The notes under the pieces: model-generated
Database searches by the model: none
The model's input: the letters and a program-made list of their open reading frames with translations, nothing else
What the model was told of the DNA's origin: nothing
In this document: positions 1-64,000 of the stretch, in pieces
Layout of the letters: every line of letters starts with the position of its first letter
Numbering within the stretch: the first letter of the stretch is position 1
Assembly (NCBI GenBank): GCA_038325075.1
Contig: JBBQIQ010000004.1
Coordinates: 260 to 64,259 of the forward strand
DNA: 64,000 bases
Direction of reading: 5' to 3'
From: Bacteroidales bacterium
Lineage (GTDB): Bacteria; Bacteroidota; Bacteroidia; Bacteroidales; Lentimicrobiaceae
Position numbers and translations under genes: made by a program

Positions 1-37
1 AAATTTCCTTTCTTACTTCAGAGACAATCCGGCCGGT

Positions 38-2350
38 TCAAAATTTCCCCGGCAAATCCTCCTCAATAGAGGTTTTTTTTACCGGTTTACTGGTCATTTC
101 AAAGATCATCTCTCCGCCAGCCATTAGTTCTTCATGGTTGATAAATAGTTTGCTGGTTGGCTGGCCATTCAATAAAATTCGTTTCACATAAATATTCTCC
201 TTGCTCAGCCCGATCGCACGGATGTTAAAAGTCCTGCCGTTTTCCAGATTCAGTTTAGCTTCGGTAACGGATGGGCTGCCCAGCACATATTCATTGCTTC
301 CGGGGCAAACCGGGTAAAATCCCAGGGCACTGAAAACATACCAGGCCGACATCTGTCCGCAGTCGTCGTTGCCGGGTAATCCGCCGGGCGTGGGCGCGTA
401 CAGATTATCCATAATTTGATGAACCCGTTGCTGTGTTTTCCAGGGCGCGCCTGCATAGTTGTACAGGTAAGGCACATGGTGGCTGGGCTCATTGCCATGC
501 ACATAATTGCCGATGATGCCCCGTTTGTCAATATCCTCCGATTCGGCAATGTGCTTTTCGTCAAGTTGCATGGTGAATAGTGAATCAAGGTGTGCCACAA
601 ACTTTGTATTCCCGCCAGCCCATACGATCATTTTTGCCGGGTCGTGTGGAACATACAACGAGTAATTCCAGGCATTGCCCTCGATAAAGCCCTGGCCTTC
701 CGTTTTTAAAGGATCAAAGTCTTTCTGCCAGCTTCCATCAGCCAGTTTAGGCCTGATAAAACCGGTTGTACTATCATAAAGCTGTTCAAAGGATCGGGCG
801 CGCCGGTCAAAGATTCCGGCAATTCCTCTCTGTCCGGTCTTTTCGGCCATCCGGGCAATACACCAGTCATCGTATGCATATTCCAGCGTTTTGGAGGCGG
901 CATTGGTGGTAAGGTCCGAAGGGGCATATCCGAATTTCATATAATCGCCAATGCCATCGTAGGGTGCGTAGGTTGCACTGGCTACCATGGCATCAAGGGC
1001 TTCGGCCGCTTCAAAACCTGTAATTCCTTTCAGGAAAGCATCGGCAATCACGGGCACAGCGTGGTAACCGATCATACACCAGTTTTCGTTGCCCTGGTGC
1101 GACCAGATGGGAAGAATGCCATGAACACTCTGCTTTCGGTGTGCAAGCATGGAATTCACCATATCCGAAGTGCGCTTTTGCTGCACAATCGTCAGTAAGG
1201 GGTGCAATGCCCGGTAAGTGTCCCAGAGCGAAAAGGTTGAATAGTTGGTGAAGTCTTCTGCCTGATGGATGTTCTGGTCAATACCTCGGTATTTTCTATC
1301 CACATCCATATAAATGGTGGGCGACAGGAAGGCATGATAAAGACTGGTGTAGAAATTCTGCTTTACCTCTTCCGTTCCGGAAACCTGTATCCTGCCAAGT
1401 TCTTTATTCCAGGCTTCAGAAGCTTCCAATCTTATCTGGTCAAAATTGAAACCAGGCACTTCTGACCGTAGGTTGTTCAGCGCCCCTTCGGTACTGACGG
1501 CCGATAAGGCTACTTTCACCAGCAATTGTTCTCCGTCTTTCATGTTAAACCTGAACCAGGCTTTTACATTTTTGCCAGCCATCTCCGGGAAATTTTCCCT
1601 TTCGTTGAACTTGCGATAAAACCCTCGGTAGATAATTTCTTCCGCATTTTCATACCCATAACTGCTGATGGGCTTTGACAATACCATCGCGAAATAGATG
1701 GTACGTGTGCGCGCCCAGCCACGGGTTTGCCGGTAACCGGTTATCAGGGTATCGTTCTCAACGCGTAAAAATTGCCAGATGTTTTTTCCCGGATAGTTAT
1801 AGATTCCGGCTGTCATATCGAGTATCAGGTTGGTTTCACTTGCTTCTTTATATGTATAGCGATGAAAACCAACCCTTTCGGTGGTGGTAAGTTCAGCAAA
1901 AATCTGATAGTCATCCAGCATAACTGAATAGTAGCCGGGTGAAGCTGATTCCCGCTCATGCGAAAAACGGCTGCGGTAACCCGAATCCGGATTGTCCCGG
2001 GTTCCGGGATTAAGTTTCAGTGGCCCGGTGGTGGGCATCAGCAGGAAATCGCCCAGATCGCTGTGGCCGGTTCCTGAGAAGTGGGTGTGGCTGAATCCGC
2101 AAATGGTTTTGTCGTTGTACTGATAACCGGCGCAATAAGCATAAACGTCTTTATTATAACCCTGCCCTGTGGAATACGGAACCGTATCTGTATCAGGGCT
2201 AAGCTGCACCATCCCGAAAGGAATAGTGGCTCCGGGATAGGTATGCCCCATGTGGTCGGTGCCGGTAAAAGGGTTAACATAATCAACCGGCTGCTGACCG
2301 AAAAGCAGGGTGGTGTTAAGTATTGCGATCAGGCAAAAAATACTTTTCAT
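38..2350 (-). CDS. GH92 family glycoside hydrolase (alpha-1,2-mannosidase-like), secreted
   Basis: Signal peptide from MKSIF (ORF track starts at 2371); GH92 motifs GHTYPGATIPFGMVQLSPDT, FSLWDTYRALHPL, EGNAWNY, HGNEPSHH, PGNDDCGQMSAW. Confidence 0.92.
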   Translation of the reverse strand: MKSIFCLIAILNTTLLFGQQPVDYVNPFTGTDHMGHTYPGATIPFGMVQLSPDTDTVPYSTGQGYNKDVYAYCAGYQYNDKTICGFSHTHFSGTGHSDLGDFLLMPTTGPLKLNPGTRDNPDSGYRSRFSHERESASPGYYSVMLDDYQIFAELTTTERVGFHRYTYKEASETNLILDMTAGIYNYPGKNIWQFLRVENDTLITGYRQTRGWARTRTIYFAMVLSKPISSYGYENAEEIIYRGFYRKFNERENFPEMAGKNVKAWFRFNMKDGEQLLVKVALSAVSTEGALNNLRSEVPGFNFDQIRLEASEAWNKELGRIQVSGTEEVKQNFYTSLYHAFLSPTIYMDVDRKYRGIDQNIHQAEDFTNYSTFSLWDTYRALHPLLTIVQQKRTSDMVNSMLAHRKQSVHGILPIWSHQGNENWCMIGYHAVPVIADAFLKGITGFEAAEALDAMVASATYAPYDGIGDYMKFGYAPSDLTTNAASKTLEYAYDDWCIARMAEKTGQRGIAGIFDRRARSFEQLYDSTTGFIRPKLADGSWQKDFDPLKTEGQGFIEGNAWNYSLYVPHDPAKMIVWAGGNTKFVAHLDSLFTMQLDEKHIAESEDIDKRGIIGNYVHGNEPSHHVPYLYNYAGAPWKTQQRVHQIMDNLYAPTPGGLPGNDDCGQMSAWYVFSALGFYPVCPGSNEYVLGSPSVTEAKLNLENGRTFNIRAIGLSKENIYVKRILLNGQPTSKLFINHEELMAGGEMIFEMTSKPVKKTSIEEDLPGKF

Positions 2351-2526
2351 GAAGTCTTTACTTTGATTCATGAAGCAAACTTAATTAAAATGAGCAAAAG
2401 CCGGATAAATGTCAACTTATTTCCTGTGCAGGTTCATTGGGAGAAAAATCTACGTACATTTAATCCACTTATATTTGTATATCAGAGATTATCCTGAAGT
2501 TGTTCATTTACACCAAATCTTAAACT

Positions 2527-3984
2527 ATGGCAAAAGTAGTCGTTTTGGGCGCTGGCATTGCAGGGCATACCGCTGCTGCATTTCTGCGCAAGAAACTTAG
2601 TAAACAACACGAAGTGGTGGTCGTTACCCCGAATTCTTATTACCAATGGATCCCATCCAACATATGGGTTGGCGTTGGCCGGATGACCATCGACCAGGTC
2701 AGATTCAAACTGGCACCGCTTTATAAAAGGTGGGGCATCGATTTCAGGCAGGCCCGTGCGGTGAGTATTCATCCGGAAGGGAGTTCAGGTTCCGGAAAGC
2801 CGTTTGTCAGCATCGAATACACAACCGATGACAAAAAAGGTGTCACCGATCAGGTCGAATACGACTTCCTGGTAAACGCCACTGGTCCGAAACTTAATTT
2901 TGAAGCCACTGAAGGCCTGGGCCCCGGAAAAAATACCGTCTCAGTTTGTTCGTTTGATCATGCAGCCCATGCCTGGGAAAAACTGCAGGAATCCATTGCC
3001 AGGATGGAGAAAGGGGAGAAGCAGCGGTTTGTAATTGGCACGGGACATCCTATGGCTACCTGTCAGGGTGCTGCATTCGAATACATTCTGAATGTGGCTT
3101 ATGAAATTCGCAAACGCAAGCTGGAGCATCTGGCCGAAATCACCTGGCTTACCAACGAATATGAACTGGGCGACTTTGGAATGGGAGGTGCTTACATCAA
3201 ACGGGGGGGCTATATAACCTCTACCCGCGTTTTTGCCGAATCGTTTCTGGGCGAAAATGGCATCAAATGGATTAAACGGGCCGGAGTGAAGAAAGTTGAA
3301 CCCGGGCTTATTCACTACGAAACCCTTGATGGCGAAGAAAAACAAATAGGATTTGATTTCTCTATGTTGATCCCCGGTTTTGCAGGCGTTGGCCTGAAAG
3401 CTTATGACAAAGCAGGTACCGATATTTCTTCAGCCTTGTTTGCGCCCAGTGGCCTGATGAAAGTGGATGCCAACTACACGCCGAAACCTTTTGACGACTG
3501 GAGTGCGGCAGATTGGCCCGAAACCTATCAGAGCCCGGCATACAAAAATATTTATGCACCCGGAATTGCCTTTGCACCGCCACATGCCATATCAAAACCA
3601 ATGACAAGTAAAAACGGTACAGCCATCTTTCCCTCTCCTCCACGTACAGGTATGCCATCCGGCGTTATGGGTAAAATTGTGGCTGAGAATATCATCAACG
3701 AAATAAAAACCGGCAAAGAGGAATTTAAACACAAGGCAAGCATGGGCCGGATGGGCGCTGCTTGTATTATATCGGCCGGCTTTGGAATGACAAAGGGAGC
3801 AGCGGCAACCATGACTGTACATCCGATTGTTCCCGACTGGGAAAAATACCCGGAATATGGCCGCGATATTAAATACACCATTGGCGAAGCCGGACTGGCA
3901 GGTCATTGGATGAAGTGGTTTATGCACTATATGTTTCTGCATAAAGCCAAAGGCTACCCATTCTGGTGGCTGTTGCCAGAATAA
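2527..3984 (+). CDS. sqr: Sulfide:quinone oxidoreductase (FAD-dependent; resembles Chlorobi SqrD-type)
   Basis: GxGxxG (LGAGIAG), YQWIPSNIWVGVG, Cys in VCSFDH, TCQGAAFE and GAACI, C-terminal amphipathic W/F-rich helices. Confidence 0.8.
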   Translation: MAKVVVLGAGIAGHTAAAFLRKKLSKQHEVVVVTPNSYYQWIPSNIWVGVGRMTIDQVRFKLAPLYKRWGIDFRQARAVSIHPEGSSGSGKPFVSIEYTTDDKKGVTDQVEYDFLVNATGPKLNFEATEGLGPGKNTVSVCSFDHAAHAWEKLQESIARMEKGEKQRFVIGTGHPMATCQGAAFEYILNVAYEIRKRKLEHLAEITWLTNEYELGDFGMGGAYIKRGGYITSTRVFAESFLGENGIKWIKRAGVKKVEPGLIHYETLDGEEKQIGFDFSMLIPGFAGVGLKAYDKAGTDISSALFAPSGLMKVDANYTPKPFDDWSAADWPETYQSPAYKNIYAPGIAFAPPHAISKPMTSKNGTAIFPSPPRTGMPSGVMGKIVAENIINEIKTGKEEFKHKASMGRMGAACIISAGFGMTKGAAATMTVHPIVPDWEKYPEYGRDIKYTIGEAGLAGHWMKWFMHYMFLHKAKGYPFWWLLPE

Positions 3985-4021
3985 ACCCATCACAACACTA
4001 ATTTTTGAAAACAAATAAATC

Positions 4022-4180
4022 ATGAAAAATAAAACCATACAAGCCTATTCCGATGAGTCATATCCTCCTTTCCCAACAAAAAGCACGCTTTTCTGGCGGC
4101 GTTTTGTCCCCTGGCAGGCATTCCGCTTTTTTGTTCTGAATCTCAGAATTTTGAAAATTGTAGTGGGTGGGCACTCCTGA
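4022..4180 (+). CDS. 52-aa small protein immediately downstream of sqr (MKNKTIQAYSDESYPPFPTKSTLFWRRFVPWQAFRFFVLNLRILKIVVGGHS)
   Basis: Translated by hand (below the ORF-track cutoff); ATG 37 nt after the sqr stop behind an A-rich leader; amphipathic aromatic/basic composition. Confidence 0.65.
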   Translation: MKNKTIQAYSDESYPPFPTKSTLFWRRFVPWQAFRFFVLNLRILKIVVGGHS

Positions 4181-4214
4181 TGTAGGATGTCGGAAGTCGG
4201 AGGTCAGATGTCAG

Positions 4215-4313
4215 CCCTTCGACATGGTTCGACATGGTTCGACATGGTTCGACAAGAGCTCACCAACCGAGAGCTCACCAACCGAGAGCTCACCAACCGA
4301 GAGCTCAGGGACC
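4215..4313. repeat. Triple-nested REP-like element: CCCTTCGACA [TGGTTCGACA]x3 [AGAGCTCACCAACCG]x3 AGAGCTCAGGGACC
   Basis: 99 bp = 24-bp host + 3 x 25-bp unit. Confidence 0.95.
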
Positions 4314-4440
4314 GAGGTCGGAGGTCGGATGTCAGAAGTCGGAAGTCGGAAGTCAGAAGTCGGAAGTCGGAAGTCAGAAATCCGCAATCCGAAGTCGGAA
4401 GTAAGAGGTCAGAAGTCAGATGTCAGAGGTCAGAGGTCAG

Positions 4441-4514
4441 CCCTTCGACATGGTTCGACATGGTTCGACAAGAGCTCACCAACCGAGAGCTCACCAACCG
4501 AGAGCTCAGGGACC
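4441..4514. repeat. Double-nested copy of the same element (x2/x2)
   Basis: 74 bp = 24 + 2 x 25. Confidence 0.95.
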
Positions 4515-4599
4515 GAGGTCGGAGGTCGGAAGTCGAAAGTCGGAGGTAAGAAGTAAGAGGTCGGAAGTCGGAGGTAAGAAGTCGGAAGTAAGAGGTCGG

Positions 4600-4646
4600 C
4601 CCTTCGGCTTGGTTCGACTGCGCTCACCAACCACCACCCAGGGACC
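4600..4646. repeat. Single-nested variant: CCCTTCGGCT [TGGTTCGACTGCGCTCACCAACCA] CCACCCAGGGACC
   Basis: 24-bp variant insert at the same position (after TTCGRCN) in a variant host. Confidence 0.9.
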
Positions 4647-4677
4647 GATGTCGGAAGTCAGAAGTAAGAAGTAGGAA

Positions 4678-4933
4678 AAAATCCGCAATCCGCAATCCGC
4701 AATCTGAAATCCGAAATCCGCAATCTGAAATCCGCAATCTGAAATCCGAAATCTGAAATCCGCAATCTGAAATCCGAAATCCGCAATCTGAAATCCGAAA
4801 TCCGCAATCTGAAATCTGAAATCCGAAATCCGAAATCCGGAATCTGAAATCCGAAATCCGCAATCTGAAATCCGAAATCCGCAATCTGAAATCCGAAATC
4901 CGCAATCTGAAATCCGAAATCCGCAATCCGAAA
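4678..4933 (-). repeat. About 36-copy heptamer array (AAATCCG/CAATCTG on +; CGGATTT/CAGATTG on -) abutting the polA stop
   Basis: Uninterrupted 7-nt periodicity; source of the spurious RISDF ORF. Confidence 0.95.
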
Positions 4934-7735
4934 TTAATGAGCTTCCAGCCAGTTACTTCCTGTACTCATCTCAATCTCAACCGGTACATCCAGTGTCATG
5001 GCCGTTTTCATCAGTCTTTCGATGACCGGTTTCACCAGGTCAACTTCGGGTTTATAGACATCAAAAACCAACTCATCATGCACCTGGAGGATCATTTTCG
5101 ATTTCAGGTTCATTTTGCTTAATTCATTGTAAATGTTGATCATAGCAATCTTGATCATGTCGGCCGAAGAGCCCTGAATCGGCGCATTGATGGCGTTTCG
5201 TTCGGCGAAGCCCCGCACAATGGCATTACCAGAATTGATGTCGCGCAGATAACGCCGGCGTTTCTTCAGGGTTTCAACGTATCCATGGGCCTTTGCAAAG
5301 ACGATGGTATTGGCCATATATTCCCTGATCCCGGGGAAGCGGTCAAAGTACTGGCTGATGATATCGGCGGCTTCACGCCTTGGGATGCCAAGCCTTTCAG
5401 AAAGCCCAAAGGCTGATATGCCATAGATAATTCCGAAGTTCACAGTTTTGGCGTTTCGGCGCATTTCCCTGGTAACCTCTTCAACTTCAACATTGTAAAT
5501 GCGTGCTGCGGTAGCCGTGTGAATATCGATGCCCTGCCGGAAAGCTTCCTGCATGGCAGAATCTCCGCTGATATGGGCGATAACCCTGAGTTCAATCTGC
5601 GAATAGTCGGCTGAAAGTAAAGTATATTCTTCATTGCGCGGGACAAATGCCTTCCGGATTTCGCGCCCCCTGTCGGTACGGATGGGAATATTCTGAAGGT
5701 TCGGATTGTTGGAGCTGAGCCTTCCGGTAGAAGCAACCGCCTGGTTATAAGAGGTATGAACCCTCCCGGTTTTATGATTGATCAGTAAAGGAAGCGTATC
5801 CACGTAGGTGGATTTGAGCTTGGTAAGCGACCGGTAATCAAGAATCTGTTGAATTATGGGATGTTTGTTGATGAGCTTTTGAAGAATCTCTTCCCCTGTT
5901 GAATGCTGTTTGGTTTTTGTCTGTTTGGGATTGTCAACCAGCTTCATTCGGTCGAAAAGCACTTCGCCCAATTGTTTGGGTGAGCCGATGTTGAACTTCA
6001 TCCCGGCAAGAGTATAGATTTCAGTTTCTACCTGCCTGATCTCGATCCCGAGTTCAGCAGAATAAGCATTCAGATTTTCATTGTCGATTTTTACCCCTTC
6101 GGCTTCCATGGCTGCAAGAACCTTGATCAGTGGGATTTCTATCTCGTCGAAAAGCGCGCGGGTTTCGGTCTGTTCGAGCAAAGGTTCGAGTTTGTGGCGC
6201 AGTTGAAGGGTGATGTCGGCATCTTCGGCGGCATACTCTTTAATTGTTTCCTGCTCAACCATGCGCATATTCAATTGGTTCTTGCCTTTTTTACCAATCA
6301 GGTTTTCGATCGAAACCGGCCTGTAATTAAGGTAGGTATGGGCCAGATAATCCATGTTGTGGCGCAGGTCGGGCTCAATAAGGTAGTGTGCCAGCATGGT
6401 ATCGAACAATGGGCCGTTTACAACAATGTTATAATTGGAAAGGATTGAAATGTCGAACTTCATATTCTGACCGGTTTTGCCTATGGCCGGATCAGCAAAA
6501 ATTCCTGCGAATTCAGCCGTAATTTCGCTGGCAGCCTTCGTGTTGTTGGGTACCGGAACATACCAGGCCTCACCGGCTTTAATGGCAAACGACATCCCTA
6601 CCAGTTCGGCATCAAGGGTATCCAGGCCGGTGGTTTCAGTATCGAAGCAAAAAGACCCGGCCGATTTCAGTTGCATGATTAGTTGGGCGCGCTTTTCCGG
6701 TGTATCAGCCAGGTGATAGGTGTGTGGTGTATTTTCTATTGTTCTGATGTTTGATTCTTCGGGAAGTGCTTCGTTCATGGAGCTGAAAAGGTCAGGCGCT
6801 GTTGTAGGCGAACTCTGTATGGAAATGTTCGGGCTTCCGTTTTTAAGCGACAGGTCAGTGAAAACCCGTTTGGCAAAGGTCATGAACTCAAGCTCATCCA
6901 GCACCGCTTTTAAGGCTGGCACATCCGGATTTGTTAACTTCAGGGCTTCTTCATCAAATGCAATAGGGACATCCAGAATAATGGTAGCCAGTTCTTTCGA
7001 CATCAAGGCCTGTTGGCTGAAATCCTTCACCTTTTGGCGCATAGGCTCTTTTTCGATTTTATCGGCATTGGCGATCAGGTTTTCGATGTTGTCGAAATCC
7101 TCAAGCAGTTTTCGCGCCGTTACTTCGCCCACGCCCGGGATGCCGGGGATATTATCCGATACATCGCCCCAGAGGCCAAGCATATCGATGACCTGATCGG
7201 GCCGTTTTACACCGAACTTTTCACAGACTTCCTTTATGCCCATGATAACGGGTTTCTCGCCGGGTTTGCCGGGCTTGTATTGCAGAATATTATCGGTCAC
7301 CAACTGTCCGAAATCCTTATCCGGCGTCATCATAAACACCTTGTAACCTTTATTGCCGGCCTGCCTGGCCAGGGTCCCGATAACATCATCCGCTTCAAAG
7401 CCATCAACAGCAAGAATCGGCACATTAAAGGCCTCAATCAGTCGTATAATATAGGGAATTGCTGTGGCAATATCTTCTGGCATGCTCTCGCGTTGAGCTT
7501 TATAGGCTGGAAAGCTCTCATGCCTGACGGTGGGTGCCTGGGTGTCGAAAGCCACGCCAATGTGGGTTGGCTTTTCATTCTTAATGACATCGTAAAGCGA
7601 ATTGGCAAAGCCCAGCACCGCGGAAGTATTCAGCCCTTTTGAGGTAATTCGGGGGTTTCTGTTAAGTGCATAATAGGCCCTGTAAATCAAGGCCATAGCA
7701 TCTAAAAGGAATAATTTATTATCGGGCTGTGACAT
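4934..7735 (-). CDS. polA: DNA polymerase I
   Basis: 5'-3' exo (LLDAMALIYRAY, GFEADDVIG), 3'-5' exo (FDTETTG), polymerase motifs ADYSQIELR, AKTVNFGIIYG, QVHDELVF. Confidence 0.99.
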   Translation of the reverse strand: MSQPDNKLFLLDAMALIYRAYYALNRNPRITSKGLNTSAVLGFANSLYDVIKNEKPTHIGVAFDTQAPTVRHESFPAYKAQRESMPEDIATAIPYIIRLIEAFNVPILAVDGFEADDVIGTLARQAGNKGYKVFMMTPDKDFGQLVTDNILQYKPGKPGEKPVIMGIKEVCEKFGVKRPDQVIDMLGLWGDVSDNIPGIPGVGEVTARKLLEDFDNIENLIANADKIEKEPMRQKVKDFSQQALMSKELATIILDVPIAFDEEALKLTNPDVPALKAVLDELEFMTFAKRVFTDLSLKNGSPNISIQSSPTTAPDLFSSMNEALPEESNIRTIENTPHTYHLADTPEKRAQLIMQLKSAGSFCFDTETTGLDTLDAELVGMSFAIKAGEAWYVPVPNNTKAASEITAEFAGIFADPAIGKTGQNMKFDISILSNYNIVVNGPLFDTMLAHYLIEPDLRHNMDYLAHTYLNYRPVSIENLIGKKGKNQLNMRMVEQETIKEYAAEDADITLQLRHKLEPLLEQTETRALFDEIEIPLIKVLAAMEAEGVKIDNENLNAYSAELGIEIRQVETEIYTLAGMKFNIGSPKQLGEVLFDRMKLVDNPKQTKTKQHSTGEEILQKLINKHPIIQQILDYRSLTKLKSTYVDTLPLLINHKTGRVHTSYNQAVASTGRLSSNNPNLQNIPIRTDRGREIRKAFVPRNEEYTLLSADYSQIELRVIAHISGDSAMQEAFRQGIDIHTATAARIYNVEVEEVTREMRRNAKTVNFGIIYGISAFGLSERLGIPRREAADIISQYFDRFPGIREYMANTIVFAKAHGYVETLKKRRRYLRDINSGNAIVRGFAERNAINAPIQGSSADMIKIAMINIYNELSKMNLKSKMILQVHDELVFDVYKPEVDLVKPVIERLMKTAMTLDVPVEIEMSTGSNWLEAH

Positions 7736-7805
7736 GGTGGTGGCTGATTCAGTTTATTAATTTGAGTCTGATTGAATGATCAAACTAAAGATAATGTCGT
7801 TTTGA

Positions 7806-7813
7806 CAAAGGTA
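7806..7813 (-). promoter_or_regulatory. Bacteroidota -7 promoter element (TACCTTTG) upstream of polA
   Basis: Exact TAnnTTTG match on the minus strand about 70 nt before the start. Confidence 0.6.
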
Positions 7814-8065
7814 ATAAACAAGTGAATCGGAATCAGGTTTAGCTTTTTGAGTAAGAAGTTTGCAGGTTGATTTCTCTTTTTAAAGGGTACTATGCAATTA
7901 TTGGCGGATTGGACGTATGTGACAAGTTTCGTAACTCTTCAAATGATAGATCAATAAACGTGATCATACGTCTTTTCAACACATAGACACATAGAATTAC
8001 ATAGTCACATAGAAAAATTTCTATCACTACAATGCTTAAAATTCGTTGTTCCAATCTCTATTCAC

Positions 8066-8255
8066 CCTGCTCCATGTTCCATTGCCCTGAGCTAAATGGG
8101 AAGAGGGGCGCCAGACAGGGATGGGGGGCGAACCTCCCCATGTCCCCATTTCCCCTGGTCTTTTTGTCTGTTTCTATAGAGACGAAACCTCACTTTTCAA
8201 TGCCATGCCCCATGCCCTGTGCCCTGTGCTCTGTGCTCTTCGCCTTCGCCCGCTG
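8066..8255 (-). repeat. Heptamer array (GGGCACA/GGGCATG on -) plus two blocks shared in inverted orientation with the 32.3-32.7 kb region
   Basis: GCCCTGAGCTAAATGGG (8084-8100) and the ~8146-8220 block match the reverse complements of 32360-32376 and ~32598-32670. Confidence 0.85.
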
Positions 8256-8609
8256 CTACTTCTTCTCCCTGAGCACCAACATATAGAAATCATTATCCAG
8301 TGGCAGATACCCATATTCATAAATAAAGCGATAGGTGCTGCCTTTCTGGGTGATATAAAGATTTGTAAAATAATTGAAATTGAACCCCAGGTTCGATAGT
8401 TTTTCCTTGTGTACCGTTACTTTGTCAGCAGGAACCAGCTCGGAAAGAATCCGCCTGTTCTTTTTCAGGATGCCGTTTACCTGCCTGACCGTGGCACTGC
8501 TGTCGCTGTTTAGCTTGTTGTTGTAGTTGTTCCGGCACTGATCGCTGCAAAATTTCTTGTCGGTCCTGCCCACTATGGGTTCACCACAATCGAGACATGT
8601 TTTTTGCAT
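8256..8609 (-). CDS. Small Zn-ribbon protein (DUF2116-like N-terminus; conserved Bacteroidota hypothetical)
   Basis: CLDCG-x11-FCSDQCRNNYNN four-Cys motif. Confidence 0.8.
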   Translation of the reverse strand: MQKTCLDCGEPIVGRTDKKFCSDQCRNNYNNKLNSDSSATVRQVNGILKKNRRILSELVPADKVTVHKEKLSNLGFNFNYFTNLYITQKGSTYRFIYEYGYLPLDNDFYMLVLREKK

Positions 8610-8745
8610 AATACGGTATTGTTAAGTGAATGCAAAATATAAAGATAAGAAAAGTCGATTCAATTTGTCAATACTTTTATCCGTTTAGCTGCTCCTTTTA
8701 GCCGAGTATAATAGTAATTATTAGATAAACAAGATGATCAGAATT

Positions 8746-9498
8746 TTAGTAGTAAGTAATTGTCCTTTCGACAACCAAAACCGGTTGGTTGTTTATAAAG
8801 GACGATTTTCTTGTCCAGTTTTCCCTGCTATCCAACCGGTATAAGTTAGTGGTCGTGGATATTATATTTCCATCCGGTGAAAATTCATTTTCTTCAGACT
8901 CGTTTCCTTTGACGTCGTATTTGTAGGTAATCCGCTGCACCAGTTCACCATTGGCTTTGTATTTGTTAATCTCTGCTTTTTGGTTACTACTGTTATAGAC
9001 ATACCTGAATTTCTGAGATAAAACCCCTTCAGCATTCATTGTATTTTCCTCAAAAATATTCCCTTTGTCATCATAGAGATAAACCATTTTTTTGCCAGGG
9101 CGACCTTTATCGTCGTAGTTGATATCTTCCGAAAGTTTTCCCTGATCGTTATAATGATATACTATTTTAAAGTAGAGCAGATCATCAGCAGTATATATGG
9201 CCATTTCATTCCGCTTGCCTTCGATATCATAAGTATATGAATATTTTTTATCGACCGTGCTGTCAGGTTTGAGTTTGATATCCAGAATTTTATTCCCTTG
9301 TTCGTTAAATGTATTCAAATACCATTGATCTATCGAGCCTCTGGTTGATGTATTGCCTGCTTTAACCATTTGGTAGGTCTTCTCGTTTATAGATTTTACT
9401 TTCCCTTTTAAGTTGAGCCTGGTATAGTCATTATTTTGGCAAAAACCGGAAATTACAATAATAGGAAAGACAAAAAGCAGGATAATCAGTTTTTTCAT
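8746..9498 (-). CDS. Exported YD-repeat-like protein
   Basis: Signal peptide MKKLIILLFV (likely start); repeated Y-x-Y-[DN]-x-x-G-[NK] units about 23 aa apart. Confidence 0.7.
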   Translation of the reverse strand: MKKLIILLFVFPIIVISGFCQNNDYTRLNLKGKVKSINEKTYQMVKAGNTSTRGSIDQWYLNTFNEQGNKILDIKLKPDSTVDKKYSYTYDIEGKRNEMAIYTADDLLYFKIVYHYNDQGKLSEDINYDDKGRPGKKMVYLYDDKGNIFEENTMNAEGVLSQKFRYVYNSSNQKAEINKYKANGELVQRITYKYDVKGNESEENEFSPDGNIISTTTNLYRLDSRENWTRKSSFINNQPVLVVERTITYY

Positions 9499-9755
9499 TA
9501 TGAACGATTCTTTATTTGTTTTATAAACAAGTGGAAGCAGAGTTATAAACCAACCTTCAATCATGGAATCAACTGACTGAATATCTGGATTTGATCAGGG
9601 TTATTTTCAGTCAGCTTGATCAGACAGGTGATTTAAAAAATATATAAAACCGGGCTTATTGTTCCTTTGGAAGAAAAATAAGTCCGTTTCTTTTCGGGAA
9701 GAAAGGGTAAGCAGAAAAGAGGTTGGTGCTCTCCGCAAAACTCTCCTTAAATCAA

Positions 9756-9857
9756 TCAGCTTTTAGTCTTCTTCTCTTTTTTTTCGAGCCTCTTTTCTTT
9801 CAGGGTTTTAGTAGGGGCTTTCTTGGTTTCTTTCTTTGCATCCTGTGATTTTGCCAT
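9756..9857 (-). CDS. 33-aa lysine-rich small protein (MAKSQDAKKETKKAPTKTLKEKRLEKKEKKTKS)
   Basis: Hand translation; ATG after an A-rich leader, followed by a hairpin at ~9648-9690. Confidence 0.55.
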   Translation of the reverse strand: MAKSQDAKKETKKAPTKTLKEKRLEKKEKKTKS

Positions 9858-10144
9858 GGCCAATAGATTTAGTGGTTAATAGAAATGTTAATTCCCAATT
9901 CCGGATAATCGGTTTATAATACAAATATACTAAGCAAAACCAATAAAGTGGGAAAAAAGTTGCTTTGTTTCAAATTTCTTTATCAGCGGAATAATGAGCT
10001 TCGCCAGGTCTTATCAGGTTCACACATGACGTTATAAATTTTATGAAGAGAAATTCAGCGTTACTCCCTTTAGCCCTGACCGGAGTGGAAGTTGATTATT
10101 CGGGCTATATTGCCACGAATGCTTTGCATAGAATAATAATTTAT

Positions 10145-10185
10145 ACCTAAGTTGAGCGATTTGAGCAAAGCGAAAAAGCGCTTTA
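10145..10185 (+). repeat. ~40-bp dispersed imperfect hairpin, copy 1 (ACCTAAGTTGAGCGATTTGAGCAAAGCGAAAAAGCGCTTTA)
   Basis: Near-identical inverted copy at 17024-17063. Confidence 0.8.
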
Positions 10186-10828
10186 CAAAGGTAAACCCCG
10201 ATTTGGAAATTGTTGCAATTCACCATAGCCATAAAACTGTTTTTTTGTGAATTGCTTACAATTTCCTGATCGATTGAGCTATTTTCCTTTTCAAATCGCT
10301 CAATTTGGGTCATAATCTGTATTTTTTTTGGTAAACGGGTGATCTATCAGTTTAACTGGAATACAAGCATTGGTAATCAATTCGTTAATATAGGGTTTTA
10401 TTGTCCCTTTGGCCATCGGGATCGTGCGTTGGCACTTTTCCCCATAAATCGTATAGGGTTTGGCAGATTTTTATTATCCACCAACCTGAAAAATAGATGC
10501 ATAAAAATTTGGAATTTTCTGTTTATTGCAATATATTTATGTCACTATTCCAAGTCCGGGTTTTTCACCCGAAAACGCCGGTATAGAAACGGCGCTTTTC
10601 ATTACTCAACCCTACATATTCCTTTGTAAAAAATAACGTAAAACTCAGGTTACTCCAAAAACCGGGTTTAAACATAGCAATCTGGTAGTATAAACTCAGT
10701 TTTAACAATTGGCAGTGAAGAATAGATATGCTACCCAACCCAATGAAATTATCAGAAACGCTAATATTGAAAGGGTTTTAACTCAAAGCAAATATAACTA
10801 ATCCGGAAAACATTAAAAGGCTGATCTT

Positions 10829-11496
10829 ATGAAAAAAGTGATTTTAATAACAGCAATTGCCCTGTTCACCATGCTGGGTTTGAATCTTTATTCCCAGGTA
10901 GCCATCAACACCGATGGTTCAGCACCCGATAATTCAGCCATGCTGGATGTGAAATCAACCACAAAGGGGATTTTACCTCCCCGAATGACAACCGAACAGA
11001 TGAACAGCATTATTGCCCCATCCTCGGGGCTGCTGGTTTACAACATCACGGTGAATTCGTTGTATTGGTTTGATGGGTCAACCTGGAAACGGTTCAACGA
11101 GTTAAGCTTTACCGAAACGGACCCTATCTTCACAGCACATCCGGCATTTGGCATTACCTCCGGAAATATCAGTAACTGGAATAGTGCTTATACTAACCGG
11201 ATCACATCTGCAACAGGATCTGCTCCTTTGACTTTATCCATTTCGAACAATCAGCTTTCGGGTTCCATGCCCGCATCAGGGGCAACTACCAGCGGCTATT
11301 TAACCTCAGCCAATTGGAACACTTTTAACAATAAAGTCAGCAGCCAATGGACGGCCGCGGTTCCTGGGGTTACTGCTTGAGCAGTTCGCAGAACAGTTCG
11401 ATCTTCAGCTGGCGCCTGGGCTTCTACGGGGGCAACAGCAGCATGGACAACCTCAGCAAGGCCTATGGGTCCCCCCTGCGCTACCTCAGAGACTGA
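10829..11496 (+). pseudogene. Internally deleted surface protein: intact N-terminus (signal peptide, VAINTDGSAPDNSAMLDV) joined out of frame to a FISUMP-like C-terminal tail
   Basis: The ORF stops at 11380. A shifted frame (11353-11496) reads GRGSWGYCLSSSQNSSIFSWRLGFYGGNSSMDNLSKAYGSPLRYLRD*, matching the YWSS...K..G.S.RC.RD terminus of FISUMP-type domains. Confidence 0.7.
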
Positions 11497-11674
11497 GTGC
11501 GCCCAGAAACACATTAAACGACCGGTACGAATAAAGCCGGAAACTATAAGTGAATATGCTGTAATCCAGTAAGATGGCAAAAATGTATAAAAAATTGTGC
11601 ATTCTTGCTATTTTCCTATTTGGGCGCTATTGTAAAATGATAATAGAAGTATTACCTTTGTAAAAAAGTTATTT

Positions 11675-11863
11675 GTGAAAATAAGGGAAGTGATCAGATT
11701 AATTGAAGATGACGGTTGGTTTCCATTAAAAACAGGACCGACCAGTCACAAACAATTCAAACATCTGACCAAGAAAGGTAGGGTAACTATTGCCGGCAAG
11801 TTATCAGACGATGTACTTCCCAAAACATTTAATTCAATCCTAAAGCAAGCCGGATTAAAATAA
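11675..11863 (+). CDS. hicA: HicA family toxin
   Basis: 62 aa, GTG start, DGW...SHKQFKH...GRVTI; TACCTTTG promoter element at 11653-11660. Confidence 0.9.
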   Translation: MKIREVIRLIEDDGWFPLKTGPTSHKQFKHLTKKGRVTIAGKLSDDVLPKTFNSILKQAGLK

Positions 11864-11889
11864 TTGATTAAACTGAAGTAATAAGAAAC

Positions 11890-12294
11890 ATGGAAAAAAT
11901 AAATGTCATCCTCGAAAGAGGCAGCAGTAACTACAGTGCGTTTATTCCTGAACTACCAGGATGTATCGCAACAGGGGAATCACTTACGGAGCTTGAGAAA
12001 AACCTCAGGGAGGCATTACAGTTACACCTTCGGGGAATAGAAGAAGACGGCGATCCGGTTCCGTCACAGTTCATGGGTGAATTTCAATTGATGTACACTT
12101 TTGATATTGTAACTCTTCTTTCATACTATGACAAGGTTTTTACCAGAAGGGCCTTAAGCAGGCTCACAGGAATAAATGAAAGCTTATTGAGTCAATACGC
12201 CAGCGGATTAAAAAAACCTCGTCCGCTTCAAACCCGGAAAATTGCTGATAACCTGCATAAATTAGGACAGGAGCTTTTACAGGTTCAATTCTGA
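11890..12294 (+). CDS. hicB: HicB family antitoxin with C-terminal HTH
   Basis: YSAFIPELPGCIATGES motif; C-terminal LSRLTGINESLLSQYASG. Confidence 0.9.
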   Translation: MEKINVILERGSSNYSAFIPELPGCIATGESLTELEKNLREALQLHLRGIEEDGDPVPSQFMGEFQLMYTFDIVTLLSYYDKVFTRRALSRLTGINESLLSQYASGLKKPRPLQTRKIADNLHKLGQELLQVQF

Positions 12295-12505
12295 AACTTA
12301 CTTTCGCCCCGCTGCCCGGAATTTAGCTTCTTGAGCTCATTTATTAGTTTATAATTCTGGTTAAATCATGACAAGAAATTCAGATACATATAAGTATTTG
12401 ATTTTATTTGTAAATAGAGCAGTTTTCTTTATATCGTTAGACAAAATCTGATTTATATTCTAACATACACATTTATAATAAATTAGATTATTTCTGTATA
12501 AATTC

Positions 12506-12591
12506 TATCCGTTTATAACCGTTTATAACCGACTACATCCGTAAGTAAATGACTATTAACCGAATCAGGTTGGTAGCCCGTTGTAGTTTTG
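12506..12591 (+). promoter_or_regulatory. 10-bp-phased CCG repeats followed by a -7 promoter element upstream of the ssb cluster
   Basis: CCG at 12509, 12519, 12529, 12539 (CCGTTTATAA x2, CCGACTACAT, CCG); TAGTTTTG at 12584-12591. Confidence 0.6.
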
Positions 12592-12680
12592 CTTCATCGT
12601 TCAATCACAAGTAAGGATTGGAAAAGTTAAGTAAGTAAAATGTTGAACATGCCCGCTAAAGGGCGCAAAACTAAAAAACA

Positions 12681-13025
12681 ATGAAAGCATTAAACAACCG
12701 CGTACAGTTGATCGGCCACCTGGGGGCAGATCCTGAAGTAAAAACATTCGAAAACGGAAGCATGATGGCCCGCCTGTCTCTGGCAACCTTCGAGCGTGCA
12801 ACCGGGGTAAAGGGCGAAAAAGCCGTGCGTACCCAATGGCACCAGTTGGTGGTATGGGGCAAACTGGCCGAAATCTGTGGCAAATACCTGCAAAAAGGGC
12901 GTGAAGTAGCCGTGGAAGGACGCATCGCCTACCGTACGTTCACCGATGGCGAGGGCAACAGCCGCCTGATTACTGAAATTACTGTTAACGATCTGCTGAT
13001 GATCAGCGGGCGCCAGGCAGTCTGA
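12681..13025 (+). CDS. ssb: Short single-stranded DNA-binding protein, paralog 1 (no acidic tail)
   Basis: VQLIGHLGADPE, TQWHQLVVWGKLAE, KGREVAVEGRI. Confidence 0.9.
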   Translation: MKALNNRVQLIGHLGADPEVKTFENGSMMARLSLATFERATGVKGEKAVRTQWHQLVVWGKLAEICGKYLQKGREVAVEGRIAYRTFTDGEGNSRLITEITVNDLLMISGRQAV

Positions 13026-13084
13026 GTCAAATGCATAACATAAAAATTAAAAAAAACATAAAAGATCTTTAAAAACGTACAACC

Positions 13085-13432
13085 ATGAACAATCTTAAAA
13101 ATACCGTGCAACTGATTGGCCGCCTTGGTGCTGATCCCGAAATAAAAACCCTGGAGGGAAACCTTAAAGTTGCCCGGCTCAGAATGGCAACCGATGAAGA
13201 ATACAAAAGCAAAACCGGTGAAAAGGTAAAACAAACCCAATGGCATAACCTTGTTGTCTGGGGTAAGCTTGCAGATATCTGCGAAAGCTATCTCTGCAAA
13301 GGCAAAGAAGTTGCCATTGAAGGCAAACTTGGATACCGGGTTTACACCGACAAGGAAAACAACAAGCACTTTATCACAGAGATCAGGGTAAATGATCTTA
13401 TGATGGTTGGCCCTAAACCGGCAGCAGAATAA
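13085..13432 (+). CDS. ssb: Short single-stranded DNA-binding protein, paralog 2 (no acidic tail)
   Basis: VQLIGRLGADPE, TQWHNLVVWGKLAD, KGKEVAIEGKL. Confidence 0.9.
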   Translation: MNNLKNTVQLIGRLGADPEIKTLEGNLKVARLRMATDEEYKSKTGEKVKQTQWHNLVVWGKLADICESYLCKGKEVAIEGKLGYRVYTDKENNKHFITEIRVNDLMMVGPKPAAE

Positions 13433-13488
13433 ACCAATCAGCATTCATTCATGAACAGATTTATAAACAACCCAAAAACAAACAGACC

Positions 13489-13833
13489 ATGAACTCATTA
13501 AGAAACCGCGTACAACTGATTGGCCATCTTGGAGCCGATCCCGAAGTAAAAACCCTTGAAGGCAACAAAAAGGTAGCCAGGCTGTCGATTGCCACCAACG
13601 ACGAATACACCGACAAAAGCGGGCAGAAGGTAAAACAAACCCAGTGGCACAACCTGGTGGTGTGGGGCAAACTTGCCGAAACCTGCGAAAAATACCTGGC
13701 CAAGGGCAAGGAGATAGCCATTGAAGGCAAACTCACCTATCGCACCTGGGACGATAAGGATGGCAAGACCCACAACATTACCGAGATCATCGTGAACGAA
13801 TTGCTTATGATGGGCGGCAAGGGAAAAGAGTAA
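13489..13833 (+). CDS. ssb: Short single-stranded DNA-binding protein, paralog 3 (no acidic tail)
   Basis: VQLIGHLGADPE, TQWHNLVVWGKLAE, KGKEIAIEGKL. Confidence 0.92.
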   Translation: MNSLRNRVQLIGHLGADPEVKTLEGNKKVARLSIATNDEYTDKSGQKVKQTQWHNLVVWGKLAETCEKYLAKGKEIAIEGKLTYRTWDDKDGKTHNITEIIVNELLMMGGKGKE

Positions 13834-13849
13834 TTTTTACCTGATCAGT

Positions 13850-13885
13850 CAGCAAAAAGGGGCAGGCAACTGCCCCTTTTTGCTG
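13850..13885. terminator. Bidirectional intrinsic terminator after the ssb cluster
   Basis: Perfect hairpin CAGCAAAAAGGGGCAG-GCAA-CTGCCCCTTTTTGCTG. Confidence 0.85.
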
Positions 13886-14078
13886 TTATCAACTATTTAC
13901 GCACAAATGCCTAGTGATGCAATGGTTTTCCCGCCCTTGTCTTTTGAATATTGTTAATAAATAATTGCAATATGCACTCAGACAGCTAATTATATCTGAA
14001 ATATTTTGTTATTTAATAATATTTTTTCGTGTCAGAAAAGGAATTGATTGTAATTATATTTACGACACAGATGAAATT

Positions 14079-14603
14079 ATGAAAATAATAACAATGATTG
14101 CTTTAGCTGGTACATTTTTTATTGGGTGTAAGGCCCAGAAAGATACTCCCACGGAAGTGGGAATGGTTGATCTTCAAAAATATACCGGTTTGTGGTATGA
14201 TATTGCCTCATTTCCTATGCGCTTTCAAAAAGGCTGCCATTGCACCACTGCCGAATACACCATTATGCCGAAAGGTTATGTGAAAGTGGTAAACAAATGC
14301 CGCAAAGGCGGATTCAGTGCGAAGGTTAGTGGAATAACAGGAAAGGCCTTTCCCGTGAAGGGAAGTAACAATACCAAACTGAAAGTGCAGTTTTTCTGGC
14401 CTTTCAAAGGGGACTACTGGATAGTGAAATTAGATCCGGATTATAAATGGGCGGTCGTTTCATCACCCGGAAAGGATTACCTGTGGCTGTTAAGCCGAAC
14501 TCCTGTGATTGAGGAATCTCTGTATGATACAATTATAAATTCATTGAAAAATGAGGGGTACGATACCGCCAGATTGAAGCGAACGCCCCAGCCCTGTGAT
14601 TAA
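14079..14603 (+). CDS. blc: Lipocalin family lipoprotein
   Basis: Lipobox FIGC; VDLQKYTGLWYDIA, GDYWIVKLDPDY, YLWLLSRTP; likely start at MKIITM. Confidence 0.9.
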   Translation: MKIITMIALAGTFFIGCKAQKDTPTEVGMVDLQKYTGLWYDIASFPMRFQKGCHCTTAEYTIMPKGYVKVVNKCRKGGFSAKVSGITGKAFPVKGSNNTKLKVQFFWPFKGDYWIVKLDPDYKWAVVSSPGKDYLWLLSRTPVIEESLYDTIINSLKNEGYDTARLKRTPQPCD

Positions 14604-14627
14604 AGAACTTAATGAAAACGACCTACT

Positions 14628-16346
14628 ATGGCTAAGAAAACACTGAAAGATGAAGTTGCTGAAATGATTCACACTGCCGTAAGCCCAATTTATAAGGCGA
14701 ATAAAACAATCAGGAAAAACAGGAGTACTAAGACGATCCGCCGGAAGAAACCTGATCAGGAAGAGAAGGTTCCGGAAGTCCCTGTAATGTTAAATGGGAA
14801 ATCGAAAGTTGGAACAAAAGGCGGGGAAGCAAATATTGCCTCGAAAGAGCCAATAAAGCACTCAAAAACGATCACCGGAAAAAAACCTGAAACTGATCCA
14901 AAACCAACACCTCAAAAAGAGGTAAAGGAGTCGAAACCAAAAGTATATGGCAGGAAAGAACCTCTGATCAGTGATTTACCGGAAATGATTGCCCCGGTTC
15001 CCAAAGCTAAGCAGGTAAAACCATCGGGCCAGAAAAAAATCTTTGTGATTGACACTTCGGTTATTTTGTACAACCACGATTCTATCAATAATTTTGAAGA
15101 TAATGACGTAGCCATACCGATTACCGTACTCGAAGAACTCGATAACTTTAAAAAGGGCAACGACACCAAGAATTTCGAAGCCCGCGAGTTTATCCGGATT
15201 ATTGATGCACTCTCCGAAAACGGGATGCTCACCGACTGGATACCCTTAGTAAAATCAAAGGGCGGAAAGTTTAAAGTTGTGATGAATGAGAAGAGTTCGG
15301 TGGATGCCCGGCTGATTTTTGATGACAACAAACCCGACCACCGTATCCTGAATGCAGCGCTGGCACTTTCGCAGGAAAATCCGGACAGAAAAGTGGTGTT
15401 GGTTAGTAAAGACATCAACCTCCGCCTCAAGGCAAAATCGTTAAACATTGCCGCGGAAGATTTCCTGACCGGTAAAATTAAAGATGTTGAAGGTTTATAT
15501 ACCGGAATTTCAACCATTAACAATCTGAGTGGCAGAGTTATAGATAAATTATATCAACAGGGCTATTGTATGCCAAAGGATATCGGGGTTAAGAATCCGA
15601 TTCCGAACCAGTATTTCATTCTGAGAAATACCACCACATCCGCGTTGGCATTTTATAACTCATTGACAAAGAGAGTTGAGCGGATTGAGAAGAGATCAGC
15701 TTTCAGAATTACGCCACGCAATGCCGAGCAGGTATTCGCCCTGCACGCCATTCTTAATCCCGATGTTAAGCTGGTTACTTTACAGGGTGTGGCAGGTACC
15801 GGCAAAACCTTGCTGGCGCTGGCTGCAGCCCTTGATCAAAAACGCAATTTCAAACAGGTTTTCCTGGCCAGGCCTATTGTGCCGCTTAGCAACAAGGACA
15901 TCGGTTTCCTGCCAGGCGATATTAAATCTAAGATCAATCCCTACATGGAGCCGCTGTACGACAACCTCAAATTTATACAAAGTCAATACAGCGAGAAAGA
16001 CAAGGAGTATAAAAACATCACTGATTCATTGGATAATGAAAAACTGGTTATTCAGCCACTGGCTTACATTCGTGGGCGAAGTATCTCGAATGTTTGTTTC
16101 ATTGTGGATGAAGCCCAGAACCTCACCCCGCACGAGATAAAAACCATCATCACCCGTGCCGGGCAGGGGACTAAGATTATTTTTACCGGCGATATTTACC
16201 AGATAGATACACCCTATCTTGATGCGCAGAGCAACGGGCTATCCTATCTTATCGACAAGGTAAAGCACCATTCGATTTATGCTCATGTCAGGCTGGAGAA
16301 AGGGGAACGGTCGGAACTGGCCAACCTGGCCAACGATTTGCTCTGA
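14628..16346 (+). CDS. PIN-domain PhoH-family ATPase with long basic N-terminal extension
   Basis: PIN (VIDTSV...EELD...DHRIL), Walker A GVAGTGKT, RGRS, DEAQN. Confidence 0.92.
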   Translation: MAKKTLKDEVAEMIHTAVSPIYKANKTIRKNRSTKTIRRKKPDQEEKVPEVPVMLNGKSKVGTKGGEANIASKEPIKHSKTITGKKPETDPKPTPQKEVKESKPKVYGRKEPLISDLPEMIAPVPKAKQVKPSGQKKIFVIDTSVILYNHDSINNFEDNDVAIPITVLEELDNFKKGNDTKNFEAREFIRIIDALSENGMLTDWIPLVKSKGGKFKVVMNEKSSVDARLIFDDNKPDHRILNAALALSQENPDRKVVLVSKDINLRLKAKSLNIAAEDFLTGKIKDVEGLYTGISTINNLSGRVIDKLYQQGYCMPKDIGVKNPIPNQYFILRNTTTSALAFYNSLTKRVERIEKRSAFRITPRNAEQVFALHAILNPDVKLVTLQGVAGTGKTLLALAAALDQKRNFKQVFLARPIVPLSNKDIGFLPGDIKSKINPYMEPLYDNLKFIQSQYSEKDKEYKNITDSLDNEKLVIQPLAYIRGRSISNVCFIVDEAQNLTPHEIKTIITRAGQGTKIIFTGDIYQIDTPYLDAQSNGLSYLIDKVKHHSIYAHVRLEKGERSELANLANDLL

Positions 16347-16471
16347 TCATTCATGCGGTGTTTTTTGTTGCCGTTCCGGGAGTTTCTGTTGGGCCAGTTA
16401 AACCCCTGGCCCTGGGCGTTTTGCTCATACCTTCAAAGGCATCTTCCTTTGAATTGAAGGGTTGGCCTGGC

Positions 16472-16984
16472 TTATTTGTTTTGATTAAGTTTAAATCCAA
16501 CAGGTTTTATGCGTTTGTTGGCCTTTTGGTGCAATGCATCAATTTTGTCCAATAAAAACCTGAAAGCCTGGTTGAGTTTGGCGTCGAGTTTCAGGATCTC
16601 ATGTTTCAGTTCTTCGTTTTCCCTTAACAATGCCCTGTAACGGGCAAAAGCACGCATGATTTCGATGTTGATTTTGATGGCTTTTTCAGACCGTAATATC
16701 GATGAAAGCATGGCAACGCCTTGTTCGGTAAATGCCAATGGATTTACAGAAGAATGTTTCAGAATAGCTAACCGGTCACAATTTGTGACCAGTTCATATT
16801 TCTCTTCCTTAGAGAGTTCAAACATAAAATCTTCGGGAAAACGTTCAATATTACGTTTGACCTGTTGCTTCAACGCTTTTGTCGGAACACCATATAAAAC
16901 TGCCAGGTCAGCATCAATCATCACTTTGAAACCTCTGAATTGAAAAATCATGGTTTCGTATTCCGGTTTTATTAAACTATCCAT
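16472..16984 (-). CDS. ORF6N domain DNA-binding protein
   Basis: VMIDADLAVLYGV...KRNIERFPEDFMFEL, AFTEQGVAMLSSIL. Confidence 0.9.
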   Translation of the reverse strand: MDSLIKPEYETMIFQFRGFKVMIDADLAVLYGVPTKALKQQVKRNIERFPEDFMFELSKEEKYELVTNCDRLAILKHSSVNPLAFTEQGVAMLSSILRSEKAIKINIEIMRAFARYRALLRENEELKHEILKLDAKLNQAFRFLLDKIDALHQKANKRIKPVGFKLNQNK

Positions 16985-17023
16985 TATTCTTGATTTTTAT
17001 ATATTTCACCCAAATCGCCTGAA

Positions 17024-17063
17024 TAAAGCGCTTTTTCGCTGGCTCAAACCGCTCCACTTAGGT
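17024..17063 (-). repeat. ~40-bp dispersed imperfect hairpin, copy 2, upstream of the ORF6N gene
   Basis: Minus strand ACCTAAGTGGAGCGGTTTGAGCCAGCGAAAAAGCGCTTTA; matches 10145-10185. Confidence 0.8.
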
Positions 17064-17140
17064 TTCAATTGATTTTCAGCAACTTTTGAAGCTTCGGCCC
17101 AAATTCTGCACTTTTTCTTAAATCCGGTTTTTTTTGATGC

Positions 17141-17686
17141 TCAGTTCTCCGTAAGAACCTTATATTCAAGCTGAACAAGGCCGGTTGGGAAATCCCGGAA
17201 TTTGGTCAGTTTCAGATTCTGTACTGGAAATCCGGGCCGGAAAAGCAGAATGCCATCTCCAGGTAATACAGGAATGATTGAGATAATCATCCGATCTATC
17301 AAATGCTCTTTCAGCAGCGAAAGTGCCACTTGTGAACCTCCGTCAACAAAGATATCCAGCCCTTTTCCGGCTTTTAGATTTCTGATAAGCGTCGGCAGAT
17401 ACTTTCCGTAGTACTCAGAATTGCCTGTTGTACCTTGTCTGCTTCCCGAGATTATATATACTTTTTTCCCTTCGTAGGGTTGTGGAATGCTAAAGGAGAG
17501 AATCGTATCCCAGGTTTTTCTGCCCAAAACCACCACATCAATAGTTGAAAAAAAATCCCGATAGCCATAGTCTTCGCCGTCTGTTTCAACCAATTTCAAA
17601 AAGCTGATATCACCTTGCTGGTCAGCGATATAGCCATCGAGACTCATGGCAATAAAGAGCACAGCTTTCCGGTTGTCAACAGCCAT
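17141..17686 (-). CDS. Dihydrofolate reductase / RibD C-terminal family protein
   Basis: IAMSLDGYIAD, VLGRKTW, IFVDGG, DRMIISIIPVLPGDG. Confidence 0.88.
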   Translation of the reverse strand: MAVDNRKAVLFIAMSLDGYIADQQGDISFLKLVETDGEDYGYRDFFSTIDVVVLGRKTWDTILSFSIPQPYEGKKVYIISGSRQGTTGNSEYYGKYLPTLIRNLKAGKGLDIFVDGGSQVALSLLKEHLIDRMIISIIPVLPGDGILLFRPGFPVQNLKLTKFRDFPTGLVQLEYKVLTEN

Positions 17687-18693
17687 TATTTTGATTCATA
17701 AACCGCGGTAAGCACCGTGTGGCCAACAGCGTGAAGCGTCTCTTTGCTGATATTGCTCATGTCGTCGTGAACGGTATGCCAGTATTTAAAAAATCCTTTT
17801 TCCCTGTCCTGATCATAGTCGATGATATCGATGGTAGGGATTCTGAGGATTTGATTTACATAAACGTGATCATCGGTTATGGCCCCGGATTTCTTTGTCA
17901 GGAAATATTCCTCATAACCGAGTCGATGGGCGATGTCCCAAACCCTGCGCATAATATCGGGTGCATAGTACATCGAAGTGCCTTCCATGGTAAAGGTAGC
18001 GCCTTTGGCCCCTACCATATCTAGTAAAATACCATAACGGGCCGAATAGCCGGGTACGTGTGGATTTCTCGACCAGTACTGGGAACCCAATGCCCATGAA
18101 TCTTCGTTTGTGCCCTGCATTTCCTGTGGTTCACCATAATCTTCGGAATCGAAAAGAACAATGTCAACCCCAAGACCCGGGTTGTGCTGGCTCATCTGAC
18201 GGGCAATCTCCAGCAAAACCCCTACACCACTCCCTCCATCGTTGGCAGCAGGCACCGGTTTCTTTCGGTTGGCGGGATCCGGGTCGTGGTCGGCCCATGG
18301 TCTCGAATCCCAGTGGGCACATAACAAAACCCTGGATTGGATTTCGGGATTGAATACAGCGATGATGTTTCTTGAATCGAGCATTGTACCGTCAAAAGCC
18401 CTCAGGTTAGCCCTTTGAACTATAACATTTGGCGTAAATCGTTTAAATGAAGTTTCGAGCCAGGCGGCACATGCTTTGTGCGCGGCTGTGTTAGGCACCC
18501 TTGGCCCAAAAGCCACCTGACGCTCAATGTAAGCATAAGCCGAATCGGCGTTAAACGCCGGAACAAACACATTTTTAGTTTCAACTACTTTGTTGTCTTT
18601 TTCTGTGCCATTCTTACTTTTATTCCAACAACCATAAACTGAAAAAAGCAGGAAAAATGTTATCAGAATGGGGGTATGTTTAAAATTCATCAT
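17686..18693 (-). CDS. M28 family peptidase / glutaminyl cyclase-like lipoprotein
   Basis: Lipobox VYGC; AHWDSR, ANDGGSG, FDSED, LLDMVG, TDDH, WHT. Confidence 0.88.
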   Translation of the reverse strand: MMNFKHTPILITFFLLFSVYGCWNKSKNGTEKDNKVVETKNVFVPAFNADSAYAYIERQVAFGPRVPNTAAHKACAAWLETSFKRFTPNVIVQRANLRAFDGTMLDSRNIIAVFNPEIQSRVLLCAHWDSRPWADHDPDPANRKKPVPAANDGGSGVGVLLEIARQMSQHNPGLGVDIVLFDSEDYGEPQEMQGTNEDSWALGSQYWSRNPHVPGYSARYGILLDMVGAKGATFTMEGTSMYYAPDIMRRVWDIAHRLGYEEYFLTKKSGAITDDHVYVNQILRIPTIDIIDYDQDREKGFFKYWHTVHDDMSNISKETLHAVGHTVLTAVYESK

Positions 18694-18704
18694 CGGGTGG
18701 GTGG

Positions 18705-19307
18705 CTAAAGGTTAAAAATATCAGTGGGCATTCCAAAGGTGCCGGTAAAGACCATATCATTTGATTTCCGGCGTTCGCGGGGGGCGATTTCCATTTCTTT
18801 CAGGTTTTCATGCAGAATCTCAGGATCGCCGATGTAACCGATGGCAATGGCCGTTGCCGCCTTATGATCATCCGGTATTTCAAATAGCTCAGCCGCCTGT
18901 GACGAACTAAAGCCTCCCATCTGGTGCACGAATAAACCTTCAGCAGTTGCCTGTATGGTAAGGTGAGCAACCGCTTGTCCCAGATCATAGAGTGCTGCTC
19001 TGTTTGGCTCTTCCCGGTTGTTGGTGGTTTTGGCAATAGCCAGGAGCAACACAGGCGCTGTTGTGGCCCACAACTGATTGAATTCAACCATGGTGCTGAT
19101 AATTTTCTCATAAGTGTCATCCCCCTTCATGCCGATAATAAATCGCCAGGGTTGTAGATTCGAAGAAGAAGGTGACCATCGTGCGGCTTCAAAAATCCGC
19201 TGCAGTTTTTCTTTTTCAACCGATTGATTTTTGAATGCCCTGGGCGACCAGCGTTCGCGAAGCAAATCTATGATAGGGTATTCGTTTGAAGCAGTTTTAA
19301 TATACAT
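18705..19307 (-). CDS. Nitroreductase family protein
   Basis: RWSPRAF, AARWSPSSSNLQPWRF, HQMGGF. Confidence 0.92.
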   Translation of the reverse strand: MYIKTASNEYPIIDLLRERWSPRAFKNQSVEKEKLQRIFEAARWSPSSSNLQPWRFIIGMKGDDTYEKIISTMVEFNQLWATTAPVLLLAIAKTTNNREEPNRAALYDLGQAVAHLTIQATAEGLFVHQMGGFSSSQAAELFEIPDDHKAATAIAIGYIGDPEILHENLKEMEIAPRERRKSNDMVFTGTFGMPTDIFNL

Positions 19308-19362
19308 TGTTGAATTTTTAGGATTAGCAAAATAGTGAAATGGGAATTAAGGAGCAAATTGT

Positions 19363-20718
19363 TTAAAACACCAGTGTGAAGACTGCACCTTCGCCGGGCC
19401 GGGATTTTACTGTAATGGTTCCTTTGTGCAAATGCATGATTTGCCTGGAAAGGCTGAGCCCGATTCCTGATCCTTCTTTTTTTGAAGTGAAAAACGGCAT
19501 AAAAATCTTATCCAGGATATCAGGTTTAATGCCCGAACCATTGTCGGCAAAATCAATACTCATCCTTCCATTGGTGTTGAAAGAAGCTGTAACTGAAATT
19601 ATTGGCTGCAATGTGTCTTTGACGGCGTCGATGGCATTCAGCAGCAGGTTGATCACAACCTGGTCAATAAGGTCAGGGTCGGCAGTTATCATCAAATCTT
19701 CAGGAAATACCCGGGCATTGCATTGAATCCCGAATTTTTCCATCTTTGGCCTTAGCAGCGAATGTGCCCGGTCGAAGAGTTCCTTTACCGGGAAGTATCT
19801 GAAATTGGGCCTTGGGATTCTGGTCAGGTTGCGGTAGGTCTCAACGAAGGTAAGTAACCCCTGGCTCCGGCTGCTGATGGTCGAAAGTGCCTGTTGAACG
19901 CTTTCAAGATCGTCTTCATCAAGTTCACGCAAACTGAGATTGCTTTCCGTTTCTTCGAGAAGCATTTCCTGGACCGTAGAGGCAAGGGATGATATCGGTG
20001 TAATGGAATTCATAATTTCGTGGGTTAACACCCGAATTAGATTCTGCCACGATTCAATCTCTTTTTCTTCCAACTCAGAACTGATATTTTGCAGCGAAAC
20101 CAGCAGAAATTCCTCGCCGCGCATCCTGAATTCGGTTGCATAAACCGATAATTGCTGCAATTCATCTTCTACAACAAGTTTGATCAGTTGCTTGTCACCG
20201 GCCTTCATATTCAATAGCAGGCCCGGAAGTTCAGGTTTAACCGATTCAAGGTCCTGAATCTCTTTCAGGTTGCTTATCCTGAGCAGACGTTTTACAGCGT
20301 TATTGATAATATCAACTTTCCCATCCTTGCGGAATGCAATGATACCGATGCTAACATGCTGTACAACCGTTAACAGGTAATTATAATGCTCTTCCTTTTC
20401 TGACCTGTTTTTCCGGAATTCCCGGATTACCTCGTTAAATGCCCGGTTAAGACCCTCGAAGCTATGGCCAAGCCCTTTATCGCTGAAGGATGTACTGAAA
20501 TCGGAATGCCTGATACTTTCGAGGAATTGGGTTAGTTTCCTGTTTGTGCGCTCAACATAACGCATGAGTTCGCTAACCTGCACAACGGCAATTAACCCGA
20601 CAATCAGCGAGGTTATTTCGTGTTGCTGCCGGTTTATCAGAATTACAAGAAGTAACAGATTGGCTGTTATCATTGCAATCCTGAAGAATACCCAAAACCT
20701 GAATTTTTTAAAGCCCAT
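19363..20718 (-). CDS. Membrane sensor histidine kinase (NtrY-like)
   Basis: 2 TM helices; H-box LTHEIMNS; NLLLNA, DNGSG, GSGIGL. Confidence 0.92.
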   Translation of the reverse strand: MGFKKFRFWVFFRIAMITANLLLLVILINRQQHEITSLIVGLIAVVQVSELMRYVERTNRKLTQFLESIRHSDFSTSFSDKGLGHSFEGLNRAFNEVIREFRKNRSEKEEHYNYLLTVVQHVSIGIIAFRKDGKVDIINNAVKRLLRISNLKEIQDLESVKPELPGLLLNMKAGDKQLIKLVVEDELQQLSVYATEFRMRGEEFLLVSLQNISSELEEKEIESWQNLIRVLTHEIMNSITPISSLASTVQEMLLEETESNLSLRELDEDDLESVQQALSTISSRSQGLLTFVETYRNLTRIPRPNFRYFPVKELFDRAHSLLRPKMEKFGIQCNARVFPEDLMITADPDLIDQVVINLLLNAIDAVKDTLQPIISVTASFNTNGRMSIDFADNGSGIKPDILDKIFMPFFTSKKEGSGIGLSLSRQIMHLHKGTITVKSRPGEGAVFTLVF

Positions 20719-22087
20719 GTTTCTCTATTCTTCTGTAAAGCGAAGCACGGGTAAGGCCGAGTTCTTTGGCAGCCTTACTGATATTGCCTCCATGCTTGTC
20801 AATTACCTTCCTGATCAACAATTTTTCCCTTTCCTCCAGGTTGGTTATGTCATCGGACTCATCAAACTGATCGTTGTCGTCAACCTGCGACAGGAAAAAG
20901 TCCTGTGGCATCAGAATATTACTTTCACTCAGGATTACCGCTCTTTCCACGGCATGTTGAAGTTCCCTGATATTTCCGGGCCAGGCGTGTTTTTCAAGCC
21001 TTCGGAAAGTTGTCGGATTGATCCGCTTAAGTGGCATTTTATACTTTTTGCAATAAATGGCCAGAAAATGTTCGATCAGGGGCGGAATATCGTCGAAACG
21101 CTCGCGCAGCGGGGGCAGGTGAATTTCAACAGTGTTGATCCTGTATAGCAAGTCCTGCCTGAATTTACCTTCATTCACCATCTGGTAAAGCGGCATGTTG
21201 GTAGCGCAGATCAAACGTATATCTATCGGTATCTCACGGTTTGTTCCCAATCTCACGACTTTCCGATTCTGAACCACACTTAACAGTTTCGACTGAAGGT
21301 TAAAAGTCAGATTCCCGATTTCGTCAAGAAAAATAGTGCCTTTATTTGCTGCCTCAAAACGTCCTGCACGGTCTTCCTTTGCATCGGTAAAAGCACCTTT
21401 TTTAAATCCGAATAGCTCGCTCTCAAAAAGGGTTTCGCTTATTGCCCCAAGGTCAACACTGATGAATACTTCGTCTTTGCGGGCCGAGGCTCTGTGAATG
21501 GCGCGGGCAATCAACTCTTTCCCGGTGCCGTTTTCGCCAAGAATCAGCACATTTGCCTCGGTTTTTGCCACCTTTTCAACCGTAGCCATTACCTTTTTCA
21601 TGGGGATCGATTGTCCGATCAGATTCCCGTAAGCCTGATCCTGATTGGCAATCAATACCTTCTGTTTGCTTCGCAAGTCCTCAATTTCTTCTTTTGAGTG
21701 ACGAACTTTCAGGTTAGCAGTAATGGTTCCAAGCAGCTTTTTGTTGTCCCAGGGTTTCAGGATAAAATTGGTTGCGCCCTCTTTGATTCCCTGAACTGCC
21801 AGTTCAATATCGCCATAACCGGTTATGAATATTACCACTGCCAGCGGATCTATTTCAATGATCTTATTTAACCAGTGAAATCCCTCTTTCCCGCTGGTTG
21901 CATCCCTCGAAAAGTTCATGTCGAGCAAAATCAGGTCATAACTGTCATTCTTAAGCAGTGCAGCTATGTTTTCCGGGTTTTTTTCAGTGTGCACAACGCT
22001 GAAATGCTGCTTTAAAAACAGTTTTGCGGCTAATAAAACATCCTGGTCATCGTCAACGATCAGGATTCTGGCTTCAATTTTATTCAT
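20708..22087 (-). CDS. Sigma54-dependent response regulator (NtrC family)
   Basis: Receiver domain; GENGTGKE, ELFGFKKGAFTDA, WPGNIRELQH; Fis-type HTH. Confidence 0.95.
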   Translation of the reverse strand: MNKIEARILIVDDDQDVLLAAKLFLKQHFSVVHTEKNPENIAALLKNDSYDLILLDMNFSRDATSGKEGFHWLNKIIEIDPLAVVIFITGYGDIELAVQGIKEGATNFILKPWDNKKLLGTITANLKVRHSKEEIEDLRSKQKVLIANQDQAYGNLIGQSIPMKKVMATVEKVAKTEANVLILGENGTGKELIARAIHRASARKDEVFISVDLGAISETLFESELFGFKKGAFTDAKEDRAGRFEAANKGTIFLDEIGNLTFNLQSKLLSVVQNRKVVRLGTNREIPIDIRLICATNMPLYQMVNEGKFRQDLLYRINTVEIHLPPLRERFDDIPPLIEHFLAIYCKKYKMPLKRINPTTFRRLEKHAWPGNIRELQHAVERAVILSESNILMPQDFFLSQVDDNDQFDESDDITNLEEREKLLIRKVIDKHGGNISKAAKELGLTRASLYRRIEKHGL

Positions 22088-22155
22088 TGAGATAGATTTG
22101 AGGTTAGCGTTTAGCCCTGGCTATTTGCTATATTTGAACAGCTAATATACAAACA

Positions 22156-22173
22156 TTGTTCGGAAACGAACAA
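22156..22173. promoter_or_regulatory. Putative enhancer (UAS) palindrome for the NtrC-like regulator
   Basis: Perfect inverted repeat TTGTTCG-GAAA-CGAACAA, ~85 bp upstream of a sigma54 site. Confidence 0.6.
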
Positions 22174-22258
22174 GTATAAGAACGGCTACGAACAGCGCTA
22201 AAATGTTAATAAATTGTAAATATTTATAAATGCCTGTAAAACATGCTATTAGCGATAA

Positions 22259-22274
22259 TGGCACAGTATTCGCT
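22259..22274 (+). promoter_or_regulatory. Sigma54 -24/-12 promoter
   Basis: TGGCACAGTATTCGCT (GG-N10-GC). Confidence 0.7.
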
Positions 22275-22302
22275 AAAGAGGAGACACAATAATGGCTATT
22301 TC

Positions 22303-23556
22303 ATGGACAGGATAATTGAAAAGAAAAAATGGACTACCGGCAAATTGCTGGCAATGGCAGGAGGTGCTCTGGTACTGATGTTACTGGCCTGGATGCTTTT
22401 TTTCAGGGACAACCGCAGCAGTTTGTATGTTGATAAAAGCCAGGTGACAATCGCCGCGGTACAAAAGGGAAAATTTCAGGAATTTATACCTGTGGATGGA
22501 GTGGTTTTCCCCCGTAACACCATTTACATTGATGCTGTGCAGGGTGGAATTGTAGAGGAAGTATTTGTAGAAGATGGTGCTATCCTTAAACAGGGTGATC
22601 CGATTCTCAAACTGGCCAATGCAAACATGGAACTTAGTTACATGGATCAGGAAACCAGGATGTACGATGCCATTAACAACTTATCTAATACACTTATCAG
22701 TTTTGAGCAACTGCGATATACCAGGCAAAAAGAGATCATACAATTGCATTATGAAATCGATAAAGTAAAAACCGATTTTACTCGTAAGGAACAGTTTTAT
22801 AAAGATGAGTTGATTTCACAAAAAGAATTTGAAGATGCAAAGCGCGATTTTAATTATTCACTGAAGCAACTCGAAATAACCCTCCGGCTCAGAAAACTCG
22901 ATTCAATATCAGGGGTGGCGCAGGGATCCCAGATCAATTCATCGATGGATCGTATGCGCAACAATCTATCCCTGCTGAAGCGCAATATGGATAATATGAC
23001 CATTAAATCGCCTGCGGAAGGCAAACTTTCATCGTTTATAGTTGAAATTGGTCAGACAAAATCAGCCGGAGAGCACCTGGGACAGATTGATCTTATGGAT
23101 GGATTCAAACTCAGGGCCAATATCGACGAGCGCTATATTTCGAGGGTTTATACCGGCCAGAAATCTGAATTTGACCTCGGTGGCAAGATATATAGTCTGC
23201 AAATCAGCAAAATATATACGGATGTTACCAATGGTTCATTTCAGGTTGATCTTGTTTTCGATGGCAATGAGCCTGCCAATATCAAACGTGGACAAACGGT
23301 ACAACTCAGGGTTCAGTTCTCCGGTGCAAACGATGCGTTAATCGTTCGCAGAGGAGGCTTTTTTCAGGAAACCGGAGGTAACTGGATTTATGTAGTTGAC
23401 CCTTCAGGTACCTATGCCACCAAACGCAATATTAAGATTGGCCGCCAGAATACCAGCAATTATGAAGTGCTCGATGGCCTTCAGCCCGGCGAGCAGGTGC
23501 TTATTTCCTCCTACGATTCGTTTGGAGGAAAAGAAAAATTGATTTTCAGAAACTAA
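22303..23556 (+). CDS. Efflux periplasmic adaptor (MFP/HlyD-like)
   Basis: Single N-terminal TM, coiled coil, lipoyl/beta-barrel; start MDRIIEKK lies downstream of the sigma54 site. Confidence 0.88.
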   Translation: MDRIIEKKKWTTGKLLAMAGGALVLMLLAWMLFFRDNRSSLYVDKSQVTIAAVQKGKFQEFIPVDGVVFPRNTIYIDAVQGGIVEEVFVEDGAILKQGDPILKLANANMELSYMDQETRMYDAINNLSNTLISFEQLRYTRQKEIIQLHYEIDKVKTDFTRKEQFYKDELISQKEFEDAKRDFNYSLKQLEITLRLRKLDSISGVAQGSQINSSMDRMRNNLSLLKRNMDNMTIKSPAEGKLSSFIVEIGQTKSAGEHLGQIDLMDGFKLRANIDERYISRVYTGQKSEFDLGGKIYSLQISKIYTDVTNGSFQVDLVFDGNEPANIKRGQTVQLRVQFSGANDALIVRRGGFFQETGGNWIYVVDPSGTYATKRNIKIGRQNTSNYEVLDGLQPGEQVLISSYDSFGGKEKLIFRN

Positions 23557-23586
23557 AACAGGATTTACCCTTTAAAAGCGATTGTG

Positions 23587-24288
23587 ATGATAAAAACAGT
23601 TAACCTGACGAAGATTTTCAGAACCGATGAAGTTGAAACCACGGCACTCAACAAGGTTTCATTCGAAATACAAAAGGGCGAATTTGTAGCCATTATGGGG
23701 CCTTCGGGCTGCGGTAAATCCACTTTGCTGAACATTCTCGGCCTGCTTGACAACCCGTCTGAAGGTGAATACTATTTTCTGAATAATGAGGTTTCACACT
23801 TTTCGGAGAAGCAAAGGGCCAATACCCGAAAACAGAACATTGGCTTTGTGTTTCAGAACTTCAATCTGATCGATGAATTGAATGTTTACGAAAACGTTGA
23901 ATTACCACTAATATACCTGGGCATGAGCACTGCTGAACGGAAAAAGCGAGTTGAATCAGCCCTTGAGCAAATGCAGATTACCCATCGCCGCAAACATTTT
24001 CCTCTGCAATTATCGGGTGGTCAACAGCAAAGAGTAGCTGTTGCCAGGGCAGTTGTTGCAACGCCTCACCTGATTCTTGCCGACGAACCTACCGGTAACC
24101 TTGACTCGGCTCACGGAGAAGAGGTTATGAACCTGCTGGCTTCGCTTAATCAGGGTGGCACAACCATTATTATGGTAACACACTCCCAGCGCGATGCTGA
24201 ATATGCCCAGCGGATTATCCGCCTTTTCGACGGACAGATTATCAACGAGAACATCAAGTCAAGCCGTTCGGGAATGCCTGTTATTTAG
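23587..24288 (+). CDS. ABC transporter ATP-binding protein (MacB/LolD-like)
   Basis: GPSGCGKST, LSGGQQQR, LADEPTG. Confidence 0.95.
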   Translation: MIKTVNLTKIFRTDEVETTALNKVSFEIQKGEFVAIMGPSGCGKSTLLNILGLLDNPSEGEYYFLNNEVSHFSEKQRANTRKQNIGFVFQNFNLIDELNVYENVELPLIYLGMSTAERKKRVESALEQMQITHRRKHFPLQLSGGQQQRVAVARAVVATPHLILADEPTGNLDSAHGEEVMNLLASLNQGGTTIIMVTHSQRDAEYAQRIIRLFDGQIINENIKSSRSGMPVI

Positions 24289-24341
24289 TCGCTTAAATTA
24301 CAGACTTATTCAGGTTTTCGCATTGTTTTACCTTATTTGCT

Positions 24342-26753
24342 ATGATTTCTAATTATCTGACCACCGCCCTGCGTAACCTTTTGCGACAGAAGTCTTATAC
24401 CCTGATCAATCTGGCAGGACTATCTGTGGGCATTGCTTCATTTTTACTGATTGCCCTTTATGTTCAACATGAAACAGGATTCGATAAGCACCTGAGTAAG
24501 CGAGATAACCTATTCAGGGTTGTTGAAATCCAGAATGAACCCGGAGTGGGCGAACAGCATGTAGCCATCACCATGGGGCCCCTGGCCGGTAGTTTGAAAG
24601 CAGATTACCCTCAGGTGACAGATGCTGCCCGTTTTATGCCAGGGTTCGATATACAGGTGGTCAATTACGGCGACAAATACTTTATGGAGCGAAGCCTCTA
24701 CTATGTTGACCCATCGGTTATCAGCATGTTCGATGTCAGCCTTCTGCAGGGTGATCCCAAAACAGCACTTGCTGAACCGATGTCGGTGATTCTTTCTGAA
24801 AAGACCGCAATAAAGTATTTCGGTTCAACGAAAAGTGTTATTGGCAAATCAATGATGCTGGGTAAAAGAAGTTTTTCGGTTACCGGCATCATGAAAGAGC
24901 AACCAGTTGTAACCCACTTCTTTTTCGACATACTGGTTTCAATTTCATCGGTCGAAAACCTACCTGATTTTGAATGGATGAAAGGATGGGGTTCAAATTC
25001 ACTCATTACTTACGTTCAATTGGACGACCCTTCATCTGAGGCTTTCATCGAAAAAACATTTCCTGATTTTATTAAAAAGCATGTCTTTAGCCAGGATGAA
25101 GGCTGGGAATTTCTGGAGATGTACTTACAGCCTTTGAATGAGGTTTATCTTCAATCGCAACATATCAAATTTCAGAGTGTTTCCGCTTCAGGTGACATCA
25201 ACCTGGTCATTGCTTTCAGTGTTATCGCAATACTCATCCTTTTGGTTGCCTGTATTAACTATATTAACATATCCATTGCTCGTTCAGTCAAGAGATCAAG
25301 AGAGGTAGGCATCCGAAAAGTTCTTGGGGCCGACAGGCTCAGCCTGGTATATCAGTTTATCAGCGAATCATTCCTGTTAACATTACTGGCATCGGTTATC
25401 TCGGTCGGACTTGTCGAACTTGCACTTCCTGAAATGAATATGCTGCTGGCAACCGATTTTCACCTCGATTTTACCGGTAACTACATCTTCAATTTCGGAC
25501 TTTTGGCTTTGTTGATCCTGATCAGTCTGGCTTCCGGGTCTTATCCGGCATTTTATTTATCCAGGCTTCAGCCGGTAAATATTTTAAAAGGAGGTAAAAG
25601 TTTAAAAGGAAACAGCAGCAGTTATCTGAGCAAAGGCCTCGTGGTTTTTCAGTTTATCATCTCTGTTGGACTTATGTTTTCAGTATTGGTAATCAATGAT
25701 CAGGTAAAATATATGGAGAGAAAGGACCTGGGCATCAATTACCGGGATGCAGTCTTTCTGTACTTTGGAAATGAGGGGGATACGCAGCGTTTTGAACCGC
25801 TTAGGGCAGATATTCTGAAGAATTCCGGAATCAGAAGTGTAGCAGGTTGCTCCTTTATCAACGGTGTAAGCGGAAGCCAGGGGCCGGTATTCGTTGATGA
25901 TTCAGCCAAAACTAAACTTACTGTGCGTTTTGGATACGTTGACTATGACTTCTTTGATGCGATGGGGGTCACAATCAATACCGGTCGGAACTTTGACCGG
26001 GAAATGGCAGTTGACAAAGGAGGGACAGCAATTATTAATCAGGCGGCAGCCAGAAAACTGGGATGGGATAACCCGATAGGAAAGAAATTCAAACCTGTAA
26101 TGGGTGCTGATACCACTATCAAAACCGAAGTAATCGGGGTTGTAAACGACTACCACTACTATTCGATGCGAAGCCTGATTGAGCCAGCCGTTTATATTAT
26201 GTCACCCGACAGGTTTCGTGGACTCTTAATCGGATTTTATCCCAGAGCCGATCAACAAAAATTGCTGAAGTTTATTGAGGATAAATGGCGGGGCTATTTT
26301 CCGGGAACGCCTTTCCAGCCTGTTCTGGCCAGTGAATATGCAGCCAAAAACTATAAAAACGATCAGAAAATGTTTTCGTTGTTTGTATATTTTACCATTA
26401 TTTCAGGCTTGTTATCCATATTGGGCTTGTTAGGTCTTACTTCGCTGCTGATTGAACAAAAAACCAAAATTATCGGGATCAGGCGGGTATTGGGCGGCCC
26501 GGTCTGGAAAATAACTGCACATCTTATCCGGGATTATATGATCCTGGTATTTCTGGCGGGTGTAATATCACTTCCGGTTACTTATTACTTCCTCGATCAG
26601 CAATTAAACCAGTTCGCCTATCGGATTCACATCAGTGCGTTTCACATGATTTTCTCAGTGGTTTTTCTTTCTGCCATTGCCTTTCTCACCATTGTATTTA
26701 AAGCTTACCGTGCAGCAAATGCCAACCCGGTTGAAGCACTTAAATACGAGTAA
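24342..26753 (+). CDS. ABC transporter permease (duplicated MacB/FtsX-type)
   Basis: INLAGLSVG, REVGIRKVLGA, ANPVEALKYE. Confidence 0.92.
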   Translation: MISNYLTTALRNLLRQKSYTLINLAGLSVGIASFLLIALYVQHETGFDKHLSKRDNLFRVVEIQNEPGVGEQHVAITMGPLAGSLKADYPQVTDAARFMPGFDIQVVNYGDKYFMERSLYYVDPSVISMFDVSLLQGDPKTALAEPMSVILSEKTAIKYFGSTKSVIGKSMMLGKRSFSVTGIMKEQPVVTHFFFDILVSISSVENLPDFEWMKGWGSNSLITYVQLDDPSSEAFIEKTFPDFIKKHVFSQDEGWEFLEMYLQPLNEVYLQSQHIKFQSVSASGDINLVIAFSVIAILILLVACINYINISIARSVKRSREVGIRKVLGADRLSLVYQFISESFLLTLLASVISVGLVELALPEMNMLLATDFHLDFTGNYIFNFGLLALLILISLASGSYPAFYLSRLQPVNILKGGKSLKGNSSSYLSKGLVVFQFIISVGLMFSVLVINDQVKYMERKDLGINYRDAVFLYFGNEGDTQRFEPLRADILKNSGIRSVAGCSFINGVSGSQGPVFVDDSAKTKLTVRFGYVDYDFFDAMGVTINTGRNFDREMAVDKGGTAIINQAAARKLGWDNPIGKKFKPVMGADTTIKTEVIGVVNDYHYYSMRSLIEPAVYIMSPDRFRGLLIGFYPRADQQKLLKFIEDKWRGYFPGTPFQPVLASEYAAKNYKNDQKMFSLFVYFTIISGLLSILGLLGLTSLLIEQKTKIIGIRRVLGGPVWKITAHLIRDYMILVFLAGVISLPVTYYFLDQQLNQFAYRIHISAFHMIFSVVFLSAIAFLTIVFKAYRAANANPVEALKYE

Positions 26754-27263
26754 ATTCTGGCCGGAATCAAATCATTTGTGTATTCCAGGTTAATCGGATG
26801 TTGTTGTTAATTTCCCATTGGTCAGTTCCGGGGAACACGATTATTGAAAAGTTTTGGCAGATTGCCCATACCCTGATAGATAGTGTCCGTAGAAGTTCTG
26901 CATTATTAAATATTGAAAATTAGCAGGTTATAGTTTTCTAATTCAATCTACCGGCTATCAGTTTATCAAAGGGTTATTGTAAATGGAAAGTATCCGGATT
27001 TAATATTATTTCTCAATCCAACTTACACGGATTGCATAATACATATCAATTATTTATTGAAGTAAAGCCTAAGAATTATATAAAATATTGAATACCATAT
27101 AGATAATAAATTGTCTGATTTATATCTTAACTATTTTGGAATGTTTAGATTGTATCGAATTCCGGATTCCGGATTAGTTGGAAAAAATATGACAAATTGA
27201 TTTAACTGAGTTACTATATCACTTACCTTTGTAAATCTTTAACTTAAATGATTAATCTGTCAA

Positions 27264-28655
27264 ATGAAAAACAAGTACATTGATCTGATCGAACAGACCT
27301 TCGATTTTCCCCAGGATGAATTCAGGGTTGAAGATAATGAACTTTATTTTCATAATATCCCATTAATGGATATTATCAAACAATACGGTACACCATTAAA
27401 AATCAGCTACCTCCCCAAAATCAGCCAGCAGATTCTGAGGGCCAAGAAGATGTTTAATGTGGCCATGGCCAAGGCTGATTACCGGGGCGATTATCATTAT
27501 TGTTATTGCACCAAAAGTTCTCATTTCTCTTTTGTGCTGGAAGAAGTTCTGAAAAATGAGGTGAATCTTGAGACTTCCTCTGCTTTTGATATTTTTATCC
27601 TTGAATCGCTGCGCGAGCAGGGATTGATTAACCTGGATAACTACATTATATGCAATGGTTTTAAAAGGCCGCAATACATCGAGAACATCAGCAACCTGAT
27701 AAACGAGGGGTTCGAAAACACAATTCCCATTATTGACAATAAGTTTGAGATCGACCAACTCGACAAGAACATTACACGAAAATGCAAAATCGGGATCCGC
27801 ATTGCTTCGGAAGAGGAACCTAAGTTTGAGTTTTACACCTCAAGGCTTGGTATCCGTTACAACGATATCATTCCTTACTATGAAGAGAAGATAAAGAACA
27901 ATCCGAAGTTTCAATTGAAGATGCTTCACTTTTTTATCAATACCGGCATCAAGGACTCGGCCTATTACTGGAACGAACTTTCTAAATGTGTGAACCTTTA
28001 CTGCCAGTTGAAGCAGATCTGCCCTGAACTGGATTCTCTCAATATAGGCGGCGGTTTCCCAATCAAAAACTCATTATCATTCGATTATGATTATGAGTAT
28101 ATGGCCGAAGAGATTATTGCCCAGATAAAATTGATTTGCGACCGCAACAACACCCCCGAGCCTGATATTTTTACTGAATTTGGCTCTTACACTGTTGCTG
28201 AAAGCGGGGCTACCCTCTATTCCATCATCGACCAGAAACAACAGAACGACCGGGAATTGTGGGACATGATCGATTCATCATTCATGACCACTCTTCCTGA
28301 CACCTGGGCGCTGAACCAACGCTTTATCCTCCTGGGAATAAACAAATGGGATTCGGAATACGAAAGGGTCTTCTTAGGGGGGTTAACCTGCGACAGTGAA
28401 GATTATTACAACGCCGAGGCCCATTCGAATGCTATCTTTCTTCCCAAAATGGATAACGACGAACCGCTCTACATCGGACTGTTTCATACAGGAGCTTACC
28501 AGGAGTCGATTGGTGGGTATGGTGGCATTCAGCATTGCCTGATTCCGGCCCCCAAGCACATCATCATCGATGTGGATGAAGAAGGGGAATATACCACCAA
28601 ACTTTTTGCAAAAGAGCAATCCCATAAATCAATGCTGAGGATACTTGGCTATTGA
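27264..28655 (+). CDS. speA: Arginine decarboxylase (fold-III PLP enzyme, short Bacteroidota type)
   Basis: YCTKSS PLP lysine, NIGGGFP, FTEFGSY, GLTCDSEDYY; TACCTTTG promoter at 27224-27231. Confidence 0.85.
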   Translation: MKNKYIDLIEQTFDFPQDEFRVEDNELYFHNIPLMDIIKQYGTPLKISYLPKISQQILRAKKMFNVAMAKADYRGDYHYCYCTKSSHFSFVLEEVLKNEVNLETSSAFDIFILESLREQGLINLDNYIICNGFKRPQYIENISNLINEGFENTIPIIDNKFEIDQLDKNITRKCKIGIRIASEEEPKFEFYTSRLGIRYNDIIPYYEEKIKNNPKFQLKMLHFFINTGIKDSAYYWNELSKCVNLYCQLKQICPELDSLNIGGGFPIKNSLSFDYDYEYMAEEIIAQIKLICDRNNTPEPDIFTEFGSYTVAESGATLYSIIDQKQQNDRELWDMIDSSFMTTLPDTWALNQRFILLGINKWDSEYERVFLGGLTCDSEDYYNAEAHSNAIFLPKMDNDEPLYIGLFHTGAYQESIGGYGGIQHCLIPAPKHIIIDVDEEGEYTTKLFAKEQSHKSMLRILGY

Positions 28656-28767
28656 TTTTTGCTTTTAATTTCACTATTTTAGCGGGCCTTTACAAAAATC
28701 CGGAGATTAAATAAGAGAAAGGGTTCTCTTGTGTCTGGGGATTGTTAACGATGTTAATTCTTTCATT

Positions 28768-29640
28768 ATGAGAATAAAACAATTCGGTGAATTAACTGAT
28801 CAGAATTCGCAATTTGAAAATGCCAGGGTGGTAATACTGCCGGTACCTTTTGAAGCGGGCAGCAATTGGATAAAAGGTTCTGATAAAGGCCCTGAGGCCC
28901 TGATAGAAGCTTCTGCGTCTATGCATCTCTATGATATTCAGTCTGACTTTGAGCTCTTCAAGCTTGGAATTCACACTGCAGAAGCGGTTAAAGAGGGGAA
29001 ATCGCACGAAAAAATGGTGAAGGAGGTTGAAATCCGGACCATGCAGTTGCTCAAAAAACGAAAGTTCCCTGTTATCATCGGGGGTGAGCATTCTACCGGT
29101 ATTGGATCTATAAAAGCCTGTGCAGAATATTACAAGGACAAAGATTTCTGTGTTTTGCAATTGGGTGCTCACGCCAATCAGCGGCCTGACTATAAAGGAT
29201 TGGCTTATCATCATCGTTGCGTAATGGCGAGGGCTTCAGAACTCGCACCTGTGCTCCAGGTCGGAATCAGAAGCATGAGCGCCGAAGAGAGAGACGGTAT
29301 AAAGCCTGAGCGCGTATTTTATGCACACAACATTCTGGTTGGTTCCAGCAAAACCTGGATGTACGATTTTCTAAACAAGCTGGATAAACATGTCTATATC
29401 TCTATTGATCTTGATGTGTTTGACCCGGCGATTATGGCCGCCACCGCCAATCCTGAGCCAGGGGGGCTGGGCTGGTATCAGGTGCTTGAAATTCTTCAGG
29501 CAGTTGTTGAAAAATCGATTGTTGTTGGGTTTGATGTAACCGGTCTATGTCCGATCAAATACAACAAAGCACCCAATCTGCTGGCTGCAAAACTGTTAGC
29601 ACAGTTGCTGACCTACCGGTTTGCTGGTACACTTAAATAG
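28768..29640 (+). CDS. Agmatinase/ureohydrolase-family protein with a degenerate metal site
   Basis: GGEHS, QVGIRS, SIDLDVFDP, PEPGG present; DAHAD reads GAHAN and the DVVE motif reads DVTG. Confidence 0.85.
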   Translation: MRIKQFGELTDQNSQFENARVVILPVPFEAGSNWIKGSDKGPEALIEASASMHLYDIQSDFELFKLGIHTAEAVKEGKSHEKMVKEVEIRTMQLLKKRKFPVIIGGEHSTGIGSIKACAEYYKDKDFCVLQLGAHANQRPDYKGLAYHHRCVMARASELAPVLQVGIRSMSAEERDGIKPERVFYAHNILVGSSKTWMYDFLNKLDKHVYISIDLDVFDPAIMAATANPEPGGLGWYQVLEILQAVVEKSIVVGFDVTGLCPIKYNKAPNLLAAKLLAQLLTYRFAGTLK

Positions 29641-29927
29641 GGTTTGCTGAAAAATATCTATATTCTTGGAAATAAAATAATTACAAGGTTAAAAAGAGTT
29701 CTAAGTGCATGGAAATACGGCAAGAACATCAAAAAACCTTGCATCAGGATTGAGAATTTCACCCCTTTTGGGTATTGAATAGCCACAAAGTGGCGAAACA
29801 TTGGTAGCAAATCGCAGACTAAGAGGATTTTAAGGTGCAGAGCACCGTAACGTAAAACGTGTAATGTTTTTTATTACGTTTTTCAGCAGACCCTAAATAA
29901 ACCTGATTTCATTCAAATGATTATAAG

Positions 29928-29962
29928 CAAAAAAAAACGCCATTTATCTGACGTTTTTTTTG
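29928..29962. terminator. Possible bidirectional terminator between the speB-like and DHS-like genes
   Basis: CAAAAAAAAACG ... CGTTTTTTTTG inverted repeat (weak stem). Confidence 0.4.
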
Positions 29963-30100
29963 TCTCTTTATCTCAGTTTCTATTCAGAAATACAGCTATT
30001 TTCCTTTTTAGCTTCAACGGACTTTGATTGCAGGCAGATACTACCAATATAGTCCGTCGCCTGCATAACCGCTTCTGACCCAGGATTCTTTACTTTTTAA

Positions 30101-30180
30101 GCTTCGACTACGCTCAGCTCATCGCTTTTTACTTTATACTTTGAGCTTTTAACTTTGAGCTTTGAGTTTTTAACTTTGAC
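30101..30180 (-). repeat. Empty TTCGAC..GCTCA-family palindrome (GCTTCGACTACGCTCAGC) plus a short heptamer array (TTTTAAC/TTTGAGC) after the DHS-like stop
   Basis: Same core as the 4.2-kb nested elements; 7-nt periodicity. Confidence 0.75.
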
Positions 30181-30190
30181 CCTCCTCAAA

Positions 30191-31165
30191 CTACCATCCA
30201 AGTAGCCAGGCGAAAATGAGCGGGGCAACAATGGTGGCATCACTTTCAATTATATATTTCGGAGTGTCGATGTCGAGTTTGCCCCAGGTGATTTTTTCAT
30301 TGGGAACGGCACCAGAATAGGAGCCATAAGAAGTGGTTGAATCGCTGATCTGGCAGAAGTATGACCAGAAAGGAACATCGTGCCATTCAAGGTCCTGATA
30401 CATCATCGGAACCACGCAGATTGGAAAATCGCCTGCAATGCCACCACCGATCTGGAAGAATCCGACACCTTTGCCGGATGAGTTATTGCGATACCAGTCC
30501 GAAAGCCAGACCATATATTCGATACCGGTTTTCATGATAGATGGATTCAACTCTCCCTTAATGCAGTAGGATGCAAAGATATTGCCCATGGTACTGTCTT
30601 CCCAGCCGGGAACAATAATCGGCAGGTTCTTTTCGGCAGCCGCCAACATCCAGGAATGTTTCGGATCAATTTCATAATCCTTTTCCATTACCTTGCTGAG
30701 CAGCAGTTTGTACATGTATTCGTGCGGGAAATAACGCTCACCGGCGGCCTGGGCATCTTTCCATATTTTCTCAATGTGGTGCTGAATCCTGCGAAAGGCT
30801 TCTTCTTCCGGAATACAGGTATCGGTGACCCTGTTCAACCCTTTTTCCAGCAATTCATATTCCTGTTTTGGTGTTAAATCACGGTAATTGGGAACCCTTT
30901 TGTAATGGCTGTGGGCCACCAGGTTCATAATGTCTTCTTCGAGGTTGGCGCCGGTACAACTGATAATCTGCACCTTATCCTGACGGATCATCTCGGCCAG
31001 TGAAATCCCCAGTTCGGCCGTGCTCATGGCACCGGCCAGGGTAATCATCATTTTACCACCTTCGGCCAGATGGGTTTCATAGCCTTTAGCAGCGTCAATA
31101 ACGGTAGCAGCATTGAAATGCCGGTAATGATGCTCAATAAATTGTGAAACAGGACCTCTGTTCAT
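30191..31165 (-). CDS. Deoxyhypusine synthase-like protein (homospermidine-synthesis type)
   Basis: TLAGAMST, SCTGANLEED, QIGGGIAGD, GSYSGAVPNEKITWGK; TATCTTTG promoter at 31183-31190. Confidence 0.92.
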   Translation of the reverse strand: MNRGPVSQFIEHHYRHFNAATVIDAAKGYETHLAEGGKMMITLAGAMSTAELGISLAEMIRQDKVQIISCTGANLEEDIMNLVAHSHYKRVPNYRDLTPKQEYELLEKGLNRVTDTCIPEEEAFRRIQHHIEKIWKDAQAAGERYFPHEYMYKLLLSKVMEKDYEIDPKHSWMLAAAEKNLPIIVPGWEDSTMGNIFASYCIKGELNPSIMKTGIEYMVWLSDWYRNNSSGKGVGFFQIGGGIAGDFPICVVPMMYQDLEWHDVPFWSYFCQISDSTTSYGSYSGAVPNEKITWGKLDIDTPKYIIESDATIVAPLIFAWLLGW

Positions 31166-31200
31166 GGTGTTGATTTTTTTTGCAAAGATAGAAAAAATTG

Positions 31201-31407
31201 CTCAGGGCACAGAGCGCAGAGCACAGAGCTCAGGGCTCAGGGCACATGGAGCGAAGCAGCTTACCCCGCGCTCTTTTGCGGGGGAGTCCCGACCACTTCG
31301 TCGGGAGGGCGCAGGGCTCAGGGCACGGGGCTCAGGGCTTAGGGGCTCAGGGGGCGCAGGGCATGGAGCATGGAGCATGGAGCATGGAGCATGGAGCATG
31401 GAGCACG
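31201..31407 (+). repeat. Heptamer array (GGGCTCA/GAGCACA/GAGCATG) with an embedded 80-bp double-hairpin element (31228-31307)
   Basis: 7-nt periodicity; element repeated at 32368-32447 and 32463-32542. Confidence 0.92.
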
Positions 31408-31684
31408 AAGGAATTTCTAATGTCTATTGAACGGGGCTCGTGAAATAGATGTTTCAGCAAATTTTGTCTCCCCACCTTCACTTCGTTGCGGCGGGCAGGC
31501 TGGTGTCTTTGTCTCTTCGTCTCTAAGTCCCTTCTTCACATCCCTCGCCCCTTCTAAAATAAAGTTGTAATTGCCTGGTTCTTATGCTAATTTTGTGGTA
31601 TTGTTTTTATGCTAATGCATTGATGGATGCATATATTGTCAAAACCAAAATTCAAACGTTGTTACAATCCAAATAAGTAAAGTC

Positions 31685-31900
31685 ATGGACAATACGATTC
31701 TTATTCAATTGACCAATCACAAAGCCCTTGGGCTCTTGCGTGAGATGGAAGAGTTGCAACTGATTAAAGTCTTAAAGGAAAATATTGAACCTCTTAAAAC
31801 CAAATTGTCAGGTAAATATAAAGGTTTTATTACCAAAGAAGAAGGAAAGCAATTAAATGACCATATAAACCAGATGCGAAGCGAATGGAACATTATTTAA
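31685..31900 (+). CDS. Putative antitoxin (VapB-like partner)
   Basis: 71 aa, directly upstream of and overlapping a PIN gene. Confidence 0.7.
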   Translation: MDNTILIQLTNHKALGLLREMEELQLIKVLKENIEPLKTKLSGKYKGFITKEEGKQLNDHINQMRSEWNII

Positions 31901-32268
31901 CCGATACCAATGTTATTTCTGATTATTTTTCGGCCACTCTTCCTTAAAGTGGATTGCAATTTATGGATGCTGTTATTGATGCCGTTCCTAACCTTTCTGT
32001 AATCTCTCAAATAGAACTGCTTTGCTGGAAAGCGGATACTGTTAAAGAAAAACGGATAAAAGACTTTATTGCCGATAGCACTATATATGATAATACCCCC
32101 GATGTTATTACCCATTGCGTGAAGATCCGGCGGAATAAAAAAGCTAAAACCCCGGATGCAATTATTGCTGCTACTGCCCTGTCTCATGGATTTACACTTA
32201 TCACCAACAACGAAAAGGATTTTAAAAATATCAAAGGCCTGAAAATTATAAATCCTTTTAAGGTTTAA
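31885..32268 (+). pseudogene. vapC: VapC/PIN toxin interrupted by an in-frame TAA at codon 21
   Basis: ATG 31885: MEHYLTDTNVISDYFSATLP*SGLQFMDAV...IELL...PDAIIAATA...TNNEKDF; stop at 31945-31947. Confidence 0.85.
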
Positions 32269-32274
32269 TCGAAC

Positions 32275-32810
32275 AGCACAGGGCACAGAGCACAGGGCAT
32301 GAGGCATGAAGCATGGAGCATGGCAAAGCCGTCCCTCGTCCCCACTTCCCGTCCCTCGTCCCATTTAGCTCAGGGCTCAGGGCACATGGAGCGAAGCAGC
32401 TTGCCCCGCACTCTTTTGCGGGGGAATCCCGACCTCTTCGTCGGGAGAGCGCAGAGCACAGAGCTCAGGGCTCAGGGCACATGGAGCGAAGCAGCTTGCC
32501 CCGCACTCTTTTGCGGGGGAATCCCGACCACTTCGTCGGGAGGGCTCAGGGCAAAGAGCATGCGTAGCGAAGCGAAGTCCCGCCCACTTCGGCGGGAGGG
32601 CATGGGGCATTGCTTTGAAAGGTGAGGTTTCGTCTCTTTAGAATTAGACAAAAAGACCAGGGGAAATGGGAACAAGCGGACGCCCGGACCTTCTTTCTCC
32701 ATGTCTCCCGATCTCCATGTCTCCCTGTCTCTTACTTATTGGCAGGAGTTAACTTCAAAATGCATGGGGCATGGAAATTCGTCCCTCGTCCCAAACGTCC
32801 CCTGTCCCTT
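32275..32810 (+). repeat. Composite repeat field: heptamers, two 80-bp double-hairpin elements, one variant lacking the inner hairpin (~32559-32598), and blocks shared with 8.1 kb
   Basis: Direct comparison of copies; source of many spurious ORFs. Confidence 0.9.
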
Positions 32811-32852
32811 ATAGTAAAGGGCAATTTACAGCCATTTCATTTATCTTACTGC

Positions 32853-32887
32853 ATAAAAAAAGCCCCCTTTTCAGGAGGCTTTTTATT
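32853..32887 (-). terminator. Intrinsic terminator of the T9SS cargo gene
   Basis: ATAAAAAAAGCCCCC-TTTTCA-GGAGGCTTTTTATT hairpin. Confidence 0.7.
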
Positions 32888-32902
32888 CAATAGTAAAGAA
32901 GA

Positions 32903-34495
32903 TTAATTCTTCATCAGTTTCTGAACGTACCTTGTACCACTATCACCAACGAAGGTAACGAAATACAATCCGTTGTTCAGTGAAGAAGTGCTGATGGTAA
33001 GGTTATTGGATGTCATTTCAACATCTTGAACTACCTGTCCAAGGGTAGAAGTGATGATTATCCTTTGAACATTGGCTGTGGTGTTGATCTGCAGTTTGTT
33101 GCTAACAGGGTTGGGATACATCTGAACTTTGCCTGCCAGTGGATTTACCGGAACACCGATAAGACCGTCAACACCCCATTTGTAGGTAAGGTTGCAACTT
33201 CCGGCTACGGTGTAGGTGCGGTCTCCGCCTGGTGCAGTATCTCCGCTGCCCCAACCGGCGCCCATGAAGAATTTGAAAGCGATTACGCCATCAGGTAATG
33301 CAAGAGTAATGGAGTAGATTTTATCTCCATCAGGATCCAACATTTCATTATTGGCGTTAGAGCCTGGTTCAGCCCAGGTTCCGTAGATTCCGCCAAGTGC
33401 ACCGGCCAGGAATACCTGCTGTCCTTCAGCAAGACCTGATTCGCTCATATCAACATTGATAACCTGCGATGCTGGAGTAACTGGATTAGGATCATTGTTG
33501 ACAATAATATCATCAAAATAGATGGTGATATCTTCAGTCAGCGTCAAAGGTTCTTCAAAGTCAGGTAAGAAAGCAATGACCGGATAGGTGCCGGTTTTTT
33601 CAGTAAAGTCAAACACAATATCTTCCCATTCATTGATCTTTGTCTGGGGATATTTGCTGAATATTTCACTGTTTCCAGCAGCACCGCCTTCGATTTTAAA
33701 TTTGATAGGGCTGATTCTTGGTTTCCAAACTTTTACATGCACAAATTTGTTAGTTGTAACATCAATAGTAGTTGGAAGTGCTGACCAGAAACCGCCCCAG
33801 GGAACACCGTCTTTATCGCGGTTGTATTTAATAACATAATCGCTCAGGTTAACGCCTGTAGGGTCCGGATTCGGAAGAATCATCATCGTACTCAAATCCT
33901 CAGCACCACCTAACATGTAGTTAAGGGGAATAAACTCATAGTCATCAATCACCTGAACCGGAGCACTTCCGACCGCGGGATCGTTATTTACATAAAGATC
34001 ATCAAAATAGAGGGTGATGTCTTGGGTAAGAGTCAGTGGGGTCTCAAAATCAGGGATAAGAACGATCTTGACGTATTCGCCACTTACTATGCTCATGTCA
34101 AAAACCAGTTCTTCCCATTGGTTAACAGTGGCCTGTGGCTGCATTGGAAACACATCGTTTGAGTTTACTGCACCTTCGTATTTGAAAACTACAGGACTGA
34201 TGCGGGGTTTCCAAATTTTAACGTGAACGTATTTGTTGGCAGTAACATCAATCGGAGTCGGGATGGTTGCATACCAACCTGCCCAAGGATCGCCATCGAA
34301 TCCACGTACCATTTTTACAACATTGGCACTGGTATTGATTCCGGATGGATCTGGATTTGGCATAACAGTTAAAGAACCGTTAGCTCCTGCTGAAAAGATG
34401 TTCATTTTAATAGGCTCGAAGTCTTCAACGGTTTGAGCAATTGTAAAACCGCCCAATGTGAGCAATGTCATTAATAAAAGAGTAAATTTTTTCAT
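32903..34495 (-). CDS. T9SS-secreted protein with two tandem ~155-aa CBM-like repeats and a starch-binding/Ig-like domain
   Basis: Signal peptide; repeats share NPDP.G.N.S..V, KYVHVK.WKPRISP, WE..VFD, YFDD...NNDP; CTD MYPNPV...GLYFV..KLMK. Confidence 0.8.
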   Translation of the reverse strand: MKKFTLLLMTLLTLGGFTIAQTVEDFEPIKMNIFSAGANGSLTVMPNPDPSGINTSANVVKMVRGFDGDPWAGWYATIPTPIDVTANKYVHVKIWKPRISPVVFKYEGAVNSNDVFPMQPQATVNQWEELVFDMSIVSGEYVKIVLIPDFETPLTLTQDITLYFDDLYVNNDPAVGSAPVQVIDDYEFIPLNYMLGGAEDLSTMMILPNPDPTGVNLSDYVIKYNRDKDGVPWGGFWSALPTTIDVTTNKFVHVKVWKPRISPIKFKIEGGAAGNSEIFSKYPQTKINEWEDIVFDFTEKTGTYPVIAFLPDFEEPLTLTEDITIYFDDIIVNNDPNPVTPASQVINVDMSESGLAEGQQVFLAGALGGIYGTWAEPGSNANNEMLDPDGDKIYSITLALPDGVIAFKFFMGAGWGSGDTAPGGDRTYTVAGSCNLTYKWGVDGLIGVPVNPLAGKVQMYPNPVSNKLQINTTANVQRIIITSTLGQVVQDVEMTSNNLTISTSSLNNGLYFVTFVGDSGTRYVQKLMKN

Positions 34496-34841
34496 AGTTG
34501 ATTGGTTTTGGTTAGTAATTTAATTAACCACAAATATAGATTTTTTTTCTGATTGTTTTCAATCCTTTTATAAAAAAAATAGCTGTTTTTTAATAAATAG
34601 TGTTAAAATTACACACAGCCCCCTTATTTTTACAATTCTATTCTAAAATGTTGAAAATGAAATAGCCAAAACAAAATTACTCTGCCCTTCCGGAGGAGAA
34701 ACATATTTCATTTCTATTCTTGAACTGAGTGGTTTAATGGGTAGCGCAGTTTTTTTTTCTATATTAAGGGAAATCAGTTATTTTTGGACATTACAAGGGA
34801 TATTCCCTCATTAATTTTCTGGTTAATTTATCCGCCTTCCT

Positions 34842-35606
34842 GTGACTGTAAACTACACTCAATCAGTTTTGTATGGCCTGCTATTCAGTTTTCTGCTGAG
34901 CAGCTCTGTCAATACAATTGTTTGTAATGCCCAGTCAATCCAACCTGCCCAGGACCTATCGGCCGAGCTTGGCAACAAGTATTTCGATGCAGTTGATTAC
35001 CTCAGGAAAAATACCTGGATGACGGATACATTGATAATGCAAAAAATTCAGCCGGCTTTTGCTTTTGGGATCGTTTTTCCCGGATTGACAAAGTATTCAG
35101 CGATCCGCGATGTGATGGAAACCGGGGCAATCAGGACGCTTTATGTGCAGTCGGGACGAAAGTATGCACATTACACAATAGGAAGGTTTCAGATGAAACC
35201 TTCATTTGCTGAATTGGTTGAGCGCAATGCTACCAGGCAAAAACTTACACCCTATAAGTTTGACCTGAAGAATACTGTTAAAGCAAGGGGAGAGCGGGCC
35301 CGCAGGCTTGATACGCAGGAGTGGCAGGTGCGATACCTGGTTATATTTATCCGCCTGATGGATAAGCGTTTTGCACATATTGTATGGAAGTCGGATGAAG
35401 ATAAACTGCGGTTTTATGCCACAGCTTTCAGCGTTGGTTTTAACCGCGACGAAAGAACCATCAAGCGGATGATGTCAACAAGGACTACGCTCAGAAAGAC
35501 AAAGGATGCGAATTCGAAACACCGCTGCGGGGATGTGGCGCAATGGTTTTATGCCAACGATGGCTATCGGTTTATGGCTGATTTTTCTGAAAAGAATGAA
35601 AATTGA
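34842..35606 (+). CDS. Exported hypothetical protein, possibly lysozyme-like fold
   Basis: GTG start, signal peptide, TIGRFQMKPSFAE resembles the GxxQ motif of lytic transglycosylase-like folds. Confidence 0.55.
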   Translation: MTVNYTQSVLYGLLFSFLLSSSVNTIVCNAQSIQPAQDLSAELGNKYFDAVDYLRKNTWMTDTLIMQKIQPAFAFGIVFPGLTKYSAIRDVMETGAIRTLYVQSGRKYAHYTIGRFQMKPSFAELVERNATRQKLTPYKFDLKNTVKARGERARRLDTQEWQVRYLVIFIRLMDKRFAHIVWKSDEDKLRFYATAFSVGFNRDERTIKRMMSTRTTLRKTKDANSKHRCGDVAQWFYANDGYRFMADFSEKNEN

Positions 35607-35752
35607 AGAGAGTGATAAGAGTGAAGAGTGAAGAGTGAAGAAAGTGAAGAGAGTGAGTAGTGAGTAGTGAGAAATGAGTGGTGCCCTTCGGCTACGCCCA
35701 GGGTAAAAGTAGTGAGTGAAAAGTGAAGAAAGTGAAAAGTGAAAAGTCAAGC
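35602..35752 (+). repeat. Heptamer array (GTGAAAA/GTGAAGA/GTGAGTA) containing an empty host palindrome CCCTTCGGCTACGCCCAGGG (35684-35703)
   Basis: 7-nt periodicity; unoccupied relative of the 4600-4646 host. Confidence 0.88.
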
Positions 35753-35858
35753 GTGGAGTAAAGACGCAATGTATAGTCCTGAAATAGGTTCACATTAAAA
35801 AGGAACTGTCAGACAGACCAATCCTGAAAAAAGAAGCTCAATACAGAGCCAAATACCA

Positions 35859-35900
35859 TGCAAAGAAAAAGACGCGAACACCCGCGTCTTTTTCTTTGCA
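35859..35900. terminator. Bidirectional terminator after susD
   Basis: Perfect hairpin TGCAAAGAAAAAGACGCG-AACACC-CGCGTCTTTTTCTTTGCA. Confidence 0.85.
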
Positions 35901-35912
35901 ATGATTAGAAAA

Positions 35913-37364
35913 TCAGTTAGAATAGTAGCCTGGATTTTGAGTTAACAGTCCTTCTGAAAGATCGATCAATTCCTGGGGAACCGGGAAGAGTTCGTTCTTA
36001 TTTGCTGTGAATCCTTTTCCGGCAAGAACCGTGGCAGCCTGTCCTGTGCGCACCAGGTCAAAGAAACGGTCGCCTTCCATGGCAAGTTCCAGCCTGCGTT
36101 CATTCCACACATCGTTAAGTGTTGGCGAGGCTATTGCCGGAAGACCTGCACGTGACCTAACCAGGTTGAGTGCAGTGGCTGCACCACCGGTATTGCCTCC
36201 ACGCACCATTGCTTCAGCCTGAATAAGCAATACTTCGGCATACCTGAGTACCCTGATATTCTGGCCAGAGCCATATGGGCCAATCACCTGGTAACTTGGC
36301 GGGTAATAGGCTTTGCCATTGTAACGTGGTCTAGAAACACCTTCGAGTGAATTAACCCCGATAATTAAATCACCATCCTTTGTAAGATCACCTTTATAAA
36401 GAATCGTAGTTGCCTTACGCTCTGTGTCTCCGGCTGCATCGAAAGCTGCAGCGAGGTCGTCGGTCGGAATATTGAAACCCCAGCCCCACTGCCCCCGGAC
36501 AGATTGTACCTCAGCATGTTGGCAGAAAGAAACACCGTCGTTTCCCAGAACCTGCTGAGCCTGAATTTCGAAAAGCGATTCGGGACCATTTTCAGCAGGC
36601 ACCCTGAACACATCGTAAAAGTCAAGAAAAAGCGAATACCTGCCCGAACTGATGATTTCTCCAGATAGTCTTTCAGCATCGGCATATCTGCCCATGTATA
36701 GATAAACTTTAGCCAGGATCCCTTTAGCAGCGTCGGAGGTTGCACGTCCCTTGTCGGCATTGCTGTATGAATCGGGAAGAATGCTTATTGCATCGAGCAG
36801 GTCAGCTTCAATAAGGCCGTAAACCTGATCCTTAGGCGTTCTAAAGTTGATTTCAGGCCCAACCGGAACCTGGGTAGGGGTTGGAATGTCGCCAAAAGCC
36901 CGAACGAGATCGAAATAGATCAGCGCTCTCAGAAACCTGGCTTCTGCAATCAGCCTTGTTTTAAGACCATCATTCATGGTAATTTCCGGAATATTGGTGA
37001 TAGACTGATTACACAGGTTGATGCCTCTGTACCTGCCTGCCCAGTAATCTTTTATAACAAACTGACTGGGAGTGTATGCGAAATTATCATAATCATTGAT
37101 AAATGAACCATCCCCTACTTCGCTTCCTTTCATCGAATTATCAGAAGGGACTTCCTGCATGATGAAGTAGGCAAATGCAACCATTTCCCATCCCCGTAAA
37201 TGTGCGTAAATTGAATTGACTGACTGAACAGCATGGTCTTCCGTTTCGAAGAATCCTTCAGCAGGGATAGCCCCTTCCGGAGGAAACTCAAGATAGTCCT
37301 TACAGGAACTAAACGAAAATAGGACAAGAACCATCAGTGTATATATCCACTTGTTTGCTTTCAT
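35913..37364 (-). CDS. susD: RagB/SusD family lipoprotein
   Basis: Lipobox FSSC; EARFLRALIYFDLVRAFG, RYAEVLLIQAEA, ERRLELAMEGDRFFDLVR; likely start MKANKW. Confidence 0.95.
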   Translation of the reverse strand: MKANKWIYTLMVLVLFSFSSCKDYLEFPPEGAIPAEGFFETEDHAVQSVNSIYAHLRGWEMVAFAYFIMQEVPSDNSMKGSEVGDGSFINDYDNFAYTPSQFVIKDYWAGRYRGINLCNQSITNIPEITMNDGLKTRLIAEARFLRALIYFDLVRAFGDIPTPTQVPVGPEINFRTPKDQVYGLIEADLLDAISILPDSYSNADKGRATSDAAKGILAKVYLYMGRYADAERLSGEIISSGRYSLFLDFYDVFRVPAENGPESLFEIQAQQVLGNDGVSFCQHAEVQSVRGQWGWGFNIPTDDLAAAFDAAGDTERKATTILYKGDLTKDGDLIIGVNSLEGVSRPRYNGKAYYPPSYQVIGPYGSGQNIRVLRYAEVLLIQAEAMVRGGNTGGAATALNLVRSRAGLPAIASPTLNDVWNERRLELAMEGDRFFDLVRTGQAATVLAGKGFTANKNELFPVPQELIDLSEGLLTQNPGYYSN

Positions 37365-37383
37365 GATTGTACGTTTTATTAGG

Positions 37384-40300
37384 TTAGAAATTAACATTTA
37401 CACCAAAATTGTAGGTAGCCGACATCGGATATACATTCAGGTCGATGCCTTGTGAAGTTGCTGTGCTGTTGGCAATTTCCGGGGTAAAGCCATTGTATTT
37501 GAAGAAGTTAAAAGGGTTGGATGCATTCACATAAAAGCGAACGCTTTTTACACCAATCATGGTTACAACTTTAACCGGGATGGTATATCCAACCTGGAGA
37601 TTTCTGATCTTAAAGAAAGCGCCATCTTCAATATACCATGAATTTGGATACATATTCTCCCCAGTCAGGTCTGCTGAAGGATAGTCGTTGGATGTTCCTT
37701 CGCCATTCCAGCGGTTTTCGTAGAAATCAAGATCGTAATTTTCGTTACCGAGACGCTGCGCACGTTTGGCATTGTAAATTTTGTTGCCACCCTGGGCATA
37801 AAGGTCAATGCTAAAATCAACCCCCTTATACTCAATGGTGGTATTGAATCCGATCATGTAGGTAGGCAACGCACTTCCAAGGAATACCCTGTCTTTGGCA
37901 TCAATGATTCCATTGCCGTCAACATCTTCGAATTTGAAGTCGCCTGGTTTGGCGCCTGGTTGAATAGGTGCTCCTTCAAATGCATAATTGTCAATTTCAT
38001 CCTGGTTCTGGAAAATACCAATCACATTGCGTCCATAATAAGTGCCGATGGGTTGACCTACAACCGTATAAGTTGAAAAGAAACCACCAACCGGTAAATT
38101 ACCGCCATAAAGTCCGAGGGTACCATCAATCAGTTCCTTGACTTCATTCTTGTTATAAGTATAATTTGTACTTACCGAATATTTCAGGTCGCCGACTTCG
38201 TTGGCCCAGCCAAGTGTAATTTCTATCCCCTGATTGAGAAAATCGCCGTTATTCTGAAGGTAACTCCCTGAAGTACCGGCAGTGGCCGAGAGTGTAGTCG
38301 GGAAAATACCGTCAATTGTTGTACGGTGATAGTAATCAATTTCGAAGGAGAGTTTGTTGTCAACGGCCAGCCCCTCAAAAGCAAAGTCATATTCACTTAC
38401 TTTTTCCCATTTAAGGGTTGGAGGAACAGCACTGGTTAAATTGGCTCCTTCGGCAATTACTATGTTTCCTCCTTCGCCGAATGCGGTGGATAATGTGCCA
38501 CCCTTGGCAATGGTTAATGTGTAAATATTGGCAGGAATCCGGTTGTTACCCGTGATACCATAGCTTGCCCTGAATTTGAGGAAATTAAATACATTCTGAT
38601 CTTTCATAAAATCCTCATTCGATATAACCCATCCCAAACCAACAGACGGGAAAATATCGTACCGCTGATCTTTTGGGAAAACAGAACTACCGTCGTACCG
38701 TAATGTACCTGTAAACAGGTACTTGTCCATATAATTATAGGTAGCTCTGCCAAAGTACGACAGAGAAGTGACTTTTGATCCGCCGTCGCTGATGTTTGAA
38801 GTTGTTTGATCGCCCAACCCAAGATAAAGCGATTGCTCACCAAAATTTTCAACCCCCTGTCGGCTGCCATTCATCCCCAGGTATTTATAATCCTGTGCTG
38901 AAATGCCTGCCATAGCCGTAACTTTGTGTTTGCCAAAGGCCTTATCATAAGTAAGCGTATTGTCGAAATAGCCGTCAACAGAATAGTTCATCGAGCGGCT
39001 TAGGGTACGCAATGTATCAAACTGGGTTGTTGAAACAAAATATTCAGGGGTGTAGCTTCTGTTGCGGTTGAAGGCATAATCCATACCATAGGATGACTTT
39101 AACTTGAGATCTTTCAGAATCTTAAGTTCAGCATAGGCGCTACCGATAAATCTGATGCCATTGGAACGGCTGTTAAAATAATTGAGCTGAGCGGCGGGAT
39201 TGGCAAAATTACCAAGACCCAGCGGACTATAGGTTGTATCATTGATCATTGCCGGGAAAACCGGGGGTGCGATAAACGCGTTGTGAAAAACGCCGGGTAC
39301 ATCCTTGAATTTATAGCTTGAAAGATTGGCGGAATAACCTACTTTCAGACTTTTCATAACTTCTGATTCAAGCGATGACCGAAGGTTTATACGATCATAA
39401 TCATGGCCCTTCACCAAACCTTCCTGCTGATACCACGCGGCACCAAAAGTGTATAAACTTTTCGGCGAGCCCCCCATCACGCTGATGTCGTGACTTTGCG
39501 TAAATGCTTGTGAGCGAAGTACTTCGTCATACCAGTCGGTAGCATCGGGATAGTCATCAGGATTTACAGGCACAAATGTTTCACCGTTACCTGAAGCCTG
39601 TGCCTGATAAAGGTTCTTCTCGTTTATCAGATCAATATATTGTTTGCCCTTTGTCAGCTCGAACTTATTGACTGCTTTCTGGAAACCGGCATACCCGGAG
39701 TAGGAGATTTTAGCTTCGCGACTCTGGCTCCTCTTGGTGGTAACCAGAATAACGCCGTTGGCGGCCCTGACTCCGTATATAGCTGATGATGAGGCATCTT
39801 TCAGAAATGTAATGCTCTCAATATCATTGGTTCCCAAATAGCTGATGTCGTTGGTTAAAACGCCATCAACCACATAAAGGGGCGATGAATTTGACGATAC
39901 GGTGCCGAGGCCGCGGATACGGATAACCGGTGAACTGCCGGGCGACCCGCTGTTGGTTACCTGTACGCCGGCAACTTTTCCCTGAAGAGCCTGGGCCGGA
40001 TTTGATACAGCCTGGTAGGAAAGTTCTTCGGCCTTTATGGTTTTAATTGAGCCAGTCAGGTCAAGTCGTTTGGCAGAGCCATAGCCCACCACGACCACTT
40101 CGTCGAGCATACTGGCCGATGGAGCCAGGGCAACATTGAGGGTTGTGCGGCCCTGAATTGCAATTTCCTGCGAATTCATCCCGATAAAGCTGAAAAGCAG
40201 CGTAGCCGTAGATGGGGCATCAAGGGTAAATTTGCCATCAAGGTCAGTGGCAGCACCTGTGGTTGTTCCTTTAACAACAACAGTTACACCCGGAAGTGTT

Positions 40301-40413
40301 TCGCCGGTATCAAAGTTGGTTACTGTACCGGTAACCTTCACCTGTTGGGCCATCGCCAAAGGCAAAAGGCCAATGGTAAACAGCAGAATGAGTAGATGTT
40401 TTACTTTTTTCAT
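37384..40413 (-). CDS. susC: SusC/RagA TonB-dependent transporter
   Basis: CarboxypepD-like N-terminus, LDEVVVVGYG, KDASSSAIYGVRAANGVILVTTK, terminal F. Confidence 0.96.
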   Translation of the reverse strand: MKKVKHLLILLFTIGLLPLAMAQQVKVTGTVTNFDTGETLPGVTVVVKGTTTGAATDLDGKFTLDAPSTATLLFSFIGMNSQEIAIQGRTTLNVALAPSASMLDEVVVVGYGSAKRLDLTGSIKTIKAEELSYQAVSNPAQALQGKVAGVQVTNSGSPGSSPVIRIRGLGTVSSNSSPLYVVDGVLTNDISYLGTNDIESITFLKDASSSAIYGVRAANGVILVTTKRSQSREAKISYSGYAGFQKAVNKFELTKGKQYIDLINEKNLYQAQASGNGETFVPVNPDDYPDATDWYDEVLRSQAFTQSHDISVMGGSPKSLYTFGAAWYQQEGLVKGHDYDRINLRSSLESEVMKSLKVGYSANLSSYKFKDVPGVFHNAFIAPPVFPAMINDTTYSPLGLGNFANPAAQLNYFNSRSNGIRFIGSAYAELKILKDLKLKSSYGMDYAFNRNRSYTPEYFVSTTQFDTLRTLSRSMNYSVDGYFDNTLTYDKAFGKHKVTAMAGISAQDYKYLGMNGSRQGVENFGEQSLYLGLGDQTTSNISDGGSKVTSLSYFGRATYNYMDKYLFTGTLRYDGSSVFPKDQRYDIFPSVGLGWVISNEDFMKDQNVFNFLKFRASYGITGNNRIPANIYTLTIAKGGTLSTAFGEGGNIVIAEGANLTSAVPPTLKWEKVSEYDFAFEGLAVDNKLSFEIDYYHRTTIDGIFPTTLSATAGTSGSYLQNNGDFLNQGIEITLGWANEVGDLKYSVSTNYTYNKNEVKELIDGTLGLYGGNLPVGGFFSTYTVVGQPIGTYYGRNVIGIFQNQDEIDNYAFEGAPIQPGAKPGDFKFEDVDGNGIIDAKDRVFLGSALPTYMIGFNTTIEYKGVDFSIDLYAQGGNKIYNAKRAQRLGNENYDLDFYENRWNGEGTSNDYPSADLTGENMYPNSWYIEDGAFFKIRNLQVGYTIPVKVVTMIGVKSVRFYVNASNPFNFFKYNGFTPEIANSTATSQGIDLNVYPMSATYNFGVNVNF

Positions 40414-40521
40414 GTGATTGTTGGTTTGGTTGTTGGTTTGGTTGTGTTTGATGCATTGATTGTAAATTGCTTTCTTTCTTAATGGTTTGACCCAGTTATT
40501 TATCTTAAAAGGTCTTAAAAA

Positions 40522-42948
40522 TCAATTCCGGCGGTCAATCAGCAATTTCAGCGATCCGGCTTCACCAGCGAAACAGTTGAATTTAACAATATAAATACCG
40601 GGCTTCATGGTTGAAGTTTCTATGGGTATTTCTGCAGGCCCGGTAGATGTCGCCGAATATTGAAATTCGTTGATTATTCGTCCCGTAAGGTCGCACACGC
40701 TGATGTTGACAACTCCTGTAGAATTCAGGTTCAGCATAAGATTCACCGGTTCGTGACCAGCCGGGTTGGGATAAAGTTTATTTGCGCCTGTTGTTGTGTA
40801 TTCATGAACAGCATTTGCGTCGTATGTGAATCCGATGGCTTCCAGCATAGGCCCGATTTCGGGGTTGGACATGAAATTGTTCCATAAAAGTTGTGAACGT
40901 GAATTTTCGATCATGACTATGATAGGGCCCTGGTCTATTGCCAGATAGGAATCGGCCCACCAGTTTTCCCTCTGATTGAATGCATCGTAAAAGCCCATCG
41001 GGCCCCAGGTTTTGGCACCAAGTTCGCGGTAAAAGTGATTAAGTGCTCCCAGCGATTCAACTGGTGTATAAGGCATTGATGACAAGGCAGCAGTTGGGGT
41101 GATGGTTCCGTTATCGCGTCCGCTAACGGGTTCATGAACCTGATAACCAAACGGATCATCACTGGCAGTTAGCCCCCAGCAGTTTTGGCCGTAGCCTGTG
41201 TGGTTCATTGGATTCTGCATGCAATAAGCACGATGGATGAGGGTGTGGTTTCGGTTGAGGTTAAAATAATTGGTGAAACTATCTTTTTTGCTGCGTGGGT
41301 CGAAGCCAAGAAACGAATAATGGGCAAAAAACAAAGGTCCACCACGGTCCCAGCCCACATCTAAAGTGTATCCGTAAAACGATCCTCCATTGGTGTAATA
41401 GGACTTTCCTGCCCAGCCATTGTTCCAGTATGTCGCCGACACAGGATGAGTAGGAGAGGCGATGGCAAGCATATAAATAATGGCTGCTTCGTTCCATCCC
41501 CTGATCTCCATATTTATTTCCCAGCCATAGTTTGGCGACCAATGCCAGTAAAGTACTCCGGAATTATTCTTCGTGTACCAATCCCATTCAACAGTTTCCC
41601 AAAGTGTTGTAATTCTGCTGGCAATGCTTAATTCAGCTGGAGTGTTCAAATTGAAATACTGTCGGGCAGTCAGCAGCCCCTGCACCAGGAATCCGGTTTC
41701 CACCAGATCACCGCCATTGTCGTACTCACTGAAAGAAACGACCTCGCCGGTATTGCCGTTCAGCCAATGCGGCCAGACACCATGAAAACGTTCGGCAGTT
41801 TCGAGGAAGCTCAGTATCTTAATGATATGAGCAATTCCTTCATCGCGGGTTATATAACCCCGATCAATTCCGGTAAGCAAAGCCATAATGCCAAATCCGG
41901 AACCACCGGAAGTAACCACATCACCCGAAGTGTTGCGTTCACGCGCCATTCCCGATGCCGGGTGCGCAAAATCATAGAAATAGCGGAAAGTGTATTCCTG
42001 AACCATATCTAACATCTCTTCATCGCTGAATATTTGGGTTGATGCATTTGCCGGATCTGACGGAACCGATGGCTCATTGGCGGCATTCAATGCCCTGATG
42101 CGATATGTTATATTCAGGGTAGTCCCCAATGGTCTCACCCAGTCGATGTGCCGGGTCGTATTCCGGTCAACAACAGCAACTGTTTGCCAGTTATTCATAC
42201 CAACTGCAGTCCGTTGAACCTCATATCCATTCAGGTTGTTCCCGGGGTTTGGGTTCCAGTTAATCTCAACATGGCTGTCATAACCTTCCGCTACGACTCC
42301 GGTGGGCTGTGCAGCAGGCGGTGATGTGCCATCGCCTTTGAATACCCGCATGTCATCAACCAGAAGTGTATGCGTTACCCCATCATAGAGGTTTTGCGCA
42401 AAGCCAATGGTTTTGATGTTTGTGAAATCTACCGGGTCGCCGTAATCGAGGAATAACGACATTGGTATGGCGATTCTTGACCAGATGCCAGCCGTAAGAG
42501 TTGAAGGGCTCCAGGAGGCAAAAGAGTGTTTGGTTGTTTTTACATTGTCAATATCTTCCAAAAATATTTTAGGCAGATTGGCAGCATCCAAGCCTTCTAC
42601 TGAACTTAGCCAGAACCTTAGGGTATCGGTGTCGGTCAGGTTTTTTGCCGTCCAGTCCAGTCCTGCTGCAATGGCAACCCAATCACCACCGGTGACGGAT
42701 TTCCATTTCAGGCGGAGACAGTTAATGCCTTGTTGGGCAGGAAGAACACTTTCAACCGGAAACTTTCTCAGATCACTTCCTTTACGTTCAAGTTCGCTTG
42801 GTGCAGTAAGTTCCATCCAACTGAAGTCGTATAGATCGGTTGCAGGGCTATCCTGAAAGTATAGATAGGTCTGGGCAAAAGCACTACCACCCCAATTCAG
42901 GAACAAAGCCAGGATAAAACTGATTAAATGTTTCCGGTTGAAATGCAT
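40522..42948 (-). CDS. GH144 (glucoamylase-like / endo-beta-1,2-glucanase family) with N-terminal CBM-like and Fn3 domains and a T9SS CTD
   Basis: TFRYFYDFAHPASGMARER, TSGGSGFG, GDLVETGFL, LAIDQGPIIVMIEN; CTD LYPNPA. Confidence 0.85.
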   Translation of the reverse strand: MHFNRKHLISFILALFLNWGGSAFAQTYLYFQDSPATDLYDFSWMELTAPSELERKGSDLRKFPVESVLPAQQGINCLRLKWKSVTGGDWVAIAAGLDWTAKNLTDTDTLRFWLSSVEGLDAANLPKIFLEDIDNVKTTKHSFASWSPSTLTAGIWSRIAIPMSLFLDYGDPVDFTNIKTIGFAQNLYDGVTHTLLVDDMRVFKGDGTSPPAAQPTGVVAEGYDSHVEINWNPNPGNNLNGYEVQRTAVGMNNWQTVAVVDRNTTRHIDWVRPLGTTLNITYRIRALNAANEPSVPSDPANASTQIFSDEEMLDMVQEYTFRYFYDFAHPASGMARERNTSGDVVTSGGSGFGIMALLTGIDRGYITRDEGIAHIIKILSFLETAERFHGVWPHWLNGNTGEVVSFSEYDNGGDLVETGFLVQGLLTARQYFNLNTPAELSIASRITTLWETVEWDWYTKNNSGVLYWHWSPNYGWEINMEIRGWNEAAIIYMLAIASPTHPVSATYWNNGWAGKSYYTNGGSFYGYTLDVGWDRGGPLFFAHYSFLGFDPRSKKDSFTNYFNLNRNHTLIHRAYCMQNPMNHTGYGQNCWGLTASDDPFGYQVHEPVSGRDNGTITPTAALSSMPYTPVESLGALNHFYRELGAKTWGPMGFYDAFNQRENWWADSYLAIDQGPIIVMIENSRSQLLWNNFMSNPEIGPMLEAIGFTYDANAVHEYTTTGANKLYPNPAGHEPVNLMLNLNSTGVVNISVCDLTGRIINEFQYSATSTGPAEIPIETSTMKPGIYIVKFNCFAGEAGSLKLLIDRRN

Positions 42949-42984
42949 TTCAATTTATTTAATAATATAGTTTTTTACTCTCTG

Positions 42985-44379
42985 TTATTTGGCAACTTCT
43001 CTCCTTATCTGACTACCTTTTACTGCATAGAAGGCAATATACAGATAACAAAGTGCGGGAACGATGAATACCCAGGTGTAATCGAAGTTTTCAGCAACGA
43101 TGCCCATGACTATGGGAATGATGGCACCACCAAATATCAGCATGTTTATAATGCCGGAAGCCGAACTTAGTTCTCCGGAATCCAGGTCTTTTACTGCCAA
43201 TGCAAAGATATTTGGGAACATGATTGAGTTAAATAACCCAATTGAAATCACTGTCCATAATGCTATTTGGCCGGTTCCAAAACTTGTAATCAAATCGAGG
43301 GAGGCTGCTACAAGGGCAAATACAGCCAGTGTACGCGCTGGTTTGCCAGTCCCGATTTGCATAATCAGGAAGTTAACAACTGCTATTGCCAGGAAAATTC
43401 CACCTATATTCCAATCCCACCCGGAAACAAATGAACCTGATACGAGAGCGAGTAATAATACAGGAAGCGCATAGATAATTTTTTTCGACAGACTTATTCC
43501 TGAAAACATAAAAGATCCGAAGAAACGGCCTACCATGGCACCACCCCAATAAATAGCCGCATATTTAGATGCGGTTTCGTAATCGAGATTAATGCCATTA
43601 ATTTCAATCTGCTTTAAATAGCTAATCAATAGTCCAGCATTCCCAACTTCGGCTCCTACGTAAAAAAATATAGCCAAAGCACCAAGAATTACGTGAGGGT
43701 ATTTCCAGATACTTTTTTTAGCTTCTGCTATCTTCTTTTGTTCAATCTCAGGCAATGTAATTACCATCAGAACAATTGCTACAAGGACAACGATTATTGC
43801 CATAATAATAAAAGGGAACGAAACCCGTGCAGCGGCCATTAGGCCCATTTCAGCAGTAATATCGGCTGGATTCGCTGGCAGATTCAGCCCTTTATAAATT
43901 GCGATTGCAATAATCCAGGGAGCCACCATGGTTGCAATTGAATTAAGTGCCTGAGTAAGGTTGAGGCGGCTGGAAGCTGTATTATCAGGTCCAAGTGCAG
44001 CAACATATGGATTAGCTGAAACCTGAAGAAAAACAACTCCGGTTGCTAAAATAAATGTTGCAAAAAGAAATACCGGGAAAATGTGCATTTTGGCGGCAGG
44101 TAAAAAGAGTAAACTCCCCAATGCCATTAATAGTAGTCCAAAAATTACCATTCGTTTATATCCTATTTTCTTAATAAGATTCCCTGCAGGAATAGAAAAA
44201 ACCAGATATGCAATAAAGAAGGATGATGAAAGGAGCTGAGCGGCAGTTTCCGAAAGGCCAAATATTGCTTTTACGGGTGCACTAAGCGTTACAATAAAAG
44301 TAGTTGCAAAACCAAAGATAAAAAAAATAGCGCCGAAGGCTGTCATCCCTACTTTGAAGCTGTTGTCTTGTTTACTCAT
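42985..44379 (-). CDS. MFS sugar transporter (FucP/GluP family)
   Basis: FFIFGF, LQVSANPYV, SRLNLTQALNS, YVGAEV, SIMFPNIF. Confidence 0.9.
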   Translation of the reverse strand: MSKQDNSFKVGMTAFGAIFFIFGFATTFIVTLSAPVKAIFGLSETAAQLLSSSFFIAYLVFSIPAGNLIKKIGYKRMVIFGLLLMALGSLLFLPAAKMHIFPVFLFATFILATGVVFLQVSANPYVAALGPDNTASSRLNLTQALNSIATMVAPWIIAIAIYKGLNLPANPADITAEMGLMAAARVSFPFIIMAIIVVLVAIVLMVITLPEIEQKKIAEAKKSIWKYPHVILGALAIFFYVGAEVGNAGLLISYLKQIEINGINLDYETASKYAAIYWGGAMVGRFFGSFMFSGISLSKKIIYALPVLLLALVSGSFVSGWDWNIGGIFLAIAVVNFLIMQIGTGKPARTLAVFALVAASLDLITSFGTGQIALWTVISIGLFNSIMFPNIFALAVKDLDSGELSSASGIINMLIFGGAIIPIVMGIVAENFDYTWVFIVPALCYLYIAFYAVKGSQIRREVAK

Positions 44380-45401
44380 GTGATTTAGTTTTGGGTTTCT
44401 GTTTTTTTGATTTATAGTTTTGTTTTCATCCTTTGACCGACATTTTGATATCTGAATTCGGGTTGTTTATACTTAATTCTTCAGAAAATGAAGAATAATG
44501 GATTGCCCGACTCTTTGTTTAACATCTTTATCAGAAAATTCCTTTCAATTTTAAGTTTAACTTAGGAATAAATGGAAATGAACCAGGTAACTGCTATTAA
44601 AAAAAACTGTAATTTTTCGAAACCCCACAACTTCTTCGCCCTTTGATATATTAAAAAATGCATACGGCAAAATTCGCAATAAGATGTATATTAAACTTAT
44701 GGAAAGCACCAAAATAATTTAATATACACGTAATCAATGAAATAGAATCTATTTGCCAATCTGGGTTACTATTTCTGCCTGGTTTATTTTAAACACTCTG
44801 TTTGTGTAATTAATACACTAAGTAGAGAGTTGTAAAATTAAATCAAGTTTTAATCAAAAGCAATAGAGTAGTCAGGAAAAAAACTTTACTTATCCCGGCC
44901 AGAGGGGATTGCCTTTGTAAAGATAATATTTAATTTCCGGATACGGATAGGGGTATCCCGTCAGATGTTCGGCAAGAATTATTGGGAATATGAAATATTA
45001 AAAATTATCCAATATCCAAAGCACAGTAAGATAATAACTTACCGAACGATTTTAAAAAAAAATAATGTTATCCGGATAAAATTGAAAAATAGCTTTCACC
45101 CATTCCGATCACATACGTACGGGATCGGGACACTAATACACCAAGTTATAATAAATGAGAAAAATAACCAGGTGATTCCTGGTGACTTTTCCGAAAAGGT
45201 CGGAACAGGTCGTGCTTTTTCCGATAAACCGGAATAGGGTGTGTCAAAAAATATAAAGTTAGGTCCGCGTTTTCACTAATTGCCATAATCCACTATTATT
45301 AACATTCCAAAGTATATCTATTATTTTCCCAGTACTCTAATGAAAAAAAAGTAAAAGTGAACTATCTAAAGCCGGGTTTAGAAATGTAAAACGAACAATG
45401 G

Positions 45402-47192
45402 TCAATCAACTGCCACTGAAATTTTCCTTAATCCCGAAAGGCTGGCATTGTCGTAGATTTTTCCGATTGGGTAAATGGCCAGTCGGTTATCCCAGTATGG
45501 TGTCTTGCTGTAAAACCAGTTCAGTATTTTTTCCTGATCCGTGCTGAAATTCTTATCACTGCTCATTTTCATCTCAAATTCCTTTTTCAGTTCAGGATCT
45601 TTTACCAGCATTTCCCTTGCCATTGATTCCATAACATAGGATTCACTATACTCCTTCTGTTCAAAAACCTGGTTAAAAAATCCCCACTCCACAAAAGACC
45701 CCGGGGAAGCCGGTTCAAGCGCGGCAGCAATCACCCTGGCGGTTCTTTGATCCATTGGTATAATAAAAGACCCTTTAGCAAATTCACGGATTTCTTCAAT
45801 TTCATCGTATTCGGTATTAACCATCTGGCGGCCTTCATAGGGTGTCTTCCTGAACTCGAAATCACGGAATTTGTATGATTTGACTTTAATTTTTGATGCT
45901 TCGGTGAGGCGATTGATTCTAACGCCGTGAAGCCTGAGTCTTTCAGCGATCAAAGACCATTCGGCAGGAATTATGTAAGCCGCCGGAAGCAAAGTTTCAA
46001 CAGCAGCGTAAGTTTTATTAAAGAATGGCAGGGTCATAGTAACTGGTTTTGTATTGTCATAGATAAACCAATCACCCCCGGTAAGATCGCTCTTAACTGC
46101 CTTGTAATCAAACCCTTCAAACTGAACCATGGTGCTGTCTTTTGTGCTTGATTTTACCAGGACCGGATATTTCTGAGACCTGAAACCCGGTGCTGCCGTA
46201 GAAACATCGGCCATATTGATCAGCGTCTTTAAAGTTGCAGCCTGATGGTTAAGGATAGAAAGGGTGTGCTCAATCATTTTACGGGTTGCTTCTACCCTTG
46301 TTTTATAATCTTTAAGCATGTGCGTTTCGATGAGCAACGCAGGGCGGTTTTGAAAAGCCGCATACCCCTGCGATAACATAGGAGGTGAAGCACCGGTGCG
46401 CAGCCCACTCCTCGGGTCGTGCCATTTGCGGAACATCACATAAGGAAAAACCGGGAATCCGGATTCCTTCATTTTGCTGCTGACCCTGGGTTCGTATATA
46501 TTATTGAGCCAACGGGTGAGACCAGAGTCAAGGGTTCCGAATGTTTCAATGCCATAGGTGAGGGCATACTGATAGTCGGCGCCGTCTGTGGTGTGTGTGT
46601 CGATGAAGAAATCAGGCAGCCAGTTGTTGAACATCTTTAACCATTGCTGCATTTCAGGGGTATCAGCTTTCAGGAAATCACGGTTCAGATTCAGATTCTG
46701 TGAATTGGTGCGCCAGCCCATTTCCTCAGGTCCGTTCTGGTTAATTCTGTTGTTCGGGCCAAATCGTTCATGGCCGTCAACATTAAAGATCGGAATGAAC
46801 AGAATACTCACATTTTCAAGGAGCTCTTTTTGCTTTTTGCTGATAAGCAGGTCACGGAGGAGCATCAGCATTGCATCTTTCCCGTCAGGTTCGCCGGAGT
46901 GTATACAAGCTTCAACCAATACAATGATTCTTCCTTTTGCCCTGATTGATTGGGGGTCGGTCAATCCATCACGATCTATGATCATCATTGGAATTTCTCT
47001 TCCCTGGGGGCTTAAGCCAATGTTTTTTATCGAAGCCAATGGTGAGGCTTCACTCAGTTTATAACAATATGCTATGGTCTCATAGTAACCTGGTGTTTTC
47101 AAACCACCGGAAGATTCAAAATATGTTTTCCAATCCTGAGCAGATAAAGAACTGGTAATCAAAATAAAAACGGAAAAAAATAAAGTTCTCAT
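45402..47192 (-). CDS. M14 family zinc carboxypeptidase, exported
   Basis: IHSGEPDG, NVDGHE, NLNRDF, DTHTTDG; likely start MRTLFF. Confidence 0.9.
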   Translation of the reverse strand: MRTLFFSVFILITSSLSAQDWKTYFESSGGLKTPGYYETIAYCYKLSEASPLASIKNIGLSPQGREIPMMIIDRDGLTDPQSIRAKGRIIVLVEACIHSGEPDGKDAMLMLLRDLLISKKQKELLENVSILFIPIFNVDGHERFGPNNRINQNGPEEMGWRTNSQNLNLNRDFLKADTPEMQQWLKMFNNWLPDFFIDTHTTDGADYQYALTYGIETFGTLDSGLTRWLNNIYEPRVSSKMKESGFPVFPYVMFRKWHDPRSGLRTGASPPMLSQGYAAFQNRPALLIETHMLKDYKTRVEATRKMIEHTLSILNHQAATLKTLINMADVSTAAPGFRSQKYPVLVKSSTKDSTMVQFEGFDYKAVKSDLTGGDWFIYDNTKPVTMTLPFFNKTYAAVETLLPAAYIIPAEWSLIAERLRLHGVRINRLTEASKIKVKSYKFRDFEFRKTPYEGRQMVNTEYDEIEEIREFAKGSFIIPMDQRTARVIAAALEPASPGSFVEWGFFNQVFEQKEYSESYVMESMAREMLVKDPELKKEFEMKMSSDKNFSTDQEKILNWFYSKTPYWDNRLAIYPIGKIYDNASLSGLRKISVAVD

Positions 47193-47386
47193 GATTATAA
47201 TTTTAGAGATCACTGTATTTGGCAAAAATAGCAAAAGCTTTTTAGCGGAAAATTTTAAAATTGCTTCATGTCGCCACAGGTAACCGGGCTGTTTTGTGTC
47301 GTAACTAAACTACTTCATGAAATATTTGTTTGAGTAGATGGTACAGAAAAGTAAATACCTTTGCCCACTTATTGCTGAATACAACT

Positions 47387-49870
47387 ATGGAAATTTCGAA
47401 AATTAAACTCTTTCTGCTTGGCTTACTATCGTTTAGCTTAATTACTTTTGATGTGAGTGCCCAGGGTGGTCAGGGCAGGGGAGGTGCTTCTGCTGATCGT
47501 CCGGCCATTGGCATCATCAAAGGAAAACTGGTTGATGAATCAACAGGAGCCACCATTGAATACGGCAGTATTGCTGTCATGAGCCAGCGTGATTCGTCAC
47601 TTGCCGGTGGAACTATAAGCGACCCTAAGGGTAACTTCAGAATTGATCAGATAAAGACTGGCCGGTATTTTATAAAAATTCAATTTATCGGTTATAAAAC
47701 AAAGTTGATAAAAGACCTGATCATAAAGCCCGATTCCCCTGAAATCAATCTTGGCTCACTTAAATTGCACAGTAACTCAACCCAAATTGAGGGTGTTGAA
47801 ATTACTGCTGAACGGGAGATGATCAGCAATAATCTTGATAAGAAGGTTATCCAGGTTGATAAAACTATTGCATCCATCGGTGGTACGGCAGCAGATGTTA
47901 TGCAGAATATTCCATCAGTTACGGTGGATGTTGAAGGGAATGTGAGCCTCAGGGGAAGCAGTAATGTAATTATTTTAATCGACGGCAAACCTTCTGGAAT
48001 GGTTGATATCAGTAGCGGGGAATTGCTTCAGCAGATTCCTGCGAGCTCGATTGAGTCGGTTGAGGTCATAACCAACCCTTCGGTCCGGTATGATCCGGAA
48101 GGCACATCGGGCATACTGAACATAGTCTTAAAAAAGAAGAGTCTCCAGGGATTTAATGGCATGGTGAGTGCCACTGCAGGAACCGGCGATCGCTACAATG
48201 GTTCGGTAAATCTTAATTTCAGGCAAAACCGGATTAATATTTTTGCCGGATACGATGCACGTTTAGGCACATTTAATTCTACTGGTGAAACTAAACGTAT
48301 TTCAACTTACGAAGGCATGCAAACATCGCTTTTACAGGATCAGGTGATGGGAAATAAGCGCAATTCCCAAAGTTTGAACACCGGCCTTGATTTTAACATC
48401 GACAATTATAATTCGCTGACTTTTTCATTGCAATACAGACAGATGGTTTTTGGCAGCGAGGGTGATATTTTATCACGCTCCTACAGCGCCAGCGATAGCC
48501 TTATCCGGTCCTTTAACAGATTCAGCAATTCTGACCGTAACATAGAATCATTCACATACAATGTTTCATACAAAAGGAACTTTGATAAGAAGGGGAGAGA
48601 ACTAACCATTGATATGATGGTGAATGACAATAAAATGAGAGGTAGTCAGGAGATTGAACAGAAGGAGCTGCTTTCCGGCTCTGAATTGCTTCTACCAACA
48701 CTTCAGTATTCGGGATCCAACAATACGAACAGGATGTATATGGTCCAGGCCAATTATACGACCCCGTTTGGTAAGGCAGCGAGAGTAGAAACCGGCTTTA
48801 AAAGTACGGTCAAAGACCTGGGTATGCGGAATTACCTGAATGATTATGACCATGAACTGGATACATGGATTTTGAATCCACTGGCAAATAACTATTTTGA
48901 TTACTTTGAACAGGTACATGCTGTTTACGGTATTTACTCCTCTTCCTATAAAAAACTGAAATACCAGGCAGGGCTGAGGGTTGAGCAATTAATTTCAAAT
49001 TCTGAACTCACACTTACCTCGGAAAAATTTGACAGAACCTATCCCAGTCTTTATCCCTCAGTTCATATTTTATACGAACAAAGTGCAAAGCACCAGTTTC
49101 AGCTAAGCTACAGCCGACGTGTTTCGCGCCCTTCTCACAGGCAATTGAATCCTTTTGTTGATTATTCCGATTCATTAAATATCAGATATGGCAATCCAAA
49201 GCTTGATCCGGAGTTTATCAGCTCGTACGAATTAGGTTGGTTATATTTTCAGGGAAAAAGCTCAGTAAATGCCACGGCATTTTATCGATATACCACTGGC
49301 ATGATCGAGCGGATTGTCAGGCTCCAGGAGAACGGAGTAACAGCCGGTACTTTTGAGAACCTTACCAGCGCGACAAATTTCGGACTTGAATTTGTTGCCA
49401 ACCATGAATTGAATAAATGGCTAAAGGCTAATGCGAATGTATCATTGTTCAGGGCGGTTGTTGAAGGAAATGAAGCGGTGGGGATTGAGCGGGTGGAAGG
49501 CAATATGTGGACTGCCAAGGTTAATTTAACTTATAGTCCGATGAAAAATGCTTCTTTTTTGGTTTCCGGCAATTATCGTTCTCCTGAAATAGAGGCCCAG
49601 GACCGGGAAGAGGCTGTTTATTTTTCGGACATAGCATTCAAGTATGACTTTCTGAAAGGGAAGGCCTCGTTAAGCCTGAGGGTGAGTGATGTGTTTAATA
49701 GCCGGCGATTTGATTCAGAAACAACTGGTGTAGGATTTGTAACCACGAGCAAGCGTAAAATGGAAACCAGGGTAGGCTATCTTGGATTTAGCTATCGTAT
49801 CAATAATTACAACCGCCAAAAAGAGAGAGACCGCAATGGTCAGGGGGAGTCGGAAATAGAAGAATTTTAG
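47387..49870 (+). CDS. TonB-dependent receptor / outer-membrane beta-barrel protein
   Basis: Carboxypeptidase-like N-domain, plug (IESVEVITNPSVRYDPEG), barrel; TACCTTTG at 47356-47363 favours the MEISK start. Confidence 0.88.
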   Translation: MEISKIKLFLLGLLSFSLITFDVSAQGGQGRGGASADRPAIGIIKGKLVDESTGATIEYGSIAVMSQRDSSLAGGTISDPKGNFRIDQIKTGRYFIKIQFIGYKTKLIKDLIIKPDSPEINLGSLKLHSNSTQIEGVEITAEREMISNNLDKKVIQVDKTIASIGGTAADVMQNIPSVTVDVEGNVSLRGSSNVIILIDGKPSGMVDISSGELLQQIPASSIESVEVITNPSVRYDPEGTSGILNIVLKKKSLQGFNGMVSATAGTGDRYNGSVNLNFRQNRINIFAGYDARLGTFNSTGETKRISTYEGMQTSLLQDQVMGNKRNSQSLNTGLDFNIDNYNSLTFSLQYRQMVFGSEGDILSRSYSASDSLIRSFNRFSNSDRNIESFTYNVSYKRNFDKKGRELTIDMMVNDNKMRGSQEIEQKELLSGSELLLPTLQYSGSNNTNRMYMVQANYTTPFGKAARVETGFKSTVKDLGMRNYLNDYDHELDTWILNPLANNYFDYFEQVHAVYGIYSSSYKKLKYQAGLRVEQLISNSELTLTSEKFDRTYPSLYPSVHILYEQSAKHQFQLSYSRRVSRPSHRQLNPFVDYSDSLNIRYGNPKLDPEFISSYELGWLYFQGKSSVNATAFYRYTTGMIERIVRLQENGVTAGTFENLTSATNFGLEFVANHELNKWLKANANVSLFRAVVEGNEAVGIERVEGNMWTAKVNLTYSPMKNASFLVSGNYRSPEIEAQDREEAVYFSDIAFKYDFLKGKASLSLRVSDVFNSRRFDSETTGVGFVTTSKRKMETRVGYLGFSYRINNYNRQKERDRNGQGESEIEEF

Positions 49871-50703
49871 TCTTTCCGCATTGCCTTGTAAACGCTAAAC
49901 GGGATTTCCATAAACAGTCCTTTCGACTTTGAGGCAATCTGGTTAAGCCTCTTTTCAAGAAGTTCTTTTATCGTAACTCTGTTATCTTCGGATATCAAAG
50001 AAAGCCATGACTGGAGAAAATGCAGCCTGATCAGATGGTGGTTCAGGAAGGCAGTACCATCGGAAAACTTAAGCTGGAATGAAAATACATCTGCCGAAAT
50101 TACATTAAACCCGGCTTCTTCAGTTAGCCTGCTCATTTCTTCAGGTGATTTCCTTTTAAGATCAATGTGGATATCCACATCAGCCCTTAAATTCCCTAAG
50201 CCTGTGTCATGCAGTATGCTTTTAAACGTATCATAGAATGTTGACATTGTTCCCGGGAGGTTGGCTGTGAAGATCATAGAGGCACCTTTTTTTGACACCC
50301 GGCGACATTCGCTCAGAGCATCTTTCAGAGACGAAACATTATTTAACCCATTGTTAGAAGTAATCAGTGTAATACTTTCATTATCAACGGGCATTTTTTC
50401 GGCAGATGCAAGAATCAGATCAACATTGCCGATCTGGTAAAACCCAACTTTAGATCGAATTCTGTCAAGGCCCTCAGCCCACAGGTCAATTCCGCAAAAG
50501 TGACTCTGGGCGCCGAAGCGCTGGGCTAATTCCAGCAAAGGAAACCCTGAACCGCATCCGATATCAAGTGCTTCGACCGGTTTCGAATAATCAACTGCTT
50601 CAAGAAGTTTTAGCCCGAAAGGGGCCGACCAAAGAGGCAATTCGTCGTAGAAAGCTGCCAATTCATGGTCGTTAAAGTCGGAAGAAGAAAAGATTTTTTT
50701 CAT
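49867..50703 (-). CDS. Class I SAM-dependent methyltransferase
   Basis: LDIGCGSG motif I. Confidence 0.88.
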   Translation of the reverse strand: MKKIFSSSDFNDHELAAFYDELPLWSAPFGLKLLEAVDYSKPVEALDIGCGSGFPLLELAQRFGAQSHFCGIDLWAEGLDRIRSKVGFYQIGNVDLILASAEKMPVDNESITLITSNNGLNNVSSLKDALSECRRVSKKGASMIFTANLPGTMSTFYDTFKSILHDTGLGNLRADVDIHIDLKRKSPEEMSRLTEEAGFNVISADVFSFQLKFSDGTAFLNHHLIRLHFLQSWLSLISEDNRVTIKELLEKRLNQIASKSKGLFMEIPFSVYKAMRKD

Positions 50704-51743
50704 CTGTCACCAAATGAAATACCCATTTTGCGTGCTTTTTCAATAAGCGGATAATCTTCAGGCACCAGCTTTAGTTTGTTGCCTGCCTCGCTTAACGCGA
50801 CAGATGTGATTTTGCCGTTGATTGAGGCTACCATATTGCCAAATTTATTTTCTGCAATCAGTTCTACAGCGTGTGCGCCGTACCTTGTTGCAAGTATCCT
50901 GTCCATTGGGGAAGGACTACCCCCGCGTTGAATGTATCCGAGGATTGTTTCGCGGGTTTCGAGGCCGGTATATTTCTGAATTGATTGTGACACATGGTTT
51001 GCAGCCGAGATGCCTTTGGGCTTGACGATGCCTTCTGCAACTACAACAATGGAATATGCTTTTTTATTCATGGCTCTTTTGAGCAGGTAATTGGCCACAA
51101 CTTCTTCTTTAAAGGGAATTTCTGGGAGTAGAATAACGTCGCCCCCACCGGCAATGCCTGAAAACAGTGCAAGCCAGCCTGCGTGGTGACCCATAAGTTC
51201 AATTACCATTATGCGCTTATGGGAGTTGGCCGTGGTGTGCAGCCTGTCAATGGCATCAGTAGCTATCCAAACGGCTGAATCAAAGCCAAAAGTTACGTCT
51301 GTACCCCAGACATCATTATCAATTGTTTTCGGCACCCCAACCACGTTAAGACCTTCTTCTGCAAGTAAAGCCGCGGTTCTCATAGTCCCGTTTCCGCCAA
51401 TACAAACCAGGCAGTCGAGGCCCATTTCGTGGTAATGTTTTTTAATCAGTTTGGGTTTGTCAGATTTTGCGGACCCTGCATTGTCTTTCTTATAGGGTTT
51501 CTCTCTCGAAGTGCCTAAAATTGTTCCACCAAAAGTCAGAATTCCTGAAAGTTGATTTTCCTCCAGTCTGGCGTAATCTTTTTCGATCAGTCCAAGAAAC
51601 CCGGACGAGATTCCATAAATCTCCATTCCATATTCTGCAATTGCAGTTTTCCCAACGCCCCTGATGGCAGCATTGATACCCGGGCAATCGCCTCCGGCTG
51701 TGAGAATGCCTATTTTACGGGCTGTTTTTTTTATTTTGGCCAC
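50700..51743 (-). CDS. pfkA: 6-phosphofructokinase
   Basis: TAGGDCPGINA, IGGNGT, PKTIDND, ELMGHHAGW, GYIQRGG. Confidence 0.95.
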   Translation of the reverse strand: MAKIKKTARKIGILTAGGDCPGINAAIRGVGKTAIAEYGMEIYGISSGFLGLIEKDYARLEENQLSGILTFGGTILGTSREKPYKKDNAGSAKSDKPKLIKKHYHEMGLDCLVCIGGNGTMRTAALLAEEGLNVVGVPKTIDNDVWGTDVTFGFDSAVWIATDAIDRLHTTANSHKRIMVIELMGHHAGWLALFSGIAGGGDVILLPEIPFKEEVVANYLLKRAMNKKAYSIVVVAEGIVKPKGISAANHVSQSIQKYTGLETRETILGYIQRGGSPSPMDRILATRYGAHAVELIAENKFGNMVASINGKITSVALSEAGNKLKLVPEDYPLIEKARKMGISFGDR

Positions 51744-52020
51744 CTGGGTCGGATTAAAAATAATGAATTATTTGCTGGTGAAAATTACTATTAATTCAAA
51801 GTAAATGATTGGAGTGCCTGATTGATTTATCAGTATTTTATCAACAGTTTGGATAAATGCTATCATGGTTTCATTTTTTTTTGCTGATTTCAGATTCTGT
51901 AGAAAATGGTATTTTTTTATAAGAATGCCTGAGTTTGATATGGGTTATGAAAAATGCGATATGTAATCTTATATATGTGAGGAATTGTTATAAATTTGAG
52001 GCTTATCAAAGGCCAATTCA

Positions 52021-54981
52021 ATGAAATCAGGCTTTGTCTTTGTACTATTTTTTAACCTCCTGATGCTGACATTTAGCATTCAGGCGCAGCACCCTGTGTA
52101 TCGAAACTATACAGTTGATGATGGTTTGCTCAGTAATGAGATTTACCATGTTACTCAGGACTCAAAAGGATATATCTGGATAGCATCAAACATGGGTGTT
52201 AGCCGTTATGACGGGAAGCAATTCCGTAATTTCGACAAACAGGACGGATTGCCTGAAAATACAGTGTTTGAGATCTATGAAGATAGCAAAGGAAGAGTCT
52301 GGTTTGTTTCATTTCCTTGTCAGTTGTCATATTTTTATAATGATACGATACATGCATACAGATATAATGATAAATTAAAGGAATTTGCAGGGAATGGAAC
52401 AATGCCTGTTAAAGGCTCTTTTCTGGTGAACAACGATGAAAGCCTTTACATTGGTTTTCTTGTTAAAGGGCTGTATTTCATCAATTCGCATGGGGATCTG
52501 GTTCAATATGAGGGATCTGGGAAAAACTACAATTTAAAAATAACAGAAAAGGGAGAAAAGCTTTTGTTATCACAATTGGCAGGCAAACTACTTAGTGATA
52601 CAGCCGAAGTTAGTACTTCAATTGTTTCAAAAAAGTTTCTTTTAAAAAGATCACCCAACTATTCCTATTCAAATATTTATGCTTCAAAAGACAAAAATGC
52701 TGTTTTTTTTGCCCGGAATGAATTCCTGAACAGAATTAGTTCAAAGGGCATTTTATCAGAAAAAAACATGATTAGCCGGATTATTCATATTAATTCTGAT
52801 TTAAATAATGATCTGTGGGTCGGAACTGATAAGACGGGGGTTTTTTGTTTTAAAAATGGGAATATCCTCTCAGAACCAATTCTTCATTACCTTGATAATA
52901 TTTCAGTTTCATCTATTCTCTTTGATAAAGAAGGTGGAAAATGGTTCAGCTCCCTCGAAAGTGGGCTCTATTACCTGCCTTCGTCAAGTTTCAGTTCTTA
53001 TACAACAGATGACGGCTTAACAAGCATGAAAATAAATACACTCGAATTGTTCCAAAACCAATTGATCATAGGCACAAATGATCCTTATATAAATATCCTG
53101 GGGGAAGGCAATCTTACTGTAAAAAAAATAGCTGAAAGTCTGAACGGATATATTATGAAATTACATAATGATGAGGACAAAGTACTTTGGATTGGCACAA
53201 ATGATTATCTGTATTCATTCAGGAACGGGATAGCAGTCAAATTTTCAAATAATCACAGGAAAATAAAAACAAAGGAAAAAACAAGGGGCGTTTTTAGTAT
53301 AAAAGACCTCATCACCGATAGTAAAGGCCGACTGATAATCGGGGAATCAATGAGTTTAAGTTTTTTCGCCAATGGAAACGTAATATATAACTCCTACTTT
53401 GATGATGATATTGAAATTAGAATTGAGGCTGTTTTGGAGATCAATGGTGGTGATTATCTTTTAGGCACAAATAATGGCTTGTGGAAATATTCAAATGGCC
53501 GGTTTGAGAATTTGGGCAAGAAAGATCCGTCCTTAAAACTTCGCATAACGGATATTTTATATTCAAAGCAACATGATGCTCTCATTATAGGTACAAAAGG
53601 TTCTGGTTTAATTTTTCAATATAAAGATTCAACCATATCAATAACTAAATTAAACGGTCTTTCCAGCAATTCAATATCATCTTTATTCTTATCAGGCAAC
53701 AATCTGTGGATTGCTACAAATTATGGACTTAATGTTCTGGATATTAGCAAAATAGGAAGCAAGGATATTAAGATTACTTCTTATTATAAACTTAACGGAT
53801 TGATATCTAATGAAATAAATGACATTACGGGTGACAGTAACAATATTTACATTGCTACATACCGGGGACTTACTATATTTAACTACCGCAACTACCATCC
53901 TTTATTGGTAACCCCGCCGGTTTATATCAGTTCTTTCAGAATTATGAAAAAGGACACTACAATTAAATCGGGATATAGGCTCAGTAGTTCTCAGAATTTG
54001 ATAACCATTAAATTTATCGGGATTTCATTCCGTGAAGCCGCAAATCTCAAATATAAATACAGGCTTGAAGGACTGGACTCAAAATGGAATTATACTTCAA
54101 ACACAGAAGTTGAATATGCATTTTTACCCCCGGGAAATTATAATTTTGAAGTGTTGGCTATTAATTCTGATGGTATCGAAAGCGCTGACCCTGCCCATAT
54201 TGGGTTCACGATTTTACCGCCTTTCTGGAAAACCTGGTGGTTTATTTTACTTGCGCTATCAACAATTGCAGCCATTGCTTATTTCTATTATACTAGTCGC
54301 TTGAAGCAAATCAGGAAGGAACACGGGTTGCGGAATGACATTGACTGGTATCGCCAGCAGGCATTGGCCAAGCAAATGGATCCTCATTTTGTATTCAATA
54401 CGCTAAATTCCATACAATCCTTTATTATAAAAAACGACAGGTTGGCCTCCTCCCAGTATTTATCAAAATTTGCGAGATTAATGCGAATTATCCTGAATAG
54501 TTCTCAAAAACAGGCAGTTCCCTTGAGTGATGAGATTTCAGCACTTACTTTATATCTCGAATTGGAATCACTCAGATTTCAGCAAAAGTTTGATTACAAT
54601 CTTGTTGTCGATCCGTCGATTGACTCTTCGGCTTGTTTTATTCCGGCATTCTTAATTCAGCCGGTCATAGAAAATGCCATCTGGCATGGGATTATGGGGC
54701 TCAAAACGACCGGCCGCATTGATATTGAATTTCAAAAGAATCAGAACCAACTTACCTGTATAGTTGAAGATAATGGCATAGGTCGAAAGCGCTCAATGGA
54801 GCTTAAGATTGCTGTTCCGGTCACCAAACAGTCTTACGGAATAGCTCTGGTTGAATCGCGGCTTGAATTACTGAATAATCTTTATGATATCGATATGAAG
54901 ATCCTGATTGTTGACCTTTATAATGAAAATGGCCAACCATCAGGTACGAGAGTAATCATCAATCTCCCTTTGATTTCATAG
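52021..54981 (+). CDS. LytS-type sensor histidine kinase with beta-propeller and Y_Y_Y periplasmic sensor
   Basis: DDGL..N repeats, YKYRLEGLD, QMDPHFVFNTLNSI, ENAIWHG. Confidence 0.9.
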   Translation: MKSGFVFVLFFNLLMLTFSIQAQHPVYRNYTVDDGLLSNEIYHVTQDSKGYIWIASNMGVSRYDGKQFRNFDKQDGLPENTVFEIYEDSKGRVWFVSFPCQLSYFYNDTIHAYRYNDKLKEFAGNGTMPVKGSFLVNNDESLYIGFLVKGLYFINSHGDLVQYEGSGKNYNLKITEKGEKLLLSQLAGKLLSDTAEVSTSIVSKKFLLKRSPNYSYSNIYASKDKNAVFFARNEFLNRISSKGILSEKNMISRIIHINSDLNNDLWVGTDKTGVFCFKNGNILSEPILHYLDNISVSSILFDKEGGKWFSSLESGLYYLPSSSFSSYTTDDGLTSMKINTLELFQNQLIIGTNDPYINILGEGNLTVKKIAESLNGYIMKLHNDEDKVLWIGTNDYLYSFRNGIAVKFSNNHRKIKTKEKTRGVFSIKDLITDSKGRLIIGESMSLSFFANGNVIYNSYFDDDIEIRIEAVLEINGGDYLLGTNNGLWKYSNGRFENLGKKDPSLKLRITDILYSKQHDALIIGTKGSGLIFQYKDSTISITKLNGLSSNSISSLFLSGNNLWIATNYGLNVLDISKIGSKDIKITSYYKLNGLISNEINDITGDSNNIYIATYRGLTIFNYRNYHPLLVTPPVYISSFRIMKKDTTIKSGYRLSSSQNLITIKFIGISFREAANLKYKYRLEGLDSKWNYTSNTEVEYAFLPPGNYNFEVLAINSDGIESADPAHIGFTILPPFWKTWWFILLALSTIAAIAYFYYTSRLKQIRKEHGLRNDIDWYRQQALAKQMDPHFVFNTLNSIQSFIIKNDRLASSQYLSKFARLMRIILNSSQKQAVPLSDEISALTLYLELESLRFQQKFDYNLVVDPSIDSSACFIPAFLIQPVIENAIWHGIMGLKTTGRIDIEFQKNQNQLTCIVEDNGIGRKRSMELKIAVPVTKQSYGIALVESRLELLNNLYDIDMKILIVDLYNENGQPSGTRVIINLPLIS

Positions 54982-54986
54982 AGGGA

Positions 54987-56210
54987 TCATACATTCAGCT
55001 TTTCCCCTTCCGATTTTGCAATAATGGCAGCAGCACAGGTGTCGCCAAAAACATTCACCGCTGTCCTGAACATATCAAGAATGCGGTCCACGGCTAAAAT
55101 CAGTCCGATCCCTTCGAGAGGCAAACCGACAGCCTTCAGCACAATAGCCATCATAACCAGTCCGGCCATCGGAATTCCCGCTGAGCCTATAGCAGCCAAA
55201 AGGGCCGTTAAAACAACAACTGATTGTTGAATCCAGGTCAACTCAATGCCATAAGCCTGGGCAATGAAGATAACGGCCACACACTCGTAAAGAGCAGTGC
55301 CGTTCATGTTTATTGTAGCACCCAACGGGAGGGTAAAGCTTGATATCTTATTCGAAACCCCATCTTTGTTTTCTACGGCTGCGATGGTCAGGGGTAATGT
55401 AGCACTGGATGATGAAGTGGAGAACGCAGTTAACAAGGGGGTTGACATATTTCTGATGTGCTTCCATGGATTTATACGGACAGTTAACCACATGATTAAT
55501 GGAAGGGTAAACAACGAATGTATAAACAAGGCTGATAATACGGTTAACATGTAAAACCCAAGGCTGGAGAAAATGTTGATAAGTGCTTCTCTGTCTCCGG
55601 CATATTGAGATATTACGGTCGCCATTATTGCAAAAACGCCAATGGGGGTTAGCTTTATAACGGACATGGTAATCCTCATCATAACTTCAAAAACCGCATT
55701 AAAAAAACTCAGGATTGGCTCCTGATACTGTTTCTTAACCATGTTTGTAAAGAATCCGAAAGTCATCGCAAAGAAGATGATGGGCAACATATCCCCGGTG
55801 GCCAGCGATTTGAAAATATTGTCAGGTATAGCCTTAAGGAGAATCTGACCGATAGATTGATCGGCCACCGGAAGATCTTTAACATTACCGGCAAAACTAA
55901 GATCGATGCCAATTCCAGGTTTTACCAGGTTAACCAGAAAAAGCCCGAGAACTATTGCCAACAGGCTGGTTATTATGTAGAAAGAGATTGTTTTAAGCCC
56001 TAATCGCCCCATGTTCTCAGGACTTCCAATTCCACCTACACCTGTAACGATTGAGCTGAAAATCAATGGAATGATGACCATTTTGAGTAGTTGAAGGAAT
56101 AAATTCCCCATCCAGCTAATCAGGTTTACGTAAGGAAACAGGTAAATAGCGAATAGTGTTCCGGCTATCAGTGCAATTAATATCTGCCAATGCAAATCGA
56201 GTCTTTTCAT
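54987..56210 (-). CDS. Dicarboxylate/amino acid:cation symporter (GltP family)
   Basis: FSTSSSSATLP, PLGATINMNGT, DRILDMFRTAVN. Confidence 0.93.
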   Translation of the reverse strand: MKRLDLHWQILIALIAGTLFAIYLFPYVNLISWMGNLFLQLLKMVIIPLIFSSIVTGVGGIGSPENMGRLGLKTISFYIITSLLAIVLGLFLVNLVKPGIGIDLSFAGNVKDLPVADQSIGQILLKAIPDNIFKSLATGDMLPIIFFAMTFGFFTNMVKKQYQEPILSFFNAVFEVMMRITMSVIKLTPIGVFAIMATVISQYAGDREALINIFSSLGFYMLTVLSALFIHSLFTLPLIMWLTVRINPWKHIRNMSTPLLTAFSTSSSSATLPLTIAAVENKDGVSNKISSFTLPLGATINMNGTALYECVAVIFIAQAYGIELTWIQQSVVVLTALLAAIGSAGIPMAGLVMMAIVLKAVGLPLEGIGLILAVDRILDMFRTAVNVFGDTCAAAIIAKSEGEKLNV

Positions 56211-56368
56211 CAGGTTTGTCTATTGATTTTCAATGATTTGATGATTCCGGAATGTACTGAATAGAAAAGTCCTTTGTTATTGGTTGCAAACATACGTATC
56301 CCCGATGGATTTTTTTTGAATCAGGAACAGATATTAATTACTTTTGGCTTAACAGAATTCTCAGACCT

Positions 56369-57928
56369 ATGTTTAAATTGTTTTTGTTCCTTTTCATTAA
56401 TGCGTTATGGTTGCGGGTTAGCTATGGACAGCATCAGAATGTTGTGATTGGAACCATGCGCGAGCCCAATGAACCTTCCATTGTCATCAATCCTAAAAAT
56501 CCTGATCTGATGATGGCCGGCGCCAATCTGGATAACTATTATTTTTCAAATGACGGAGGCTATACCTGGAGCGAAAATCGTTTGTTTTCCTCTACACTTG
56601 GGGTTTGGGGTGATCCCTGCGTTGTGGTTGATACATTGGGGCATTTTTACTTTTTTCATTTATCTAACCCGCCGGGCCCTGCCTGGATCGACCGGATTGT
56701 TTGTCAGAAAAGCACCGACAACGGCGCTACCTGGAGCCAGGGAACAGGCATCGGCTTAAATGGCAGCAAGGAGCAGGATAAGGAATGGGCCATCGTTGAT
56801 GTAAAAACAAACAATATATACGTTACCTGGACCCAGTTCGATAGCTATGGCAGTTTTGATCCGGCCGATAGTACTACCATCCTTTTTTCGGGATCATCAG
56901 ATCAGGGCGCAACCTGGTCTGATCCAGTCAGGATAAATAAAATAGCCGGTGATTGCATCGATGGTGATAACACGGTGGAAGGCGCTGTGCCGGCGATGGG
57001 CCCCGAAGGTCAGATTTATGTGGCATGGGCCGGTCCTTTGGGAATCATGTTCGACCGTTCGCCTGACGGGGGGCTGACCTGGCCCGAAGAAGACATTTTT
57101 GTAACAGACCTCCCGGGCGGCTGGGACTATAGTATCCCTGATATCTCACGGGCCAATGGTTTACCGATAACCTGCTGCGATCTAAGCCAGGGTCCGAACC
57201 GGGGAACAATCTACATCAACTGGTCCGATCAGCGGAATGGCTCTGCGGATACCGATGTCTGGCTGGTCAAATCAGTGGATGGCGGAAACACCTGGTCTTC
57301 TCCGGAAAGGGTAAACGACGATCCTCCCGGGAAGCAGCAGTTCTTTTGCTGGATGACTGTCGATCAGGTGACTGGCAAACTCTGGTTCGTTTATTACGAC
57401 AGAAGGAATTATGACGACTCCACCACCGATGTTTATATGGCAGTTTCTGATGATGGGGGTAATACCTATAGTAACTTTAAGGTAAGCGAAAGCCCTTTTT
57501 ATCCAACTGAAAGTATATTTTTTGGAGACTATACCAATATTTCTGCCCACAACGATATAGTAAGGCCAATCTGGACCCGGTTACACAATAACGAATTGAG
57601 CATTCTTACGGCCATTGTTGATCCATTGGTAACCGGTTTCAATGATATTATGCCATTTTCTTTCAACGATTTCCAATCATTCCCTAACCCATTCAGACAG
57701 AATGTTTCTATATCCTTTAAGTTGATTTCCGAATCCGTGGTCAGTCTTGAATTTTTCAATTCAACCGGACAAAAAATCGTTAACCTGATCGATTCGGAAC
57801 TTTTACCCCCTGGGAAATACGTAAAAACATTTGATGCAAAAGTTTATAACCTTAGTCCGGGTTTTTATTATTTCAGCCTGATTTCCGGAAACCTTCAGAC
57901 AAAAAACAAGGTTGTGCTCGCGCCCTGA
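56369..57928 (+). CDS. BNR/Asp-box (sialidase-like) protein with T9SS CTD
   Basis: Repeated S-x-D-x-G-x-T-W boxes; CTD FPNPF...GFYYF. Confidence 0.8.
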   Translation: MFKLFLFLFINALWLRVSYGQHQNVVIGTMREPNEPSIVINPKNPDLMMAGANLDNYYFSNDGGYTWSENRLFSSTLGVWGDPCVVVDTLGHFYFFHLSNPPGPAWIDRIVCQKSTDNGATWSQGTGIGLNGSKEQDKEWAIVDVKTNNIYVTWTQFDSYGSFDPADSTTILFSGSSDQGATWSDPVRINKIAGDCIDGDNTVEGAVPAMGPEGQIYVAWAGPLGIMFDRSPDGGLTWPEEDIFVTDLPGGWDYSIPDISRANGLPITCCDLSQGPNRGTIYINWSDQRNGSADTDVWLVKSVDGGNTWSSPERVNDDPPGKQQFFCWMTVDQVTGKLWFVYYDRRNYDDSTTDVYMAVSDDGGNTYSNFKVSESPFYPTESIFFGDYTNISAHNDIVRPIWTRLHNNELSILTAIVDPLVTGFNDIMPFSFNDFQSFPNPFRQNVSISFKLISESVVSLEFFNSTGQKIVNLIDSELLPPGKYVKTFDAKVYNLSPGFYYFSLISGNLQTKNKVVLAP

Positions 57929-58019
57929 GTTGGAGCGGAATGCGCACTTTTACAATTGGATATGGATTTTTTGTATTTTCGCGAACCGTTGCCCGGATTA
58001 TATCATTAATAAATTTTAA

Positions 58020-58637
58020 ATGGACGAACAGTTTCGCAGGATTCTGACCGGCGTCAGGGAAATGTCCCTGAGCATCGGTGTCAGAAAATTAACTTTAAAT
58101 AATATTTGCAAGAATCTTCAGATTACGAGAGCGGAACTTAAGCAATATGTTTCAAGCGAAGCTGAACTGGTTGAGAAAGTGCTCGAATTAGAAAGGGAGT
58201 CCTTTAAATCAATTTTCGATAAACATAATTTCGAAGACGTTAATGCCATCGACATCCTGCTGATCGTGAGCCAGGAGATGAATGGCCGATTCCGTGATCT
58301 TACACCTTCTATCACATTCGACCTTAAGACATTGTATCCTGAAATCTACCAACACCATATTGAGCAGCGTATTGAGTTTATTTTCAGCAAAATAAAGATT
58401 AACATTGAGAAAGGGATACGGCAGGGAATGTACCGGCAGGACATCAGTATAGAACTCTTGGCGCGTTTGTACATCAGCCGTCTGATCGACCTGCACAACC
58501 CGGTTTTCTTCCCGCCCGATAAATTTTCTTTCCCGATGCTTTTCGAGGTCATGTTTGAGAATTTTATCAGGGGCATTGCCAACGATGAAGGACTGGCATA
58601 TTTTAAAAAGAAAAAAAAATCCTACCGACCCTGCTGA
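58020..58637 (+). CDS. TetR/AcrR-like regulator
   Basis: N-terminal HTH-like segment and a TetR-type C-domain (GIRQGMYRQDI). Confidence 0.75.
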   Translation: MDEQFRRILTGVREMSLSIGVRKLTLNNICKNLQITRAELKQYVSSEAELVEKVLELERESFKSIFDKHNFEDVNAIDILLIVSQEMNGRFRDLTPSITFDLKTLYPEIYQHHIEQRIEFIFSKIKINIEKGIRQGMYRQDISIELLARLYISRLIDLHNPVFFPPDKFSFPMLFEVMFENFIRGIANDEGLAYFKKKKKSYRPC

Positions 58638-58710
58638 TTGTCCTTCTTGTGTGTTTTGGTTTTGAACTTATTAACGGAATTGCCCCTGAGGCAATTCAAT
58701 TTCCTGAAAT

Positions 58711-59730
58711 ATGCCGGTATTAAAGAATAATTTCTGGAATGATCTCCGGCCCGGGATGTTTGCCCTGGCGCCTATGGAGGATGTCACCGATACGGTGTTC
58801 CGCGAATTGGTGATGTCGGTTTCTGCGCCTGGTAAACTACATCTCTTATTCACTGAGTTTACATCCGTCGATGGGTTGTGCCATCCTATCGGACGGGAGG
58901 CTGTGTTGCACAGATTTCGTGTGAACGAATCGGAGCGGGTTCTTCTCAATAAACTAAATATTAAATTAATAGCTCAGATATGGGGAAACGACCCTGACAA
59001 ATTCTATAGAGCAGCAAGGTTTATTGCGGATGAATTTGGTTTTGATGGAATTGATATCAATTTTGGATGTCCTGTGGGTAAAGTGGTGAAGCAGAATACC
59101 TGCTCGGCACTGATCGGCCAACCCGCTCTTGCACTTGAGATCATAGATGCCACGATAAAAGGCTCAGACTTGCCGGTTAGTGTAAAGACCCGCACAGGCA
59201 TTAAAGTGCATCAAACGGGGGAGTGGATAGGTCATTTACTTGGGTCTGATTTATCAGCGATTACATTGCATGCCCGTACCCAGAAAATGCAGTCGCTTTA
59301 TCCGGCTGAGTGGGAGCAGGTAACCATTGCTTCGGCTTTAAAAAACGAAGTGAATCCCAATGTTAAAATTCTCGGCAACGGGGATGTTAATTCATGGGCT
59401 CAAGGGATAGAATTGCTCGGAAAAACCGGTGCAGATGGTATAATGGTGGGCCGTGGGATATTTGCCGATCCCTGGTTCTTTACAGGCGAAGACCGGGAAA
59501 GGGACGTCTTTGAAAAACTTGCCCTTCTGGGAAAGCACATCAGCTTGTTTACCAAAACATGGGGGCAAAACCGGAATTTCAGTATCCTGAAACGGTTTTT
59601 CAAGATTTATGTTAATGGTTTCACCGGCGCCGCTGCTTTCAGGGCGAAATTGATGGAAACTCAAAATGCAGATGAAGCATTTAAGGTAATAAGAGACTTC
59701 AAAAGGAACTATGCAATCACCGGAGGATAA
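58711..59730 (+). CDS. dus: tRNA-dihydrouridine synthase
   Basis: LAPMEDVTD, IDINFGCP, SVKTR, TLHART, GNGDV, MVGRG. Confidence 0.93.
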   Translation: MPVLKNNFWNDLRPGMFALAPMEDVTDTVFRELVMSVSAPGKLHLLFTEFTSVDGLCHPIGREAVLHRFRVNESERVLLNKLNIKLIAQIWGNDPDKFYRAARFIADEFGFDGIDINFGCPVGKVVKQNTCSALIGQPALALEIIDATIKGSDLPVSVKTRTGIKVHQTGEWIGHLLGSDLSAITLHARTQKMQSLYPAEWEQVTIASALKNEVNPNVKILGNGDVNSWAQGIELLGKTGADGIMVGRGIFADPWFFTGEDRERDVFEKLALLGKHISLFTKTWGQNRNFSILKRFFKIYVNGFTGAAAFRAKLMETQNADEAFKVIRDFKRNYAITGG

Positions 59731-59768
59731 TTCATCTCCTGAAAAAGCCGTACAACAACTTCAATATA

Positions 59769-60037
59769 AACCCTGTCTGGCTGGCTAAACAGATCATTCT
59801 TTAGAAACTGAATTGTCAACCAGGCAGGCTCAACCTTAGCCTTAACCTAAGCCTTAACCTCAACCTTAACCTTAACCTAAATCTCAACCTCAACCCTGTC
59901 TGACTGGCTAAACAGATCATTCTTTAGAAACTGAATTGTCAGCCCGGCAGGCTCAACCTTAGCCTTAACCTCAACCTCAACCTTAACCTTAGCCTTAGCC
60001 TTAGCCTTAACCTCAACCTTAACCTTAACCTCAACCT
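59769..60037. repeat. Two tandem units (123-bp period): a 57-bp CCTG...CAGG stem-loop followed by an AACCTT/AGCCTT/AACCTC hexamer array
   Basis: Units start at 59769 and 59892; identical 29-nt loop, arms differ. Confidence 0.92.
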
Positions 60038-62458
60038 CTATTCATACTTAATTGCATTCACCGGATTAGATGTGGCTGCCTTTATGGCATGGAAGCTCAC
60101 AGAAACAATGGCCACAGCCAGCGAAGCCAGGCCTGATAAAAGATAGGTAACCCAGGTTATTTCAGTGTGGTAAGCGAAATTGCCAAGCCAATCGTTCAAA
60201 AAATAGTGCGCAACCGGGATGGCTATTGCACAGGCGATCAACACCAGTATAACCGACTCCCGGTAAAGCATGCGCAGGATGGCTTCGACCGAAGAGCCCA
60301 GCACCTTGCGGATACCTATTTCTTTTGTTCTTTGCGCTGCTATAAAAGATGACAGACCAAGCAAACCCAGCAGGGCAATGAAGATTGACAATCCGGCAAA
60401 GGTAGCAAACACGGTTCCGAGTTTCGACTCTGACTGGTACTTACTTTCATAGTCCTTGTCGAGGAAGTAATAATCAAAAGGCCTGTTGGCCCCGGATTGA
60501 GTCCATTTTTCGCTTATGTAATCAATGGTTGCCTGACTATGGCCCGACTTAAGCCTGATGGTGAGGATATCGGAAGGAAAATTGGGGATAAACATAACCA
60601 GGGGTTCAACTTTATTGTGTAATGAGGTGAAGTTAAAGTCTTTAACTACGCCAATTACTTTCATCATGCGACCCCCGGTTCCGTCAAGCTCAAAACCATA
60701 GTGAATTTTTTTACCAAGCGGATTTTTATCCCAACCCATCGCTTTAACCGTGGATTCATTTATAATAACTGCTTCAAGTTCGTCGGTTCCCATTTCCCGG
60801 CTAAATGTTCTTCCGGCAACAAATTCAAGTTTCATTAAATCAGGAAAGTCATAATCGCATGGAATCAGATTCAACGCGTATTCCTGCATTTTACTTTCTT
60901 TTTCTACACGCATAACCTGAATGCTGTTTCTGCCACCCGGTACACCATTCGACATGCTTGCGTTCAGGATCGAAGGGTTCTCCAGCAATTCTTCCTTAAA
61001 CTTGTCAATCTTTTTCCTGAAGGTGGTATCCTGTATTTCAACGACCATTACATTGTTTTTGTCAAAACCAAGGTCAGCGGAACGCATAAAATTCAACTGA
61101 TTGTAGATCACGATGGTGCCGGTAATCATCACAACTGAGATGATTAACTGAAAAGTGACCAATCCTTTTCGCATCCAACTGCTTTTGGTTCCGGTTTGCA
61201 ATTTGCCCTTGAGTACCATCGCCGGCTGGAAAGAAGACAAAACAATGGCCGGGTAAATACCTGACAGGAAGCCGGTCAGCAACGTAATGCCGGTAATACC
61301 TAAAAGAATGCCAGGGTTGGCAAACAGACTGAAAATCAGTTTTTTACCTGACAAATCGTTGAAAGCCGGAAGAAGCAACTGAATCAATGCAAATGAAATA
61401 ATTAATGCTGCGATGGAAAGCAGAATACTTTCGCTGAGGAACTGAAAGGCCAGTTGGCTGCGGTTGGCGCCGACCACCTTTCGGAGCCCGACTTCCCTGG
61501 CCCTGCTGGCAGCGCGGGCAGTTGCCAGATTCATGTAATTGATGGAGGCCAGCAAAAGGATAAAAATAGCCACGGCGGCAAAAACATAAATATAGGCCAT
61601 ATTTCCGACCGGCAGGTCGGCAGCCAGTTTCGAAGTGTGATGTATTTTATCCAACCTGGTCGTATTCAGATCAAAGGAAGCATTAATCTGATCGCCAATA
61701 TCTTTCATGTACTTTTTGTAAACGGCCGGGAATTTATTTTCTATGGTTTCTACTGTGCTGTTTGGTTTTAGCATGATATAACTATACATGCTCACATTCC
61801 AGAATCTCTCTGGATCAAGGCTGTTGAAGCGGTCGCGCCCGAAAAGCCTGGCCAGGGTGTTCATCGACATCAGCATGTCGAATTTCAGGTGGGTGTTATC
61901 AGGCAAATCAGCGAAAACGCCCGTTACTTTAAATGAATTTCCATTACCACTGATCAGCGTTTTTCCGTACGCTGTTTCATTGCCAAAATATTTCGCTGCT
62001 GCATTTTGACTCAGGATGATTGAAAAGGGTTCGGTAAGCGATTTTTCAGATTGGCCTTCAAGAAATTTAAGTGTAAACATTTCGGGTGCGGTCGAATCAG
62101 CAAAGTAGAGTTGTTTCTCGTAGAACTCTTTTTCATTGTATTTAAGTACAACATTATCATTTGATGCAAAACGGCAGAATTTGTCAATTTCAGGAAATTC
62201 GATTTTAAGCGCAGGTGCAATGGCAGAGGAACTCACTGCAAACCTGTCATGCTTATTGTTGATGGTGAAATCGCCTTCAAGCCGGTATATCCGCTCGTGA
62301 TTACCAAAATGTTTGTCAAAACCGAGTTCATCGTTCAGATAGAGCAAAATGAAGAAAGTAGCTGTGAGACCCAGCGACAAACCAAGAATATTAATGATGG
62401 AATAAAATTTATTCCTGCTGAAATTTCGTGATGCACTTCTGATGTAGTTGCTGATCAT
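60038..62458 (-). CDS. ABC transporter permease (duplicated MacB/FtsX-type)
   Basis: INILGLSLG, REVGLRKVVGA, KEIGIRKVLG, SNPVNAIKYE. Confidence 0.92.
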   Translation of the reverse strand: MISNYIRSASRNFSRNKFYSIINILGLSLGLTATFFILLYLNDELGFDKHFGNHERIYRLEGDFTINNKHDRFAVSSSAIAPALKIEFPEIDKFCRFASNDNVVLKYNEKEFYEKQLYFADSTAPEMFTLKFLEGQSEKSLTEPFSIILSQNAAAKYFGNETAYGKTLISGNGNSFKVTGVFADLPDNTHLKFDMLMSMNTLARLFGRDRFNSLDPERFWNVSMYSYIMLKPNSTVETIENKFPAVYKKYMKDIGDQINASFDLNTTRLDKIHHTSKLAADLPVGNMAYIYVFAAVAIFILLLASINYMNLATARAASRAREVGLRKVVGANRSQLAFQFLSESILLSIAALIISFALIQLLLPAFNDLSGKKLIFSLFANPGILLGITGITLLTGFLSGIYPAIVLSSFQPAMVLKGKLQTGTKSSWMRKGLVTFQLIISVVMITGTIVIYNQLNFMRSADLGFDKNNVMVVEIQDTTFRKKIDKFKEELLENPSILNASMSNGVPGGRNSIQVMRVEKESKMQEYALNLIPCDYDFPDLMKLEFVAGRTFSREMGTDELEAVIINESTVKAMGWDKNPLGKKIHYGFELDGTGGRMMKVIGVVKDFNFTSLHNKVEPLVMFIPNFPSDILTIRLKSGHSQATIDYISEKWTQSGANRPFDYYFLDKDYESKYQSESKLGTVFATFAGLSIFIALLGLLGLSSFIAAQRTKEIGIRKVLGSSVEAILRMLYRESVILVLIACAIAIPVAHYFLNDWLGNFAYHTEITWVTYLLSGLASLAVAIVSVSFHAIKAATSNPVNAIKYE

Positions 62459-62546
62459 AGGGCAGTCCTTTTAATCGTTTAACTATGAATCCGGACTTGT
62501 CGCAAAAGACAATACCTGATTTCAATATTATATGATTACCAGGTTT

Positions 62547-62661
62547 TCACGAATCATGCCAAATATTTAATGCCCACACTATAAACACTTTATGTATAAG
62601 AGAATTGAGCCTGCCCGTATTTTTGTACGCATTTGATTGGCCAGGTGTACATAACTGGACA
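62547..62661 (-). promoter_or_regulatory. Possible sigma54 promoter plus enhancer palindrome for the distal permease
   Basis: TTGGCATGATTCGTGA on - (62547-62562; GG-N10-GA); TGTACA-TAAC-TGGACA at 62646-62661. Confidence 0.45.
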
Positions 62662-62737
62662 GCCCTGACTGTAATTGTGTCACATTTATGTGAACAGCAC
62701 GATTTTTGAGACATGAGTTCTTTTTGAAATATCCATC

Positions 62738-64000
62738 ATGACATTATCCGAAATTCAAGAGTGGTATAATAAACTCTACAAACTGCTTGAACAAAGCCGT
62801 TTGCTTGATGCATTCGATAAAATTGCCTCTGTTCTTCCGCAAAACAGCTATAGTGTTTATTCAACCCAGCTCGATGAACTGCGTTTTACCTACAGCAATA
62901 TGCTGAATTATACGATGAAAGGGATAGACGATCCGCAAAGAGATGAAATCTACCATAAACTAATCCTGAAAACATACGATTTGTCTGACAATCTGAAGCT
63001 CGACCTTATGAACCTCCCCGGGTTCAGGCTGGCTTCTATGAAAAATGAACTGGAAAAGCAATTGCATCAGAGTAGAGAAGACCTGGCCGAGAGTCTGCTG
63101 AGTTTGTCATTTGACCATGAGCTGAATGAAATGCTGCGTGGAAGCGCTTTATATGAAGATGAATCTGAAAGTGAATCTGCCAGAAAACACCGCCAGACAA
63201 TTCAGCGGGTTTTCAGTTTCCTGTGGCTGAACAATCAGATATCGGAGGACGATACCAGAGTGGTAGAACAGATTTTCAGGAGCAGTTCGATTCCGTGGTA
63301 TGAGAAAGCATTGCTGGTTAGCGCCATAACGCTGGGCCTTGTCAGAACGTTTGATATTCGCAGGATAGAGATTCTGATAAAACTATATTCAAACAGCAAT
63401 CCGCAGATTTCGCAGAGGGCTTTGGTTGGAATTCTGATCGCATTTAGCCTCTACGACAAACGTATTGGCCTTTCTTCGCATCTTGACGGTATTGTTAAGC
63501 TACTGATGGATGATGAATCATTTGAGGCGGATTCATTTTCGGTGATTACACAGATCATCAGATCGAAGGATACCGATAAAATAGCCCGGAAATTCAGGGA
63601 AGACATCGTCCCGGATATTCTCAGGTTTAATGAAGGCCTGAGTAGAAAGTTAAACCTCGAAAACCTGCTGGAGTCGGGCGATGAACTTGACAAAAACCCC
63701 GAGTGGGAAAAATACTTCGACAATCAGCCTGATCTGGTGAGAAAGCTGGAGGATTTGACCAATATGCAGATGGAAGGTGCCGATGTATTCCTGGGTGCTT
63801 TTTCGATGCTCAAGAACTTTGCCTTTTTCAACGAGGTTCACCACTGGTTTATGCCGTTTTATAAAGAGCATTTTGCCGTTGCTGCCGCACTGCGGAATGA
63901 GAATGAGAGCTTTCGCAATGTTTTGCTTAAAGGGGTTGAAAAATCGCCATACATGTGCAATTCCGATAAGTTCTCGTTTATTTTGAATCTCAGTCAGATG
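62738..64000 (+). CDS. Conserved Bacteroidales helical (probably TPR-containing) protein, 3'-truncated by the window edge
   Basis: Open frame from ATG 62738 (MTLSEIQEWYNKL...GIDDPQR...) to the end of the window; absent from the ORF track because there is no stop. Confidence 0.75.
   Translation, partial: MTLSEIQEWYNKLYKLLEQSRLLDAFDKIASVLPQNSYSVYSTQLDELRFTYSNMLNYTMKGIDDPQRDEIYHKLILKTYDLSDNLKLDLMNLPGFRLASMKNELEKQLHQSREDLAESLLSLSFDHELNEMLRGSALYEDESESESARKHRQTIQRVFSFLWLNNQISEDDTRVVEQIFRSSSIPWYEKALLVSAITLGLVRTFDIRRIEILIKLYSNSNPQISQRALVGILIAFSLYDKRIGLSSHLDGIVKLLMDDESFEADSFSVITQIIRSKDTDKIARKFREDIVPDILRFNEGLSRKLNLENLLESGDELDKNPEWEKYFDNQPDLVRKLEDLTNMQMEGADVFLGAFSMLKNFAFFNEVHHWFMPFYKEHFAVAAALRNENESFRNVLLKGVEKSPYMCNSDKFSFILNLSQM

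Follow-up and report, generated by a model that had tools for sequence, protein, structure and literature searches.

The window, meaning the whole 64,000-nt stretch of Bacteroidales DNA that was analysed, is part of an incomplete 4.1-Mb draft genome in 266 contigs; contigs of this genome are labelled C below. A spacer of 950 bp, full of heptamer arrays, lies between two convergent genes, one for an oxidoreductase-like protein and one for DNA polymerase I, and is occupied by nests of a short repeated unit. Proteins with GH92 and Por_Secre_tail domains are among the neighbours. The features referred to in the text are as follows.

2527–3984, plus strand: gene for a 485-aa protein resembling FAD/NAD(P)-dependent oxidoreductases (Pfam Pyr_redox_2, 34.7 bits)
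4186–4677, plus strand: heptamer tandem arrays GTCGGAA / GTCAGAA / GTAAGAA, carrying all three host modules (Tandem Repeats Finder rows 4186–4214, 4317–4440, 4518–4599 and 4654–4677)
4215–4313, plus strand: three-deep nest, identical to a constructed string and forming period-10 and period-15 arrays; host left arm 4215–4224 CCCTTCGACA, three unit left arms 4225–4254 TGGTTCGACA, three unit right arms 4255–4299 AGAGCTCACCAACCG, host right arm 4300–4313 AGAGCTCAGGGACC
4441–4514, plus strand: two-deep nest, identical to a constructed string; host left arm 4441–4450, unit left arms 4451–4470, unit right arms 4471–4500, host right arm 4501–4514
4600–4646, plus strand: one-deep variant nest; host left arm 4600–4609 CCCTTCGGCT, B-type unit 4610–4632 TGGTTCGACTGCGCTCACCAACC, degenerate host right arm 4633–4646 ACCACCCAGGGACC
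4679–4934, plus strand: second heptamer array, AAATCCG / AAATCTG, adjoining polA at its 3′ end
4934–7735, minus strand: DNA polymerase I gene (polA; Pfam DNA_pol_A, 547 bits; 5′–3′ and 3′–5′ exonuclease domains)
30100–30119, plus strand: empty member of the family; AGC stem (AGC TTCGACT ACGCTCA GCT), within a CTTTTTA-type array
35684–35703, plus strand: empty member of the family; CCC stem, loop variant GCCCA, within an AGTGAAG/AGTGAGT array

The two larger nests obey a simple formula. When the host is split into CCCTTCGACA and AGAGCTCAGGGACC and the gap is filled with n copies of TGGTTCGACA followed by n copies of AGAGCTCACCAACCG, the string constructed for n = 3 (99 bp) is found letter for letter at 4215 and that for n = 2 (74 bp) at 4441, and neither string has a further match in the window. 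Indeed, the three- and two-deep nests had been described in exactly this form by an earlier sequence-only reading of the same DNA. The arms of the nests appear in Tandem Repeats Finder as arrays of 100% identity with periods of 10 and 15, and TGGTTCGACA occurs five times in the window against an expectation of 0.13, a count reached in none of 100 shuffled sequences. The variant nest at 4600–4646 is composed of CCCTTCGGCT, TGGTTCGACT, GCGCTCACCAACC and ACCACCCAGGGACC, with the B-type unit placed after TTCGGCT, that is, at the same offset as the other inserts, as the earlier reading had also noted. The B-type unit is found in at least eight further copies in the genome, in hosts with a TCC stem, among them those on C13, C36 (where there are four), C69 and C112. 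The register of the surrounding heptamers, read from the sequence, is restored when one 25-nt host (CCC...ACCG) is deleted. An independently assembled Logan contig (L013, from SRR17021131) has the same left junction before it breaks off within the run of left arms; the oxidoreductase-like protein is identical on two Logan contigs, both of which break within repeats. The two empty hosts that the sequence-only reading had listed elsewhere in the window do exist and do sit in heptamer arrays, the one given as 30101–30118 extending over 30100–30119. They are of other subtypes (an AGC stem, and a CCC stem with a GCCCA loop), not the host of the nests.

Genome-wide, unit and host are two members of one family of stem-loops. 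A member has, in order, one 3-nt stem strand, a loop of the form TTCGRC-N3-4-GCTCA, the opposite stem strand of complementary sequence, and ACC at its 3′ end; the modules are 24–25 nt long and non-coding, with the 3-bp stem enclosing a conserved loop of 14–15 nt. At least nine stem types remain complementary (CCC/GGG, TGG/CCA, TGC/GCA, TCC/GGA, CAC/GTG, GCT/AGC, TAC/GTA, AGC/GCT and GCC/GGC). In an alignment of 20 variants picked by their loop alone, 91.7% of the stem cells are paired, against 49.8% in shuffled alignments (not attained in any of 500 shuffles) and 25–43% when the partner strand is slid, and there are 26 double-sided stem changes. Hairpin folding energies are no different from those of shuffled sequence (z between −1.9 and +0.3), and the structural case therefore rests on covariation and not on stability. 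The loop resembles words of the tRNA T-loop and D-loop (TTCGA, GCTCA), and Rfam and tRNA scans of the elements gave no match. The module with the CCC stem likewise forms a block of 25 nt and lies in register within heptamer arrays, and host modules are in register in GTCAGAA, CGAATGA and AGGTCAG arrays. Empty members with an AGC stem number 16 in the genome.

The unit of the nests, TGGTTCGACA AGAGCTCACCAACCG, is 25 nt long and is called the TGG unit here after its stem. In the 4.1 Mb there are 46 exact copies of its 23-nt core and 123 of its left arm. Every one of 64 TGG units lies in the context of a host loop (four of these hosts have a mutated arm), and the point of entry is fixed: between loop bases 7 and 8, directly after TTCGRCN. 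The exact flanks CCCTTCGACA^ and ^AGAGCTCAGGGACC surround 31 of 49 TGG runs, and the remainder lie in host variants or in other hosts of the family; these further hosts have TCC, TGC, AGC, GGT and TGA stems, and there is in addition a GGGACTTCGCT^ site. The proposal of the sequence-only reading that the unit recreates its own target, a single fixed position in a TTCGRC-N-GCTCA core, thus agrees with an offset that is invariant across the genome. Its statement that there is no target-site duplication also stands. Deletion of 25 nt at one unique position regenerates the empty host, which as an exact 24-mer has 22 copies elsewhere in the genome.

Nesting is restricted to one lineage. Of the arms that follow directly on another left arm, 118 are TGG left arms and none is a CCC arm, and genome-wide only the TGG-stem lineage occurs inside other modules; nests are between one and six units deep. 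Head-to-tail junctions of a right arm with a left arm are absent from all data sets, and the junction of an excised circle or head-to-tail pair, CACCAACCG joined to TGGTTCGAC (CCAACCG to TGGTTCG), was not found in assembled DNA. Because a unit splits the old target and supplies a single new one, in its own middle, further insertions can stack only concentrically. Hosts with TTCGGCA still hold units with TTCGACA; since host variants are not copied into units in this way, the unit behaves as a fixed block and not as a local duplication. The same loop site has other occupants, one 24-nt GC hairpin and one 57-nt hairpin element. A search for a longer or gene-bearing element at the site yielded only inserts of 24–57 nt, the long matches being chance pairs. 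Orphan arms were considered as ends of a larger element and rejected, as they are chance 9-mers in genes or belong to further host types. Of 46 clusters with several elements, 39 have all elements in one orientation. Relative to flanking genes there is no orientation bias (46 sense and 42 antisense between co-directional gene pairs), and relative to GC skew the written strand shows a weak bias towards the G-rich strand (33 versus 18, p = 0.046).

The arms of the TGG unit diverge from the consensus by less than 1%, and a comparison of outer with inner arms for a gradient of age turned up few substitutions (six versus two in right arms). This low divergence, together with the identity of the unit in two species whose genes are 10–25% apart, points to production of units that is recent or continuing. 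Three left and three right arms survive in a decayed nest on contig C2, which shows that the process of nesting is also old.

The sequence-only reading had stated that left- and right-arm counts always match. They do in the three elements of the window; genome-wide, the coupling is strong and not perfect. Complete hosts of the CCC type number 84, of which 40 have no insert and 44 are filled. The filled hosts are balanced in 30 cases (1/1 in 16, 2/2 in 9, 3/3 in 4 and 4/4 in one) and unbalanced in 14, of which 12 are off by one arm and two by more. Counts on the two sides are correlated (Spearman 0.83), and 30 equal pairs were not reached in any of 100,000 permutations, the mean of which was 13. 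The balance is lower in nests of depth two or more, at 14 of 27. In shallow nests it is nearly complete: 16 hosts are 1/1 and 9 are 2/2, against 2 in the states 1/2 and 2/1 together (Fisher p = 2e-5), and when each state is counted once per cluster the tallies become 10, 8, 1 and 1 (p = 9e-4). For shallow nests, slippage acting on each arm independently is rejected, because a route from 1/1 to 2/2 by way of 1/2 or 2/1 needs at least 2√(16 × 9) = 24 intermediates. The argument in the earlier reading that slippage would not predict matched arms is thereby upheld for the shallow nests; the deep ones do show differences of 10 or 15 bp in one arm only.

Comparison with other assemblies was made by scanning for the exact 25-mer in a species collection and in metagenomes. 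In the collection, which holds one genome per GTDB species, the 25-mer occurs beyond this genome only in "MAG: Bacteroidales bacterium Co_metawrap_1396", a sister species with genes 75–90% identical, which shares the host modules, the arrays and the nests and whose 25-mer is identical. The two species differ in occupancy and depth: sister contig L010 has a 2/2 nest where C78 has 1/1, a clean difference of 25 bp at a shared site, a 1/1 nest of L004 corresponds to three empty hosts on C33, and a 1/1 nest of L007 to a 2/3 nest on C85. In the metagenomes, 41 JGI contigs from five samples contain the unit. They are mostly 96–99% identical to this genome, and so represent the same species, independently assembled, and their nests are 1/1 in 14 cases, 2/2 in 12, 4/4 in one and unequal in seven. 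Shallow nests recur in these contigs at orthologous loci, for example in L022, L045, L049, L050 and L052. The search for an empty orthologous site in a close strain, which the sequence-only reading had put forward as a check, gave one pair. Contig L031 carries a 1/1 nest where C10:27314 is empty, the flanks are the same, the step is a clean 25 bp, and there is no flanking direct repeat by which slippage could explain it. Searches for relatives of the sequence gave no blastn match among 72,556 plasmids, those of Nostoc included, and none for the unit in phages and viral contigs.

In deep nests, single-arm differences between strains (L029 3/2 versus C91 3/3, L018 4/3 versus C96 3/4, L053 2/2 versus C92 3/1) are as frequent as whole-unit ones. 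Arm variants are also homogenised locally, TGTTTCGACA being present three times in both L042 and L046 and TGGTTCGGCA twice in C65. Homogenised arms and single-arm steps indicate that slippage or conversion acts once several arms stand in tandem. All sequences compared are short-read assemblies, which often break and may misjoin at these repeats, and assembly error may add to the differences seen in deep nests; the nest on C141 has left flanks that are swapped relative to L026 and L047.

Taken together, the element is real and probably mobile. The best explanation, given a probability of roughly 0.65, is a discrete, non-autonomous unit of 25 nt that is inserted or removed site-specifically in the middle of a small hairpin loop by a trans-acting enzyme, followed by slippage of the arms. 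The TGG unit, and likewise its B variant, behaves as a mobile module that is gained or lost as a single 25-nt block. The block enters a resident module between bases 7 and 8 of the loop, with no duplication of the target, and each insertion turns the old target into two dead halves while supplying one fresh target midway along the inserted copy. The data show the anatomy of the nests, the constant offset, the lack of target duplication, the strict nesting, the coupled arm counts of shallow nests, the covarying stems and the differences in occupancy and depth among strains and species; the class of enzyme and the direction of change are inferred. The enzyme would presumably recognise the small hairpin and cut its loop, most likely in single-stranded DNA. 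Later, slippage or unequal exchange alters the tandem 10-bp and 15-bp arms separately and so blurs the balance between them.

The sequence-only reading had placed the enzyme outside the window, and none is encoded within it. It had also suggested that a RAYT of the HUH class was responsible. In this form of the argument, an HUH/Y1 transposase, either a RAYT or an IS200/IS605-type TnpA, moves a REP-like unit in trans by cutting single-stranded hairpins and inserting 3′ of a fixed short sequence. Elements of the IS200/IS605 group insert directly 3′ of a fixed short sequence and leave no target duplication, which is how the TGG unit enters its hosts behind the heptamer TTCGRCN. The covariation of the stems and the weak bias towards the G-rich strand also agree with such an enzyme. 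Against this, the Y1 enzymes known so far cleave next to the hairpin, and here the cut would have to fall within the loop. Two Y1_Tnp-like genes were found in the assembly by motif scan and phmmer (C45:25174-25756 and C85:9213-9777), and neither method revealed a third. The former reaches 20.3 bits, which is below the Pfam cut-off of 23; the latter reaches 29.7 bits and has the NHAH and YIHQNP motifs of Bacteroidetes subclass 2.6, a subclass reported to be flanked by atypical structures (PMC6006769). Both genes are flanked by hairpin repeats of their own, different from each other (GACCTTTCGGGTTATCC, and CCTTAGCG-N4-CGCTAAGG), and a RAYT adjoining the TTCGRC...GCTCA modules was rejected as neither gene is flanked by them; the further check of the sequence-only reading, for a RAYT or TnpA(Y1) gene bordered by these palindromes, thus came back empty for the assembly. 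The elements lack a GTAG or CGTC tag, and their clusters are direct repeats, not inverted REPIN doublets. An enzyme of this class is accordingly considered unlikely to be the mover.

Replication slippage might instead account for everything after one founding insertion, the deeper levels arising independently in each arm. A founding insertion does create the short direct repeats that this would need, TTCGACA at a distance of 10 bp and AGAGCTCA at 15 bp, and the resulting arms are perfect tandem arrays of those two periods. The 14 unbalanced hosts, the single-arm differences between strains, the local homogenisation of arm variants and the copying of a host variant G into unit-type arms on C65 are all expected on these grounds. 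It is the balance that speaks against it. The 1/1 and 2/2 states are common and the states between them rare, the observed agreement of the arms is reached by no permutation, and the genome-wide correlation of arm counts, which the sequence-only reading had named as a check, is high. The decayed nest on C2, in which homogenisation no longer acts, is nevertheless 3/3, and the 2/2 nest of one species differs from the 1/1 nest of the other by exactly 25 bp. Slippage cannot produce the first insertion either, or the filled and empty pair. As the sole source of depth it is quite improbable, and its role in the preferred reading is confined to later changes of the arms.

The unit could also spread by a process like homing, in which a site-specific nuclease opens the loop at ACA^AGA and gene conversion from a filled copy elsewhere closes the break, with no free 25-nt intermediate. 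Hosts share 7–8 nt on either side of the cut as well as stems and heptamer flanks, all of which might provide homology, and the locally homogenised arms and the swapped left flanks of C141 compared with L026 and L047 count in its favour. Repair in the wrong register at one end would, however, leave 2/1 or 1/2 nests, which are rare, and the units have not taken over host-specific variants. No nuclease candidate was found, and this route is judged a rather remote one.

Movement by way of RNA, in which a transcript of the unit enters the target loop and is copied back into DNA, has reportedly been suggested for the SDR elements of Nostoc. The covarying structure and the tRNA-like words of the loop might be taken in its favour; the lack of orientation bias with respect to genes, the absence of Rfam and tRNA matches and the absence of a reverse transcriptase linked to the elements are not, and it appears very improbable here. 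That the nests were made by short-read assemblers is scarcely credible, for while contigs end in the repeats, deep nests differ between assemblies and one locus has differing left flanks, the same architecture is present in this MAG, in a MEGAHIT k141 MAG of the other species and in five JGI metagenomes, shallow nests are reproduced at orthologous loci, and the whole 99-bp nest is shorter than the usual read.

How repeats of about 25 nt move has been an open question since the Nostoc SDRs were described in 2008. For that question the present family is an unusually clean case: the cut site is exact to the base, there is one target per nest, empty, filled and multiply filled hosts are present in one genome, and occupancy differs between two species and among several natural populations. 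What was a vague "mobile repeat" can now be tested with defined DNA: a host oligonucleotide of 24 nt and a donor of 25 nt. In practical terms, nests and arrays of this kind break short-read assemblies and can misjoin contigs.

Several known classes of repeat share some of these properties. A tandem repeat made by slippage alone would have independent copy numbers in its arrays, whereas the arm counts here are correlated, with slippage acting secondarily. MITEs differ in two features: the unit has no target duplication, and its ends (TGG and ACCG) do not form an inverted repeat. With the "peel and paste" elements of the IS200/IS605 group the unit has in common a fixed short target, the absence of duplication, a hairpin and possibly the weak strand bias. 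It differs in having no transposase gene or longer element at the site, in the position of the cut inside the loop, and in size, since about 25 nt is far below that of the known gene-less derivatives.

REP sequences are imperfect palindromes of 20–40 nt, headed by a conserved GTAG or CGTC, that frequently form inverted doublets. The modules described here are similarly short, non-coding, hairpin-forming, intergenic and present in high copy number, and RAYT-like genes exist in the same genome. They differ in a stem of only 3 bp, in the missing tag and doublets, in the lack of a cognate RAYT flanked by the elements and in self-nesting, which is not a feature of REPs. REP and REPIN elements, short non-coding hairpins, are regarded as moved in trans by RAYT (TnpA-REP) genes (Nunvar 2010, PMC2817692; Bertels and Rainey 2011, PMC3116915; PMC6006769).

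Host modules land in long intergenic stretches of 7-nt repeats, like the heptamer arrays (STRR) of Calothrix and Nostoc. Heptamer arrays vary between close relatives, and in this genome no real ORF stands between two of them. Arrays of the TAACTGA type are known from Cyanobacteria, Beggiatoaceae and a few Bacteroidetes (MacGregor 2015, PMC4679880; Rehm 2015, PMC4692102). Neither PMC4679880 nor PMC4692102 mentions nested 25-nt modules, and the words "nested" and "Elhai" do not occur in them.

On present evidence the element is best filed as an SDR-type micro-element from a phylum new to that class, one whose rule of insertion is unusually explicit; the likeness is drawn from described features. 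The SDR1–8 families of Nostoc punctiforme and its relatives, which Elhai et al. are said to have described in 2008, are reportedly 21–27 nt long and embedded in heptamer arrays, with compensatory changes supporting a structure in some of them, and SDR1 and SDR4 have reportedly been found inside copies of themselves. To our knowledge, no enzyme has been assigned to SDR movement. This precedent, of self-nested repeats in the heptamer arrays of Nostocaceae, was missing from the sequence-only reading. The present unit matches in size (25 nt) and is likewise dispersed, non-coding and of high copy number. Embedding in heptamer arrays is shared, with the qualification that here the host modules lie in the arrays and the TGG unit lies only inside host modules. 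Self-nesting is shared as well, here from one to six deep with 118 nested left arms and none head to tail, as are covarying structure, here a 3-bp stem with 91.7% pairing versus 49.8%, and precise insertion into a short site, always at the same point. In papers citing Elhai et al. 2008, SDR5 is stated to insert between bases 3 and 4 of HIP1, and SDRs are reported as confined to Nostocaceae. HIP1 is not enriched in the genome analysed here; an origin in a heterocystous cyanobacterium was rejected on this ground and because a Bacteroidales MAG is the sole species representative in which the unit occurs. Positions 1–50,000 of the Nostoc punctiforme plasmid pNPUN01 contain two small heptamer arrays and lack the loop motif.

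Two differences from the SDRs are apparent. The host here is a member of the Bacteroidales and not of the Nostocaceae, so that self-nesting repeat architecture is not restricted to cyanobacteria, and there is an explicit rule of recursion, with one target per nest and units that are never head to tail. It is a long shot that one enzyme system, which would cut a tiny hairpin loop and paste in a 25-nt block, stands behind the self-nesting hairpin modules of 20–27 nt in the heptamer arrays of Nostocaceae, of this Bacteroidales lineage and perhaps of other phyla, by descent or transfer. Were that so, the TGG unit would be the smallest self-homing DNA with a target exact to the base, and a handle for finding the enzyme.

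Nests of the TGG unit, the 25-nt insert, are also found in a further type of host, a composite repeat, TTTCCCGCCGAAAAGGCGGGACTTCGCT^CCGCTGCGCAAAG, which lies inside GGTTCAA arrays in contigs of the same genome (C-numbers) and in sequences from elsewhere (L-numbers):

L002, ~3200-3400: composite-repeat host
C59: composite-repeat host
L017, L023, L028 and L032: composite-repeat host

The outermost unit in this host has a variant 3′ end, CCACAAG. Several of the composite-host nests were scored by the parser as having unequal numbers of left and right arms; when the outermost unit ending in CCACAAG is counted, balance returns (4/4 and 2/2). Equal arm counts were also observed in a mutated nest within a host with a TGA/TCA stem, where three left and three right arms are retained (C2, minus strand, ~10574-10700). 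This nest is old.

The loop position is also occupied by a 24-nt GC hairpin, TCCCCGCCAAAGTGGGCGGGGCAA, distinct from the TGG unit, which follows TTCGRCT in CCC-stem hosts:

C88, ~9401: GC hairpin in a CCC-stem host
C163, ~6576: GC hairpin in a CCC-stem host
C58, ~236, minus strand: GC hairpin in a CCC-stem host

Since this hairpin uses the same position, more than one kind of insert is accepted at the loop centre. It may be related to the CCCCGC hairpins at 31228-32598 of the window. A 57-nt element (CCTGCCTGTATGCCGGCAAGGT...CACAGG...) with the ends AGCCTG/CAGGCT was observed within a right arm, between GAG and CTCA, and is common to both species:

C65, ~16300-16475: 57-nt element
L009: 57-nt element
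L039, ~7812, minus strand: 57-nt element

The most frequent loop variant genome-wide is a change of base 7 from A to G, giving TTCGACG AGAGCTCA, the sequence expected if the unit were removed one base leftward. It may be a footprint of excision, or else a simple transition. At C141 (~9550-9695), the nest and its right flank are shared with L026 and L047, whereas on the left both the flank and the host arm differ entirely, reflecting either recombination through the nest or an assembler misjoin.

Heptamer arrays number 301 genome-wide, those at window positions 4186-4934 included; they comprise many unit types and make up ~0.5% of the assembly. Of the contig ends, 17 fall within arrays. At intergenic sites shared by the two species, array content is strongly divergent. 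In the Nostoc punctiforme plasmid pNPUN01 (L056), at 1617-2003, a gene annotated as "four helix bundle protein" terminates within a CTGACTC heptamer array.

Two RAYT-like (Y1_Tnp) genes are located outside the window:

C45, 25174-25756, plus strand: RAYT-like gene
C85, 9213-9777, minus strand: RAYT-like gene

Each is flanked by a separate hairpin repeat family (GACCTTTCGGGTTATCC; CCTTAGCG-N4-CGCTAAGG). Together with their own repeats, these genes look like ordinary REP/RAYT systems that coexist with the nested family.
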